DNA of 64,000 nt from Oikopleura dioica. Its lineage: Eukaryota; Animalia; Chordata. The translations under genes and the position numbers were made by a program. Position 1 is the stretch's first letter; each line of letters opens with the position of its first letter. The notes under the pieces are model-generated. The model did no database searches. It saw only the letters and a list, made by a program, of their open reading frames with translations, and was not told where the DNA came from. Of the stretch, positions 1-64,000 are shown piece by piece. Location of the stretch: NCBI GenBank assembly GCA_907165135.1, contig OU015568.1, positions 11,718,001-11,782,000 of the forward strand, in the 5' to 3' direction.

Positions 1-2
1 TG

Positions 3-410
3 ATGATGGTTCTTCTCAGCTCGATGTCCGGCGGCATGAACACCCAGAGCGGCTTCGACAACTCCTTCAACCTGCTTCTGCCCCTGCTTCTCATGAACGA
101 CACTAGCTCTGACGACAACGGCTCGCTGCTCGTTTTGATGATGGCTATGCAGAGCGCCGCTCCCGGAACTGGCATGGGCAGCAACATGCTCCTTCCTTTG
201 ATGCTTATGGACGACAGCGGCAGCAACGAAGACCTTGTCTTCTACATGATGATGTTTGGCGCGGGCAACAACGGAGGATGCAATAAGGCCAGCGTCACCC
301 TTCCTCAGGAGATCGTCCAGCCAGCACCTGTCGCCCAGCCTCAGCAGCCTGTCGTGATCTACCAGCAGCCGAACTACCGAACCGCTGGAAACTACGCTTA
401 CTTCGGTTAA
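3..410 (+). CDS. Met/Leu-rich low-complexity protein, 3' part (5' end outside window)
   Basis: Open 135-aa ORF with repeated LLPLLLMND / MLLPLMLMDD / LVFYMMM motifs and a Q/P-rich tail; followed by an AT-rich 3' UTR. No family recognised. Confidence 0.7.
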   Translation: MMVLLSSMSGGMNTQSGFDNSFNLLLPLLLMNDTSSDDNGSLLVLMMAMQSAAPGTGMGSNMLLPLMLMDDSGSNEDLVFYMMMFGAGNNGGCNKASVTLPQEIVQPAPVAQPQQPVVIYQQPNYRTAGNYAYFG

Positions 411-756
411 TTTAATTTATGCAGAGTTACTGTAACTCGCTGCTTCATTCTTTCTTTTTTGACATTTCTTTCAAATAACTTATATTTTCCCGACCATTCT
501 ACTCCATCACTATTCTTAAATATTTTTCAAAAAATAAAATTATCGAAAAAAAATAATTAATGCGATTACGTTAGCTCTAGAATACAATATTTACGAAAAA
601 TAGGCTTAAGTTTTGAGTTTTACGATTTTGAAGTGAAAAACTATGAAATCGATTCTAGTGAATCTCTAGAACTCCTACTGAGGGCATGCTGTTTTTCAAA
701 AAGTTGTCAGACTTAGTTTTGACTACTCAAGTCTTTCTCTTCGTTTTTTTCCTGGG

Positions 757-2745
757 ATGTCGACTCGGTCAGGCTCGGTAACTTCGGGCCGCTCAAATGG
801 CAAGTATCGGACGCGCTCCAAGACCTCTGAGGTAAGCTTTAGTTATGATTTACAGGCAAAAATTGGGTTCACAAGGTTGACGAGCTGCTCTTTGGCGGAC
901 CCAACGGTGGTCGACAGCCACGATCGGCTAACAGGAAGCCCGAAGTTCTCCAGGAAAGGGTTGATGATTTTAAATTTTGATTGCGTCCCCGTTAAATTTA
1001 TAACCTTTCAAAGGTGATCACCAAAGATCTTATCCGCAATGTGATTGTGCCTCAGCCGAAGTCCGACCGATCCATTTTGCTGGAGAAGTCAATGGCTCAG
1101 CATATCGAGGAAAAGTCCTTTGTGAAGTCTAAGGAGGTAATACTTTCTGCTTCAAGCAAATTCTATGATTTTTTCAGACGATCAGGGCCGAAATGGACTT
1201 GGCGCGGAAAGAAAAGAACGATGCGATAACCGCTGCCGCCCAGAGAAAAGAACGATTCAAGGAGATCGACATTCATCGTAAAATGAGCCAGGTAACAAAG
1301 GATTAACTCGCCCAAATATTAATGTGGATTTTAAGGCGTTGAATGAGATCGACCTTGAAGCCAAACGAATCAACGAGCATTTGCTTGAAAATGCTAAGGC
1401 TAAGCGACTCGAGCAAGAGGACGAAATCAAGCATCTCAACGAGCTCATCCTCAATGCCAAGGTAAAAAACAAATCTCTTTGTTGATTCCAATGACGAAAT
1501 TCAGTGCCACGCTATTCGCGATGCGCAAATCTTGGAACGGGACCTTATCCAAAAGGAGGAGATGGAAGATGAGGCTCGTTGTGATCGAATTTCTGAAGTT
1601 CACCGGTTCGTAAACATTTTCTATTCTAGAGATTTACAGTTTTTAGCTTGAACTGCATCCAGGACGCGGAGCAGAAAAAAGCGCTTATGACGGCGAAAAG
1701 AATAGAAGGCGCTCAGCAGATCATGGACCAGATTAGGAGAAATGAGGAAGCTCGCATTTTGGAAGAGGAGCGCAAAAACGCTGAACAAGGTAATTCTTAA
1801 TCTTTTTATACATTTTATATTGGTTGATTTTAGCTGCTCTGAACCGATATATCGCCAAGTTGAAACAAGAAGACTTGGACAAGTTGCGCGAGAAGCGAGA
1901 GTACCAGGCTGGTATTCAGAAGGATATCGACGTCCTCAATCAACAGACACAAATTGTCAAAGAACGCAAGATCCAGGAGGAGAAAGAACTCGAAAAGAAG
2001 ATTAATGCGTTCGTTGAACACCGTGAAGCGCGCGAGGCTGCTTTCAAGGCTGAGCAAGAGTACATAAGGAAACTAAAGGAGGAGAAAGCGATGCGACTCC
2101 TTCGACTTCAGGAGAGTCAGAACGTAAGTTTTCGTTGCCTCGATCTTCTTTTTTATCAAATTTTAAGGACCACAAGGCGGAGCAAGACGCCATTCGTGCC
2201 AAACACGAGCGAGAAGCCGCCGATCGAGAATGGCGAGCCAAGGAGCTCGAGAAGAAGAGGAAGAACGAGGAGACTTTAGATATGCTGAAGCAAGCTCGAC
2301 TGAAGCAGATTGAAACTCGTGAACACTACCAAGCTGTTCAGGCGCAGCGTGAGCGCGACGAATTCCAGCGAATTCTCCACAATCAAACTCTTAAGGCTAA
2401 AGCCGAGAAGGAGGAAGATCAGGTAAATTTGACAATAGTGAGAAAGGTGATTGATTGAACGTTTAGGCTCGACATGAGAACAACCTGAAACACGCCGAGG
2501 ATATCCGCAAGCAGATCCGCGACCGGGAGCAGGAACGACTTCAGAAACGTCGGGAGTACTTTGAGGAGGCCAACCGCAAAATGGCGGCCGAGATCGAGCA
2601 CCGCAACAAGCTGCGCGAGCTCAAGGTGAAGAAACTTGAGGACCTTCGCCGCGCTGGCGTGCCCGACAAATACACCGCAGAGGTAGCCCGACGCGTCCTC
2701 GACGACTCGCAGAAGCCGCTTCAGCCGCTCCACGTCAAGAAATAA
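757..2745 (+). CDS. CFAP45: Cilia- and flagella-associated protein 45 (CCDC19), multi-exon
   Basis: Spliced translation gives YRTRSKTSE|VDELLFG, VITKDLIRNVIVP, ELILNAK|CHAIRDAQILE, AEQDAIRAKHEREAADREW and KKLEDLRRAGVPDKY, all matching CFAP45/TPH-domain motifs. Short GT-AG introns, e.g. 832-875 and 1137-1177. Confidence 0.92.
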
Positions 2746-3346
2746 ATCCTGACGTGCTTTATTTCTTTATAACTTTAATAAACTATTTATTTTTCTACCA
2801 AAAACAATCAAAATGTTTTCAAAAGGCAACCTCTTGATCACATTTTGTCGTTTATGATTTCATTGAAAGACGAATTCAAAATCATCTGTCTGAAAGACGA
2901 AATAGGCGAAACATTGATAAAAGGGAGCACTTACAAACGGTTCATCAAAAGTCATCGTGAAGAGACGGGCGAGGGTAATTTCTATAATTGATCACTTCCT
3001 GAGGACTGATTTTTGATGAGCTATCCCTCTGTGCTCAGACTCTGGTATTGATTTTCGGCGCCATGGGAAGACAAGGTATATTTTAGAATGAGGAGTTTTA
3101 TTGTTTGGAGAGTGTCTTCTTATGTCAGAGTGAGTGATAAGCTATTTTTAATGAAAAAATATTAGAAAAAATTTTTGAGTATCATAATATTTGGAGGATA
3201 AAAAGAAAAACAGGATTGTTAAATGCAAAGTCCTTTGAAATTGTGAGAAGTAGAAAGAGCGTACTGCTCTACATCCTTTCTATTTTTGTGACAGGTGCGT
3301 CAACTCAATGCTAATGGCGAACTTAACTGGCTCCTTCAACATGTTT

Positions 3347-4456
3347 TTACAACTTGGTCAGACAAACTTGTAAATGTGAAAGCACGTAATTAGCATGTTT
3401 AAAAGGCATTTTTGCCGAATTGACAAGAATGATGGTTGACCTTTTTAGCTCTTGATAATCATCACACTTGGCGGCCGAAATGATTGATTCCAGAAGATGC
3501 AGAAACACCTGAACTAGCCGCCCTAGAAATGGCCGAACGCCAACTTGGCCGCTACTCGAATAATCATTCTGAAGAGGTCCAAGCATTTTTTCGGTTTCCT
3601 CAATTGAATCGACAATGAAAAGCCAAATGTTTCCCGAAAAGAACTGTAAAGAAAAAGTGTGAAATTTATCACTGTCAGTCCCTTTGTCACGAAAAAATCG
3701 CACCGATTCATTACCCTCGATTCTCATCCTCTTTCGGAAGCCTGGTCTGATCCAAAAACGGTGACCCGAATCGTCAGGTACTCAGAACCAAGTGACATCT
3801 TTCGCCGGTGAAAATTAAAGTCATAAAATGTTGAATAGTACCTCGTCGAAAATAACAAGTGTCAAGGTCTTGTTTGACATTTTCTTTCGCTCGTCGTTCT
3901 GAGGCTGCTTTGGATAACTTTGGTTACTGGATATTACAAGCACTAAAGTTATTGAAACAGCCCGCCACTTTGGCACCTTGGCAATGTTGAAACCAGTAAC
4001 AATGAATACGCGGCCCAGATTAACGGAGAATTTGATCAGTAGACTGGCTTTATTCTCATAACGAATCAGGGTTATTTTCAAGACATTCTACAGAAGATTT
4101 TTGTAAAAAATGATTTAGTATCAAGATTATAGCGGAAATAATAAGCAGTCATTATCATAAGTCCTTGATTTACGAATAACAAGATAAAAGGTGATAGCGT
4201 ATCTCTTTTAATTTATAGAGCAGCTTTCAAAAAATCATTCAGAATTTATGATTCTTTGTCTTTGCGTTAAAACTGTCAAACAGGCACAAAGTGCGATTAT
4301 GAGCAAAACATGACAAAACTGGTAAAGCGATTTTAGGTAGAAACATGTGTTTAAATTTTGAGGTGATGCTCGCAACCGCGATCGCTCGATGGAATGTGGA
4401 TTGCCTTTTGAACTGCCTCTGAGCAATTGCTGATTCCTCCCTTCTGAAATAACCAA
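3347..4456 (-). CDS. Possible multi-exon membrane protein, unresolved
   Basis: Chain of minus-strand ORFs, one with a hydrophobic segment (FCHVLLIIALCACLTVLT) and others with protein-like composition. Exon joins not resolved. Confidence 0.2.
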
Positions 4457-7025
4457 CCGGTAAGAAGGCTTTGAAGGCCATTGTCATCAACAGAGATCCA
4501 ACTTTCAAGTACCCACTTCCGGAAGCAATCGATTCTAGTACCAGACGGTAAGCTCGTAATTTACAGACCGCGCGGGCCGAAAAAAATAAACAAACAAGAT
4601 GGTGGTTGAATTCGATAATTGTTCATAAAATTGACATTTGAAAAATTGTTCTCAAAATGATTCTTTTCGAAAAATTGTAAATGAAAAATAAAGTAAGTTT
4701 TCAAGGTCTCAGTAGATTTTGCCCTTAGTGAAGGTCAGCCGCGCTGGCGAAAATTTGTCTGTCACAGACACAGTAACAGATAATAAACCAAACTCAAGAG
4801 ATTTTCAGCGAGTGTAGTGTTTATTTACCACTGCAATAAAACGTGGCACGGGGATATCAATCTCCATCCCTAAAAAATTTGTTTGGTCGCGAAAATGCTC
4901 TTCGCAGATTATCCGGGAAACTCATCGTGCTCCAAATTTTATCGTGCATCCGGGACGAGCTAAATTTCCGTTTGCACGGAAGATGCCTGGAAATTGGATA
5001 AGCAATTTACAATTTGCTATTTTTTCCTATTGTGGCAATAGAAAAATATTTAAATGGGATGATGGGAAAAGAAAAGTAAGGAATTTCCGGGAAATTCGGG
5101 TAGTTTTATGAGAATTTTTCATTGAATCTTTGTTTTTGCCAAAACACCATTATAATTTTTAAACTTAATTTTGACCAAAAACTCGCTCATTGTCTACTGG
5201 AAGATATCAATTTAGTACTTTTTCTAATAAGAAGGTAGACAGTCTAGCTCAAATAAAAAAATATTGCTCGAATAAAAAATTGCTGAGCTTTGAAAATAAC
5301 CGAAACATTTAATAAGGGTTTCCCTTATCACCACGAATGGTATCTTGTGAAAACAAGTATTCGAGCGAGCAAGGGAGAGTGGAAAGAAACTCCGAAGCTG
5401 GTATCACATGTGATTGCCGATTGCGGGCGCCTGCTTCTGAACTTGAGCCAAAATCTTCAATTAGACGCTCTTTATCATTTGCCGAGTTCAAGCTCATTGC
5501 TAAATCATGAGAAGTCGCATCACCATTTTTACGGTCTGAGCATCTGTATGCGAGCTTTTTCGACCGCTGGAATATCTGGTAATAAAAAAGGGGGCTTATC
5601 AAATGACCAGCAAATACTTTGATCAAACCCTCGTCGCGCTGACAGTTTGCTGTCAAATTCGACTATGATTTTTGATTGAAAGTCTCTCTGGGTGGCTTTC
5701 TTTCAAAATCTTTTTCTTGGAGACGCAGATTTTCCACGACAAAAAGCATTTATCACTTCTTTGAGTTTCTAAAAATTGCTCAGAAAAGGGGAAAGCAAAA
5801 ATTATAAGTGGAATTCCTTTGTCTTGTTTTTTCGTTTCCTTCGATTGAGTTCTACTCAAGAATCCGGAGCTTAATTCTATGTAAAGCACTTGTGCTTAAA
5901 GTTGTGGTATTCGCTTGTTCACCAGTGCGAGGCACTTCTTTTTAATCATCATATAATGTGTCAAATTGAGCAGTTGAAAGGTGTAATGTTCGAAACTCTG
6001 CGGGAAACGTCAAGTTCCGGAAGGCGCTTTTGGCGGATTTATTTCGCACCGGATCAATAAAAACAACCACGGCTAACAGAACACTGACTTTTCTTGTCAA
6101 AAAGAACATCTTTTAAAATTATCTAGGGATTTATTATGATGCTTGTTTTCGCTCGGAAGCGCGTGCCAACTTCTGAAATTAGCCCTCTTTTTCTCTCTAC
6201 GATACATAATATAAAAACAGCGAAATTGGCAAAGGGAACTTCTCGCGCTTGAAAATCTTTATTTGCTTATTTTCAAAACATGACCGTGTAAAACACTTCT
6301 TTTTGTAAATTGACCGGGAAGGGCACGTGTCCGAGCTTGAATTTCGTATTCCCCGGCGTCGGGGCTAATTTGCTTTGTCAATTTTTGGACATGACTTCCG
6401 ATTTATAATTTAAAAGAGGCGTTGAAATGTAAGAATGCTCTGATACCTTGAATTAGAGCCGATAATAAACAATTAGACAATTAGCATACATTATGAAATG
6501 ATCAATTCTCGTGAAAGTGCCAGTTTCTAACCCCTGTTTGATGATTTTTTCTTTGATGATTTTTCTCAAGAATCATTTGGAAATGAATTTTGAATTATAG
6601 AAATGATGAAACGACGATTCAACAGGCAGTACTTTTCAATTTTGTTAAACAAGCCTTTTTCTACCGAGATAGTCGACCCAAATTACGGGGGATGTTTAGG
6701 AATGTGGGTTAAAAATCCTCTCGGACATTTTTCGAGTAGCCTAGGTGTGAGATTAGGCGCGTTGTAAGGGAGCGCTACTACGCCCCCGATCGCGCGTCGC
6801 GGCGCCATCTCTAGCTGCCGCGCATCTCTATTTTTCGATGAGCGGCGGGAGGTCTCTTTCTTGCCCCATTTTACTGTAGCCAGAAGATCATCCTTCATAG
6901 CACTTTTTAGCCGCTATCTCCTGATGAGTATATAGAGACCTGAAAGTGAAGACAACGAAGAAACGAGAGATCTTCAAAAATAGAGATTAACTCGCTGCTG
7001 AAGAAGAGGTCGAAGAAGAAAAGGG

Positions 7026-7397
7026 ATGAAAATTTGGGGCCTGGCTCTTCTGAGTCAGCTCGCCACGGCCTACCGAGGAGGAGATGTACTTCACGAAAGT
7101 TTCAAAGGTAAGATTCGGGACATTTTAAATTAAAATCGAACAAAGGCTGGGAAGAAACCGTAGTAAATATGGACTAAAAAGGGGTATTTGGGGAGTGTTG
7201 ACTCAGGAGAGATCGCGGAATTTGTATATTTGGGTCGACAAGAAATGACGCTTTTTGGTAAATACGGGAGAGGATCAAAAACGGGACATTGGGACTGGGG
7301 CTTGTTGAACTTGGGAACCAGCGTTGCTCTTTTTGCGGCTTTTATGATCGGCCGTCTCTCTCATCCCTCCAACTTTCCAACTTTAATGCAATCCTAA
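7026..7397 (+). CDS. Small protein (about 90 aa) with signal peptide and C-terminal hydrophobic segment
   Basis: ATG 7026 MKIWGLALLSQLATA; strong donor G|gtaag at 7108; in-frame acceptor ctcag at 7206 continues GEIAEFVYLG...LLNLGTSVALFAAFMIG...stop 7397. Confidence 0.4.
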
Positions 7398-9998
7398 AGT
7401 GGCCCACCCTGAAATCACTGTTTCCGAGCAATCCCGTAACACCTTCGTAAATTATCATTACTAACCCCACGCTTAACTTGTTTCCTCTGTCAATACAAAG
7501 CGACGAAAAACTGACAGGCTGACTTTTGCAAATCATGACCACGGGAAATATCCACACTCGTTTTCTGTCAAACATAATTGTCGTATTTCCGCTTCGAAAA
7601 TCACCGTCGCATGCAAGTACATAAAATTCTTTGCCAAAAGACGGCACTCTCCCGTTTTTTTTTTTACAAAAAGTCGATGGTTTCCAACTCAAACATGTAT
7701 TATGACTTTTTGGAGTAGAGATATCGCGATCAAGTCGCCATAAACGTGAATGATGGTCTTAATCGCAATCCTAAAAGGCTAAAATGGGGCACGGACACAA
7801 TGCCGCCGGATAACATAATTTTGCCAGAGCCAAAGAAATATGAAATTTTATACTTCCGCTTCGTCTCAGACAATAATTAGCCGCCGACTTTGAATGATTT
7901 CCCTCGGAAAACGTCGCCCACTGGCCACCCAGGCTCTTCTTCCTTTATGTTTCTATTGGAAACAATAACACAAATAAGACCCCTTGTCTGTCGAGCTAGT
8001 AATTGCCATCCGAGATCGTTTAGTTCTTCATCTCGACTTTTCAAAGGGAAATATTTTAAATCGAGTAAACAGAAATTTCGCAAGAAGAATTTTCGAAGAT
8101 CAAGCTTTTGGCAAGTATAAAAGATTAAAGTCAAACTCAAGTGCTCCCCTTTGCGCTTGAGCTTTGAGCCGTGCTCAAGTTCATCTGCTCCTCTTTTTAG
8201 TTCGATGATTTGAAATTTCGAAAATCAATTTCGTGCACGGGCTGTTGAGTTTTCTCAAGTCGGAAATAGTCGTCCTATGCTTCAGATCGATTCATTCCCT
8301 GTTCTAAAAACAAAACGCATTGTTTCCTTTGGCGAGAATAAGCTCTTCTTTTTTTTCAACCCTTTTCGAGTGGCCTGCTACTTACAAAAACAGCCATAAT
8401 AGCTCCATAATTACTCGATGGCGTCGATTGATGCCGGATATAAATAGCTTATACGGACAGAAAATGCGGTTAAAGTTGCCTTGGTGCGTTACGTTGAGTT
8501 TTATAGGGGCCAGCGAGGTTCCATTCTTCTCACGATCGCGAATTCGTTTTTACGATTGCTTTGAACCTTGCGCTAAAGCGCACAAAATGACTAAAAAAGC
8601 TCAGACAATTTCTTCAAAAGATACGTGACAAGCTGCAAAGCTCATCTCACAATGTCAAGCGAGTTACTCTTTCTAGTTCTCGGGTCATCGAGGTTAAACC
8701 AATCTGACTTCATTTCATCCTAAATTTAAAATTCCAATGGTCCTAAATTTCAATGGAATTCAAGTTGAAAAGCGATCATAAAAGAGATCCACCCGCTCTA
8801 ATGAATATTTATGTATAAAAAATTCAAACCGGCTAAATTGGGCCCTTGATTTAAAAAAAAAAAAATAAGATGCCCGTGACGACCCCTACCGCGCCAGATT
8901 TTCTGCGGTCGGGTTAGCTTCGCTCATCCAATTTTCTTCCCAGCTGTGCCAGGGTCAAGCTCAGCTGATACGGATCCTTGTGTTGTGCAATGTTCTTGGG
9001 TTGAGTCACCTATCAGCTGGAGATTCTACAGACAAGAGTACTTATAATCCAAAGAAGTAGAAATTGAGCAACAAATAATTATGACTTGTAAAGCTGCAAA
9101 TAGGAAGCCAGGTTCAAGACCTGGGTGGGCTTAGCGTTTATAACTATTATATTGGATACGAGTAAGGCCACAGCGCAACTAATAATAGTAAATCATTTCG
9201 TTTTGATAAAGCCAGCAGTTTGTTATTACGTCAATTAAAATTTATTGAATTCAACTTTTCTCGCAGAGGGCGCATTTTTTTTCTTTCGCTGTTTGGATAA
9301 AAATTTGCGTTTGGAAAATTTTTGGCCGCCTTTATCTCCTGTAATGCTTTAGCACGTGAGCCCTTTATCGCCATTTTCGAACAAGATAAAGCGACTTCCT
9401 CGACAACTGCTCAATATTTTGCTGCTCAAGTGAGCGCGAAGTTTTCCAAGTTAATCTTTCTCCTCTTTTTTATATAATTATTTGTTTTTTTCTTGATTGA
9501 ATGATATGGGAAAGGATGATGGATTTTTATGGCATTTGCCCATCTAAGGGCTTATTTAACGCTTGCCTTCATGGTTCGCGAAATAACACGTAAATGGCAG
9601 GTGCTCCTTAAAAAGCAAATAAGGAGATCCATTCTCTCTTCTTATATAAAGTCATTTGACGGGCACATAATTTTGGAAACGATTTATTACCTACTGAAGG
9701 GACCATGATTAAATGGCCGCTTCATTTTCCAGCTGCGGGGGGGGGGGCCTTTGAGCATTTTTCAAGTTGAGGAACTATTATAAAGAAAGGCGGGACAGGC
9801 AACTTGAAATTCTTAGAAATGCAAAAGTTGCGGTAATTGTGCCCAAACTGGCGGCTCGAGCACGAGTGCTTCCGATTGAGGCTGCTTTACAAGGGATAAT
9901 GACCGTGAAAAGATTTCGCGCTTCTTTGCCCTTGATCTGTTATTTTTTGTTGAGCGAGTTTAGCTTGACTGAAAAGATTGATAATATGACGTAGTTTT

Positions 9999-12900
9999 AT
10001 GCTAATCGGGGCACTTCTCTTGACACTCTTCTTTTTGTCAAAAGGATCAGCCGGAAATAATGCTATACCTAGTAGTTTGGATATACAGCGGCTCTGGTTT
10101 AGCTTTGAAAAGAAACGGAAATTGATAAACTCGGTAACCGCCCCGCAATCAGTCCTTGACTTGAGAGTGTGCCACTACTCAAATTCGCAGTTGATAAGAT
10201 TTAGAGACAACGTACCTAAAATTTAAAACCAGAAAATTTTCAAAATTTTCAATTACGAAAAGTTAATTTTAACTCATCAACGCAGAAGATTGATTAGATG
10301 ATTTTTAAGAGCGCTAAACTTGCGAAAATTGCTCCTAAACTTGTTGGCAAAAAATCAGGCTGTTTGTGTGACAAGTTTATTTTTAGAGCAGCGGATACGG
10401 GCGAATCGGGGCCAACATCCGTTTTGCATTTATAACCTAATCATGTGGAAAAAAGTGTGCGCAAAGGGCGAAATCGCGGATCATCCGAATAGCCGGATCT
10501 ACACTAAAGACGGACACCTTTATTTTTCGAGGCATTTTCCAAGTTTGGGGTGCTCAAGAGGCACTCTTGAATTTTGCACAGCTAATTGATTTCAACACGA
10601 ATTAAAGGATTTTCATGTAAAAAAATGCCCACGAGTTTATTTATAAAAAAAACTCTCGGGGTTTACTGAAAAGAGTCATTTACAAGTCCACCGAGCTGTT
10701 TGTTGAATGAGATTGAATTGAATATCGAAGGAGCAGGTGGTCGAGCATTGTTGCCATTCTCAAAGTCATATTTGCAAAAGCATCAAAAATTAAACGTCTT
10801 TTTATGCCCTGATCCGAGAAGTAATCCCAGGCACGGGCACGCACCCTTTTTACCTACGTTTTCGGAATCGCGGGTCCAAATGGAAGGAAATAGGCTTAGC
10901 TTGGAAATTCCTGTTTGGAGGTGAACTTTTCTTGATGAATTTGACACTAAACTGGCGCAGCGTGGAGATGGATCACCTGACAGATTGATGCGAGGCCCCG
11001 TCGGAACCCTCTTTTCCCTTTGACACCTTAATTTTAATTTCCTTGAGATATTTCTTGGGAACGGGGCTCAAATTTTGACGCTATTTTTTCGGGCAAATTA
11101 AAACGGAGAAATTCGCTGCTTTTGGATTTCAAGCTCAACTTCCAAAAATATTAGGGCTCTTTAATTCCATTACCTGGCCACCAGTGGCGAGTAAAAACAC
11201 CACCAAAAAACCTCATCAAACAGGTGTTTCACGCTAAAATAGAACTTCCAAAACAACGCTATCCCTTGTCCTCTATAACTTCGAAATTTACACTTTTCTC
11301 GAAGTGATTTTCTTTTAAATTCCGCGATCTCAACTGAAAATACACACCTTGAAAATTTCAATTCGAAGTTTGAAATTTTCGCCAAAAATAACAGCAGAAA
11401 ATTACTTTGCCAAAAGAAAAAGTAATTTTTTCATTCACAATCTAACCTTATCCTTTCATTTTGTAGCATGTCCCAAGCTGGAAGTATGCTGGAGGCCTTA
11501 CTTGGAAGCGAGGAGATCACCTCTGTGGTCGGAGAAGCTAAGAGTTTGAAAAATTGAAATTGAGATTTTTCAAACCGTAACATAACATAAACATAGTTTT
11601 ACTAACATAATGGCAATGATGATAATTATGTCTGAAAACTCGTTGACGGAAAACTCTAATTAAATTCGTGTAAAACTATTTTATTGCTCATTAAAATTCA
11701 TAAGAAGCCATTTATCGTAATCTGTAATCTGTAGATAAAATTCGACAACACTAAAAATTTTCACTTTTTCAACTCGGGAATAGTTTTTCCGCTGCGGGCA
11801 GTTAGAGTCGTACTGGAACTGCGCGGAGCCATTCCTAAACGAAGACAAAAAATACGCAGACATCAGTCTAAGGCTCATCAAAAAAGTCCATGACGAATGC
11901 GAGGGTAATGTATTTGTTCACTTTATTCATACTCTTCCTTGATTTTTCGACGATGAAAAATCAAATTCATGCGCTTTCGTGATTATCGTTGTTGATTTCA
12001 TTGGGTGAGAGATGAGATTTCAATTGTTGATTATTTTTGCGTTAATGTATTGAGAATTTTTTAATTTTGAAAATAGACTCTTAAGATTGTTTTAGATGGC
12101 GACGAGACGGAAATCGACCTGACGGCAGTTGTTCAACTCGATCATTCTAAAGCTGTCGAGATGATAGGAAGCGTGCTCCACTATCGATAAAACTCCAGAT
12201 TACCACACTAAGCACCAATTTAACACCTAGAAAGCCACAAGGTTTAAAAAACTAGTTTGATCAAAAATGGTCTTTCTCTGGCAGCTCTTCTTCTACGGAC
12301 CATAAGACAGCAAAAATAGTCCTAATAGATATTTATATTAACCTTCATTCTAATGAGAAGAGTTGTCTATCTTTAGGCATATCGCCATCCTCAGTGCCAG
12401 ACTTATTTGTTATCAAGCAATTAACTTTGAAATAGAAGAAAGAATCCCGTTATTTTTAATAAATTGTGTGTAACGCGTGAAAAGCCGGTAATGACGACTT
12501 CCCTACATTCCGATTCAAGCCTGGTCATAATCAAGCTCTGCCTGCAATTCAAGTATTTCCCCGACAACTCTACGAGGATTTCACCATTCTTGCAAACATC
12601 AGGTGCCCGAAAACATAAATTAATCGATCTTTTCCTTGAATCAAATTTCGCCAATGTTTGAATTAACAAAATTAGGCCAGAATTTGCTCTGATGCATTCA
12701 ATAATCCGGTATGAGTTGCATTTTACTTTAGTCGGTTTTTGTCTTCACGGCACTCTTTTTTCCCCATTCACTTGATTATTCACTCCGGTACTCTGTCAAA
12801 TTGAGGAACGATTATTCACTGATTATTCACGGCAAAACTTATCAATCAAAATTTTGACCTAATTATAAAAACAATCATTAGACCCGACTACAATGGAGGA

Positions 12901-15900
12901 GTTCTCTTTGCTATCACAGACGCTTACAGAAGAATCACTTTCTTTGGACTCGAGCTTAGGGCCGAAGCAGATGGACAGATTCAAGTGAATGTCTACTGGA
13001 CCGATGAAGATCAAGAGCAAACGCAACTTGGACAAGTTTGGGACTTCAATCAAAAGTCAAGCCAGAGCAAATGGCTCAAGTAAGAATCCATGGAAACATA
13101 GAAGAGAACCATCACTTCTCTTTTTTAGATTCGCCATTACTGTTAGTGGTCAGACTGCCATGCTTCACACTGGATGCAACATGGGCATGACGAAATCGCT
13201 CCAACGAAGCGAGCCAAAGCTCAACATCAAAGCCAACTATAATTTCTACCTTGCCAAGGGCGACAATTACATGCGCCACTACATTGGTGACATTCAGGTT
13301 TTTATCGACCTGTTGATTAATCTGAAACAAGTCCTAGGAACTCCGAATTGTCGAAGGCACCGAAGCTGCCGACGAGTACTTTTGCGATGAAGTCGGCACT
13401 CGCAGCAACCTTCCAAACTCTCTTGCCGACGAGCCCGAAGCGTCTGGCGATGACTTTTCTGATCTCATTTCTGATGATGAAGAAGTCGGGGTAAGAAATC
13501 TCTCTATTCATAATTAAAAATTTCCGATAAACTTGTCTCAAGGGGAGAATATTTGCTCTCTTCCTTGATTTCAAGTTTTTCTTTGACTTCATTTTACATT
13601 ACATACCAAGGGTTATTCATTCGTTTTCGGCTCACCGCCGAGAGTTCCTGTAAGTTTATACGTCGTTCAAACGATATATTCGTGCACCGATGATCGTTGA
13701 CTGTCAGAGTGTCTACGCTAGAATTTGCATTTTTGCTATTTTTCAACGCATAATTTATGCTGCATAAGGTCCCTAAAAATATAAAATTTGTAAAAGCATC
13801 AAACACATTGATATTAAAAGAGTCTCCTTAGAACGACCCGTCTCGCTTTATTTTCTACGACGAGGTTGACGGTTCCGGGGATGGAGCCGCTCCCGGCCAA
13901 GTTGTCGATTGGGACGATGAGGACTTGTTTTTCTCGATGAGGAACACATCGATCCCTAACATTGTCATTCCGGTTATTGATCAGTATTGGGAGGAGGTGA
14001 AGGTGTAGAAACGTAGGGGCTGAGGTTTCAATATTTACGGCAATTGAAACCTAGGGAGATCTTACATACCGCGAATATTAAGATTACTTATAAAAAGGTG
14101 CTAGAAACTAACATAGCTCGCCAATTTATTTACTAAAACGCTAATTTTCTTCAACTTGCGGCCTCAACTTTTTCAGTCAAATTGACCCCAAGATATCTTC
14201 TAGTAGATCTCGATAGGTCCGAAAAACCTGCTTCAGTGAAAATATGAACCATATATGCAGAAATATGGTACACTCATTTTTTCATTCGAATCGTGTCGTC
14301 AAGTACCATGGTTTGAAATATTAAGTTTCAAATCAGCAAATCCGGTGTGCGGTGCAAACTATGAGCCAATGTTGCTTTCTTAAACTGTCTTTTTAGTCGA
14401 TTGGAATGCCGACTGATTCCTCCTCTTCTGTATCAGGTAAAGTACCAACGTTACTGGTGAACTCAGCATTCGGTTATTCCGAGTAGTGAATATTTAACAA
14501 ATGCAGGGCTTTTTATAATCAGGTTCTTGTCAAAATGGGAAATTCTCCTCTTGAATTTGTCTTGACAGCTTTGACTTAGACAGCATCAAGCATGGTGTTA
14601 TGGCTTTTGTAGTAAGAATCAAACTTGCTGCATGGCTTTTTGGCTCGTCCTAGCTTAGCTTTCGCTCGCTAAGTTTTAACATGGTGATTCTCTATAATTC
14701 GTATATCGATTGTGGATATACTTGGTGTTCATAACAACCTACGAAACTGCTTCAACGGAATATTTTATTGAAGATCCATTTGCTGATCCTTTCTTCACAG
14801 ACAATTCGCTTCTCCCGCCGGACTCTGAGTCTCTTTTCGTCGACGAAGGTACGTCTACTTTTTAAATATTCTGTAAGAATGTTCCTTTCAAAAGAATTTT
14901 TAAAATAATTATCGATTATGTAATCAAGGCTTTTCTGATCAAAGGAAGCTGTGTCCCCAAAAGTCATCAATCCGCAAATTTAAAATTGGCTTCTGACCTT
15001 TTTTGATCCAGTCACAGCTGAGTTTAATTGCTTAATTTTCAGAGCTTGCAGTGCTCAACCCCTAAGGCGAGTGCAAATTTTGGCAGTGCGCGTAAAAAGT
15101 CCCCCGGAACCCTCCATAGCTTTGTCAACTTTTAAATTGCCGCCGGGCGCGTTTATAACATGTGTGCCCAAACACGCGGCAAAAGTTCGGAAAGTTTTCA
15201 TTATTGCTACTGTACACAAATAACTTCCTTGCTGCTGAGAAGAGCAATGTGCAGCCCGGCTCCTTTGATCAGAAAAGGACAATTGCGGGCTCAGATTATT
15301 GGAAGCGAAGAAATAAGGTTAAAAAGTTTTAAAATAGGGAGTTCTTAATGCCCCGGAAGTAGTGAAAGATTATGTGAGGCGGTGAAGAGGATTGAAAGTT
15401 GTCTTAAAAGCTGGTATTGCATAATCTACAACAGAAAAAATATGTCCTGTTTTGTAATAAGGAGCATCCCAGCGGATTAGTCGTGATTCTCCTGCCATTT
15501 GTTACGAGTTCCACCGTCAATATTTGCACCTTGCGCCACTGTTGAAATTCAACATGACATTGAATGTCTCAAAATGTATAATTTTGGGCGAATGCATATT
15601 TTCACACGGAATTTCGAGCAAATTTGAACAAGTATAAATTTCGCTCCGAGGCTCAATTTTCCTCGTTGGAGAGCACTTGAATAGATTAATTGACAGTAAA
15701 GGGAGCAACTTCTTTTATTCGGTGAATTTTATGCAGGTACCAGGGGAAAGTTCGATTTTTTGGGGATTTTTTTTATTCAAATTTTATTCAAATCTTCGGA
15801 TTACTGTCTTCTATCATTCGATATTCTGGCATATTTCTAAGAAGGATTCTGTTTTCTATTCTTTATTATAAAGTTTGCTTGAAAAATTGAGCCAAGATTG

Positions 15901-18900
15901 AAAATATAACTTTCTAGTGTGTCTTTTTTCTCATGAAGATTGAGTGCCAATAATATCGTGTTCCTATTATCGCTGTTAGTAAGGCTTTGAGCAGCTGTAT
16001 TTTGCGATAACCTGTTATCCGTTGGGTTTCACGGTTATGGCGAGCAAAATGAGGACTGTTAGCAGCGATATCGACAAAACATACTCCCATATGTCATCTC
16101 GTTTCCGGCTCTATCGATTGCGATTTCAGGCACCAGCCCAAGTCATTCCGCAAATTACCTGTAATAGCCGGAGATTTCACACAGTACTTGCTTATTTATT
16201 AAAAGATCTTCTGTTTTAATGGGACCATTATTAGGAAACGTAGTAGAAGAGTATCAACCGTTTCACAATTAAATAATATAAATCAGCAAAGTTAAAAATT
16301 TCACTTGTGGTGTTTAAATATACCGCAAGCATACCCTCTCTAAGCATAAAGATAGCGAGACATACACACTTCCGGGGGAGTTCTTTATTGATTCTTTGCG
16401 CTTCCCGAGCGAAAATTGAAAAACATCTGTGGATTGTTGAAGCGGCCTCGAGAAGTTCAAAGAGGCACAAATACATTAAGCACCTCCTCTATTTGACCTT
16501 TTCAATCTGTGGCCTCGATTGATCTGTCACCGATCACTACTTCGCTTTTTCTAATCTGACGTTTATCGCGCCCTTTTAGTATTCATGGACGAAAAAAAAT
16601 GAAAATAAGTTATCCTTCTACATTTACCAAAAACTTTAGCTGCCCTGATGAACAACCTGATCAGTCCAGACCTGGTCACTCCTGTTCCCGAAACCACCAC
16701 TCATCAAGAGCCAAAAGCCATGCACAGTGAAAATGGTAAAAATACCCACAACAAAACCATGATCAAAATGTTTCAAAATCGTCACCCATTTACTTTTATA
16801 GTAATTTCGAGGATAAGCCAAAAAGGATAAAATTCAAAAACCGAGATAAAAGACCCGTGACATTTAGCAAAAGGGCTGCATGCATCATTTGGGGATTCGG
16901 GCACGCGCTTCCTGCGCTTTCAAATGAATACGCAGGGCATTGTAGCAGGAAGTCATAAGGATATAAAGCTCGGTCAGGTACAACCGTTGACCTTGTCGAA
17001 AGTAACCCTTTATTTGGAGAAAAACAAAACAAATTCGAAAATAACGGCGCGGGGTTTTCATCTTGTCCGACATCTCCGATGCTTTCACCGGAAAGAATCG
17101 GCACTTTGGAGTTTATATTTGTGAAATTTCACTTTCTAAGTAACGCGAATTTGAAGAGCACAAAAGTTTTAAAATTCAATAATTTTTTTTTCAAACTTTC
17201 AGTAGAGGGCGCCGCAGCGCGCGCATCGTATGGGGAGTAGGGGCGCCCTGAACCATTGAAAAAATTTTTGCGCTGCGAATTTTTACCGTCTCTCTCAAGA
17301 CTTTCAAGCCCAAAACAAAAGAAGAGTATTCTGAAGATAGAGTTTTTGGACTGATTTTTTGAACAGACATTGATGAATTTTCTTCGAATCTGAAAACAAC
17401 GAAGAATATTTTTGAAGATGCGAGAGATTTTTGCGATACTACTAGGGGCTCAAGGAATAGGTTTAAATTGATATATTTCGGTAAATTCATCCACGAATTT
17501 TCCAAAGAAAATCATCAATAAAACCTAAGCAGCAACAAATCTGCAATTTGCCAGAAATTCCGAGGTCATCCCTTTGACAGAAGCCCAGAAACTCGGAATC
17601 GTTAGAGCTCACAACATCTACAGAAATGCTGTGGTCCCTAAAGCTGCGAATATGAACGCTCTTTTGTGGTCAGAGCAGTTGTCCTTCAGGAACTGATTTA
17701 GACCTTGGCTTTTTCGCCCATTTGCTTGGCTCCTGAACTTGTTTTTCTGAATCAGTTTACCAGAGCTCTTGAATGGGCCCGCCACTGCAAGGACCAAAAT
17801 CAATCTCCTCCCTTTCGCGATCCATTTTGGGGAGCTCTAGGAGAAAACCGCTTCGTCTCCACTTCTTCGTCTTTTGAACCAGACCGAGCTGTAGATTTAT
17901 GGTGGTCTGAAGGAAAGCGTCATTAATTTTTCATGTAGTTTTACTCTTTTACAGCCCTTATATAATTTTTGCTAATAGAGAACAGGGTATACGAAAAATA
18001 ATAATAGGGGAAGCAAAAGTCATGTTTTCGGGAAAATACGGTCCTGCGTAAGAGTAGGCTTAATCAACATAGGGATGTGTTAGGAAAACAAAATGATCCC
18101 AAAACAATCCCGATGCGAAAGGGCCCGGTCAAGTTCATCTATTTTTATCAACAGGGAGGATGCTTACACTGTTGATAATTTATCAATGATAAATATTGAG
18201 CCGGGGAAAAGATGACCTTTAATTTTCGTTAACCAGATCAGCATATGGTCTATACGGTTCTTTCGCTCAAACGGGAAGGGCGAATTCATGACAAATTGAT
18301 TTTTGCGCTTTGGAAGGACTAATTGATAATTTCCTGAAAAATGATCATTTAACCTTCGAGCACCCCCGCGACGCGGAATTGATTTCTTTGTTTTGACGCT
18401 TCAAAAGGCAAATTTTATAATATACAGACCGACATGTGCAAGATGGGAAAGGACGGGCTTCAAAGTCACTATGAATTGCTCGCTCGACTTATGTAACATA
18501 AGTTATGTTGATAAATTTCATAATGAATTCTTGTTTTGTAAACACCTTCGCGAGTTATTAGCGACTTTGACCCCTAATTCAGCAATGTGACCGTTTTAAA
18601 CAAGTGGTTGCCGCCCAGGCGCGGTGGGTTGGCTGTGCCGCTGTAGGAATGGTTTTTTTCTTAAGTGAATATTTGATGAATTATTGATGGGAAATTTAGA
18701 CGACCGTATATTAACTCTTCTAGTGGTAAAAGGGATCAACGCTAGGCTCAAGCTCAAAGGCGGCCTCAGGATCCGATATCCCAGCTGGCAATGTTTCACA
18801 GAGTAATTTCCCCGAGTTCGGATAATCTCACGTGTTCGGTGCCGCCTCCACCTCCTTGATCTGGTTGCACCAAAATTTATGTTTTCGCGGTCCTCGCTCT

Positions 18901-21900
18901 GCTTGGATTAACGGGGTATTCACGTATCTAAAAGAAGTTGCGTGAGAAAAATTAACTCATCTTTCAAGAAATGTAATGCCTAAAATGATGTTCAAGGAAC
19001 TGAAAACTCACTAGAGCGATTTTTGTTCTATAAAGATAAACTCAGCTATGTAAAGATGCTCGTAATTACCACAGCGGGATCGAAAAAGCCATCATAAAGG
19101 ATGCGAAAAATTAAAAACAAATGACGGCGAATGGCACTTTTCCAAGATCCTCGTATGCAAATACGCGCCGACTGGCGGCGAAATCGGCCGCCCATACTTT
19201 CAAGGGGAAAGTTGCTCGCAATGTCGGCCACGTGAGCGGTGCCTCTTCGGCTTATGCATCCATCCCGACGACGCAGCGCAGCTTGAAATGATGATGATGC
19301 TCGATTCTAGCAGTAATTACTCGCGCGACCATTCTACAGCTGCCAAACGACCTGCGAGGACTGACACAAACGCCGTTGCCTACGTAGATGGAGAAGAAAA
19401 CCGAGCGTTAGATACGAGAATGATCAGCGAGGCTCAAATCGAAATTGAAAAGTCTGACAAGGAGTTTTTCGATACCTACAGATTCGATGACTATGAAACT
19501 GGAGATTATGAAGTTCTCACGATTCCGGAAATTTCCGCATTCACTGGATTGGACTACGACGAGTCCTTGTATGCAAACGAAACAGACAACTACGATTATT
19601 ACGAGGACTATGACAGCGGCGATCTTATCCCTCCAACGCCAATGACAGTGCCTGAGTTTTTAGACCAGGAAAACGATATTGGTAACTCGGGACTTTCACT
19701 TTTTAGGGATTTAGCACTGTTTGACTTCAGCCCCTTTTTAGTAATCCCTCTTTCCCCGGATGAATTTTTATGACTATTCGGACCTCGTGACCTTTGAATG
19801 CCGCTTAGATGAACGCTAGTATTAACGAGGTTGCTTCGAGGGTCACGCGCGTAATGACCACTTTGTTGCTTTATGACTTCATCTTTTTTCATTATCGCAT
19901 TATTGCTTTGCAGGATTATGTCACACATGCAGGCGCATTTCCAATATCGTAAATGCACGACTTACGTAATGTTTTCAGCCCCCGGTATGCCCGGACCTGC
20001 TGGACCACAGGGTGAAAGAGGGCCTGAAGGACCAAGAGGAGCTGATGGAAAGGATGGTGAACGAGGACCGGCTGGAGCCTATGGCCTCCCGGGCAAAGAC
20101 GGAGCTGATGGAAAGGACGGCATCAATGGATCTAATGGAGAACCAGGACAACGAGGGCCCGCTGGTGAGCGTGGACCCGAAGGACCTACTGGGCCTGCTG
20201 GACCAGTCGGACCAGCTGGACAAGATGGATCTCAAGGTCCTCAAGGTATGCACTCAAGTTTGATTTTCATAGTTTCATATTTTCTCTAGGTCCTCAAGGA
20301 GAAAGAGGTGAAAAGGGCGACCGCGGTGATCCTGGCAAAGATGGCATGCACCCTAACGAATTCTGGGACTCTTGGAGAGACTTGACTGACGATTTCCCCG
20401 ACTACCCAGACTCATTCAAGGACCGCTTCGAAGAGGGAAGTGGCCTGGTAAGTTCGCATAGAACCGCTACCAGCAAAAAAACTTTATATACAATATTTAT
20501 AATTATAAATATTTTAACATAATTTTATATTTTTAATGCATACGCTCTTTTATCAGCTAGTAGTGAACCGATAAAAATTATGCATTAAAAACTAAATAGA
20601 TTTCAAGCTAAAAATGTGGTGGGACCGCCATGGCCAAGAAAGCCCGGATGGTGTTAATGCAACACTATTTTTTGTGCCAAACGTGGACTGCAAAACTCTT
20701 GGTCATATCGTGAAAGAAATAAGGCAACAGTTTTTCGAAATCACCAATGCTTGGATTTCTGCTGCCAGATATTGCTTTCACGATGAAAATGACTCGTTTG
20801 ATGAATTTGAAGAAAATGAAGCTAGTAAATTCGCGAAGTACTTTGTCCCTGAAGGAAATTTTGAGAAATAGATCAATAAGAATCTTTTTGACTTTTTAAA
20901 TCCTTCAAATAAGAGTTTTCTGCCCGTGGAAGCGTTTTGATCTTGGACTACCTGTCTCTTTATTACAAAGAGATTCTTCATAATGAGACAGAATTCGAAA
21001 CTCATTCGATAAAACGAAGAGAGCTCGAAAGTCTCCATCACGAGGCCAGGGCGCTTCGTAATTTAGACAATTTGCTGGTCGCAAGTCCTGAAATCGAAAC
21101 CGAGGGATCAGCCGATAACTTCGAAAGTATTGGAGTTGACTTTATACCCGATATGTTTTTCGACTCATCCTCGAGCTCGTCTGACTTTTCTTTCTACGAC
21201 GATGTCAGCAGTGCTGATAGTTTTTCGTCAGCTAAAGCTGAGGAGGTTACTTTTTGTCTGGAAAGCACATTTTTTTGAAAGTCACGATTTTGCGGGCACT
21301 TTTTTGCACATTTGAAAGCTTGTTATCACTTAGAAGCTAACATGTTGTTACAAATACTAAAAATCTATTTAATTCACTTACACTTTGAAACACTCTCAAT
21401 AGGGACCCTTTGATGCTACTCAAACTGGACCTGTCGGACCACAAGGACCCGCTGGCCCGCCTGGACCTCCCGGACCTCCTGGACCACCTGGACCTGGTAG
21501 CGCAGAGTTTCGAACAGACAGTGGCTCCCCAATGCTTGTAAGTAAAAACTCCTCTAAACGACAAAATAATTGTCTAAGATGGGAGAGATTTTCCGACCTG
21601 GGCAGAGCCTTCGTGAGCCAATAAGCCCCAACGGAGATCAACGAAGAATCGTATTAGGAAACGGACAACTATGGCCTGTAAGGGTTTTGTTGACATTGAG
21701 TTTCATATTTTTGCGATTTTTTATTTCGAAAAAATCGATCTTTTTTGTGTGATTCTGAATGATAAGAAAAATAACACAGAGATTAACCAATTTTTAGGGA
21801 CCAGTTGGACCTCCTGGACCCAAAGGAAACAAAGGCGATAAAGGAGATATGGGAGAAAGAGGTAAAGATTTATTTGATGGCCCAGATAAAAAACGTAAAA

Positions 21901-24224
21901 ACTAGGACACGAAGGTCCTGTTGGCCCCATGGGTCCTGCTGGTGAAGTTGGTGCCCCCGGTTTCTGTACTGTGATTCCTCTTGATGCCAATGGTGTCGAT
22001 ATCGCCGCATCTTATCGAGGAACGCGCCCATCGAATATTGCTGATGTTCCAGAATGTCCACAAGGAGCTCAAGGTGAACCTGGCGTTGCTGGACCCCAAG
22101 GACCACAAGGACCTGCCGGACAACGCGGAGAAACTGGCCCAGAAGGACTCAAGGGTGAAAAGGGCGAAGCTGGACTTGATGGACAAAATGGCATTCCTGG
22201 CCTTCAAGGACCACCTGGTGCTGACGGACTACGTGGCGAAGACGGTCTACCTGGCATTCCTGGTATCGATGGTATCTCTGTCAAGGGCGCCACTGGTGCT
22301 AAGGGTGAACGTGGTGAGCCCGGTCCACCTGGTATTGCTGCTGAAGTCGGCGAACTTGTTTCTGTTCCTGGACCAAAAGGAGAAAAGGGTGCTGCTGGAG
22401 AGCCCGGTGAATCAATCGTTGGTCCTCCTGGACGAAACGGTGAACAGGGAGAACAAGGACCTGCTGGTCAAATGGGTATGCCTGGCAGACCAGGACGACC
22501 TGGCGAAGATGGTCAACCTGGTGCTCCTGGACCAATGGGACCTCCTGGACCCGCTGCTGCCGTTGTTGCTGGTGAACCAGTTGTTGGACCTCAGGGGCCT
22601 CCCGGAAAGGACGGTCTTCCTGGACGACATGGAATGGACGGCAAAGACGGGCAGCAAGGTCCTCCTGGTGAACGTGGTCCACGTGGTTACGAAGGTCCTC
22701 CCGGTCAGCACGGTCCTCCTGGACCTGAGGGCACTTGCACAACTACTGAATGCTCTTGCTGTATGTTTATATATAATAATGAGAGCATAAATAAAATTTA
22801 GCGGCTAAATACGACACCGTACCAGAAATGAATGACAAATTCTTCGACCACGAAGACGGTGACATGGCCTTTGTTCATCGCGAACAAGAAACCTTCATCA
22901 AGACCTCAAATGGCTGGCGACCTATTCTTATGGGACCAGCCATTCCACTTCCGGTATGATTTAAAATTTTCAATAAGTGCAGCGATAAATTTAAAATTTA
23001 AAACAGTGTGATACCGACAAGAAGGTAAAACTTTTTTTGATGAATTTACTGAAGCTCATCGTTTGGATTGAACTTTTAATTTTATCTGACAAGTTTTCAA
23101 TGCATAATTGATATTTACTTTTACACTAATTTCATGGGTTTATTCTAACTTTCAATAAGCTTATCAATTTTTCCACGAATAATTTTAGAGCCAGAATAGC
23201 TACAAAAAACCAACTCCATCAACTACTCATTCAACAACTCGAGAAGCAACAACTCGAAAAACAACGACTACGACTACAACTAGAGCAACCACTACTCGTC
23301 GAACTACCACCACTGAGCGTGCTGAAATCAAACGAACAGAAAGGCCAACATACAAGCCAGTTCCCGCTCCAACTACAACATCCACCACACAAAAATCTAC
23401 CTCAAGGTAACTGCTTATGGATATATATTATATTTTCTTTGTAGAAAAAGAGCAAAATCTTTATCAATGATATAATTATATCAATTAATAATTATTAATA
23501 AGAAATGACTTTGCGCCAATCGCCGCACGAAGAGACTGTACTGGAAAGAGAATCAGACTTGTCGCTCTTGATGTGCCAATGTCCGGCCTTACTCACGGTG
23601 TCCGAGGATTGGACCATCGATGTTACAATGCCGCACGATCCAGCCGCCTCCGAGGCACCTTCCGTGGCTTCGTCTCCGCCGTCGTCCAAGACATCAACAC
23701 CATCGTTCGTCGAAGCGAACGATATGACTATCCAATTTGCAACTCAAAGGTAACTCAAAGACATTTCAAAAGCAACTCCTAACGATACTTCAAGGATGAA
23801 TTGCTCTTCAACTCCTGGAGCGAACTTTTCTCCGAAGAAAGCAACATGGGAGCCCTTTACGGCAAATCGATCTATTCATTCTCAGGACGAGACGTTCTCA
23901 CTGACCGTCGATGGTAATTCCAACTGTTCTTTTCTTATCCAACCCAGTTTTTCAGGCCCAACAAGTCTATCTGGACCGGCTCGACCCCTGACGGTCGACG
24001 AAACCCATCAAAGTACTGTGACGGCTGGCGATCGGCTAATTCTAACAACGTTGGCCTTTCTAGTAACCTCAGGTAGCATTTCGAAACAGACAAGACTATG
24101 CTGTAAGAAACATGAGCTCAAATTTTTATTTAGAAATGGTCTCCTGAACCAGCAAGTCTCAAAATGCTCCGAGCGCAAGGTCATCCTCTGCGTGGAAAAC
24201 GCCGCGTCGGATTCTGGCCACTAG
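9999..24224 (+). CDS. COL18A1: Multiplexin collagen (type XV/XVIII-like): TSPN domain, interrupted Gly-X-Y helices, trimerisation domain, endostatin
   Basis: TSPN: EIDLTAVVQ...FPTFRF (12097-12602), GGVLFAITD (12881-13079), FAITVSG...C (13129-13297). Linker exons 13338-13490, 13832-13996, 14397-14436, 16640-16738, 19340-19681. Gly-X-Y exons 19979-22760. Trimerisation exon 22802-22953 (DGDMAFVHREQETFIKTSNGWR). Endostatin LVALDVPMSGLTHGVRGLDHRCY...KSIWTGS...KYCDGWR...VILCVEN to stop 24224. All joins are phase-compatible. 5' exons (9999-10053, 11467-11543, 11784-11904) are less certain, and COL15 vs COL18 orthology is not resolved. Confidence 0.9.
17367..18646 (+). CDS. CAP/SCP (CRISP/PR-1) domain exons inside the collagen intron 16739-19339
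   Basis: Exons 17367-17480, 17530-17689, 17764-17912, 18408-18451 and 18583-18646 give LTEAQKLGIVRAHNIYRNAVVPKAANMNALLWSEQLSFRALEWARHC...GENRF...AVDLWWSEGKFYNIQTDMCKMGKQCDRFKQVVAAQARWVGCA, a near-gapless CAP consensus. 3' end unresolved. Confidence 0.85.
20608..21245 (+). CDS. Two-exon non-collagenous cassette (about 190 aa) in frame with the collagen
   Basis: Acceptor ttcaag at 20607 (phase 0), GA-AG intron 20855-20913, donor gttact at 21246 (phase 0). No stops; acidic and Ser-rich. Confidence 0.55.
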
Positions 24225-25207
24225 AATCTCTTCCAAGAATTGAAAAACTCTATCTTGCCGAACCAACAACTACAACAACATATTTCGTACACCGAAGCCC
24301 ATCTTGACCACGAAGAAACTTCAATACTACGCAAAACTGAAAACACCAAAAACAACCTGTAAATTGTCTTCCCTTCCAGTTCAAAAACGGATCTTCCCGC
24401 TGATCTGACCTCTTTTAAAAACCCAAAATTGAGGATGAAAATCTGGGCCATTTCGAGGCGCAGTGCCTGGTCATGGCCCAAGTTTTGAAAATACAACCAC
24501 TTTTCCGCCTCAGTGTCTAAAAACAATCCTGTACAAAAGAAACAAAAAAGTGTACTGTTACAAGCAATTTTCCGAAATTTCTTCAACTATATAAACTTCT
24601 ACTTAGGTTTTTTAATTATCAATTTCCGACCTCTCAAAACTGGCGATAACGTAAATATTCAACTGTTTTTCAGTCAACCTAAAGTGCATACTATCATTGC
24701 TATCCTGTAACTGACACAATTTAATGTAACAGCATACTTTTCATAAAACACAAAATAAACTCTGACAATACCAAATTCGAAGACTTTGTTAAAATTTGAT
24801 TGATTCCAATGCACAAGGGCTTGTCCATCAAAATTCTAGAGGAAAGCGCTGAGCATTCAACTGACAGTTGAAAAAGCTTTGATTGATCTGACATTGTGAC
24901 GTGGATCTTTTGTTCTGGCGCTAGAAAGAGTGCTCAACTCGGCGGACAAAAAGTGCTGATCTCCAACCTCCGTGAGCATGATTGGTTGGTGGCGCTCAGA
25001 ATATCCGAACAACGTGGGCGGGATGATTATTCTCCATCGACCTTTTGCTCCAAGCATCAGAATACGCAATAAAATATACAAAAAAGAGAACTTTTGTAGA
25101 CGAGCTGACAAAGATTTGGCCCCGCGCCGCAAACGAAGACTGCAGATTATGCATTTCGATTGGGAAAATAAACAACAGAGATAACAACGACGATAAAAGA
25201 CTGAACA

Positions 25208-26676
25208 ATGGAAAGCTCGACACTTATAAATGAGTTCAACCAATCTACTGGTAAGTTATCAGCATTCATCACGCAACGCTCGATCTTCGCCTCAGGTGGC
25301 GCGCCGGAGCGTGTGAGTTTTCACGCACGATAATTTTTTGAAAAGGGTTTAATTGGGCAATCAAATTCGACGAGAAAATTCTAGCAGCAAATAAAATCGA
25401 GGGGAAGAAAAGAGTTCATATTTGCTTTCACTTTTCGTATGTTGACATTAGACTGCAAATTCCAGCAGGAAATACGTCCATATTACGTACCTATTCATGC
25501 TACCACTCAGACAACCACTGACGCAAATGAGCAGCACTTACGGGCGATAGAGAGCTAACAAGAGATTGTCGAGAAAGGCTGCTCCTCGATTTTATAAAGC
25601 GCGAGACTTCCTTTCATCCTTTTTATTGAAAATTTAGCGGCTACTCCCATGCCAGAGCTCAGTCCTGAACAGAAGAATGCGATATCTTGGACCATTTGCT
25701 GTACAAACGCTTTTGTTATGCTCACTTCCGGACTGGTCATCGACATCAAAAAGTTTGGGAAAATCTTCATCACAGAAAAGGCTTCAAATCTGGTATTTTG
25801 ATAGGTAAGCAAAGCATTAATCTCTCGAAATTTCAATCTTACAGTAAAACGAGTCGGCAGTTGCAGAAATTACAGGTTTCTTACTGTACATGTAATCTGT
25901 ACGATGGTGTATTATTTTGTTAATTTTAACACTCAGGCGTTAAAAACTATCTTTGATCAATCCTTTATTAATTTGACTATTAAAATAACAATTCTATTTT
26001 AGGGTTAGTGGGGCAACTAATTCTGATGCCGTGCTTAGCTTTTCTTGCAATCACTATCGGCAAATTGGACAACGCTATTTCACTAGCAATTATTATCCAG
26101 GTAACTTAAATCATCAGACTTGATTAGTAAGTAAGAATTAGGGTTGCTGTCCTGGATCAGCTGTTTTGAATCTTTTCTCCGCTTATTGTGATGGCAACGC
26201 GATACTAGCGTAAGTTCATTTAAATTTGCTACTAGCAAATAATTGGTGTGATTGTTATATATTTTATTATAGACAAACTCTCACTTCAGTTGGTACTATT
26301 ATGGCACTCGGGCTGATGCCTCTGTACCTGAAGATCTACCACAGTAACCTGATGGACCCGACGGCTTGCGAAAACGGCGTTTGTCCCGAAATTCCGTACG
26401 GGCCCATTTGTCGGACGCTTTCCATTCTACTCCTTGGCTTGTCAATTGGAATAACAATACGATATTTGATCATGCGGTATAATAAGAAGCTTAGAATTCT
26501 CAAGATGTTTGTCAAGGTAAGATAAGCTCACGTAATCGTCGCAGCGGGATACTTTTCTTCAAAATTTTCCGTTTAGTTTGGAACGGTTCTCGGCTTTCTC
26601 GTCATAGTGACATTCATCATTTTATATGCAATTTATTTTACTTGGGATTTTGGAACAGAAGTCTGGATTATTACAG
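25208..26676 (+). CDS. SLC10 sodium/bile-acid symporter family, 5' exons
   Basis: MLTSGLVIDIKK, GLVGQLILMP, IQGCCPGS, TLTSVGTIMALGLMPLYL match the SBF consensus. Exons 25208-25250, 25638-25804, 26003-26100, 26142-26209, 26273-26516, 26577-26676. Apparent 1-nt frameshift at the A5 run 25748-25752. Confidence 0.85.
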
Positions 26677-27653
26677 GTAGGAAATTTTCCAATCCTGTTG
26701 CTAAAGCAAAACTCAGCAACTATGCCTCTATGTGTAGGGTCCACGCTCAAAAATTAGGTACCCGAAATAATGGTCCAATGATTTTCAAAATTATATATGT
26801 TATAGAGATGTATCGTTTAGGTATTATATCTCTTTATCCGAGAAAAACATTAAAGGGTTGAGAAATAACAAGGCCCTAAAATTGGCAAAAATCTGAAAAT
26901 GGTCAAGATGGACAATTTTTTAAAATTTAAAAAAAGAAATGTATGTTAATTTAATTGCTTATTTCAAATTTAAAAACTATTTTTTGGAGGATGGCCTTAT
27001 TTAACAGAAATAAGCGATTTTTTGTCGATTTTGCCCCTTTTCAAAGCAGCGCGGCGCCGATTGCCTCGGGCGCTCCTAGGGTGTCCAAGACAATTTTTAA
27101 AAATATTATCCGCTTTTAAACTGATTTTAATAAAGAACATTTTATTCTCGTTTATATTTTAAAAAGAAAAAAAATGAAAGTATTACTGAAAATGACATAA
27201 TAATTTTCATTACCTTGGGCTAAATTTAAATTTCTAGTCTTTTTCTCTCGATTTTTTTGTCAAAATTTTCTTCTTTTATAACAAAATCGAGAAAAAAAGG
27301 ATGAGTTTTGACGATAATATTAAAAAAGAAAAAGAAAAATTAAATTTTTGGCCATTAAAAAACTCCAAAGAAGATGGAAGGTTCATCAAATTCACTGCAT
27401 TCTTCCGCAATTGAGCCAAGCAACAATGGTTGGATCAGTGTTTGAAAAAATGGTCGAAAATAAGATAAGCGAGTGAGCTTGTTGTGGGGAGTATCAGTGA
27501 TACTGTATCACGCATTTTCGGCTAAAGGGGGGTCGGAGATCGGCTATAGGAATACTTAAATAGGTATTTAAACAACTTAAATAATCTGAACTTTACCACT
27601 TACGTAACTGCCCGGTAAATATGTTTCGTTTCAAAGAACGCCCGTAAATACGC

Positions 27654-28156
27654 TTAAGGACCCCCCCCGTCATGTTTGACGATTTTCGGAAATTGATTCT
27701 CTGAGTTCTGAGGATCATTTTTCTCTATTATAAAATTTTATTTCGACTTTTTGACCCTCAAAATCGACCTTGAAAATCATGATTTTCGGGCTTTTTTAGC
27801 TAAATTTGCCCATTTTTCGGCCGATCACCAATCTTCAAACCCTTTTTTAGTGAAACCCTTAAGATATCATCATAAACTTGATGCGGTGCCCTTGACAAGA
27901 GTCTCAGCTAAATTTTCAACATGAAAAAATTTTGATCAGTTAAGGTGATCACAATGATATCACTGTTTGAAAAATATTTTCATTTAAACTTATTGGTGCG
28001 ACACCCTTAAGAGGCCTTTAAGCTTGTTTTCCTTCTGGTGCCCCAGAGCAACTATCGGGCTACAAAATAATTAAAAAATTTTTCAAAAATCTTAAGGGGA
28101 TCAACCCGATAACCGTGTTTGAAAAAGTGATTATGAGATGACGGAGGGGTCCTTAA
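27654..28156. mobile_element. Non-autonomous element with TTAA-flanked GGACCC terminal inverted repeats (Kolobok-like MITE)
   Basis: Left end ttaaggaccccccccgtcat; the reverse complement of the right end (28138-28156) is ttaaggacccctccgtcat. No coding capacity. Confidence 0.6.
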
Positions 28157-28686
28157 AGACCAATCTTCGAGTTCTTCAAGTAAGTGAATGAGCGCGAGCA
28201 TTGGCCTTGAAAGTGTACGGGAGTGGGTAAGAATAAGCGCTCATCATTTTTTCAAACACTGGATTGGATAGCCGATGGGAAAAAATTCTTTCGGGGATTC
28301 AAACCGAAAACGTCAAAGCAGGGTTGCGCAATTGTGAAGCTTAAGAATTTTTAAGGGATCCCCCCCCCCGTTTTGGCCATCTTTGACTTGAAATTCAGCC
28401 GATTAGGGTTTATGAATCCAGACGTTCAATAGCTCTTCTGAAAGCTTGTGTGCTATCCGCTATTCTCTAGTACAGAGAAATCATTTGCTCAAGGCAAACC
28501 TACAGCAAAGAGGCGCCAAAGTTCGAGAAATCTAAAAATTTTTGGCCATTTTTGAATCGAAATTCAGCCAATAAGGGTTTAGATAGACTTGATCTGAAAA
28601 AAGATTCAGTAAGAATAGAGCCTAATCTAAAATCTCTTGTACAGAGAACTTTTTTGGTCAAGTAACAAAAAAATTCGGATCCAATT

Positions 28687-30500
28687 GTGCAACTCTCGCC
28701 GTATTGCGAAACCTTCGACTGCAAAAAAATTTTGAAGAAAATTTTCTTCACTCTCATTCTTCTTGCCGTTGGATGGTCAATGAAGGTCGGTATCGACCGC
28801 GCAATACAAAAAGCGACTGATGATCTCGAAGCAGAGAAAAAAGCTGCTCTTTCAAAAATGGTATTTTTTATGAAATCAATTATAAATGTTAATGTTTCTT
28901 CAGCATTTTCCGGAATATTTTTGAATTCTAAGACCTTTACTTTTCAAAATATGGGTCCAGGCTTTCTTTTGACCGAGTCAGATACCCTTAATTATGACTT
29001 TAACACCCTTTAAAATCGGTTTAAAAAACAGCTCCAAATAATTATCCTACTCCAAATTAAGGGCACTCCAGAAATCGGGAATAGCCGTGTTTTTCCGTCA
29101 TGGGGGCCATTTTCTTTTTTATTTCTTTTGTTGAGTTTTGCTGAGCCTAGCAGAATATTTGCAAGCTTTTTATTTTGAGTTATTAAAAATGACATAATAT
29201 TGAAGTCAGAAAAATAATAAAAAGAGAATAGAAAGATTTTTTTCAAATCAAAATATGAATATTTTACTGTTTTTAATATCAGTTGGTCAATCCAAGAGAC
29301 CAGATTTTACCAGATATCGGATAGACATTGAAGAAATTACTCCTCAATACGACAATGATACTTTTATTCTCGGAATGCGACGTTGCCAGCGATTTCTTGG
29401 TCATTTTCTTCCGAGACACGAACAAGAGAACAATATTTGTCATTCAGCCCTTTCTTTAACAATTAGGCTCCCTTCTCCCCATATTCGGAAAGTCGTGTTT
29501 TGAATAATTTTTATTATTTAATGGAAGTCTATTCAAATAATCTGAAAGCGATCCATTTTTAATCCGGAGAAACGTGGTTTCACGAGCTCATTTGGAAATT
29601 TACACCCCGCAATGCTACAAAAATAAAAGAGACGTCACCAATTTTATACTTGAAGCAGATGCTTACATGGGAATTGCCTGGTTTTGGGTTTGATAGAAGA
29701 ATAATTTTATAAAAATAATTATCGAACTATTGAAAATCAAACTCAAGATAATACGGGATCATGAGATTGCGGCATTTTTTGAGGACCTTTCCAGTTACAT
29801 TCCTCAGCTTCTCCTTGAAAATGCGGATTCAATCTACGACATTAGTACTTTTATGTGAGTCCTTTTTTTAAACAATAAAAAGATTTTATCTATTGTTAAT
29901 TCAAGATAAATTTATAAATTCATTAAGTTTCAAATTGGAACGCCAGAAAATTGAAGAACCATTCTTTTTCGATAGGTTTTCATGATATTTTTACTTGTTA
30001 AGTGGCTCATGAAAATCCTTAAAGAAGACAGTGTAAAAGAGATGCTTTCGACTTATTTTGATGAAGCAAGGAAAATACTTTTAGGTAGAAAAACAAACAT
30101 AAAAAAAATTAAGATTGATTTTCTAGGTTTACTCAGTTGGGAAAACAGAACTATGAGCGAATCATTTGAGAGCAGATTTGTTTTACATGAAGGAACACTT
30201 TCGGAGAGAACTAAGAATATGGATGAGCTTCTTGAGACGCTTCTAGCTGTTATTAAGGAAAAAGGCTTTTTTAGGAAGAAAAAATTCCAATTAATGGAAT
30301 TCTTTTGATAAAGCAAATTTGAGACTTATTTGCATTCTCTTACAAAAAATGAATATCCGAGTGGGTGGAATCTAGGACAGGTTCAAAAAAGTAATCAAAA
30401 TAATATTGTTTGAAAATAATGAACATAAAAAAGAAAGTACTCAAAAAATCGCAGAGCTTGAAGTACTACGACGCTATGGGAACGAAGCAGCAAAAAATCT
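28687..30500 (+). CDS. Hypothetical multi-exon gene of unknown family
   Basis: Protein-like exons with splice signals: an N-terminal hydrophobic KIFFTLILLAVGW, then IDIEEITPQYDNDTFILG, FFEDLSSYIPQLLLENADSIY and ESFESRFVLHEG. Boundaries approximate. Confidence 0.4.
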
Positions 30501-31062
30501 AGCTTCATTTATTTTAAGTGATGAATAAAAATTTAAGAATCATTCATGATTTCCAATGTTTTTTGTTGTTCGGCAAGTTTATCATCCTCAAGCTGCTGTT
30601 CACGGTTGCGCATTCCCTAAAAAAGTTTTTTTTTTATAAAATATTTTTCCCACCTTCCAGACCAACTCTTTTTGAATGGTTTCGTCCAAAAATTTGAAAT
30701 GATCATAAAGCTGATTTTGACGCACAACAACTTGACGCCATACTCGAATGTCTGTCCTAAGAGTTCAAAAGCACGCTTCTGCCAAAAAGCTTATTCTCAG
30801 AGAGTAGTGCGCGGGGCGGCTTGTCCAAAAAAGCCCATTTTCAGAGAGTAGTGCGCAGTCCAAATTTTGAATCTCTTTTGGAATCAATGCTCCATTTAGG
30901 AGGGGATACCTTTTTTTAGCACGCGTACGCGCACGCGAAATTCAAAATTTCTCAGCATGCGAGAATTTTACGTTTTTTGGAACTCTGCCTGTCGTTCTTG
31001 AATCAGAAGACTCGAGCGATTTTAATTGACCGAAAGAACGCTCTGAAAATTCAAGTAAAAAT

Positions 31063-33837
31063 TTAAAATGGTTCGAATAAACCTGCAGCTCTGTTGTCAA
31101 AAGTTAAAACCGCGTCATCTTCAACTTCAATCTTATTTATTTCGATATATTCTTTCTCGTATTTTTCGTTAAAATTGATCATTTTAAAATCAAGAAGTCT
31201 TACTTGAGAAAAAACGATGGGGTTCCCCCTAAGAATAGAAATTAAAAATGACCATGCCCATAATACGTTCGGACGCGATTTTGATATTTTGATCGAGTTT
31301 TTTCGACAACGTTGTTTTTCTTCGGTGAAGATGAAGAAGTTCTTCAATTTTTTCTTTTAACATAAGGAGATCTTCTGATAATAGGAGCTCCTTCTGCTCA
31401 CTTTGGAGATAATCTGCTTTCTCCGTAAGTCCTCCAAAAAGTCGGTTGTACGACCCAGAATAATCGTCGCCTTTGACATAATCCATTCTTCTTTTCATGT
31501 TCTGAAATGCAATCTTTATCTCGGTAAATTTCTTCGTTCCTCCTGTTCGATCGAGAAACGGCTCGATTATAACATTCCAAAACATCAGAATCGTGGCTCA
31601 GAAACCTGTGTGAAAAACCTGAGCCAGTATCTGAAATTTGCAACTGTTTGAAAAATATTATTTTTTTTGTTATGGAGCCGCTCTTCGGCTTTCTTTTTTC
31701 AAGGCGCTACGCGGCTTGTTTAGAAAGCATATCAGAGCTCGACTGAAGTTTTTACACAGATCGCCGAAGCCCGATCGGAATTATGGCCATTTTCAATTTA
31801 GTCTTAAAAGAAGGTCGATAATTCTAAAACAGAATTTTCTATTAATTTGTATTTATCGACCTCTTGTCAAATAGAAATCAGGTTTTTCAGAAATTTCTAA
31901 AATTTTTGCTGCATATTTCTTTTCTTTGTACATCTCGCAAGTATTGATAACGAGTTGTTCATATTTGAAAAAAGAAATAGTATTTTTTTGATAATCCCAG
32001 GGTCATGTAATTAAAAAAAATTTTGTTAAAATCTGAAATGACCCATTCATGAATCGCATATCTGCTCCCAAGATCCGTTGAAAATGGGCGATTTGGCGAC
32101 TTGTTCGCAGCGAGAAAGAGCGCCTCGAGTCCAAAGCGGATATCGGCTCGGCTATGTGCCGTTGTTGTACGACTTATAATATTTTGAATATAAATAACAG
32201 ATTAAAACAACCTTCCAAATGATAATTTGAGCGCGACAAGAAGATTCCAGACGTCGGATGGTAATCCCTTAGAGTTTATCTTAAGGGGGTAAACTAGCCT
32301 TTTTCAACTGAAAAGGAATAAGAATGTTTTCTTATGTGATCCGAGATAAAATCAAACATTTATGATTTTTTGCGCTCATGGGCGTGTACCCCCTTAAGAG
32401 CATCTCGGCTTTTATCCTCGTGTTCAAAATGCTCGTAAGAGCGTTGATCAAAGCTCGCGGCTACATGCTTTTTCGGGATTTATGAAAGATGAAATTGTAG
32501 CACACATTTTAAAATATTCGCACTATTTAAATCCGTTCAGCATCATACATCGTAAACTAAAGATATTTTGCCTGTAGCCTTCATCTTCGAGAAGCTGGAT
32601 GATTTTTCGATTCGCACTCACTTGCGCGGCAGCTAAGAATTTCAAAAATATAATCACACAAGGGAGACACCTGTATCGCTGACTATATATCGGAGCCTTT
32701 GAAAAATAAGTCGATAGAAATTGAATTTTTTTTAATTCATCAACAGCACATTTTGACAATTGATCAGCTGTATGACGTTGCTGATGATAAATGCTAAGTA
32801 ACAAAAACTTCCCATTTTCGTCAGTCAATCCTGCGAAATATTCGAATGATCAGTTTCATAAATTTCTCTTACCGATAGAGCTGACAGCTCTATTTCGTCG
32901 TGATGTCGTCGCGTCTATCAGAGGGATGAAGAAAATTTGTTCTTAAGGATCGGAAACACGGTTTGGTATTTCGAGAATTTTAGTCAGAAAAAATCTATTC
33001 TTATCCCTGCACTAAATGTAGCGTCAATGCGACAGAAGATCTCACGAATTTTTCGATTTGGTGACGCATCGGTTCTATCATTACTCCGGACAGACTATTT
33101 ATAAACGTCTCACTTGGTATTTCGACCTCTGGGCTTTTCAGTTCGGGAACAAAATCTTCCAATTCAGAAAGCATCGCCCGAATAGTTGTTGAAGGAATCG
33201 CTCGCATTTTCAGCAAAAGAATAAATCGTATTGTTTCAAATTGATACGTCGGCTTGAATTATTTTTTTTCAATATTTTCTATATTTAAAGCGTTAACTAC
33301 CGTATTTTGACCTCTTGCGGAGAATGCCGGGCTAAATGTTTCTCTTCCAGGCGGTTTTTTCTTAAAAAAGCTCTGAAGCGTCGTTAACGGAGCGCTGCAT
33401 TTCGGAATTTCAAGGTCAGGAACTGGAACTTGACTTTGTTGACGTTGCCTCTTCGATGATCGGACAATGGGCGTTTTGCAAAAATAATATTCAAAATCGC
33501 CCATACCATCCAATAATTTATCAATCATATTTTGGTTCCGTTGATTTGTTTCCCATAAAGCATCATCAAGATCTTGATCAGGCCATAATTGAATTCTCAA
33601 ATTTTTGTTCTTCAAAATATTCATGATTGCAAGGTTTGCTTGACGTCCTTTACGAATGAAATTCGTCCAATCCTTTGAATTTCTGACCCTTGATCTCTCA
33701 AGTTCTTCCCAATGTTCAATCGTATAATATCCATTTTGAGTCAAATAAGTTTTCACATCATTATAAGAAAGAGGACAATTGTTTTTATGTAAATATGCTG
33801 ATATACTTGAAAAAAGAAAAAGAAGATCAAATTTCAT
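31063..33837 (-). CDS. Hypothetical secreted protein, multi-exon
   Basis: 192-aa ORF starting with a signal-peptide-like MKFDLLFLFSSISA (33837), followed by collinear protein-like ORFs at 33001-33216, 31229-31585 and 31063-31347. Confidence 0.5.
32281..32397. mobile_element. 117-bp mini-MITE with TTAA flanks and GGGGGTA TIRs
   Basis: ttaagggggtaaac at the left end and gtgtacccccttaa at the right end (one mismatch in 14). Confidence 0.65.
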
Positions 33838-34009
33838 TTTCTCTGTGAAAGTGGATTTTCCGCTTTCTTTTTTCTTTTAATCGCGTGGTTACGGTACATT
33901 ATATAATCCTCTATGTTGATCATTCTGGTAGACTTACTTGAAGCGTTGTCTAGGCGACATTTGATTTTCAACTCACAAAAATGATTTTCTCAAGGATACC
34001 CTTAAGTTA

Positions 34010-34533
34010 CACGAACCAAGTCACACGAACCTATTCTTCACGAACCTAGTCTTTACGAACCTAGTCACACGAACCTAGTCATCAAGCCGTTTCCTTTACT
34101 GCCCCAAAATTTATTTCTATTTAAAATTTCACGAACCTAGTCACACGAACCTAGTCATCAAGCCGTTTCCTTTACTGCCCCAAAATTTTTTTCTATTTAA
34201 AAATTCACGAACCTAGTCACACGAACCTAGTCATCAACCCATTTCCCTTACTGCCCCAAAATTTTTTCTATTTAAACTTTCACGAACCTAGTCACACGAA
34301 CCTCGTCATCAACCCATTTCCCTTACTGCCCCAAAATTTTTTCTATTAAAACTTTTACGAACCTAGTCACACGAACCTAGTCATCAACCCATTTCCCTTA
34401 CTGCCCCAAAATGGTGAAGATACAAAAAAATACATATAAAAATCAAAATTTCACGAACCTAGTCACTCGAACCATTTTTTCCGACATGGCACCCACGAAC
34501 CTAGTCACACGAACCTAGTCCTCACAAACCTGG
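34010..34533. repeat. Higher-order minisatellite: 14-bp CACGAACCTAGTCA units embedded in 75-76-bp units
   Basis: Long units start at about 34054, 34130, 34206, 34281 and 34356; runs of short units flank both sides. Confidence 0.92.
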
Positions 34534-35002
34534 TCATCGGTCCTGAGAAATAAAAAAATATTCCGGAAAAAATTCTTTTTAAATTTGTGAAAGATAAATT
34601 GATTTTAGTTGGAACAAGAAAACTTCGACGACTTCCAAATCGTATCCCACTCTGACGGTTACCGATCATGGATGTCATCATTTTCAGGAGAGGCTCCAAG
34701 TTTGATACAATTCAATTTTTCAATCAGCACTCGGGCTAGCCCGCTCATTCATCCAGGTCAATCATTTTTGAGAGAACTCAGCTCAGACCAATTATTTTCT
34801 TATTAATGGCAGCTCAGGTCAGCTTGGAAAATGGTAGCTCAAAAAGGGTCTGCTCAGCTTAGCTCACTGATATCAAGAAAAGGCAAGCTCAGCTCAGTTG
34901 AACAAATTTTTATACCAGGGGTCTGGATTCGCTTAGCGAATTCCCTTTCAGTAATTTCCATTCGCTTCCAGGAATTCGCAGTTCTTCCATTGTCGCTTTT
35001 TC

Positions 35003-35483
35003 CTTGGAAATTCCCACCTGTATCAATGGTCAACTGCGAAAGAAATGTTTTACTCAGAAGAGCACTTTAAAAATAAGCCGGTTGTTTTTGATCCAGAAGG
35101 AATTACTGGCACTTTTTCGTCGATTTTGATCGTTTTCTTCAGCTGCAAAGATTCTTCGAAAAAAGAAGAGTTTTCACAGAAGAATCCTTCTTTGGGAATC
35201 GGCTCAATTTTAATCCTCATCGGGCTCTATCGCGCATCAACTGTTCCCTTCAACAAAAACCTTTGGTCCGACAGCTTCGTTTTCTTCACCGTCGGCTTCA
35301 ATTCCCTAGCGCTCCTTTTTCTCCTCGACTTTTCCTCTTTTTCCATTTATCGTCCCTCTCGGAAGAAGATCGATGTTTGTCTATGTCGCTCACACCTTTC
35401 TCCGTGGCTACTTTCCCTTTTCCTGGAACTCTTCATTCACCCCTACGCACGCTTCAATCTTTTCCGAAAACCTCTTCGCGACC
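35003..35483 (+). pseudogene. HGSNAT: HGSNAT (heparan-alpha-glucosaminide N-acetyltransferase) C-terminal fragment, frameshifted
   Basis: LGNSHLYQ...FDPEGITGTFSSI, AAKILR, VPFNKNLWSDSF and FVYVAHTFLRGYFPFSW match HGSNAT but are spread over different frames (about 3 shifts). No N-terminal exons or final helix found. Confidence 0.7.
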
Positions 35484-36137
35484 AGAAAAAGTCCAAATAA
35501 TAACCCAAATAATCATTGAGCTGAGCTGATTTTTCAAAAAATTGTTGATCCCAAAAATCCCATACAATTTTCGTCGAATTTATTTCTAAAAGATTTTTTT
35601 AAACCTAAAAAGTCTAGGAGCTTCTTAAAGACGAATAATTCGACTGTTAATTTTTCTGCTTTTAGATTTTTTTCGATTTGAAAAAATTATATGAATTTTA
35701 ATAAAAATTATGAAAAATTAATTGGTTTTTTATTTATTGAAGTCTTTTTTAATGTCAAGAAAATAAAATTCTTGAAAAATGAAATTCTATTCATGCTTCA
35801 GTGTGGACACCCTTTCTCGGCCTGGGGGCATTCCGCGCAACGCGACTCACGCCGCTCTTTTTTGTCGTCAAAATTCACCCTTTTTGCAAGATTTCTCGAT
35901 TAAGAAGGCATCCTCCAAAAATTAAGAAAAAAAATATTAAATTATGGGCTTTTTTAAACCTATTCATAAAAAAAAAATTTTAAAATCAGTCGTTCTTCAT
36001 AGTTTTTCGAATGTTTTATCGAATTTTCTCCTCATCCCTTGAAGTTTTGAAAAATTTTTTTGCTTAAAAATAATTGTTATTTCAATAGCTAAAAGTTTTA
36101 TATTTACATAAAATGTATATATCTTATATTTAAAAAG

Positions 36138-37505
36138 TTTTATTTTTTGAGCGTGGACCCTATCTATGTGGATATATTCTTGGCTACGGCATATCAAATG
36201 CTTTTTACTGGTCGCTCAACTACTTTGCTCATAAACGAGGAAGTTCGTATGCAAAAGCTGCACTGAACAACTTCACAACTCACGAGTGCCGAACAATAGG
36301 CCTCGCCTGTGGACTTCAAAACACTCAACTTGGAATGTCTACCGTGTTTGGTGCGTACGCCCTTGATGATTATTTGATTGAGAAAATGCACCCTTACAGC
36401 CCCTTGTATGGATTTATGGAGCTCTTCTATGCATTCATTATTTCCGGAATCTTTTATCTCGTCGAGAAATTTTTATTCAAGGAAGTTAGTCCTGGGCCAA
36501 GAATTGTCGATATCCATCAGCATCTTTGGAGTCAACAGGTTTGTCAAAATCTTCTCCAATGTTTTGCTAAAGTTGTTTTAGGTCGAGAAAGAGCCAGAAA
36601 TGTATATAAACATGAAAGGAATCATCGATACGTTGCAGAGATTGCCTGCTTCATTCCGAAGAAGAAACCGCCTTGGGACGACAATTGAAGAAGATACATT
36701 TGAGCCAACAAGCCTTGATTTTGAAAAACTACAAACAGTCACGTCGTATTATGAGCTCACAGATGATTACAACCAGCTCACTTTGGATGGCAAAAATACG
36801 GTCGATAAATTGATGAAATGGAAGCAGCGATTTCCGGAAGAAAACTTCACCCGTGCTCATGAGATTGAGCAGTACGTTCGAAATCGCAAGAACTCTTCAA
36901 CAGGCGGTGTCGGAGAGCCGGGTGGATCAAGATACAGTGTCGTTACTGATTTCACAAAGGCATCAACGAAGAGAGGCCGATTCGAGGTAACGACTGAGAT
37001 CTCTCCCGAAACAACAACGATGGCGATTCAAGAGCAAAGCCCAGAAACGACGGAATCTTCGCCCGATACAAGGTAATGAATAGCTTCAAAAAATAACGAT
37101 GAGATCAAATTTAAGCTCATCAAATGGACTTCCCTCCTACGAACCGTACGATATCACAGACGAAGGTCCCAAGAGAACATCTTCGGTTGTACAGAAGAAA
37201 ACCATTGAGCGCTCGATAAGTGTACAGCCGAACACTGTTCAAAAGAAACCGCTGCAAGCACAAATTAGTAGTCCGCCAGTTGGACTTTCCTCGAGGTTCA
37301 AAATTTCAACGGTAGATGAAACAAACTTGCAAGAAAAAGGTACACTTACGAGTTTTTCTTGATCTACCCGAAAATTTAAGAATCCTTAACCCAAAACAAC
37401 GACGTATTCCAAGGTGAAAACAAGGAAGAGAGCCCGAACACTTCTGCAGAAAGTGATGACGTCTTCATTGTCGAAAAAGTTGTCGAAGATAACTCTGAAG
37501 CATAG
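36138..37505 (+). CDS. SLC10 family transporter, 3' exons with long cytoplasmic tail
   Basis: GYILGYG...CRTIGLACGLQNTQLGMS...PLYGFMEL matches the SLC10 CRT..ETG.QNTQL motif. Further exons about 36581-37072, 37120-37339 and 37414-37505. Exact 5' acceptor unresolved. Confidence 0.8.
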
Positions 37506-37870
37506 AAATTCGCGTCAGACCCATATCACCAGTTACAATTCACTATTTTAAACATTCATTTCAATTCCGAATTACTGATAATAGAAAATAAATACAACAA
37601 ATATTAAATCTTTATTCTGTCTTTATAAAGAAGATTTCACAATAGATTGAAGTAGACCCTTTTTGAGATATTTTTGTTTTTATCCACAATTAAAGGGGGG
37701 CCCTCTGGTAACTGCTCCAAGATATTGGAATAAGAGAACGTTCAATTACTGAGGAGCTGAGTAACATGTTACTAACATGTGAATTCTAGATTCCCCTTCC
37801 AATTCTCAAGTGTTTTGCCCACTCGTAAAGGACTTTATTATCGTTGTTATGAGAGGTTCACTAAGAAATT

Positions 37871-38567
37871 TTGTCGAGCGAAATAGATTCAGGTGCAAGA
37901 CGAACTTTCAACAAAGATTTCTTCAAATCGAATTTTAGCAACAAGTTTATTGGAATCAAGCTGATTATTGTCGCACTTCTGATTTTGATTCTTGCTTACG
38001 TTCGGGTACAGCTTGACGATGCGGAAGATGATTCAAAATCAAACTTTGTGATCACAAATTTGACATTTTTGGGAAGGGTTTGAAATCAACGAAGAGAATA
38101 AAATAAAAATTCATTTAAAAACCGCGCAAAAGCTCGCTGCATGCCTCGTACTCTCTGGTACATTTTTCCAAACCATCAATCAACTTGAAGGAGGAGCTAG
38201 GTCAACCGCGATCTTTATCAACCTTCTGTTCAGCGTTTTCATCGGGCCTTTACTTTCGATAACCTGTGCTGTCGGCAATTTTTTAGCGCTAGCTAATCTA
38301 CTCGGAAACCTCTGGGTATGTTTACAAATCACGAACGAGTTATAACGTTTTCTTTAGATTTTGCTTTTTCAATCGATCCTCTCCCTCGTCGCATTTCTCA
38401 TCCTCGTCGAGGACATTTCAATCCAGTGGCGAACGCAACATCTTTCAAACATGAGTTTGGGCAGCAATGGAATAGCCACTTTCAACTACGAAAAATTCAG
38501 TGAGTCTCCAAAGAAAAAAGCTTCAAAAGAAGAAGTCACAGTGGAGGAACTATTTTCTGCCATTTAG
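37871..38567 (+). CDS. Small multi-pass membrane protein, unknown
   Basis: Hydrophobic segments IKLIIVALLILILAYV, AIFINLLFSVFIGPLL, NFLALANLLGNLW|ILLFQSILSLVAFLILV joined by a GT-AG intron near 38316-38358; stop 38567. Confidence 0.5.
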
Positions 38568-38703
38568 TTTTTTTTGTTACAAACCAATTTTTTTGATAAA
38601 TAAATATATTTTATATTGTATCGAGCGTTTTATTAAGCCTTTGTCCAATAAGCAAATTTGTACAGTATTGTTTCTACGACTGTAGAATGTCATTTATGGT
38701 TGG

Positions 38704-38985
38704 TTACGCGTCTTCGAGCTTTGTGCCAGGGGCGAAGACGACATACTTTTTCTTCTTGAAAGTTTCGTCGTCTTCTGCCATCATTTCATCCCTCAATCGC
38801 CTGAAAACAGGGCTGCCTGGGGCGATGGTTGTTCTTCCTGTAGTAGGGCTCCCAAAGTTTCGGATTAAAATGCTCTTTTTCGTCATTATCTTTCGCTTTT
38901 TTTTCTGGGAAATTTTTCAAATCAGATGCTTATAAGCTCAAGAACTACAAGTATCTTTCTAGCGCCACAGAGTGCGCCAGCGACA
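38704..38985 (-). CDS. Possible short two-exon gene
   Basis: Protein-like ORF (GSPVFRRLRDEMMAEDDETFKKKKYVVF) with an upstream ATG and donor; join not verified. Confidence 0.25.
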
Positions 38986-39914
38986 TGAGAATTTATCCAG
39001 AACTAGTAAGCGCGAGCGCTTGTGTACATTAAAAATCCGGTGACTCTTTACTGAGCATGATGGATAACCGATCTTGTAATCACTAGCTTTTGTGTGGAGA
39101 TTAGCAGTGAGAATGAAGTTTGTGGGCACTTTCAGACGAGAGTTCGAAAACAGTGTAAAGTTGTTTCACGTGAAATTCTCCTGTATTAAAATCTAAAAAG
39201 CGCTTGAATGGCTTGAAAACATTTTGAAATTTTTTCAAAATTTACAGTCATTCTCGACTTTCCTTTTCAAACAGCGATCGTTATCGTGACATAAGATCAC
39301 TTCCTAATTTTTACTATCGTAGTTTGTGTCAATCAAACGTCTCGAACTTTTGCGTCAAATAAATTTCCGAGCCCCCAGAATTTCCTAATAATTATGCTAA
39401 GTGCGTCAATAAAACGTCCCCCTTATCGTCTGATAAACATTCAGTACTCAAACTGTCAAATTAAGACATGCAAAAACAATCTTGTCAAATTGCATTTTCA
39501 GTTTTGAAATTTCTTTCCTGACAAATTCTTGCCTAAAAATTTGTACAGACAGGATTCTGGAGGTCGTAAATTTTGATACACACCTGGAGAGGTTAGATTC
39601 TGCTCTTTTATGTTTGCAATTGCAAATAGAAGAAGTTCTTTTTGACCCCTGAAAGTTCATTTTTCTTCAAAACTGGATGTTATCACTCAGATTAGAATAC
39701 AGTATTCATGAGCAGTATTGCGAGTTTATTCAGGGTTTCAGTGTTTTGCCTTGTTGGCATATTTCTTTCTTTTTTTCGTTGTTTTGCATAACAGAATAGA
39801 AAAGGTGGTTTTGCGGAACATGATTGACGGAACAGAATAATAATATTATTAAAATAAAAACTAATTAACACATATATTATTTGTGATGATTGGCAAGGTG
39901 CTTCAAATATAAAT

Positions 39915-41528
39915 TTACAAATTGGCAGATTTGATTGACTCTTCTAGTGGATCTGCTAGTAGCTTGTATTTCGTTGCACAGTATGTTCCACTCCCGCGCC
40001 GTTGAACTGCGTTTCTGAATGGGTCCATCAGATTTTCGTGCAAGTCTTCGTCCCAGTTGTACATCAAGAACGCTTCGTAAAGACCACGGAAGGTCGGGTT
40101 CACATCGCCGAAGAAAGCAGAGGTAATTCCATGCACAGCTCCTGCCCCGTTCTCTTCAGCGTCCTTTTTGAGAAGTTTTTAAAAGCTCTTACGAAAGATA
40201 CCTAATGTCCTTCCTCAATAGTAAACTCCTTTCCTTACAGACGTTTCCGTCGTCGATACAGAAATTATTCTTGAAATTCCAGGAACACTCGAGTTGATGC
40301 AGCATGTCAGGGTTGAAATGAAACATGATATTCAAAAGCTTTTGATCGTGCTCCGCCCGATCTTTATATTTTCTGTAATACTTCAGAAGCAGTTCTGATC
40401 CGTAGCCAAGAGCAGGGCCGGGTTTTTCACGGCCTTGTTCGTCGTAAGACAGTTTCCACTTTTCAAGGCATTTGACAAAATATTCAATTTTAAATAATTC
40501 AAGGAGTAAATTTAAATTTTATCAAATCCATTCCTTGCCGTTGAGAATTCTCGTAAAGTTCATCACCATGACTCCGGAATTGATCTGGAATAGCCCGGTA
40601 TCATGAAGAATGAAATTCTCATTGTATCTCGATCCTCCAAGAGCATGACCAGCGGTAGGGGCGATCGCCATAACTTCCGTAGGCGAAAATGTTTTCAGCT
40701 TTTGCAAAGATCAATAGCTTTCTTCTCTCATAAAGTAAATTAATACGCCCTGACGTATGATTATAGCGCTGCGAAAATGAAATGACCCGTTCCTTCGCCC
40801 AAAGCTGATCAATTGGCTTCGTAAAGACCACATCTGAGTCGGCGTAAATCGCAGCATCGGTGACCCCCGTCTCTCCAAGCAGCATCGGTGTCAGAAGACG
40901 AAAACTGCCACATGGCTTGTACCACGATTTCCACTCGGCGATGAGGTCTTGCGGGAGCTGGGAGTAGTCGATTTTGTTGATTGAATATTCCGTTCGTTCT
41001 TTGATCGAGTCCGGCCACGATTCCAACTCGCCCTCAAATAGAGGAGCCATATCTTCCTCGGTAAACACGTGGATATGCAGACGTTGATGGGCAAAGAGAG
41101 CAGCGGATTTGATCATCGTTAAACTGAAAATAATGAGTTTGAATAACAATTACTGCTTACCTTTGATCAAGTGGTTTCTTTACGTCTCTGATTCCTTGAT
41201 AGTTTGGCCTTCCACAAGAGACAGTCATTAGATGCATAGTTTCTTGCTTTGTGGGAGCAGACTTGGCAGATTTGTCATCAGAGCTCAGAGAACTCTCATC
41301 ACATTCATCCCCGAAGCACTCTTCATCATTATAAATGTATAATAATAAACAAAAAACCTTTAACTTGGATCAACAAAAATGTCAATTTTAAATCTAAAAA
41401 TTCAAAGTAAGCTTTCTGAAAAATTTTCTCTTATTGTGAAATTCTTTTGTGATCCGTTCCAATAGCGTTAAAATGTTCCTAAACCACTTCACATTTCCAT
41501 GCGCCATTCTTCTCACAAATCCCGCCAT
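39915..41528 (-). CDS. GXYLT: Glucoside xylosyltransferase (GT8 family)
   Basis: MHLMTVSCG, LTMIKSAALFAH, WYKPCGSFRL, IYADSDVVFTKPIDQLW, INSGVMVMNFTR and DQKLLNIMFHFNP..CSWNF match GXYLT1/2. Type II TM anchor formed across a putative GA-AG intron 41459-41358. Confidence 0.9.
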
Positions 41529-44433
41529 CTTCTCAATGATCTCTTACCATAAGCTACTAAATGAATGAATCTACTATTGTCAAGTAGTATTTTTGTGGCA
41601 ATAATATTGTGTTGGCGATTTTTTGTCGTTTTGGAGTTTTTTTGGTGGATGATCCTGCCGCGGGTCAATTCGCGTTAGCGAGCTTGAGCTTCATAAAAAT
41701 TAGCGCCGGTGCTAGCAAAGCGGATTTTACGACAGGCTGATAATCGGACATTGGTCTCGGTCATTAATGAGCCAATGGTTTCGGAGAAAAGTAATTCTCA
41801 AGTTTCATATAGCGAGATTTCTAACTTAAAAATTGAGAAAATCGACTGAAAAGACCGTTGAATTTTGAAAATTAGAAAGTCTGAAAACAATCGGTTTGCA
41901 AAACAAAGCTAAGCCACACTTTTAGAATGAGAATGTTCTGATTTTATTTAGAGAGAAACTTTGTCCGACGAATGTTTGCCAAAACAGGAAGTCAATTATT
42001 GCGACTCTCAATTTGAAATATTTCGCGGTTGAGTACCTGCGCGAAAATTGCAATTATTTGATTGTCGAGATGAACAATCTGACAACGGAGATTTTTCGTT
42101 TTAGTTGATTTGAGCCTCACTCTTTTTGTGCATTTTTGTGCATCTAAGGGTACTCAGCAGGTTGCAGGACATTAGCCTAATTTGAAAAGAAAGGCATCAG
42201 ACATTTTTTTCGGGGGATGAAAAGGTATCGATTCAGAGCTAGCAGTGATCAAAGAAAGAATTGTACCTTGGAAATTAGAAAAAGGGTCATTGAGTCCTTG
42301 CAGGTAGTGGTCAATTCAATCGATATTTCAAAGGTTCAGCCTTTTTTTCAATTCGACAAAGTTTAATCGAGATAAGGGGAAAAGGAAATATGGGGCGCTT
42401 GAATTCTCGGAAAGGCCTTATGTGCCCCATATTTCCCGGAAATATGTTTACAAACTTATCATCACGAGGGGATCTCTAAATTTCTCGGAGCCGGCCCCCC
42501 GGGAGACCTTCCAAGAACTCTCGAATCGTAAATCCCATCGTAAAATTTCTAGGGCAACAAAACTCCCCAGGAGAGCAGTAATACCCCTGGGATATCGCAT
42601 GTGGTGACAGGGCCTAAAAACAGGGGAGACATTCTTGGTAAAACACCATTCAAGCAATCAAGAAATCGCGACCGAGAATGGGCTACTGGGGTGTCAAAAT
42701 CAAATAACAGTAATCAAGTGTCCAGAAATCTATAAACCCACATTTTCTCCTGATCAGATCATTCTTTCTATTTTACTGTTTATAAAAACTCTCGTGCCAA
42801 GATCACGTGCGAACGCCATCAACTGGAAATTCAAGGTCAACATTCTAAAAAAGTGAAAATTTCCGCAAGAATTCGGGCAAGGGATCCGATCCCGTAAAAT
42901 TGCGAAAAAAAGTAAAATTGGATTTTCTCGGAAAAGCAGGGCAAGGCCGGATTAAAGTTTATATTGCACGGAGTGGGGTCACATGCTCAGCTTTTTCCTG
43001 GAAATCTAGGCCAAAGCGGGATGAAAAGTCGAAATTTTTGATTGATGGAAAACTGAAATCAAAAATTTTAAGCTACTCTCATTCATTTTTTTTTCTTGGA
43101 AGCCTGTATTTTGCCAATAAGTTTCGCTTTGATTTGTGAAAATCCTTGCGGCTTGCTAAAAAATTCCGTGATCCTTGAGGCACGCTTATTGAGGTGCGAA
43201 TACCGCCAAATCCGAAAAGGCTCAGCATTCTTTCTCAGTGGATCGCAAACAAACAATTCTCATGCATAAAAAGTCGCAACGGTTTTTTGGCGGATTTTCG
43301 ATACTACCCAGGGTCCTGGTCGAGAACTCCTGGATGAGTTTAGCATCTTTGCTACTATCTTCGGTTTTTCGTACTTTCATATGTTGAGGTGAGGTTGAGA
43401 AAGTGAGTCAAGGTGGGTGATCAAGGAAGCTTTTTTGATGCACTTCCTGGGTCGCTTTTCATCCATTTTTCTTATCGATAAAACTCAGCGTGGATCAAGT
43501 TCACCTCTGTCTATTGATTTTCATCCAGAAATTTGCTCTTGCGAACATGAAATTTTAAGTTGAAGCCTTTTCTCCAGTACAGTCTGATTTTCAAACTATG
43601 AGGCCAAGAAATTTCTCCTCAAACAAGCCGAAAGTCGGTTAGCATACAATAAATTTGTCTCTCTGAGCAAATCTCAAATCGAATCTCCTTCGGTACCATA
43701 AAATCATTTGTATCGGCTAAAATTCAAATCTTTCCGGGATTTTTTCTAATTTATCGGATGGGCGCTTGAACTCGCCGCGCTGCTTTGAAACCAAGCTACC
43801 GCCAGCTGCAACGGAAAAATGCACAAGAGAAAGCTAGAATTTCTCGGAAAGAAACTCTGCTTTTGCGAGGAAGGCAGAGTCAGCTCATCTCGTTTATTCT
43901 CTGCTGGAGGAAATGGAAATCGGAAATTTTCGAATGCGATATTCATCGACAAGTGCGATTTTCAAATGGTGATATTCATTTTCAGAACTGTTCTATTCAA
44001 GAAAATGACTATCAGAATCGATAGTTGAATCTGAGGAATCTGGGATAGAAGATTGCAGACAGAAAATGATATTAAAATTTGATGTGTTTCAGCAGTTTTA
44101 CATTGTTCTGAAATATATTTTCTTCTTCAAAATATTGATGTTCCCTTCGGATTCAAAAATCAAGGCAATATTCGACAAATTTCCTCCAATAACTTCTCCC
44201 GAGCTTCAGCCCATCTGGATCTATTCGCCAATCTGACCCAATTCTTAGCTACCTTTTACTGTGTAAATTTGCATAGGAACACCTTATCCATTGTATGTAT
44301 CCTTATCGAGTATATGCATCTGCGCGGGTGTACGTAGAATCTACGTTGATCTTTATCTTCTCAGAAAAAATGTCACGCTGAGCTGAGTAGGAGTGGAACG
44401 GCTGGCGACCTCCGCGGCGCTCTTCTCGCCGAC

Positions 44434-44440
44434 TATAAAA
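44434..44440 (+). promoter_or_regulatory. TATA box of the kinase gene
   Basis: TATAAAA preceded by a GC-rich tract, about 130 nt upstream of ATG 44568. Confidence 0.6.
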
Positions 44441-44567
44441 TCGGATCAGCTCCCTTCTGAAACCATCAAATCAGAATCAAATCAACCATTTTATAAACAC
44501 ACCTTCCAAAGGAAGAAAAAACCCAAGAGCAAAATTTAATAAAGAGATTCAAAAGAAAAACTCGAAA

Positions 44568-45416
44568 ATGTCTCGAAACAGCGAATCCGGCTACTCTTCA
44601 GACGAAAACGTCATCTCTCCCCAAGAGCAAATCGCCAAAGATCAGCGACGATTCTCGAAGACTTACGATGTCGAGGAAGAAATGATGCGCTCTGCTAACG
44701 GAATCCTTTACACTGGCAAGCACATCTCTTCTGAAACTCCAGTCGTCATCAAGCAGATTCCTCGAGGAAAGATCTCCCAGTTCAAGCAAGTTCAAGAACG
44801 AGCTGTCCCCAGCGAAATCTACTACCATTTCAAAGCGGCTCAAGCATCCGAGTTTGTCGTACAGCCTTTTGACTGGTACGAGCGACGATCTTCCTTCGTC
44901 CTTGTTATGGAGAGACTCGACGGCTTCATCGACCTCTTCGAATTCTCTAAGAAACACGGTGCTATCAACGAAGAAGCAGTCCGAATCATCGCCGGCCAAT
45001 TGATCACCTGTTGCATGGAGCTCTCCCGTGCCGGCATCTGCCACCGCGACATCAAAGACGAGAACATCCTCATCCACCCAGAGACTCTCGAAATCCGCCT
45101 CATCGACTTCGGATGCGCCAGCCGAGAAGACAACTGCTACACCACCGCCCGCGGAACCCCCTCTTACTGGCCGATCGAATACTTCCAGAACCGACTTCTC
45201 AGCGCCGGGCCACTCACTGTCTGGAGCATTGGAGCAGTCATTTACATCCTTCTCACTGGAAACTGGGAAACAGACCAGACCGGGCTTATGCGACGAAACT
45301 TCCTCGCTGAGCGGACTCTTAACAAATACACTGTCGCCCTTCTCGACCGAATCTTCTGCCCAGACCCGATGAGCAGAATTACAATGGAGGAACTACTCAA
45401 TTGTGGATGGTGCTGA
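44568..45416 (+). CDS. Pim-like Ser/Thr kinase, intronless
   Basis: VVIKQI, FDWYER..SFVLVMER, HRDIKDENIL, LIDFGC, GTPSYWPIE and TVWSIG. AATAAA at about 45501. Confidence 0.9.
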   Translation: MSRNSESGYSSDENVISPQEQIAKDQRRFSKTYDVEEEMMRSANGILYTGKHISSETPVVIKQIPRGKISQFKQVQERAVPSEIYYHFKAAQASEFVVQPFDWYERRSSFVLVMERLDGFIDLFEFSKKHGAINEEAVRIIAGQLITCCMELSRAGICHRDIKDENILIHPETLEIRLIDFGCASREDNCYTTARGTPSYWPIEYFQNRLLSAGPLTVWSIGAVIYILLTGNWETDQTGLMRRNFLAERTLNKYTVALLDRIFCPDPMSRITMEELLNCGWC

Positions 45417-45574
45417 AACCAGATTGTAACTTCACTGCCAAAAAATATTTATTTGTACATTTTTACGTTGATACATTTCTGAAAAGTTCTTCCTCAGCCA
45501 ATAAAACCACTGATAAGTTACTTGTTGAGTGCATTTTTTATTTGTCTGCTTAGTGAAAACGATGTGGCAGAAAA

Positions 45575-46599
45575 TTACTTGAAAAGCTTGAGAATGTTTC
45601 GCTTGGTGAACTTTTTACGGCAGGTAGGACATGTCTTCTGAGGTAAATTAGAAAGGCAGTTGAAGCAGGCTATGTGGCCGCATGCAGTGAGAGCAGCTAG
45701 AGGATGAGCTTCACTAAAAACTTCACAACAGATCTTGCAGTTGTCATCCTCATTATTTTCTTCTCCTCCTTTTGACTTCTTCGTCTCAGGTTCGTCTGAT
45801 TCCCCTGACGATTCTAAAAATGATGCTTTTCTAGTCTGTAAAGAGCTACTGTACCAGCGTCGCTGTTATCTTCCTTCATTGCTGCTTTGCTGAGAACCAA
45901 CGATCGCTTTTGAACTTTTTTCCGCCACTTTCTAATCTTCGCTAGCTCTTCCTTGCATTTCTCTGCATCTACTTTTGCTTCCTCAAAGGCTTGACTGGAC
46001 TCTTGAGCCTTTTTCAGAACTTCTTCTACCAATTTTTGATCAACTTCCATTACTTTTCGAGATGATTCCACTTGTTTCTCGGCGTCTTCAACTCTCTTTT
46101 CTACGATACCTTCTTCATCTCTTGTCTCTTCAAAAATTTCGTTGACGATTTTAAGGGTTTCGTATCTGTCTAAAGTAAATATTTAATCAATATAATCACT
46201 TATCACTTGAAGTTTTTCCGATACGTACAGTCATCTGCGCGAAGAGCAGCATTTTCACAGCATGTACCAACGTAGAACTCTCTGTAATTGAGTTGGTCTG
46301 CGCCACAACCTTTTGAACGACCAGCGTAACATTTGAATTTTGCATCTGTCTTTTCAAACTTGGCTTTTTTGGACTCCTCGGGAAACTTTTTCGATGCGCA
46401 ACAGACACAGTATCTGTTACCCTTTATGTTTGCTGTTGATTTTGTAACACTAAAAGTTCGTTAAAGATACAATTTGTAGCTTCGGAAGACTAAATTTATA
46501 TACTTTCACTTACAGTTCGCAAGAAGAACATTTCCCAATTGATCCAAAACAAGCAACATAACTCTCAGTTACACCGAGATTCTTCGATAACCCTTTCAT
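45575..46599 (-). CDS. RING-finger protein: N-terminal Cys-rich region, coiled coil, C-terminal C3HC4 RING
   Basis: Last exon CKICCEVF...ACGHIACFNCL...TCPTCRKKF stop 45575; central coiled-coil ORF 45814-46071; N-terminal CSSCELYCVCC and KCY..GC..TCC exons. Start uncertain. Confidence 0.8.
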
Positions 46600-46920
46600 C
46601 GTCTGTTTTCACGTGGACATTAGTGGTTAAAAGTACAGTATTTCCACCCAGTCCTCAAAATTGCTTCCACTCAACTCCTCAGACGCGGCGTTCTTCCAGC
46701 GAAAAATTGGCTTGCGCGCTTTACGCGCTTGTCCTCTCGAAAGAATGTGGCTCTCTGATTGGTCAAGCGCGGACGTCTTTCCAAGCGTTCACGTGCGTGA
46801 GAGGATTTCTGAGAGATTTTTACGAAGAATTACGCTATCTTCCTGGCTGAATTTGATGATGAAACTTTATTAATCAATTTTGTGGTTTGTAACGAGTGAT
46901 TTTTTCAGACTTTTTTCGAC

Positions 46921-49900
46921 ATGGGACACGAAAACATCTGGTTCGCGCACAAAGGCAAAAACACCAAAGGCCGAGGTACGTTTCTAGGGCTCCTATTCGT
47001 TTTTAAACAGACTTAGACTCGTTACGAGGGTTTTTCTTCGAGAAAAGTAACCTTTTGGGGGCGATTTGAGGATTTTTAGATAGGAAATTTTGATTAGCGA
47101 GGCTCATCATGCTCAAATCCCTTCATTTCCCTCTGAATCTATAAATCCTCTTATCAATCACCATCCTGTCGGGCTCTTCATCCCCGATTGCCTCTGCTTG
47201 AGCAGCCGCGGGTGAAATTCCTGGCCAAAGTCAAAGCTCATTGAAGCAGTCCAAGTTTCAAGCGCGGCGAAGTTCTTTCTGGCCCAGCGCGCTTTTTAGA
47301 ACAGTTCTCGCGGCGATGAGCTCCTTGAATCCGCTTGTAAATTGTCTTTGAGCTCTTCTGGGAACTGCTCTTGGAACTTGTTGTTTCAACGAGTCAAAAT
47401 ATTTGGAACTTTGTTCATTCAAAAGTCACTCTCTTCTGATTTCAGTTGAAGATCGTTCACGAGAATGCGTCATCTTTTGAAAAACTCGAATTTCAATTGA
47501 AATTCGATGAAACTGATTTTCAGTAAAATTTGATGAAGAAAGTTTCAAATATTTCTATCAAGAACCCTCCTTCATCCCTTTTCCGCCAGCTAAAAGCGAC
47601 GGCTTCTACATCTTTTCCTCAAACTTCCCTCGATCGACTTTCGAGATTTTCCTGGAACTGAGAAAATGATGAATTATGAAGTGGTTAGATAACGCTGGCG
47701 AACATGAAATTCACGCTCGACTCGCAAGGAAATCGTACTTGGCACTTTTTCACTGAACCTCTTTTCGCTTCTGATTCTCTGGAATTTTAAGTTGAAGAGG
47801 GGACGAGAATACCGCCTTGAACCTCTTTCCTAATGTTCGTTTTGTACTTTCCAACCGAGTTGCGAACATTCCACTTATAGAATTTTTTAGTTACTAAATA
47901 AAATAACAATTGTCTAACACATAAATTTCTAGGTTTCCGACAGTGCCGAATCCAGAGTTCGAAATCCCGCGTTTGCCCGGGGGAAGATACGGGCACGGGC
48001 AAGAAAGTGAAGATTCCCGAGGGCAAAAGCGGTCACGGGCAAAAAAACGAATTTTCCCGCGGGCCAGGCGGGCACGGGCACAATAAAAAATATTCCCGCG
48101 GGCAAATTCGGGCACGGGCAAGATTCCCGCGAGCTTAAACGGGCACGGGCAGATTCAATGCACCTTATGAAAAAGTGTTTAAACTATTTAAATAGCGTGG
48201 AAATAGACACCAAATACTTGAGGGAGTATATTGAAAACTAATCTGCATACAGAACTGTTATGACGTGCTTTTTTTTAAGGTTAATGAAGTTTTCCAGCCC
48301 ATTTCCGCCTTATAGACCCCCGAACATTATACCTTTACAAATCAACAGAAATTTTAAGAACTTTAACGGTTCAAAATTCTAGAAAACTCCACTTCCGGTC
48401 GGTTCTAGAGCCGGAAATTGACGTAATTTAGGTGTTATGGTTTGGCCTCGGACGTAAAAAATCATCACCACCAGCCGGTCGTCGTACGGTTACAAGAGTA
48501 GGCTCATTCGAAAGCTCTTGAACAGGGCTTTCTGTTGGGCTTATCAAAAAACTGGGCCCTGTCCTCCTTTTTCGAGATATTTGATTTTGAAGGTAAGCTT
48601 TGAAAAATATTTTTTAAAATAACTCGTAACAGAAAGGGAGGGCCCAGTTTTTTTATCGGTCAAATAGAAAGCCCTTATCAAGACCTTTCGAATGAGCCCT
48701 CTCATGTTCCCGTACGATGACCGGATGGTGAAAATCGTCTTTTTTACGTCCGAGGCCTAGTTATGGTGAATTATAGAAAATCGCCGTTTGCCCAACTTGG
48801 AGAAGCGGAGATCTTGGGCAAACGGCGATCTGAAAAAAGTTTATATTAATTGATCATTAGACATTATTTGGCTTTTTTAATATCAATCCTGGCTTCTTCA
48901 ACGCCAATCCTGGCTTCACCAACATCAATCATGTTTTCTCCAATATCATCGACACTATATCAATTATGGCTTCTCCATCGCCAATTCTCGCTTCAAATAT
49001 GGCTTCTCCAATGTCCATCCCGGGTTCTTCGACGTCAATCCCGATTTCTCCATCGTCGATCCCGACTTCTCCAACGTCGATCCCGGCTTCATCCATCTCC
49101 ATCTGGGCTTTTTCAACGCCAATTTTATCTTGAAGAAGCCATGATCGACATTCGAGAAGCGATGATTGACAACTGAGAAGCCGGGAGTGACGTTTGAGAA
49201 GCTTGGATTGAAGTAAGTGACGCCCGGATCAGCATTGAAGAAGCCGGGATTGACGCTGGAGATGCCAGGATTCAAGTTTGAGCCACCAAGATTGACGTCT
49301 GAAAAGCTAGGATCGAAGTTTTTGAAGCCGGGATTGAAATAAGTGAAGCTGGGATTGACTGTGAAGAAGACAATAAAAGTTATATGATCAATCAATTTAA
49401 ACTAATTCACATCGCCGTTTGCCCAAGTCGCCGTTTCCCCAAGTTCCCCAAGTTGGGGAAACGGAGACCATTCGGTCGTAGTTTCTAACTAGCTCCTAAA
49501 ACTTGCGATTTAAAAATCCGAATTGATTCAGGGTCGTTTTTATTTTATTTTCTTATTTTGAAAAATAGGCTTGAGATTTAGCAGTAGAAAAAATGTTCCC
49601 CGGGCTGCCCTCGGGAATATTTCGTGCGGGAACGCGGGCAAACCGCCCGTGCCCGTTTATGCCCGCGGGAATCTTCTCATTCATGCCCGTGCCCGTATCT
49701 GCCCGCGGGAAAATTTGTTATAGTGCCCGTGCCCGCTTGGCTCGCGGGAAAATTCGTTTTTGTGCCCGTGACCGTTTTTGCCCCCGGGAATCTTAAATAT
49801 TCTGCCCGTGCCCGCCCGCCCGCCGCCCCCTTGCCCGGGAGCCGCAAAAATTTCGAACTCTGGCCGAATCACTGGCTGCCGATCTGGTCTCATCCGAAAG

Positions 49901-49972
49901 TACGGCCTCAACGTCTCTCGACGAGCATTCCGAGAAATCGCTCCCATGGTTGGCTTCCAGAAGCTCGACTAA
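46921..49972 (+). CDS. RPS29: 40S ribosomal protein S29 (uS14); coding exon 2 interrupted by a transposon
   Basis: Exon 1 46921-46975 [18 protein letters not shown]; acceptor tttctag 47932; 47933-47951 joined to 49870-49972 reconstructs [40 protein letters not shown] (58 aa in total). Confidence 0.93.
48444..48757. mobile_element. Palindromic MITE nested in the RPS29 element
   Basis: ggcctcggacgtaaaaa / tttttacgtccgaggcc termini with long imperfect inner arms (cattcgaaag/ctttcgaatg, aaaactgggccct/agggcccagtttt). Confidence 0.8.
48848..49391. repeat. Foldback made of two convergent 21-bp minisatellite arms
   Basis: AATCC(T/C)GGCTTC-type 21-nt units on the + strand from 48884 and on the - strand from about 49370; homologous ATTGATCAT ends. 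Confidence 0.8.
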
Positions 49973-50229
49973 TTTCAGTCGCACCACAAAAAAATACCCT
50001 GATGCCGCTGTTTCTTGCAAAATAAACTCCATCAGATGACTCTAAAAAAACTTACCCCGACTCGCGATTTCATTTGTCATGCATGAATTGTACAGTAATA
50101 AAAAAGTGCGCGAAATGCTTTATTTCCGATAAATCGATCCTTACTCGCCAAGCATATTGCCTTCGAAGCCATTCTTCGAAATTCTCCGAGAAAAAATAAA
50201 TCCAAAACTCATCTTTTCCAAGAGTTTAG

Positions 50230-51744
50230 ATGTCTGATCTTCCGGACGAGATATGGGAGCAAGTCATTTCTTTCCTCCCTTCTACTGGGCCCTCCATCTC
50301 CCATTTTAGCCAGGTCAACTACAGATTCGAGCAGATTGCGCGTACATTTGTGAAAAGAAAGAACAGAAGATTTGAGAAAAAAATTGCTAGGGAGGCTTTC
50401 CAAAGACTTCTCAAAAGATATTGTCTTCCTTGCTTTCCAAAAGTCAAAATTAAAGCCTAATCGAAGCCCTGAGCCATTCAAAAACACGCGCGTCAACTAT
50501 TTAGGCGGGAAACTGTTATCACGAAACTGCCCTCAACCCCGTTATCAGTCCTCTGTCGCTCTGCTCAACGGAGTTTTGTACGTTTTCGGCGGCTATGTTG
50601 ACTTGCAAACGGCTCTGAACGATTCCTGGTATTTTTCGTCAAAGAAAGAGACATGGGATCGCGTCGTCTGTTCCAAAACTCCGCAGGCGAAAGGCGGAGC
50701 GGTGATGGTCGCCGACGAAAAACGAGACAGGTTGATTTTGTTTGGCGGAAAGCTAAGCCAGGGCCCGCAGAGTGCGCTTGCTGCTTTTCGAACAGGTAGA
50801 ATATTCAAAATCCCAAATTGCTCATTTGACAAAAGATGTGGGTCTTTATCCAAACGAGCTGAGCGTCCTGAATGTTCGCGAGAAGAAAAAAGACTGGCTC
50901 AATATTCGCCTGCCGAATACTTCAGAAGGGAGAACTCAAGCTGCTGGCTGCATTCTTCCGAAGCTCGACATTTTCGTTATTGATGGGGGCTCCTTCGACG
51001 AGAGAAACCCCATTGATCCTGATCAAACCCTCGTCCTCGACATTCGAAACGCTTCGCCGACTAGTTGGAGATGGGCGAAAGTCTTTCTCGAAGGCGATAT
51101 TCCTCCCTTTCCCGTAAGCTCCAGCAAAAATAATTCTTCAACTCCAAACAAATTTAAGCGATCGATTCATGCTGTAGTTCCGGTCAGTGATGACTCCCTC
51201 ATTTTCACGAGCAATGTCGTCCGCGATTTCAAACATTGCAAAGTTACTCCCATCGTCGACAATGAATCCGGCAGAAGAAGTTTCAAATTTACATTTACGA
51301 ACATCCGAACTGACCATTCATCTAACATGCCCGCCTATCTCCGTGGAACAAGTTACATTTATTCGATGAGCAAGAGTATTCTTCTTTGGCTTTCACCTGG
51401 TAAATCACTTTCTTTGAGAAAAAAATAAACTGTTCTCAGTGCAAATGTCTGAAGAAGAACCTCAACAATCCGCTCTTGCAATTCATCGATTGATATTTAA
51501 CGAAAGCGACCTTTCTTTTGAAAACTTGCCGCGCGGTGAGAATCTCCGACTGAACACCTCTCCCCTCCCATGTATCCTTGGTTCTTCTCTTCATCTTCTC
51601 AATTCTGGATTCCTCGTCTTTGGCGGTGCTCGTAGGATCAGATATAGTTTGAACATTTTTTCCAAACCAATTTTCAGAGGTCGGCCCTTCTTCTGTCAAC
51701 GTCTGGCACGATCTTTCAGGCATCACGAGCGTGGAGCCAACTAA
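50230..51744 (+). CDS. FBXO42: F-box/Kelch-repeat protein, FBXO42-like
   Basis: F-box LPDEIWEQVISFL; Kelch motifs LYVFGG..ALNDSW, PQAKGGAVMV..LILFGG and FLVFGG. Frame change near 50392-50443 (GA-AG intron or indel); GT-AG introns at 50795 and 51114. Confidence 0.75.
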
Positions 51745-51853
51745 CCACTTGATGTTTCTTCAAATTTAATTTCTTCTCAATTTCTGTAGACGGTGCTTAA
51801 ATTAATTTCTCACCCGACTTTCAAATATCAATTTCATAAAATCCCGTATAAGA

Positions 51854-52474
51854 ATGTCTCGGAAATCGCTCGATAGTTATTCGAAAAAGACGAGATCAAA
51901 TGCGCTGAAAAGGTTGAAAATCGAGCTCGCAGAGTTGAGCTACGCGCCCATGCCGGAGTTTGAAGCCAGTCCTGTTTCTGAGGTAAATCTGCTCCTCTCA
52001 AAATTAACTCAAATCGAAATCAAAGGAAGATTTCTTCGAATGGAACGCTTATATCCATGGCCCTGCGAATTCTCCGTATGAAAACGGAATTTTCAAGTTC
52101 AATATGAAGTTTCCACAAAATTACCCATTCTCTCCCCCTGAATGCAAGTTCATTACGAAGATCTATCACTGCAATGTCAATTCTCTCGGCCTTGTTTGCG
52201 TTGATATTTTGAAGGTAAATCATACTTACTCATAATTCCTCTTTATTGCTTCTCCTAGGATTCCTGGATCCCCTCGTTCACCATTTCCTCGATTCTTCTC
52301 TCAATGCGCACGCTGATGTCTGACCCGAATCCTTACCATCCGCTTGTGGGAACAATTGGACAAATCTTTATTGAAAACAGAGAACTACACGACGATACTG
52401 CCAGAGATTGGACCTCCAAATACGCCATGAACTCTTCTTACAAATTTTCTTTACCTTATTCTCCAAAAAGCTGA
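51854..52474 (+). CDS. Ubiquitin-conjugating enzyme E2 (UBE2D/E-like)
   Basis: ALKRLKIEL, WNAYIHGPANSPYENGIF, YPFSPP, KIYHCNVNSLGLVCVDILK|DSW, DPNP and ARDWTSKYA; two short introns. Confidence 0.92.
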
Positions 52475-52557
52475 CAATTTCTTTCCCTTCGTTCCATCAA
52501 AATATTCTTCCGCCTTTTTCGATAAACCAATTATATATTTTTCCTCCTTTTCAAAGA

Positions 52558-53981
52558 ATGTCGGAAGAAGAGCAGCCGAAAACCGAGTCAACTCCAGCCT
52601 CAGTTCCCGCACCAGTTGAAAGCCCAGCGGCTCCGACCCCAGTTCTCCCCAAAATGGACGTATCGCCAGATCAAACGCCCCTAGAAAGTCCGGAAGCAGA
52701 AGACCTTCCAGACCGAACAATCCCGATTAAAAATTCGCAAGGTAAACCGAAGGCTTTTCTAGATAAATTGATCATAAACACGAAGGTTGCTCATAAAACA
52801 TTAGTTTATTAAAATGAAAGACTTTAAAGCAAATTCTCTCGTAACGGATTAAATATTTAGGCGAGAGTCCTCAAAGATCCACAATTCCAAAGCCAGATGT
52901 TTTGAAAAACGTCCAGCTTCCAAAAGAGTTAATCCCGAATCCAGAAAATCTCGACAAGCTCAAAAGATGGGGCCTAAAACACTACAGGGTAAATCGACAG
53001 AGGATTCAAGAACTCATGGGAACAGCAACGATCACAGCAGAGCCAGACTTAGATCCCAGAGTTGAAAAACTACACGACCATTTAACCAGATACAAAGAAT
53101 TACATCAGGTTAGAGCACCAAAAAGGTGCACACCATCGACATTCTTTTCAGATGGGAGAGGAACTGGCGACGAGATTCAAAGCTCTGACAGCTACTCAAA
53201 AGAAACTCGGCGATTTCTTCTCGGAAATGAGCCTGAAATCGACAGATTTACAGGATGAATTCAGTTACAATGCGGACACACAGGTTTTGCCCCTCATTTT
53301 TCAGTCATTTTTCAACCGTTCGTTTTCAGAAAGCTCTGAGTAAAAATGGAGAAACTCTCAGTTTTTGTCTGGCATCTTTTAATAGCTCTCTTCATACGCT
53401 CATTTTCAAAACGATGGAAGACACCCTAATGATTTGGGCTCAAATATGCAAAAGTTTGTCTATTACCTGAAAAGATTCTTGCATTTACAGTTGTTTGAGC
53501 CCAATTTTCAGACACTTAGAGAATACCAAAAGTCAAGGGTCGAGTTCGACGCGTACAGAACCGATCTTGAAAAGCTACAAGCACTTCAAGGCACGCCAGG
53601 TGCTCCGAAAGACCTAGACCAAAAGCTCGAAACTTCAACAGCCTCATTTGTTCAACGAAAAGAAACGCTCGATAAGTTCAAAGAAGCTCTCATTATCAAG
53701 CTCAAATTACTCGATGAAAATCGACACAAGGTTACTTTTTCGAAAACATGGAAGTGATTCAGCATCTGTTAAGGTTATGTCGAAACAATTACTTTTGCTT
53801 CATAATGGAGTCTCTGCATACTTTGCTGGTAACCAACAAGCCCTAGCCGGGGCTGTTCAAGAATTCTCTGCTCATCTTCAGGTACCTTCCTTGAGTTGTA
53901 TTCACTTTTAAGTTTCAATTACGTTTAGAGTATTTTCAGGCAATAACAGGTTATTTCAAATTGAGCTGGGATAATAACTAG
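52558..53981 (+). CDS. ARFIP: Arfaptin (AH/BAR domain)
   Basis: [11 protein letters not shown]...[16 protein letters not shown]|[42 protein letters not shown]|[11 protein letters not shown]. Confidence 0.9.
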
Positions 53982-54559
53982 AACCTTTTTGCTCTTTACC
54001 TTTCAATAATCCAATATTTCAGCGCTCAAATGGCCATCAAAAAAGCTTTCTCGAGCAAGCTACATGAAATTCACCAGGAAAAAAACACCTCTTCAGCGAT
54101 AGCGTCTTTGCCGATCTTTCCAACCTTTTTTTCCTATTTCTATTCATTCTTCTTATATAAAAATAATTTCCAGTTGTGCAATTTGTTCGTCTTCATCTAT
54201 CCTTGTGCTCCCGAACGACAGCAATTATCCAGAGTTAATTCATAAAAAAATTAAAAATTTGATCTTTTCGGTCATTTGAGAGTTCCGTCTCGTTACGATT
54301 TCCTATCGACCAAAACACGAAGCTCAGACAAAACTAAATTCGATCACCGCATTACTTTTTCTTGGGACTTTCACTGTAATTTAAGTTGCCACAGTATTCA
54401 CGTGTAGTACAGTACATATTCTTCACCCACAGTACAGTTACTCAAGTAATCCCTTATTTACCAACTTTTGCCTATAACGTAAGAAGCTGTGTTTTTTGCA
54501 TCCAACAAGTTCATATCGGAGTCATTCATTCAGTTCCTCATTATTCAGGGTATTAAATC

Positions 54560-56023
54560 ATGGCATCGTATACTGGCGGAGGAATGTGTAGCGTTAAAAT
54601 TCGCCAGTCGGAAAAAGAAATTGAAAAGATCAAATCAGAACTCGAGCAAAAGAAAAAGGCGGTGATGGAAGAAATGCCCACTGCCCATGTTCCGGAGTAT
54701 GAGAGCTTCTCGAAGAATGTCGATAACGTTGAGGAAGATCTGCGGTCGAATACAGTCGGTTTGGTGACTCTTTCCGAGATGAAGGAGAAACAGAGGTTGG
54801 CAGTTGAAGAAAGAGAGCGCCAAATTGCGCTGAGATTAGCTGAAGACAAGGTAAGATGGGTTCTAAAATGTTTCGGTGATTCTAGCGCTTGATTTATAGA
54901 AAAAGACGGAAAAGGAAAAGAAACGACGAGCGAAGGAGAAAAAACGAAATAGAAAATTAGCTGATAAGAACAAAATAAGCTTTGGAGATGACGAAGAGGA
55001 GGAAAATCAAGAAGTTGAGATAAAGAAGAAGAGGATCGGGAAAGACCTAACAGTTGATACATCGTTTTTGGTAAATTGCAGCTTCACGTAAGTTGAATCT
55101 TTTCAACGAAGATTCTGCTCATTATTATGTATACATCTAATTTCTTACGAAAGTCTAATTAACGGTTAATTTTAGCCCTCTGATGGTAAGAATGAAAGGG
55201 AACAGGCTGAGAGAGAGGAGATTCGAAAGATTTGGATAGAGCAGCAAGCCAGGTCAGTGTTAGAATTCAATTTGATTTAGTGAAATTGTTGTAGGCTCAA
55301 AAATCAAATCATGGAATTCGAGTATGTCTACTGGGATGGCTCTCCTCATCCACGAGATTTGGTTGTCAAAAAAGGGGACACCATCGAGACATTTCTTCAG
55401 CGATGCCGCCAACAACTTCGAATCGACTTTATTGAAATGAAAACTCAAGCTGTCGATCAGGTTATAATCAGAAAAAAGTCCCTTCGACGAAAGGCCTTTG
55501 CTATAGCCTATAGCCTATTTTTAGATGATGTTTATAAAGGCGGATACAATCATTCCCCATCAATACACCTTCTATGATTTGATTGTTACGAAAGCGGAAG
55601 GAAAATCCGGAACTCTCTTTGGTTGGCTTCTTTTCTGAAATTTTTTCTACTACCCTTTTAGATTTTCAAAAAGACCAAGACAACATCAAAGTCGAGAACA
55701 CTGCCGTCATGGCGAAAGCCACTGTCAAGGTCTGCACCAGAAACTGGTATGAAAACAACAAACATGTTTACCCCGCGAATGTTTGGGAGAGCTACGAACC
55801 GGAGAAGAAATATGAAAAGTACAAAAAATCAGGAAAAGTTGAAGATGGCTCCAAAGCTGGTCTGGAAATCAACACAAAAGCCTCTAGGTAAGAAACGAAG
55901 GTCCTTTACGGGTTTAAATGCTTGCTCAGATGTCCGAATTGTGGATATGGACGAGGCAAACTCGGAGAAATCAGCTACGGAACATGCTACTTATGTTGCG
56001 AATACAAAGACGGTGCAGTGTGA
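54560..56023 (+). CDS. FAM50A: FAM50/XAP5 protein, with a probable extra C-terminal Cys-rich exon
   Basis: [62 protein letters not shown]. Last exon via intron 55888-55929. Confidence 0.9.
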
Positions 56024-56115
56024 ATACCACTTGAAAACTGGCCTGACTTTCATTCAACTGTTTACTGTACTGACCATTCTTAACTTTTCTAGCTTTGAAT
56101 TCCTGCTTCAGAAAT

Positions 56116-58145
56116 ATGATCAGGTGGCGTTGTCCATGTCGAAAAATAATCAAAAGATGCACCTCAAATTTGTCTCCGCTGACTGAAAATCTCAAGAATC
56201 TGGATGAAAAGCGAGATTTGCCGCTAGCCGCCTACAAGAACATCCCAAAACTAGAGCCTATCTATTCTGTCGACACTGGCCTCTCTGATGAAGATTACGG
56301 CTCAAATGGCGAGCTAAAACCTCTTCTTCCACAAGAAATTGTTGACGATATCAACTCTCGCTGGTCTGTTGCTACTCCAACATTTCCTTATGAGCCACTG
56401 CCAGAGTCTACTTGGGAAATGTATCGAAGGCCAGAGACTGGGCCGGAAAGAAAGCTCTCTGTTTATGAGAAGCACCGCGCGAAACTTGTCGCAGAACGAA
56501 TTGAACTCGAATTCAAAGATTTCGCTGCTCATTTTTCGGAGGAAACGGCAAAGAGCCAGAAAACTCGGGCTGTAGGAGCGGCGACTTATGGAAAGATTCC
56601 AGGAGTTCGACGACAGTGGCTACAACTGAAGAGTCCTGCGATGAAACCCCTTCCGAGTGGCTACTTTAATTACGATAAAGCGAAAGCCGAATCTTTGGTT
56701 GAACAAGGGTTGTTCAGACTCGTTGGATTTGAAAATCTTCATTTATTGACTCCTTCTTCTAATGATTCCAGTGAACTTAAAGCGACAGAACTTGAACACT
56801 CAGTCATTTTTACTTCTCTAGAACAGAAATACAAGCTCCTGAAAAAGAACCTTGAAGAGAACTTCATCAAAGACGCCCCATTTTTAACCCGCTCCGAAGT
56901 TTTTGAACGTTTCGCTGACCCAGAGTACAAATCGGATATTTCTTCCCTTCAAGAAAACTTATCAAAAGTCATCAATCGCCCACTAACAGAAGTCGTTGCG
57001 CTGCAAAACTTGATCCTTGACCGGTCGCATTTGAATCACATCGATGTTAATTCGCTCTTTTTGAAAAACTGGGAGCTCCACGATCTACTCAAAGTCATCA
57101 CTCCAGAAATGATGTCAGTAACTCTTGATGCACTGCGAAACGAAACTGGAATCACTTTTGGTTCTGATCTCGGAAATGTACTGATGAATTGTCCGGAATA
57201 TATCACTCTCAGCCCTAAAGTCATCAGAGATAGAAGGGAGTCCTTCATTGGCTGGGACTTCGACGGACATGTTCTTGGAGACATCATTAGGTTTTGTCCT
57301 GAAGCGTTCTTGGAATCAGACTATGACAAAATGGAGGCGAAGATTCAGTATTTGGCCATGCGATGCAACTGTCCCCGTGACACAATGGTGGAGCTTGGCC
57401 TTCTCGGCCTGCCAATAGAGGAGATCTCCGCAAAATACGAATTTTGCTACCGTCGTGGCGTCATTTCTAGGCCAAGCAAGAAGGAAAGACGGCTTGAAAT
57501 GAAGAAGCATAAAGGAAAAGTCTACCAGGAAATTCACGATGAAAAGAAAAGATCAGCAATTGCCAGGATCTTTGCATCATCTCACGAAGAGTTCTTAGAG
57601 TTTGCCGAAGCGAGCGCGAGAGATTTTGAAATATGGATAAAATCATGGCACGCTGAGCTCGAAAGTCTTGATGGTCTTGCGGAAAATACGGTTCATACGT
57701 TGCTTGGAATGAAGGTTCCGTTTGTTATCAATAGGGAAACGATAAAGTAAGGAAATATGCATAGTAATTGATCATATTTTAACTTCTAGTCGAATAAAAC
57801 ATCAAGGACAAGTGAGAGCTTCTTGGGGCATCGAATCACTGGTCAATTCAAGAGGCGCCGCTCAACCCGTTTGGGAGGTTCATGAAGAAGAGTTCGGTAA
57901 GAATCAATAAAAATACATCGTCCTTAAAATTTTACTAAGATAAAAGCACCGAAAATGACCTTTATCGCGAGTTGAAAAATTATGGCAACGAAAACTTTTC
58001 TGATTTCGATGAAGAACGCCTTGAAGTTGTAGAATCGGATTTGGAAAGCATGCGCTGGGGAAAGCCGTATATTAAGATCGATTATGAAACTGCATTAGAC
58101 CTGTACTACAACAAAGAGTATCTTGACGAGTCCGAGTACAGCTAG
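56116..58145 (+). CDS. Mitochondrial transcription termination factor family protein (MTERF4-like)
   Basis: Arg-rich transit-like start; mTERF-type repeats (NCPEYITLS, FCPEAFLESD, KIQYL); ASSHEEFL. The ORF end AA|gtaagg splices to exons 57790-57896 and 57940-58145, giving an acidic tail. Confidence 0.7.
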
Positions 58146-58255
58146 AATTCAGGTACGTTTAAAATGCATCTTTGAAATAAACCTTTCCGCTTGATCCCGG
58201 TGTTTTTCTTCGAAAAATAAAGAATGAGAGCGTATAAAATCAAGCAAAAGAAAAG

Positions 58256-58892
58256 CTCTAGAATCTTACTCATTAGATGAAATTAAAAAAGTCGACTTGA
58301 GGCAAAATTTTTTGAAAAATATTTTATTGGCTTATCTGAAAGAAGATGAAATTCTGAGTCGAATGGTCTACTTCCGGCTCTATAATTCCATCAAATGACG
58401 TCATTATGACTCATTTTCCCTAAAAATCGTTTGGGGAGCTTTTGAAGGGGTTTCCGATGGAATTTTTCGGCGTTCTTGGGCTCAAAAGAATCGCCGTCGA
58501 AAATTGAGGGGGGGTTTTCCTGAATTTTGAAAAATTCCAAGAGAAACACCTTCAAACCGACCGGTCGAAAAATGGTCAAAATTTTTTTCTTGGGTTTTTT
58601 CAAAACCATTTAAAACCCCCCCTCAATTTTCGACGGCGATTCTTTTGAGCTATAGAACGTCGAATAAGTCCAACGGAAACCTCCTTAAAAGTTCCCCAAA
58701 AGTTTACCAAAAATGCCCTAATCTGGACTTTGTTACGCAATTTTTGACGTCATAAAGTCAAAATTTTCGGGTCAAATCTAGCCCATTCGACTCAGAATTT
58801 TCTGGTCTTTCTTCTGAGCACGAAAAAAAATTTTATGAAAATTTGCCTCAAGTGAAGTTTTTTAATTTCATCTTAGAGTTCGATTTCTACAG
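58256..58892. mobile_element. Approximately 640-bp palindromic (foldback) MITE
   Basis: Near-perfect inner arms 58481-58518 / 58612-58649 (ctcaaaagaatcgccgtcgaaaattgagggggggtttt) and degenerate outer arms (attctgagtcgaatgg / ccattcgactcagaat). Confidence 0.85.
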
Positions 58893-59178
58893 CCAACTAG
58901 AGACGCCGCATCCAGGTCTGATTATCGAGAAACTCAACGATATGTTAGAAGTATCCGCGGCAGACATCCTCATTATTTAGAGGAAACTTTATGTGACAAA
59001 ATTTCAATCAATATAATCTTTATTTTCAGGATTGACGATTTTTGCTGCTTTCAAACCCTGCTTTCCTGTGAAAAATTGCTTCAAATAAAGTATTTGATAT
59101 AAATAGAGTTTTGCGATTTTATTGTTTCAATAAGTGGGCGTACATGATAATCATTTGGCAGATAAAAGCAGGAATGAG

Positions 59179-61125
59179 TTACAGTTCGGTGCTATAATCC
59201 CGCGCAGGTTCTTGTTCCGCTTGTGCAAAGCTCGACAGGAATTGCATCAGCGCATCTGACTTTTCATCAATTTCAAGCTTCGTAGCTGAGTCAGCGTTCA
59301 AGTCGAGCCAGTTTATCGTTTCCTCCAAATAATTGTTTATGCTTTCAATTTGCTCAGGCGCGAGATGAGCTGGCGGTGAGGTGGTCATCTTGTTCTTTTC
59401 GCTGTAAACATTCGCTTCTAATCGGTTCTTGGCGTTGATTCGGTCTCGTACTTCTGCATCTTGCGTTGCCATTCTGTCCGCTTCATCAATCATAGCTTGG
59501 ATCTCTTCTGGGGTTAGTCGCTGCGAGCCGGCGGAGATTTTGATTTCTTTCTTGTTTCCATTCGCTTTGTCTTCTGCTCTGACTTGTAGGATTCCATTGA
59601 CGTCGATTTCAAAAGTTACTTCCAACTGCGGCTGGCCTCGAGGAGCTGGGTCGATTCCAGAGAGATCAAATCGTCCGAGGAGGTTATTGTCTTTAACAAG
59701 AGAGCGTTCTCCTTCGAAGACACTGATCGTGACTGTTGGTTGATTATCCGCGGCGGTGGAGAAAATTTGACTCTTTCTTGTAGGAATAGCTGAGTTGCGC
59801 TCAATGATGTTAGTCATCACTCCACCGACGGTTTCGATTCCCATTGAAAGAGGAACAGTGTCGATGACGACGGGTGTTTGCTCCAAACATCCTCCTCCAA
59901 GAACAGCAGCTTGAAGGGCTGCTCCGTATGCGACGGATTCATCAGGATTGACGCCGAGGACTGGTTCTTTTCCCGTGAATTCTTTGATCAGCTGTCGCAC
60001 CTTTGGAATTCGAGTTGAGCCACCGACGAGAACAACTTCGTCAATTTCCGCTTTTGTCAAAGCAGCATCAGCGAGAACTTTTCTGACAGGATCGAGAGTC
60101 TTTTGAAACAAATCCATATTGAGCTGTTCAAACTTTGCTCGAGTGAGGGTCTCTTCAAAGTCCAGTCCGCCGAAGAGGTTTTCGATGTGGATCTTCGCTG
60201 AATGCTCAAGAGACAGAGCCCGCTTAGCCTTTTCTGATTCTCTTCGTAGCTTCGCAAGAGCAGTCGGATCAGCAGACATGTCAAGTCCTGTCTTGGTTTT
60301 GAAAACCTTGACGAAGTGCTGCATTATTCGCTCGTCGAAATCTTCACCGCCAAGATGAGTGTCTCCATTTGTCGCAAGAACTTCAAAAACTCCCTGATCA
60401 ATGGTGAGGAGTGAAACGTCGAAAGTACCGCCGCCAAGGTCGAAAACAAGGACGTTCTTCTCTACCCCAGATTTATCCAACCCATAGGCAAGAGCAGCAG
60501 CAGTTGGCTCGTTAATGATGCGAATGACTTCGATTCCAGCGATAGTGCCAGCGTCTTTCGTCGCTTGTCGTTGCTCATCGTTGAAATACGCGGGGACAGT
60601 AACGACTGCTTTCTTTACAGGCTGGCCGAGGTAATCTTCAGCTATTTGCTTCATTTTTTGGAGGACCATCGCGGAGATTTGTTCTGGAGCGAATTCAGCA
60701 AGAGGTTCAGATTCATTTACTGAGACCTGGATAGTCGGCTTGTTGTTTTTGTTGAAGATTTTGAAGGGAAAGAGTCCTTGAGTTTCTGCAATTGTTGGAT
60801 CATCATATCTTCGGCCGAGGAAGCGCTTGGCAGAGAAAATGGTATTCTGGGGATTTGAAGACATCTGGTTCTTGGCCGCATCACCGACAAGCCGCTCACC
60901 GTTGTTGAAAGCGACGAATGATGGAGTAATCCGGTTACCTTGGTCGTTGGGAATGATTAGAATTTGACCCTTGTCGCAAACAGCAGCTACAGAATAAGTC
61001 GTGCCCAAGTCGATGCCAATTACTGGTTCCCATCCGGGACCATCTGATGCTGCTATCGTTGCTCCTACTCCCGCTACAGCCATAACGGCCAAACATACCG
61101 CTGCAGCTACTGCTTTGTTGTCCAT
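59179..61125 (-). CDS. Intronless ER HSP70 (BiP paralog)
   Basis: 648 aa; hydrophobic signal sequence, [30 protein letters not shown]; C-terminal STEL. Confidence 0.93.
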
Positions 61126-61389
61126 TTCAAAGTCGCTGTTAACTCTTTTCGTGAATTTGGGTATTCTTCGTTGATTTCAAAAAGTAAATTTTTGAGTTGA
61201 TGTTTGTGGTTATGATATTTTGCATCCCCAACGTCGACTTTTAAGGCCCCTAACCCTACGTGTCCAAGATTTTTCGCGTGATTTTTCATCAGTGCGATTA
61301 TGACTTATTCATTCCGTCCCGCATGATGGCGTCCCGCCGAGCAAATTCGCGGCGACTCTTTCGACTTCGCTGAGTCGCGCTTCTTTGCG

Positions 61390-61473
61390 CCACGTCATGA
61401 CTGGCGCCGTGAATCAGCTACTCTAGTTCTGCAAATAGCTGCCCAATCAGAGCGCGCCATCCATTCCACGTCA
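61390..61473. promoter_or_regulatory. Bidirectional UPR promoter: two TGACGTGG (UPRE-like) motifs and a CCAAT box
   Basis: CCACGTCA at 61390-61397 and 61466-61473; CCAAT at 61443-61447; located between the two divergent BiP ATGs. Confidence 0.7.
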
Positions 61474-61585
61474 GCTATTCGAGCGACTTTGAGCCGACGA
61501 AAAAGGAAGGCCTTTAGACCTGTGTCTCATATTTTAACGTTAGTAGAGAAATCCCCAATTCTAGTGGGAAAGTTAATCGTCAAGA

Positions 61586-64000
61586 ATGAAGCTGTTAAAT
61601 TTCTTTTTGGGCCTTTTGGCCTCGTCCGTCCGCGCTGACGACAAGAAGGACGACGTCGGAACCGTTATCGGTATCGATTTGGGAACCACTTATTCCTGCG
61701 TCGGTGTCTTCAAGGGAGGCAGAGTTGAAATCATTGCCAACGATCAGGGTAAGTCGACTACTTTTCATAAAAGAGAAAATTTTTTATAAAGTAACGGGCC
61801 TTTCCTTCTCATCAACATTTCCGAAAGTCACTTTAAAATTATCCTTATCGAAATATTCGTCGATATTAAATCACTATTAGTGATTGAGTTTTGAAAATAT
61901 CCAGTAAACACAATTTTTTAGAAAAGCGGTAAGGTGCTTCCCAATTGAAAGATTATCGTTAGAAGCGAATTATTATAGCATTTTTACGGCCTTTATTTCC
62001 ATATAATCACTTCCATTATCACAATGTTTGCCTTTTTTGTGGCGAAAAGGCCACGTAGCCTTGGCAAGTTCGATTCACCGGCGTGAATTCCCTCGGGCAA
62101 GTTTGCTGTCTGTTTTTGCTCATAGGAATTTTACTACGCAATCAAATAAATTGACCACTAATTCTAGGTAACCGAATCACCCCATCCTACGTTGCCTTCA
62201 CCTCCGAGGGTGAGCGACTCATCGGTGATGCCGCCAAGAACCAGCTTACTACCAACCCACAAAACACTGTTTTCGATGCCAAGCGACTCATCGGCCGAAC
62301 CTGGTCCGACCCCGCCGTCCAGTCCGACAAGAAGTTCTTCCCATTCGCCGTTGTTGAAGATAAATCCAAGCCCGCCATCAAGGTCAACACTGGCTCTGGC
62401 GACAAGACTTTCACCCCAGAAGAAATCTCCGCTATGGTCCTCGGAAAGATGAAGCGAATTGCTGAAGATTACCTCGGAACCACTGTTACCCACGCCGTTG
62501 TCACTGTCCCCGCCTATTTCTCTGATGCCCAGCGACAGGCTACCAAGGATGCTGGCGTTATCTCCGGTATGACAATCATGCGAATCATCAACGAACCTAC
62601 TGCTGCCGCTATTGCCTACGGTTTGGACAAGGACAAGGAAGGCGAGAAGAACATCCTTGTATTCGATCTTGGTGGAGGTACCTTCGATGTCTCTCTCCTC
62701 ACTATCGACTCTGGTGTCTTCGAGGTCGTCGCTACTAACGGTGATACTCATCTTGGAGGTGAAGATTTCGATCAGCGAGTCATGGACCACTTCATGAAGC
62801 TCTACAAGAAGAAGACAGGCAAAGATATCCGAAAAGACAACCGAGCCGTCCAGAAACTCCGACGAGAAGTCGAGAAGGCCAAGCGAGCTCTTTCTTCCAC
62901 TCACTCCGCTCGAATTGAAATCGAATCTTTCTTTGATGGCGAGGACTTCTCCGAGACTCTCACCCGAGCCAAGTTCGAGGAACTCAACAACGATCTTTTC
63001 CGAGGAACCCTCAAGCCAGTCCAGAAGGTCTTGGAAGACGGTGAAATGAAGAAGAACGAAATCGATGAAATCGTCCTTGTCGGTGGCTCCACTCGAATCC
63101 CCAAGGTCCAGCAGCTCGTCAAGGAATTCTTCAACGGCAAGGAACCATCCAAAGGTATCAACCCCGATGAGGCCGTCGCTTATGGTGCCGCTGTCCAGGT
63201 AAGATTTCTTTATTCGACGCAGACATTTATTTGATCATTCAGGCTGGTGTTCTCTCCGGTGAAGACAACGTCGATGTCGTCCTTCTCGATGTCTGCCCAT
63301 TGACCCTCGGTATCGAAACTGTCGGTGGTGTCATGACCAAGATCATTCCCAGAAACTCCGTCGTCCCAACCAAGAAACAACAGATCTTTTCCACCGCCGC
63401 CGATAACCAACAGACCGTCACCATCCAGGTAATCCTTTCCAATCAACAACAATTTTACTAAAATATCTTCAAGGTCTTCGAAGGTGAACGACCAATGACC
63501 AAGGACAACCACATCCTCGGCAAGTTCGATCTCAACGGCATTCCCCCAGCTGCCCGAGGTGTTCCCCAGATCGAGGTCACCTTCGAAATCGATGTCAACG
63601 GTATCCTCCGAGTCTCTGCTGAAGATAAGGTAACACAGTACTCAAATGATTCGAGAGCTTTATTGGATTAATTTAGGGCACTGGTACCAAAGAAAAGATC
63701 GAGATCAAGAACGACTCCAACCGACTCTCCCCCGAAGATGTCGAGCGAATGATCAAGGACGCCGAAATGTTCGCTGAGGAAGACGCCAAGGTCGCTGCCC
63801 GAGCCACCGCCAAGGTAAAATCATATCCACGTAACTCTTCCCTAAATTCAATCTAGAACGAGCTCGAACAGTACGCTTACGGACTCAAGAACCAGGTCGG
63901 AAACGACGACCCCGAGAAGGGCCTTGGATCCAAGCTCTCCGATGAAGACAAGGAAGAGATTAACACCGCCGTCGAAAACACCATCGAATGGCTCGACGAA
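61586..64000 (+). CDS. HSPA5: BiP/GRP78, intron-containing, 3' end beyond window
   Basis: Signal peptide, then [38 protein letters not shown]|[10 protein letters not shown] and [19 protein letters not shown]; canonical BiP sequence with GT-AG introns (61749-62168, 63199-63242 and others). Confidence 0.96.

Follow-up and report, generated by a model that had tools for sequence, protein, structure and literature searches.

A probable CAP-headed, internally started form of a multiplexin collagen in Oikopleura dioica

Introduction

Multiplexins are conserved basement-membrane components whose N-terminal variants have distinct signalling functions, collagen XVIII with its Frizzled module being an example. 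TSPN is the module shared within the family, and FNIII repeats occur in one CLE-1 isoform (PMC7852327). The locus described here raises the question of whether a CAP domain, too, can head such a collagen or whether it belongs to a gene of its own. In the 64,000 nucleotides of O. dioica DNA analysed (contig OU015568.1, positions 11,718,001 to 11,782,000; hereafter the window), exons encoding a CAP domain lie on the forward strand between an upstream exon chain and a series of Gly-X-Y exons. From the sequence we conclude that this domain most likely forms the front of a multiplexin collagen in O. dioica and its relatives, for which it brings along a start codon and an export signal.

Results

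The downstream part of the locus has the features of a multiplexin, i.e., several Gly-X-Y stretches with non-collagenous interruptions (e.g., HPNEFWDSWRDLTDDF) and a C-terminal endostatin/restin domain. Gly-X-Y open frames are found at 19979-20250, 20286-20348, 21403-21500, 21798-21870 and 21914-22735. Three consecutive endostatin (NC1) exons on the forward strand (23492-24212), colinear with those of locus L001, match PF06482 with E values of 2e-18, 3.5e-8 and 1.1e-8; the domain itself covers 23492-24073 and profile positions 2-143.

The initial annotation placed a CAP domain inside a collagen intron on the same strand, and the exons and their database matches confirm the strand and the place between the upstream chain and the Gly-X-Y exons. 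A Pfam scan was divided in outcome. While endostatin was found, the two CAP pieces of the window (17529-17693 and 17702-17923) score 14.6 and 17.6 bits against PF00188 and each remain below the cut-off of 21.1 because the domain is split over exons; the intron-free orthologous reading frame P0021 exceeds it with 41.2 bits (E 3.4e-10). Both halves of the domain match the GLIPR1 structure 3q2r (E 6.6e-8 and 3.4e-7), which is the best match for each. Among the signature motifs, CAP3 (HNxxR) is read as AHNIYRN and CAP4 (G[EQ]N) as GENRF in exons A and B, and CAP2 (xxC[NQRHSK]YxPxG) as ILVCKYAPTGG in exon E. The CAP1 signature, GHYTQ, to which the second tetrad histidine belongs, is absent; in its place exon D of the window encodes CDRFKQVVA, which aligns through orthologue P0004 to CGHYTQVVW of GLIPR1, so that the histidine is replaced by arginine and the conserved tryptophan by alanine. 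This His-to-Arg change is common to all orthologues read and is, for that reason, old and tolerated. Judged from sequence, the assignment to the CAP fold stands despite the altered CAP1 motif, and an intact metal-binding tetrad is unlikely.

The CAP unit, delimited here as 17418-19681, comprises six exons, all on the forward strand. Exon 1 (17418-17460) contains the ATG and the signal-like peptide MREIFAILLGAQGI, ends with a G|GT donor in phase 1, and differs from L006 by 5.5 synonymous versus 1.5 non-synonymous changes. Exon A (17530-17689; AATNLQFARNSEV...AHNIYRN...LLWSEQLSF) is entered through a tandem acceptor, AAG|CAG|, and left through a GA donor at 17690 whose AG|GAA context is shared by L006; it matches Pfam CAP profile positions 1-23 and is 76% identical to L001 (dN/dS 0.02 versus L006). 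Exon B (17764-17918; ALEWARHC...GENRF...DLWWSEGK) matches profile positions 26-80, with 83% identity to L001 and a dN/dS of 0.007; its GT donor lies at 17919 and an alternative GA donor at 17913. Exon C (18408-18451; KFYNIQTDMCKMGK; GA donor at 18452) matches GKHYNIQTDMCKDSK of L001 and is conserved in L002, with indels beginning directly past the donor. Exon D (18583-18646; QCDRFKQVVAAQARWVGCAAV followed by G), which carries the degenerate CAP1 motif and aligns to CGHYTQVVW...VGCA of GLIPR1, shows seven synonymous and no non-synonymous differences from L002, and its donor (GTAG|GAATGG; GA at 18647) is the same there. The join after VGCAAV, which the initial annotation had left open, is supplied by homology: relatives P0003, P0004, P0010, P0013 and P0014 read uninterrupted VGCAAVGCEKL, giving VGCAAV-G|GA...AG|GA-CEKL and thus a GA-AG intron on the forward strand at 18647-19099. 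A 2-nt indel is present 20 nt upstream of the 19100 acceptor in L002 and L004.

The first part of exon E (19100-19278) encodes the CAP2 motif and a Cys-rich hinge, PYFQGESCSQCRPRERCLFGLC; it aligns through P0004 to GLIPR1 residues 118-194 and displays 18-20 synonymous versus 0-1 non-synonymous differences. Its second part (19279-19681) encodes an acidic, Tyr-rich linker of 134 residues that contains no stop and ends with a G|GTAACT donor in phase 1. The linker is likewise constrained (dN/dS 0.04-0.056 versus L002 and L004), and at its end an in-frame 3-nt indel is followed by a conserved TG|GTAAC; homologous linkers are found in L001, L003, L005 and P0008. The coding sequence that opens with the ATG and closes with exon E measures 1048 nt, which equals 349 codons plus one nucleotide. 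The GA donors of this unit are conserved between lineages and lie in an AG|GA context of the kind reported for O. dioica (PMC7072748).

Two features of the CAP unit could point to a decaying pseudogene or an exon relic within an intron, namely the sub-threshold Pfam scores of its individual pieces and DRFKQ in place of GHYTQ. We give virtually no weight to this reading, which is refuted by the selection data. Relative to other O. dioica-like lineages, signal peptide, CAP domain and hinge together show a dN/dS of 0.016 over 210 codons at a dS of about 0.9 (73.5 synonymous versus 7.5 non-synonymous differences), whereas the introns are only 18-66% alignable and contain many indels. No lineage read shows a broken frame or splice site, and the CAP1 change is, as described above, an old one. 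By these sequence measures, the CAP exons are real and under strong selection.

According to the initial annotation, the CAP domain had no obvious ATG or signal peptide of its own. This does not hold. ATG 17418 opens the peptide MREIFAILLGAQGI in a frame other than the one proposed from 17367, and an ATG followed by a hydrophobic signal-like peptide is kept in five loci from three species-level groups: the window, L006 (MKEIFAILLGAQGT, also P0031), L010 (MKEIFVILLGAQGT), L001 (MRKITIVNLLANIAAY, also P0022) and P0029, which has a hydrophobic start. The signal peptide was judged from two features, conservation and hydrophobicity, with a mean Kyte-Doolittle value of about 2.1 for the nine residues of its core. 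In-frame stops occur 5-9 codons upstream of the ATG in the window (TGA at 17391, nine codons before the ATG), L006 and L001. The region preceding the ATG contains conserved non-coding blocks and, about 170 nt upstream, a GC-rich palindrome (17207-17248) that is unique in the window, with none expected by chance. The palindrome is kept in L006 and L010, in contrast to the decaying sequence around it, and we infer that it is a candidate internal-promoter element.

The coding route into the CAP domain suggested originally, from a phase-1 collagen donor at 16738 to an acceptor before 17367 and on through HSEN-D-IDEF...LIYF (17367-17489), is correct in some of its parts. The donor is indeed in phase 1, and there is an AG at 17366|17367, yet the true end of the upstream exon is 16735 (G|GTAAAA) and not 16738. 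In the window 41 codons can be read from 17367 without a stop, and the phase would be preserved by a donor GTAAAT at 17490; an open frame of this length arises by chance with a frequency of about 14% ((61/64)^41). In L006, however, the proposed frame is broken by indels of 14 nt and 1 nt and by a stop, and no GT is found at the position of 17490, while in L010 the acceptor AG, the only one nearby, is replaced by ACAA. Moreover, past 17418 the substitutions are synonymous in the frame of the ATG and not in that of HSEN-D-IDEF. The comparative data from L006 and L010 thus contradict this exact route, which we consider very improbable. Segment 17367-17489, read as HSEN-D-IDEF, is by its sequence a window-specific open frame that evolves like untranslated sequence; the real frame starts at the conserved ATG.

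Beyond exon E, the phase-1 donor at 19681|19682 fits the first Gly-X-Y exon (19979-20250, forward strand; A-PGMPGPAGPQGERG...), whose phase-1 acceptor (ttttcag|CC) completes the split codon G+CC to alanine, in frame. In L001, L002, L003 and L005, too, the linker closes with a phase-1 GT donor and the first Gly-X-Y exon opens with a phase-1 acceptor, and the layout of CAP, linker and collagen is thereby common to five loci and at least four larvacean lineages. The initial core idea of a CAP domain joined to a multiplexin collagen is strengthened by this fit, together with the open frame and the selected linker.

An independent nested gene was the other option considered at the outset. It would encode a secreted CAP protein ending in an acidic tail, its transcript would terminate past 19681, and the upstream chain would splice over it to 19979. 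Such a gene could make use of the ATG and signal-like peptide; in principle, the linker donor could go unused, and the frame reads past it to a stop at 19771; the initial annotation of the window also describes nested genes as frequent in a genome this compact. Against it, no conserved stop or tail was found past exon E in the lineages compared, the read-through tails of L001, L002, L003 and L004 being wholly different in length and sequence, and coding constraint ceases precisely at the G|GTAAC donor, which is itself conserved. Neither AATAAA nor ATTAAA occurs in the 297 nt between exon E and the Gly-X-Y exon (19682-19978), and in L005 exon E and the Gly-X-Y open frame are only about 80 nt apart. 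Given also the phase-1 fit in five loci, a plain nested gene appears quite improbable.

Upstream of the CAP unit, TSPN-like exons of presumed LamG fold (12823-13490, forward strand) are conserved with positions 1359-2353 of L001. Pfam and PDB sequence searches of the upstream exons for TSPN were negative. An ESM Atlas model of the L001 reading frame matched best a cluster named "Thrombospondin-like N-terminal domain" (TM 0.69), and all of its feature matches were LamG/ConA-like; an AlphaFold2 model of the region (pLDDT 57, no fold match) was too poor for use. The TSPN identity is therefore that of a look-alike by language model and predicted structure. Exons e and f of the chain are real, as they tolerate only indels in multiples of three. 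In exon f (16643-16735, forward strand), the last recognisable exon of the chain, which is in phase 1 at both ends, lacks a stop and has its donor G|GTAAAA at 16736, the indels relative to L010 measure 15, 6 and 18 nt, with acceptor and donor kept; the pattern is lost directly past the donor. The TSPN-like chain (12.8-16.7 kb) runs without a stop to a phase-1 end, as does the likewise open-ended TSP1 exon of L001, and therefore probably supplies the collagen gene with an alternative 5' part.

Phase alone cannot place the join of this chain, since the candidate acceptors 17530, 19340 and 19979 are all in phase 1. The acceptor at 19340 (ttctacag|CT, forward strand), a candidate from the initial annotation, keeps its AG in L002 and L004 but sits within constrained codons and lacks a pyrimidine tract. 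A splice from 16735 to 17530, skipping the ATG exon, would produce a long protein with TSPN, CAP and collagen and may coexist with the internal-start form. Both sites are in phase 1 with a split codon GCA for alanine, the first acceptor after the open-ended chain that is both strong and conserved is 17529|17530, and such a splice would follow the default logic of alternative first exons. However, agreement in phase is expected by chance in one of three cases, and every nearby acceptor is in phase 1. In L001, furthermore, signal peptide and N-terminal CAP half share one exon, the only upstream AG (AAG|ATG) is in phase 0 and the donor that closes the upstream chain (C|GTAAGT) is in phase 1, which makes in-frame entry impossible in that species. 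We thus regard the long form as a possible but unlikely product.

At ≥95% identity, four RNA runs bearing the same species label placed virtually no reads on 14650-20600, collagen exons included, and are thus uninformative; they may stem from another cryptic lineage.

Discussion

We propose that 17418-19681 probably serves as 5' coding sequence for a form of the multiplexin collagen that starts internally, with the predicted order signal peptide, CAP, hinge, linker, collagen and endostatin. Transcription or spliced-leader addition would begin shortly upstream of ATG 17418. The product, presumably secreted, would open with the short signal peptide, followed by a complete CAP domain and a GLIPR1/CRISP-type Cys-rich hinge encoded across six exons, three of them with GA-AG introns of the O. 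dioica type. The frame would run on through exon E into the acidic, tyrosine-rich linker and, via the donor at 19681|19682, into the Gly-X-Y exon at 19979 and finally to endostatin. The TSPN-like chain would serve as the alternative 5' part, normally bypassing the CAP start exon. The model predicts two N-terminal forms from one gene, and the CAP form probably lacks TSPN because the CAP exons lie downstream of the TSPN exons.

Alternative N-termini of this kind are known from COL18A1, with a short form and long forms containing DUF959 and Frizzled that arise from an alternative promoter, and from C. elegans cle-1 and Drosophila Mp. Common to these genes and the locus described here are interrupted Gly-X-Y regions, a C-terminal endostatin domain and an N-terminal globular module that varies via alternative 5' exons with their own start and signal peptide. 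As in COL18A1, the putative internal first exon of the CAP unit carries its own ATG and signal-like peptide and requires no upstream acceptor. The differences are that the alternative module here is CAP plus hinge, for which we found no multiplexin counterpart in the literature searched, that it is located downstream of the TSPN exons, and that isoform usage is deduced from the locus itself.

Likeness to GLIPR1/CRISP-type CAP proteins (PDB 3q2r, 2dda, 1rc9) extends over the full CAP domain with its HNxxR, GEN and xVCxYxPxG motifs and includes the C-terminal Cys-rich hinge (PYxxGxxCSxC...C..LC). Unlike those proteins, the predicted product has no stop after the hinge and runs into the linker and most likely into collagen. 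CAP as a module of larger proteins of the extracellular-matrix type is also seen in mosaic proteins such as P0020 (CAP plus TSP1 repeats) and P0007 (multiple CAP plus SEA); no Collagen or Endostatin domains were present in the mosaic CAP matches. Hydra NOWA combines SCP with a C-type lectin and minicollagen Cys-rich domains and is not known to have a triple helix or endostatin. A CAP-collagen architecture was found neither in the database matches nor in the literature searched.

CAP domains bind sterols, fatty acids and acidic lipids. Since the second histidine of the metal tetrad is an arginine in every orthologue read, a role as binding module is more likely for this domain than a Zn-dependent activity. 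In view of the lipid ligands it is tempting to speculate, by analogy and as a rather unlikely case, that the larvacean CAP as a head alternative to TSPN could be a Frizzled-like, matrix-tethered trap or presenter of lipid-modified signals; the acidic Tyr-rich stretch might be sulfated and provide a second binding surface.

If true, a CAP-headed multiplexin would be a new collagen architecture. It would also illustrate clearly how phase-1 exons allow domains to be shuffled in a chordate genome that evolves very fast. Among 1.84 billion protein representatives, no annotated full-length model that contains exon E was found. With GA-AG introns such as those of O. dioica, standard gene finders can miss an entire domain.

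Results

Open frames on the plus strand define one large extracellular-matrix gene between 12.8 and 24.2 kb of the window. Its order is a LamG/TSPN-like region (12823–13490), several short acidic exons, Gly-X-Y exons with non-collagenous interruptions (19979 to about 22735) and an endostatin domain encoded by three consecutive exons (Pfam PF06482; E values 2e-18, 3.5e-8 and 1.1e-8), all on the plus strand; on this domain layout the predicted gene is a multiplexin. All relatives of the gene stem from metagenomes of marine plankton, TARA Oceans among them, or from an unannotated NCBI assembly, as would be expected for a larvacean. The long open frame 19075–19680, used in a word search, led via ORF-level orthologues to the 122-kb metagenome contig L001, which has the gene order TSPN-like, CAP, acidic linker, Gly-X-Y and endostatin in common with the window. 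Three further contigs (or contig sets) represent O. dioica-like sister lineages whose synonymous sites are near saturation, with L002/L004 spanning window positions 18015–22241, L006 16895–18267 and L010 12951–17671.

Two pieces of the window match positions 1–23 and 26–80 of the Pfam CAP profile, each below threshold because introns split the domain. Searches were run on individual exons or open frames and on unbroken ORFs of orthologues. In L001 the CAP domain is confined to two open frames. Among the ORFs of relatives, the N-terminal CAP ORF P0021 exceeds the Pfam CAP cut-off (41.2 versus 21.1 bits), the N-terminal half (as P0022) aligns with residues 20–106 of human GLIPR1 (PDB 3q2r; E = 6.6e-8), and the C-terminal ORF P0004 aligns with GLIPR1 residues 118–194, including the Cys-rich hinge (E = 3.4e-7). 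The motifs HNxxR, GEN and xVCxYxPxG are present, and the GHYTQ position reads DRFKQ (His to Arg) in all orthologues read. These matches show a genuine CAP domain over its full length. Over the 210 codons of the putative signal peptide, CAP domain and hinge, 73.5 synonymous differences stand against 7.5 non-synonymous ones (dS 0.94, dN/dS 0.016). The 133 codons of the linker gave a dN/dS of 0.04–0.056, and the introns were alignable over only 18–66% of their length, with many indels. On this substitution pattern the CAP unit, together with its linker, is functional coding sequence and no relic.

The exon structure of the CAP unit was resolved by homology, with splicing read from comparative data alone. 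On the plus strand, exon 1 (17418–17460) comprises the ATG and MREIFAILLGAQGI plus G and ends at a GT donor. The CAP domain starts in exon A (17530–17689, GA donor) and continues through exon B (17764–17918, GT donor, with an alternative GA donor at 17913 and hence an end at 17912), exon C (18408–18451, GA donor) and exon D (18583–18646, GA donor), the last of which closes with RWVGCAAV plus G. Exon E (19100–19681, GT donor) opens with CEKLKTNDGEWHF and carries the CAP2 motif, the hinge and the linker. GA-AG introns in an AG|GA context account for three of the six introns of the unit; this unusual class is reported to be frequent in O. dioica (PMC7072748). The exit after VGCAAV, which the initial annotation had left unsettled, can now be assigned: VGCAAVGCEKL is uninterrupted in five relatives, so that the intron is 18647–19099 and the split codon G|GA encodes Gly. 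The GA donor and AG acceptor of this intron are kept in the sister lineages, and a 2-nt indel 20 nt 5' of the acceptor (19100) marks the intron side. A start of exon E at 19075 (cacag|CGG) was ruled out on account of the 2-nt indel between 19075 and 19100 in L002 and L004 and the VGCAAVGCEKL reading of the relatives.

Exon A opens with a tandem acceptor of the NAGNAG type (CCTAAG|CAG|CAAC, 17524–17535) that is kept in L006 and L010; use of either site preserves the frame, with or without one Ala. Larvacean lineages (window, L001, L005 and P0025–P0028) have introns at widely different places in the CAP domain. The CAP unit has six exons in the window versus two in L001, and introns in other species follow YKQV or precede RALEW or GEPCSQC. 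Such varied positions illustrate a rapid turnover of introns.

At its 3' end, several features tie the CAP unit to the collagen. Exon E lacks a stop codon, and coding constraint spans the acidic, Tyr-rich linker as far as the G|GTAAC donor, with an in-frame 3-nt indel just 5' of this donor and divergence starting directly 3' of it. The coding length from the ATG through exon E is 1048 nt (349 codons plus one base), and the donor is phase 1; the acceptor of the first Gly-X-Y exon (pyrimidine-rich, ttttcag|CC) is likewise phase 1, and the junction reads Ala-Pro-Gly-Met-Pro-Gly in frame. The same pair of phase-1 donor and phase-1 acceptor occurs in L002, L001, L003 and L005, and in L005 the linker and Gly-X-Y frames are just about 80 nt apart. 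A CAP gene independent of the collagen would require a terminator, of which none is visible and none conserved: read-through tails past exon E differ wholly in length and sequence among lineages, and the 297 nt between exon E and the next exon contain neither AATAAA nor ATTAAA. A CAP unit joined to collagen is the arrangement supported by these comparisons.

On its 5' side, the CAP unit was initially described as lacking an obvious ATG or signal peptide and as entered from the collagen through a junction 16738>17367. The frame from the ATG at 17418 reads MREIFAILLGAQGI and leads through a phase-1 GT donor onto the conserved acceptor 17529|17530. Homologous starts are MKEIFAILLGAQGT in L006 (P0031), MKEIFVILLGAQGT in L010 and, in the species of L001, MRKITIVNLLANIAAYITTFS, which is fused straight to RNSEV; P0029, from a further species, also has a hydrophobic start. 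In the window, the nine-residue hydrophobic core after the ATG has a mean Kyte-Doolittle value of about 2, and the N-terminal peptide is predicted to be signal-peptide-like. Differences between O. dioica-like lineages in the exon 1 region are mostly at third positions of the ATG frame. In the window as well as in L006 and L001, this ATG is preceded by an in-frame stop 5–9 codons away. The reading RFKLIYF-AATNLQF was dropped in favour of the ATG frame, in which the third-position changes fall.

Only in this window is there an open frame HSEN-D-IDEF...LIYF, as a join to 17367 would require, and an open frame of 41 codons is expected by chance in about one case in seven. In L006, the stretch corresponding to 17367–17417 has 14-nt and 1-nt indels and a stop in that frame, and the GT needed at 17490 is absent. 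L010 has lost the AG of the 17367 acceptor. When combined with the conserved donor (17461), the 17367 frame runs out of frame into CAP. On the collagen side, the proposed fusion of CAP with collagen is supported by the missing stop and the phase-1 fit; neither the proposed TSPN-side junction nor the supposed lack of a start codon finds support.

The non-coding sequence upstream of the ATG at 17418 includes blocks of unusual conservation. One of them, about 170 nt 5' of the CAP start codon, is a GC-rich, perfect inverted repeat, GGGCGCC...GGCGCCC (17207–17248), which is unique in the 64-kb window and kept in L006 and L010. These blocks would fit an internal promoter. A conserved AAG|ATG is the candidate for the transcript start or a spliced-leader acceptor.

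The chain upstream of the CAP unit includes exon e (ending GAAG|GTACGT near 14849) and exon f (16643–16735). When compared with L010, all their internal indels are multiples of three nucleotides, a pattern that ends at the donor, and their splice sites are kept; on this evidence the two predicted exons are genuine. Between an in-frame stop (14695–14697) and the conserved coding start of exon e no AG acceptor was found (14695–14760), and the 5' boundary of this exon may be non-canonical. Neither exon contains a stop and the end of exon f is in phase 1, which argues that the TSPN-like chain continues downstream as part of the collagen gene. In L001, the last visible exon 5' of the CAP unit (5035–5662), which follows the TSPN-like exons, encodes Cys-rich, TSP1-like repeats (Pfam TSP_1, E = 9e-5) with a mucin-like tail rich in Thr; it is a phase 1-1 exon with donor C|GTAAGT and has no counterpart in the window.

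Phase-1 acceptors that give Ala from exon f are present at 17530, 19340 and 19979, and a TSPN-CAP protein formed in O. dioica via 16735>17530 is a formal possibility. Against it speaks L001, where a single exon encodes both the signal peptide and the N-terminal CAP half; the sole AG upstream of this exon is phase 0, making an in-frame TSPN-CAP protein impossible there. We favour TSPN and CAP as alternative heads. As to the TSPN identity itself, no significant match came from Pfam, from PDB phmmer or from a PDB profile of three rows. An AlphaFold2 model of the TSPN-like ORF of L001 reached a pLDDT of 57 and its Foldseek matches were noise; for the ESM Atlas model of this ORF, the best match was a thrombospondin-N-terminal-like cluster (TM 0.69), which is only a lead.

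Discussion

Alternative 5' exons provide multiplexins with different N-termini, for example with TSPN alone, and the N-terminal variants of COL18A1 include DUF959 and Frizzled. FNIII repeats are found in an isoform of CLE-1 (PMC7852327). The gene in the window would resemble these isoforms in its presumed variable N-terminus but differ in its putative CAP head, for which no precedent on a multiplexin was found in the literature or among the protein-search matches examined. Literature searches combining Oikopleura with multiplexin or endostatin, or CAP with collagen architectures, returned nothing relevant. An exhaustive protein search with exon E retrieved ORF-level fragments and unrelated CAP mosaics and no annotated full-length model; collagen was absent from the 10 CAP mosaics outside this gene family that were scanned with Pfam (out of 17 search matches in all). 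The predicted CAP-headed multiplexin is kept across larvacean lineages and strongly selected.

The introns of the gene contain further blocks (13560–13655, 15500–15630, 16030–16175, 16410–16545 and 16895–16985) that are 93–97% identical to L010, with few indels and no 3-base periodicity; synonymous sites between the window and L010 are near saturation. These are candidates for conserved non-coding elements or small RNAs within the collagen gene; an Rfam search of 12000–25000 gave no match. RNA reads from four runs under the same species label (three bulk, one single-cell) numbered 0–4 per run over 14650–20600, all of them at 15023–15220 (four from X4, one from X6), so that none covered an exon of the gene. 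They align with 95–99% identity, skip 15059–15145 and are loose at both ends. This spot is repeat-like, overlaps a highly conserved block (15140–15220) and suggests a dispersed element that is transcribed, or else a small transcript of paralogous origin.

Follow-up and report, generated by a model that had tools for sequence, protein, structure and literature searches.

In the public Okinawan reference of Oikopleura dioica, a mobile element splits the coding sequence of the main gene for ribosomal protein S29 (RPS29); the locus lies in the window, i.e. in the whole 64-kb stretch of DNA that was analysed. By far the most probable explanation, in our view, is a recent and polymorphic insertion of a hAT-type transposon that disrupts this gene in one haplotype, while intact mRNA is made from empty alleles. 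A non-autonomous hAT-type transposon would have jumped recently into codon 25/26 of this gene in the Okinawa lineage of O. dioica, and the insertion-bearing haplotype would have been the one picked for the OKI2018_I69 reference assembly. With the reading frame broken, the outcome would be a loss-of-function or at best a severely weakened allele, and the RPS29 mRNA present in every RNA sample would stem from empty alleles. Survival of carriers would presumably be ensured by the intact other haplotype, by a second version of RPS29 (characterized by a 37-nt intron), or by both.

The RPS29 gene of the window is made of two exons, the second of which is split by the element (Table 1). Once the segments 46921-46975, 47933-47952 and 49871-49972 are joined, an ORF of 177 nt encoding 58 amino acids is obtained, which agrees with the claim of the first-pass annotation that excision of the element together with one copy of the duplication restores RPS29, a protein of the S14/S29 family. 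This restored protein matches the Pfam profile Ribosomal_S14 (PF00253) with 33.6 bits for a cut-off of 27 (E = 3.2e-8); it was assigned to RPS29 on a Ribosomal_S14 score above the curated cut-off combined with a length close to the roughly 56 amino acids expected of this protein. Its nearest relatives are P0001 (98% identity) and P0002 (71% identity). An exact look-up of the 58-aa sequence in the protein collection gave no match, and there was no NCBI-sourced RPS29 model among the relatives in that collection, although OKI2018_I69 and OdB3 are represented there by their annotated proteins.

The transcript was characterized from two RNA sources, the raw reads of an oligo-dT RNA-seq run (X23) and a plankton metatranscriptome from a pooled wild sample (X8). 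The mRNA is composed of a spliced leader, a 12-nt 5′ UTR, the 177-nt coding sequence and a 3′ UTR of about 76 nt. The sequence ...GATTTCGATTGTCTAACAG, which we take to be the O. dioica spliced leader, precedes the mRNA body in about 6,000 reads of X23 and in the X8 contig (loose ends at 46906 and 46912). The first-pass annotation was thus right in thinking of a larvacean. The junction of intron 1 (46973>47931, GT..AG) is directly given by 196 reads of X23, and about 7,500 further reads imply the same junction; in the DNA runs, this intron is at single-copy depth. Its 957 nt make it unusually long by the standards of the O. dioica genome. An Rfam search of the region 46500-50300 detected no snoRNA in it.

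Table 1. Features of the RPS29 locus and of the element inserted in it (positions in the window)
Feature	Position	Strand	Remarks
Spliced-leader trans-splicing AG acceptor	46907-46908	+	mRNA body from ~46909; 12-nt 5′ UTR
RPS29 exon 1	46921-46975	+	18 codons + 1 nt, phase 1; ATG at 46921; RNA depth ~2,000-2,500 in X23
Intron 1	46976-47932	+	957 nt, GTACGT...TAG; donor GTACGT at 46976
Exon 2, pre-insertion part	47933-47952	+	20 nt, codons ...GFRQCRI; TTCCGACAGT between the sides of the main RNA joint
Left TSD copy GCCGAATC	47945-47952	.	8/8 identical to right copy
Candidate non-autonomous hAT-like DNA transposon	47953-49862	.	1910 bp, inside RPS29 exon 2
Left TIR CAGAGTTCGAAAT	47953-47965	+	13/13 match to right end
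Left subterminal array	47972-48151	.	five GCCCGTGCCCG, minus strand, period ~40 bp
Nested palindromic MITE TTGGCCTCGG...CCGAGGCCTA	48442-48759	.	318 bp; own perfect 8-bp TSD GTTATGGT at 48434-41 and 48760-67
Right subterminal array	49645-49817	.	five GCCCGTGCCCG, plus strand, period ~40 bp
Right TIR	49850-49862	-	perfect 13-bp partner of left end
Right TSD copy GCCGAATC	49863-49870	.	coding
Exon 2, remainder (coding)	49871-49972	+	33 residues + stop; RNA depth ~7,000 in X23
3′ UTR	49973-50048	+	AATAAA at 50021-26; molecule ends at 50048; ~76 nt

The first-pass annotation had placed a DNA transposon inside the coding exon of RPS29, and this is borne out by the terminal inverted repeats (TIR, 13/13), by the target site duplication (TSD, 8/8) and by the Pfam match of the restored protein. 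The boundaries which it gave (47952-49863 plus one copy of CCGAAT) need some correction: the insertion and the duplication are real, and they are better described as an element at 47953-49862 flanked by the 8-bp duplication GCCGAATC. The exact TIR sequence is found at two places only in the window, and these are the two ends of the element. Given the perfect agreement of both TIRs and both TSD copies, we consider the insertion to be young and real. Ten of the 13 matches to GCCCGTGCCCG in the window fall in the arms of the element, where 0.19 would be expected by chance, and the two subterminal arrays which they form likely correspond to putative transposase-binding sites.

The element is a 1.9-kb composite which contains at least one nested MITE. 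The summed contig depth of the palindromic one listed in Table 1 reaches 2,100-7,900 in the DNA run X1 and 3,900-14,000 in the DNA run X3, against about 214 and about 90-130, respectively, for the flanks; these values, far above those of the single-copy flanks, indicate that it belongs to a many-copy family. The ends of the element itself are at about 6 times the single-copy depth in X1 (1383 versus 214), and thus define a small family of about six copies, with no other copy within the 64-kb window. A Pfam search of the ORFs of the element revealed no domain and no transposase, exact look-ups of ten ORFs (either spanning the element junctions or internal to the element) gave no match in the protein collection, and a search for contigs encoding two of the junction/exon ORFs found none. 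In the Rfam search of 46500-50300, the palindromic MITE gave sub-threshold matches to plant miRNA hairpin families only. Two JGI metagenome contigs matched both ends (i.e. CAGAGTTCGAAAT, 10 free bases and CCCGGG), but they are of high GC content, presumably bacterial and otherwise dissimilar, and the match was put down to chance.

The ends of the element, from which alone the assignment was made, point to a non-autonomous member of the hAT superfamily. Elements of this superfamily generate an 8-bp TSD, as does this one, and have TIRs of about 10-25 bp starting with YARNG, a description that covers the 13-bp CAGAGTTCGAAAT with its initial CAGAG; it is the combination of the 8-bp TSD with a TIR of this type that leads to the assignment. 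Other likenesses to hAT transposons (Ac/Ds-like elements and hAT MITEs) are the inverted subterminal repeat arrays and the absence of coding capacity, to which can be added, for the non-autonomous ones, a polymorphic insertion presumably due to cut-and-paste transposition. The element differs from typical non-autonomous hAT elements in being a 1.9-kb composite with nested MITEs, with no transposase found in its ORFs and no autonomous partner in the window, and in its target site: the weak hAT preference is for nTnnnnAn, whereas GCCGAATC has a C at position 2 and a T at position 7.

The empty site, which the first-pass annotation proposed to look for in other individuals, was indeed found as DNA. 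A contig of X3 joins 47944 to 49863 and so skips 1918 nt, with 8 letters shared at the joint and at least 53 nt of match on each side; it extends into intron 1 and therefore comes from the window locus itself. Presence of the empty site as DNA at this very locus means that the insertion is polymorphic. The depth of this contig is 110, to be compared with 88-124 for the locus, and X3 seems to be without the insertion altogether. Two further sequences have no element at this position: a genomic metagenome contig (L002) contains a single GCCGAATC, and a spliced mRNA from another lineage (L001) reads GCCGCATC at the site. Since both are uninterrupted, the empty state is ancestral. The OKI2018_I69 assembly was made from one male, with a heterozygosity of about 3.6% and haplotypes merged (PMC8008620). 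This male would have been heterozygous for the insertion, and the insertion allele would be null. As to the surroundings of the locus, a kinase gene lies next to it (44568-45413); neither the OKI2018_I69 paralogue of this kinase nor the relatives examined in the Bergen assembly, a JGI contig and a Logan contig have RPS29 within 10 kb.

A second intact RPS29 had also been suggested as a thing to search for, and one is present in the DNA of X1 and X3 and expressed in X23. Contigs of the two DNA runs (depth 293 in X1 and 99 in X3) join 46978 to 49863, and all of their listed differences from the window are synonymous. The same joint coordinates are obtained when L002 is aligned to the window; in this contig the phase-1 position is likewise occupied by an intron, of 37 nt, and the 58-aa protein encoded is identical, but the 3′ UTR is different. 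We considered whether the joint in X1 and X3 could reflect an intronless retrocopy, and rejected this, as the joint fits the 37-nt intron of the L002 type and spliced RNA gives 46977>49863 instead. In X23, 544 reads carry the 3′ UTR of the L002 type, roughly one for every ten of the main form. Two alleles of the window-like locus are found in X3 (depths of 70 and 62), and the short-intron variant is at about 100-109; on contig depth, a paralogue is favoured over a third (very divergent) allele.

At the RNA level, the main form is uninterrupted. In X23, 7,538 reads consist of exon 1 followed by GTTTCCGACAGT and by the sequence from 49863 onwards, which corresponds to an uninterrupted exon 2 with a single GCCGAATC. 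Depth is zero over 48031-49845, and the loose ends at 49863, 521 in number, all continue into the pre-insertion part of exon 2 and not into the tail of the element. The uninterrupted form of the window locus is thus the main RPS29 expressed in X23. Comparison with the window reveals many UTR and synonymous differences, so that X23 probably represents another O. dioica lineage, which may simply be without the insertion. In X8, one contig bears the spliced leader and shows no difference from the window in the 72 + 165 nt of exon and UTR that it covers, again with an uninterrupted join. Low-depth pieces of the element are also present there; they run into foreign flanks or sit away from the element ends, and none is an exon-element chimera. 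As the empty allele has been demonstrated at the DNA level, production of the intact mRNA from empty alleles is the simple reading.

Could the insertion in the reference be artefactual, i.e. result from an assembly error or from a somatic or rare event outside the germline haplotype? Noisy Nanopore reads underlie the assembly, and contigs bridging the exon/element junctions are absent from those listed for X1 or X3. However, perfect TIRs within a perfect 8-bp TSD are the mark of real transposition and not of a mis-join, and every DNA run contains the element family, at about 6 times the single-copy depth; we therefore regard such an origin as highly unlikely. A polymorphic insertion in one haplotype has a difficulty of its own, because loss of one copy of a ribosomal protein gene usually comes at a cost to the carrier (Minute-type haploinsufficiency). 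The insertion allele might still be alive, its transcripts being partly rescued in carriers, either through the weak GT at 47957 and AG at 49841 or through some exact-excision activity; we hold this to be quite improbable. Left unspliced, the allele encodes 25 residues of RPS29 followed by 61 foreign ones, i.e. a product of 86 amino acids ending at a TAA at 48136. The first-pass annotation had proposed, as one of two options, that cryptic splicing (47956>49842 or 46975>49842) rescues these transcripts, so that the element would be a nascent intron. The product would then be either RPS29 with 11 extra residues or RPS29 in which GFRQC is changed to AAKISNSG. The GT at 47957-58 and the AG at 49840-41 do exist, and each of the two isoforms has an open reading frame in the right phase. 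But this AG, with no other AG in the final 120 nt of the element, had a chance of about 1/9 to be in phase with both donors, and the in-frame property is thus not beyond what chance would give. Both sites are poor: the donor, CAGA/GTTCGA, is weak when compared to GAG/GTACGT and GAG/GTAAAC at real introns, and the acceptor, GCCCCCTTGCCCGGGAG, is preceded by a GC-rich stretch and lacks the T-rich tract found at the real one, AAATTTCTAG. Furthermore, the inserted residues would hit the conserved loop at the first cysteine of a protein of 58 amino acids. Neither junction is among the joints listed for X23, in a total of about 7,700 junction reads where a joint outside the list has at most about 16, nor is either seen in the X8 contig; this RNA being from no proven carrier, such absence is no proof that the insertion allele itself goes unspliced. 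All in all, intron birth finds no support here and we judge it very unlikely.

A further way for the insertion allele to yield intact mRNA would be exact removal of the element and one TSD copy at the RNA level by a non-canonical reaction helped by pairing of the TIRs, for which the N-introns of Fritillaria and the nonconventional introns of Euglena could serve as models. The X8 mRNA contig, which has an exact join and agrees with the window haplotype throughout its exon and UTR sequence, would be accounted for in this way, and the TIRs with the long inverted arms could bring the ends together. There are nine registers across the duplication in which precisely 1918 nt could be cut out, with GC..TG, CC..GG, CG..GC, GA..CC, AA..CG, AT..GA, TC..AA, CC..AT or CA..TC as termini: none is GT..AG and none even has a 3′ AG, which means that normal Oikopleura splicing cannot produce intact mRNA from the insertion allele. 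To our knowledge, the non-canonical introns of O. dioica keep the 3′ AG. Nor does any of the nine have ends of the Fritillaria type (AG/AC or AG/AT), and the U2AF duplication tied to the Fritillaria system is confined to the F. borealis lineage (PMC13326754). As the empty site in the DNA of X3 explains the mRNA without recourse to a new mechanism, exact removal appears extremely unlikely; even when intron birth and exact RNA excision are taken jointly, they remain improbable. The polymorphic insertion with expression from empty alleles is thus the reading that we retain. The other option left by the first-pass annotation, a dead allele or copy, agrees with the evidence as far as a dead allele is concerned: it fits the empty DNA in X3 and L002, the uninterrupted mRNA and the existence of a second version of RPS29. 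Taken as a whole, the locus is not a pseudogene.

Several consequences follow for users of these data. The public Okinawan reference of O. dioica holds a disrupted copy of the main RPS29, and annotators should treat the interruption as an allele-specific transposon insertion rather than as the normal structure of the gene. The insertion shows recent mobility of a hAT-like family in a very compact genome, and it shows that essential genes can harbour segregating insertions. Because RPS29 is very highly expressed, the locus makes a good test case for intron birth; if rescue proved true, the insertion would be a snapshot of the conversion of a transposon into an intron in an animal. The present data, from RNA of no proven carrier, show no sign of rescue splicing.

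Comparison with known systems helps to place the case. Heterozygous loss of function of ribosomal protein genes is exemplified by the Drosophila Minutes and, for human RPS29, by Diamond-Blackfan anaemia. The situation is similar here in that one copy of an essential and highly expressed ribosomal protein gene is broken in a viable diploid; it differs in that the second RPS29 version may buffer dosage. Introners, which are introns derived from DNA transposons in Micromonas, Aureococcus and others (review PMC11282704), offer another parallel: an element with TIRs and TSD in a coding exon, in an aquatic eukaryote with high intron turnover. In introners, GT and AG are brought or created at the ends, the element is spliced exactly together with one TSD copy, and hundreds of genes are concerned. 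The RPS29 element, in contrast, belongs to a family of about six copies, its ends and TSD do not supply GT and AG for exact removal in any of the nine registers, and the RNA sources above gave no spliced product. Closer in host are the N-introns of Fritillaria borealis, also a larvacean, which are thought to be MITE-like in origin (Henriet et al. 2019; PMC13326754). [quoted passage not shown] The O. dioica RPS29 gene departs from this pattern: its neighbouring intron is GT..AG, and the Fritillaria-type termini with YAY occur in none of the nine registers by which the element could be exactly removed.

In O. dioica, RPS29 appears to exist in two gene versions, both of which would give one identical 58-aa protein. 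One is the window gene, and the other is carried by L002, a genomic metagenome contig in which RPS29 is uninterrupted. The DNA sequencing runs X1 and X3 each contain both versions. Transcripts of the two also occur in the oligo-dT RNA-seq run X23, probably from another O. dioica lineage, with the window version outnumbering the other by ~10:1. Intron 1 of the window version (window:46976-47932) is single-copy and 957 nt long, as against 37 nt in the other version; a search of this intron against Rfam matched no family and revealed no snoRNA.

RPS29 versions, units inside the hAT-like element, and the neighbouring gene
Feature	Location	Description
RPS29 version 1	window:46921-49972	intron 1 of 957 nt
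RPS29 version 2	L002:791-1005	37-nt intron at the same position as in the window version; different 3′ UTR
Palindromic MITE, 318 bp	window:48434-48767 (including TSD)	inside the hAT-like element; ends TTGGCCTCGG...CCGAGGCCTA
Second internal unit of the hAT-like element	window:48780-49468	inverted ATCGCCGTTTGCCCAAG-type repeats at its borders
Serine/threonine kinase gene, 282 aa	window:44568-45413	intronless; 1.5 kb upstream of RPS29

The palindromic MITE is flanked by a perfect 8-bp TSD, GTTATGGT. In the DNA runs, its summed depth points to tens of copies per genome. Its matches in Rfam, to plant MITE-derived miRNA hairpins, are sub-threshold (for MIR7533, E = 2.5e-8 and 50.7 bits, where the gathering score is 230). 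The second unit, which contains 21-nt tandem repeats in both orientations (48869-49123 versus 49134-49337), probably represents a further element, nested or composite.

A paralogue of the kinase gene, with 83% identity, sits elsewhere on the same PAR scaffold (OU015568.1, 7,971,744-7,972,592), and marine metagenomes hold many relatives. On L001 (positions 58-871), a JGI metatranscriptome contig from another O. dioica-like lineage, Med22 and RPS29 share a single polyadenylated transcript, with Med22 180 nt upstream, an arrangement that looks like an operon. Gene order is known to be scrambled between lineages, and the failure of tblastn to find Med22 in the 64,000-nt window fits with this.

Of the four zinc-binding cysteines that characterise typical eukaryotic eS29, the window RPS29 retains only the first: where the human protein has CRVC...CRQC, it reads CRITGC...NVSRRAF. 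Since the same pattern, with only the first zinc cysteine left, is seen in its close relatives P0001 and P0002 (98% and 71% identity), the O. dioica protein looks to be zinc-free.
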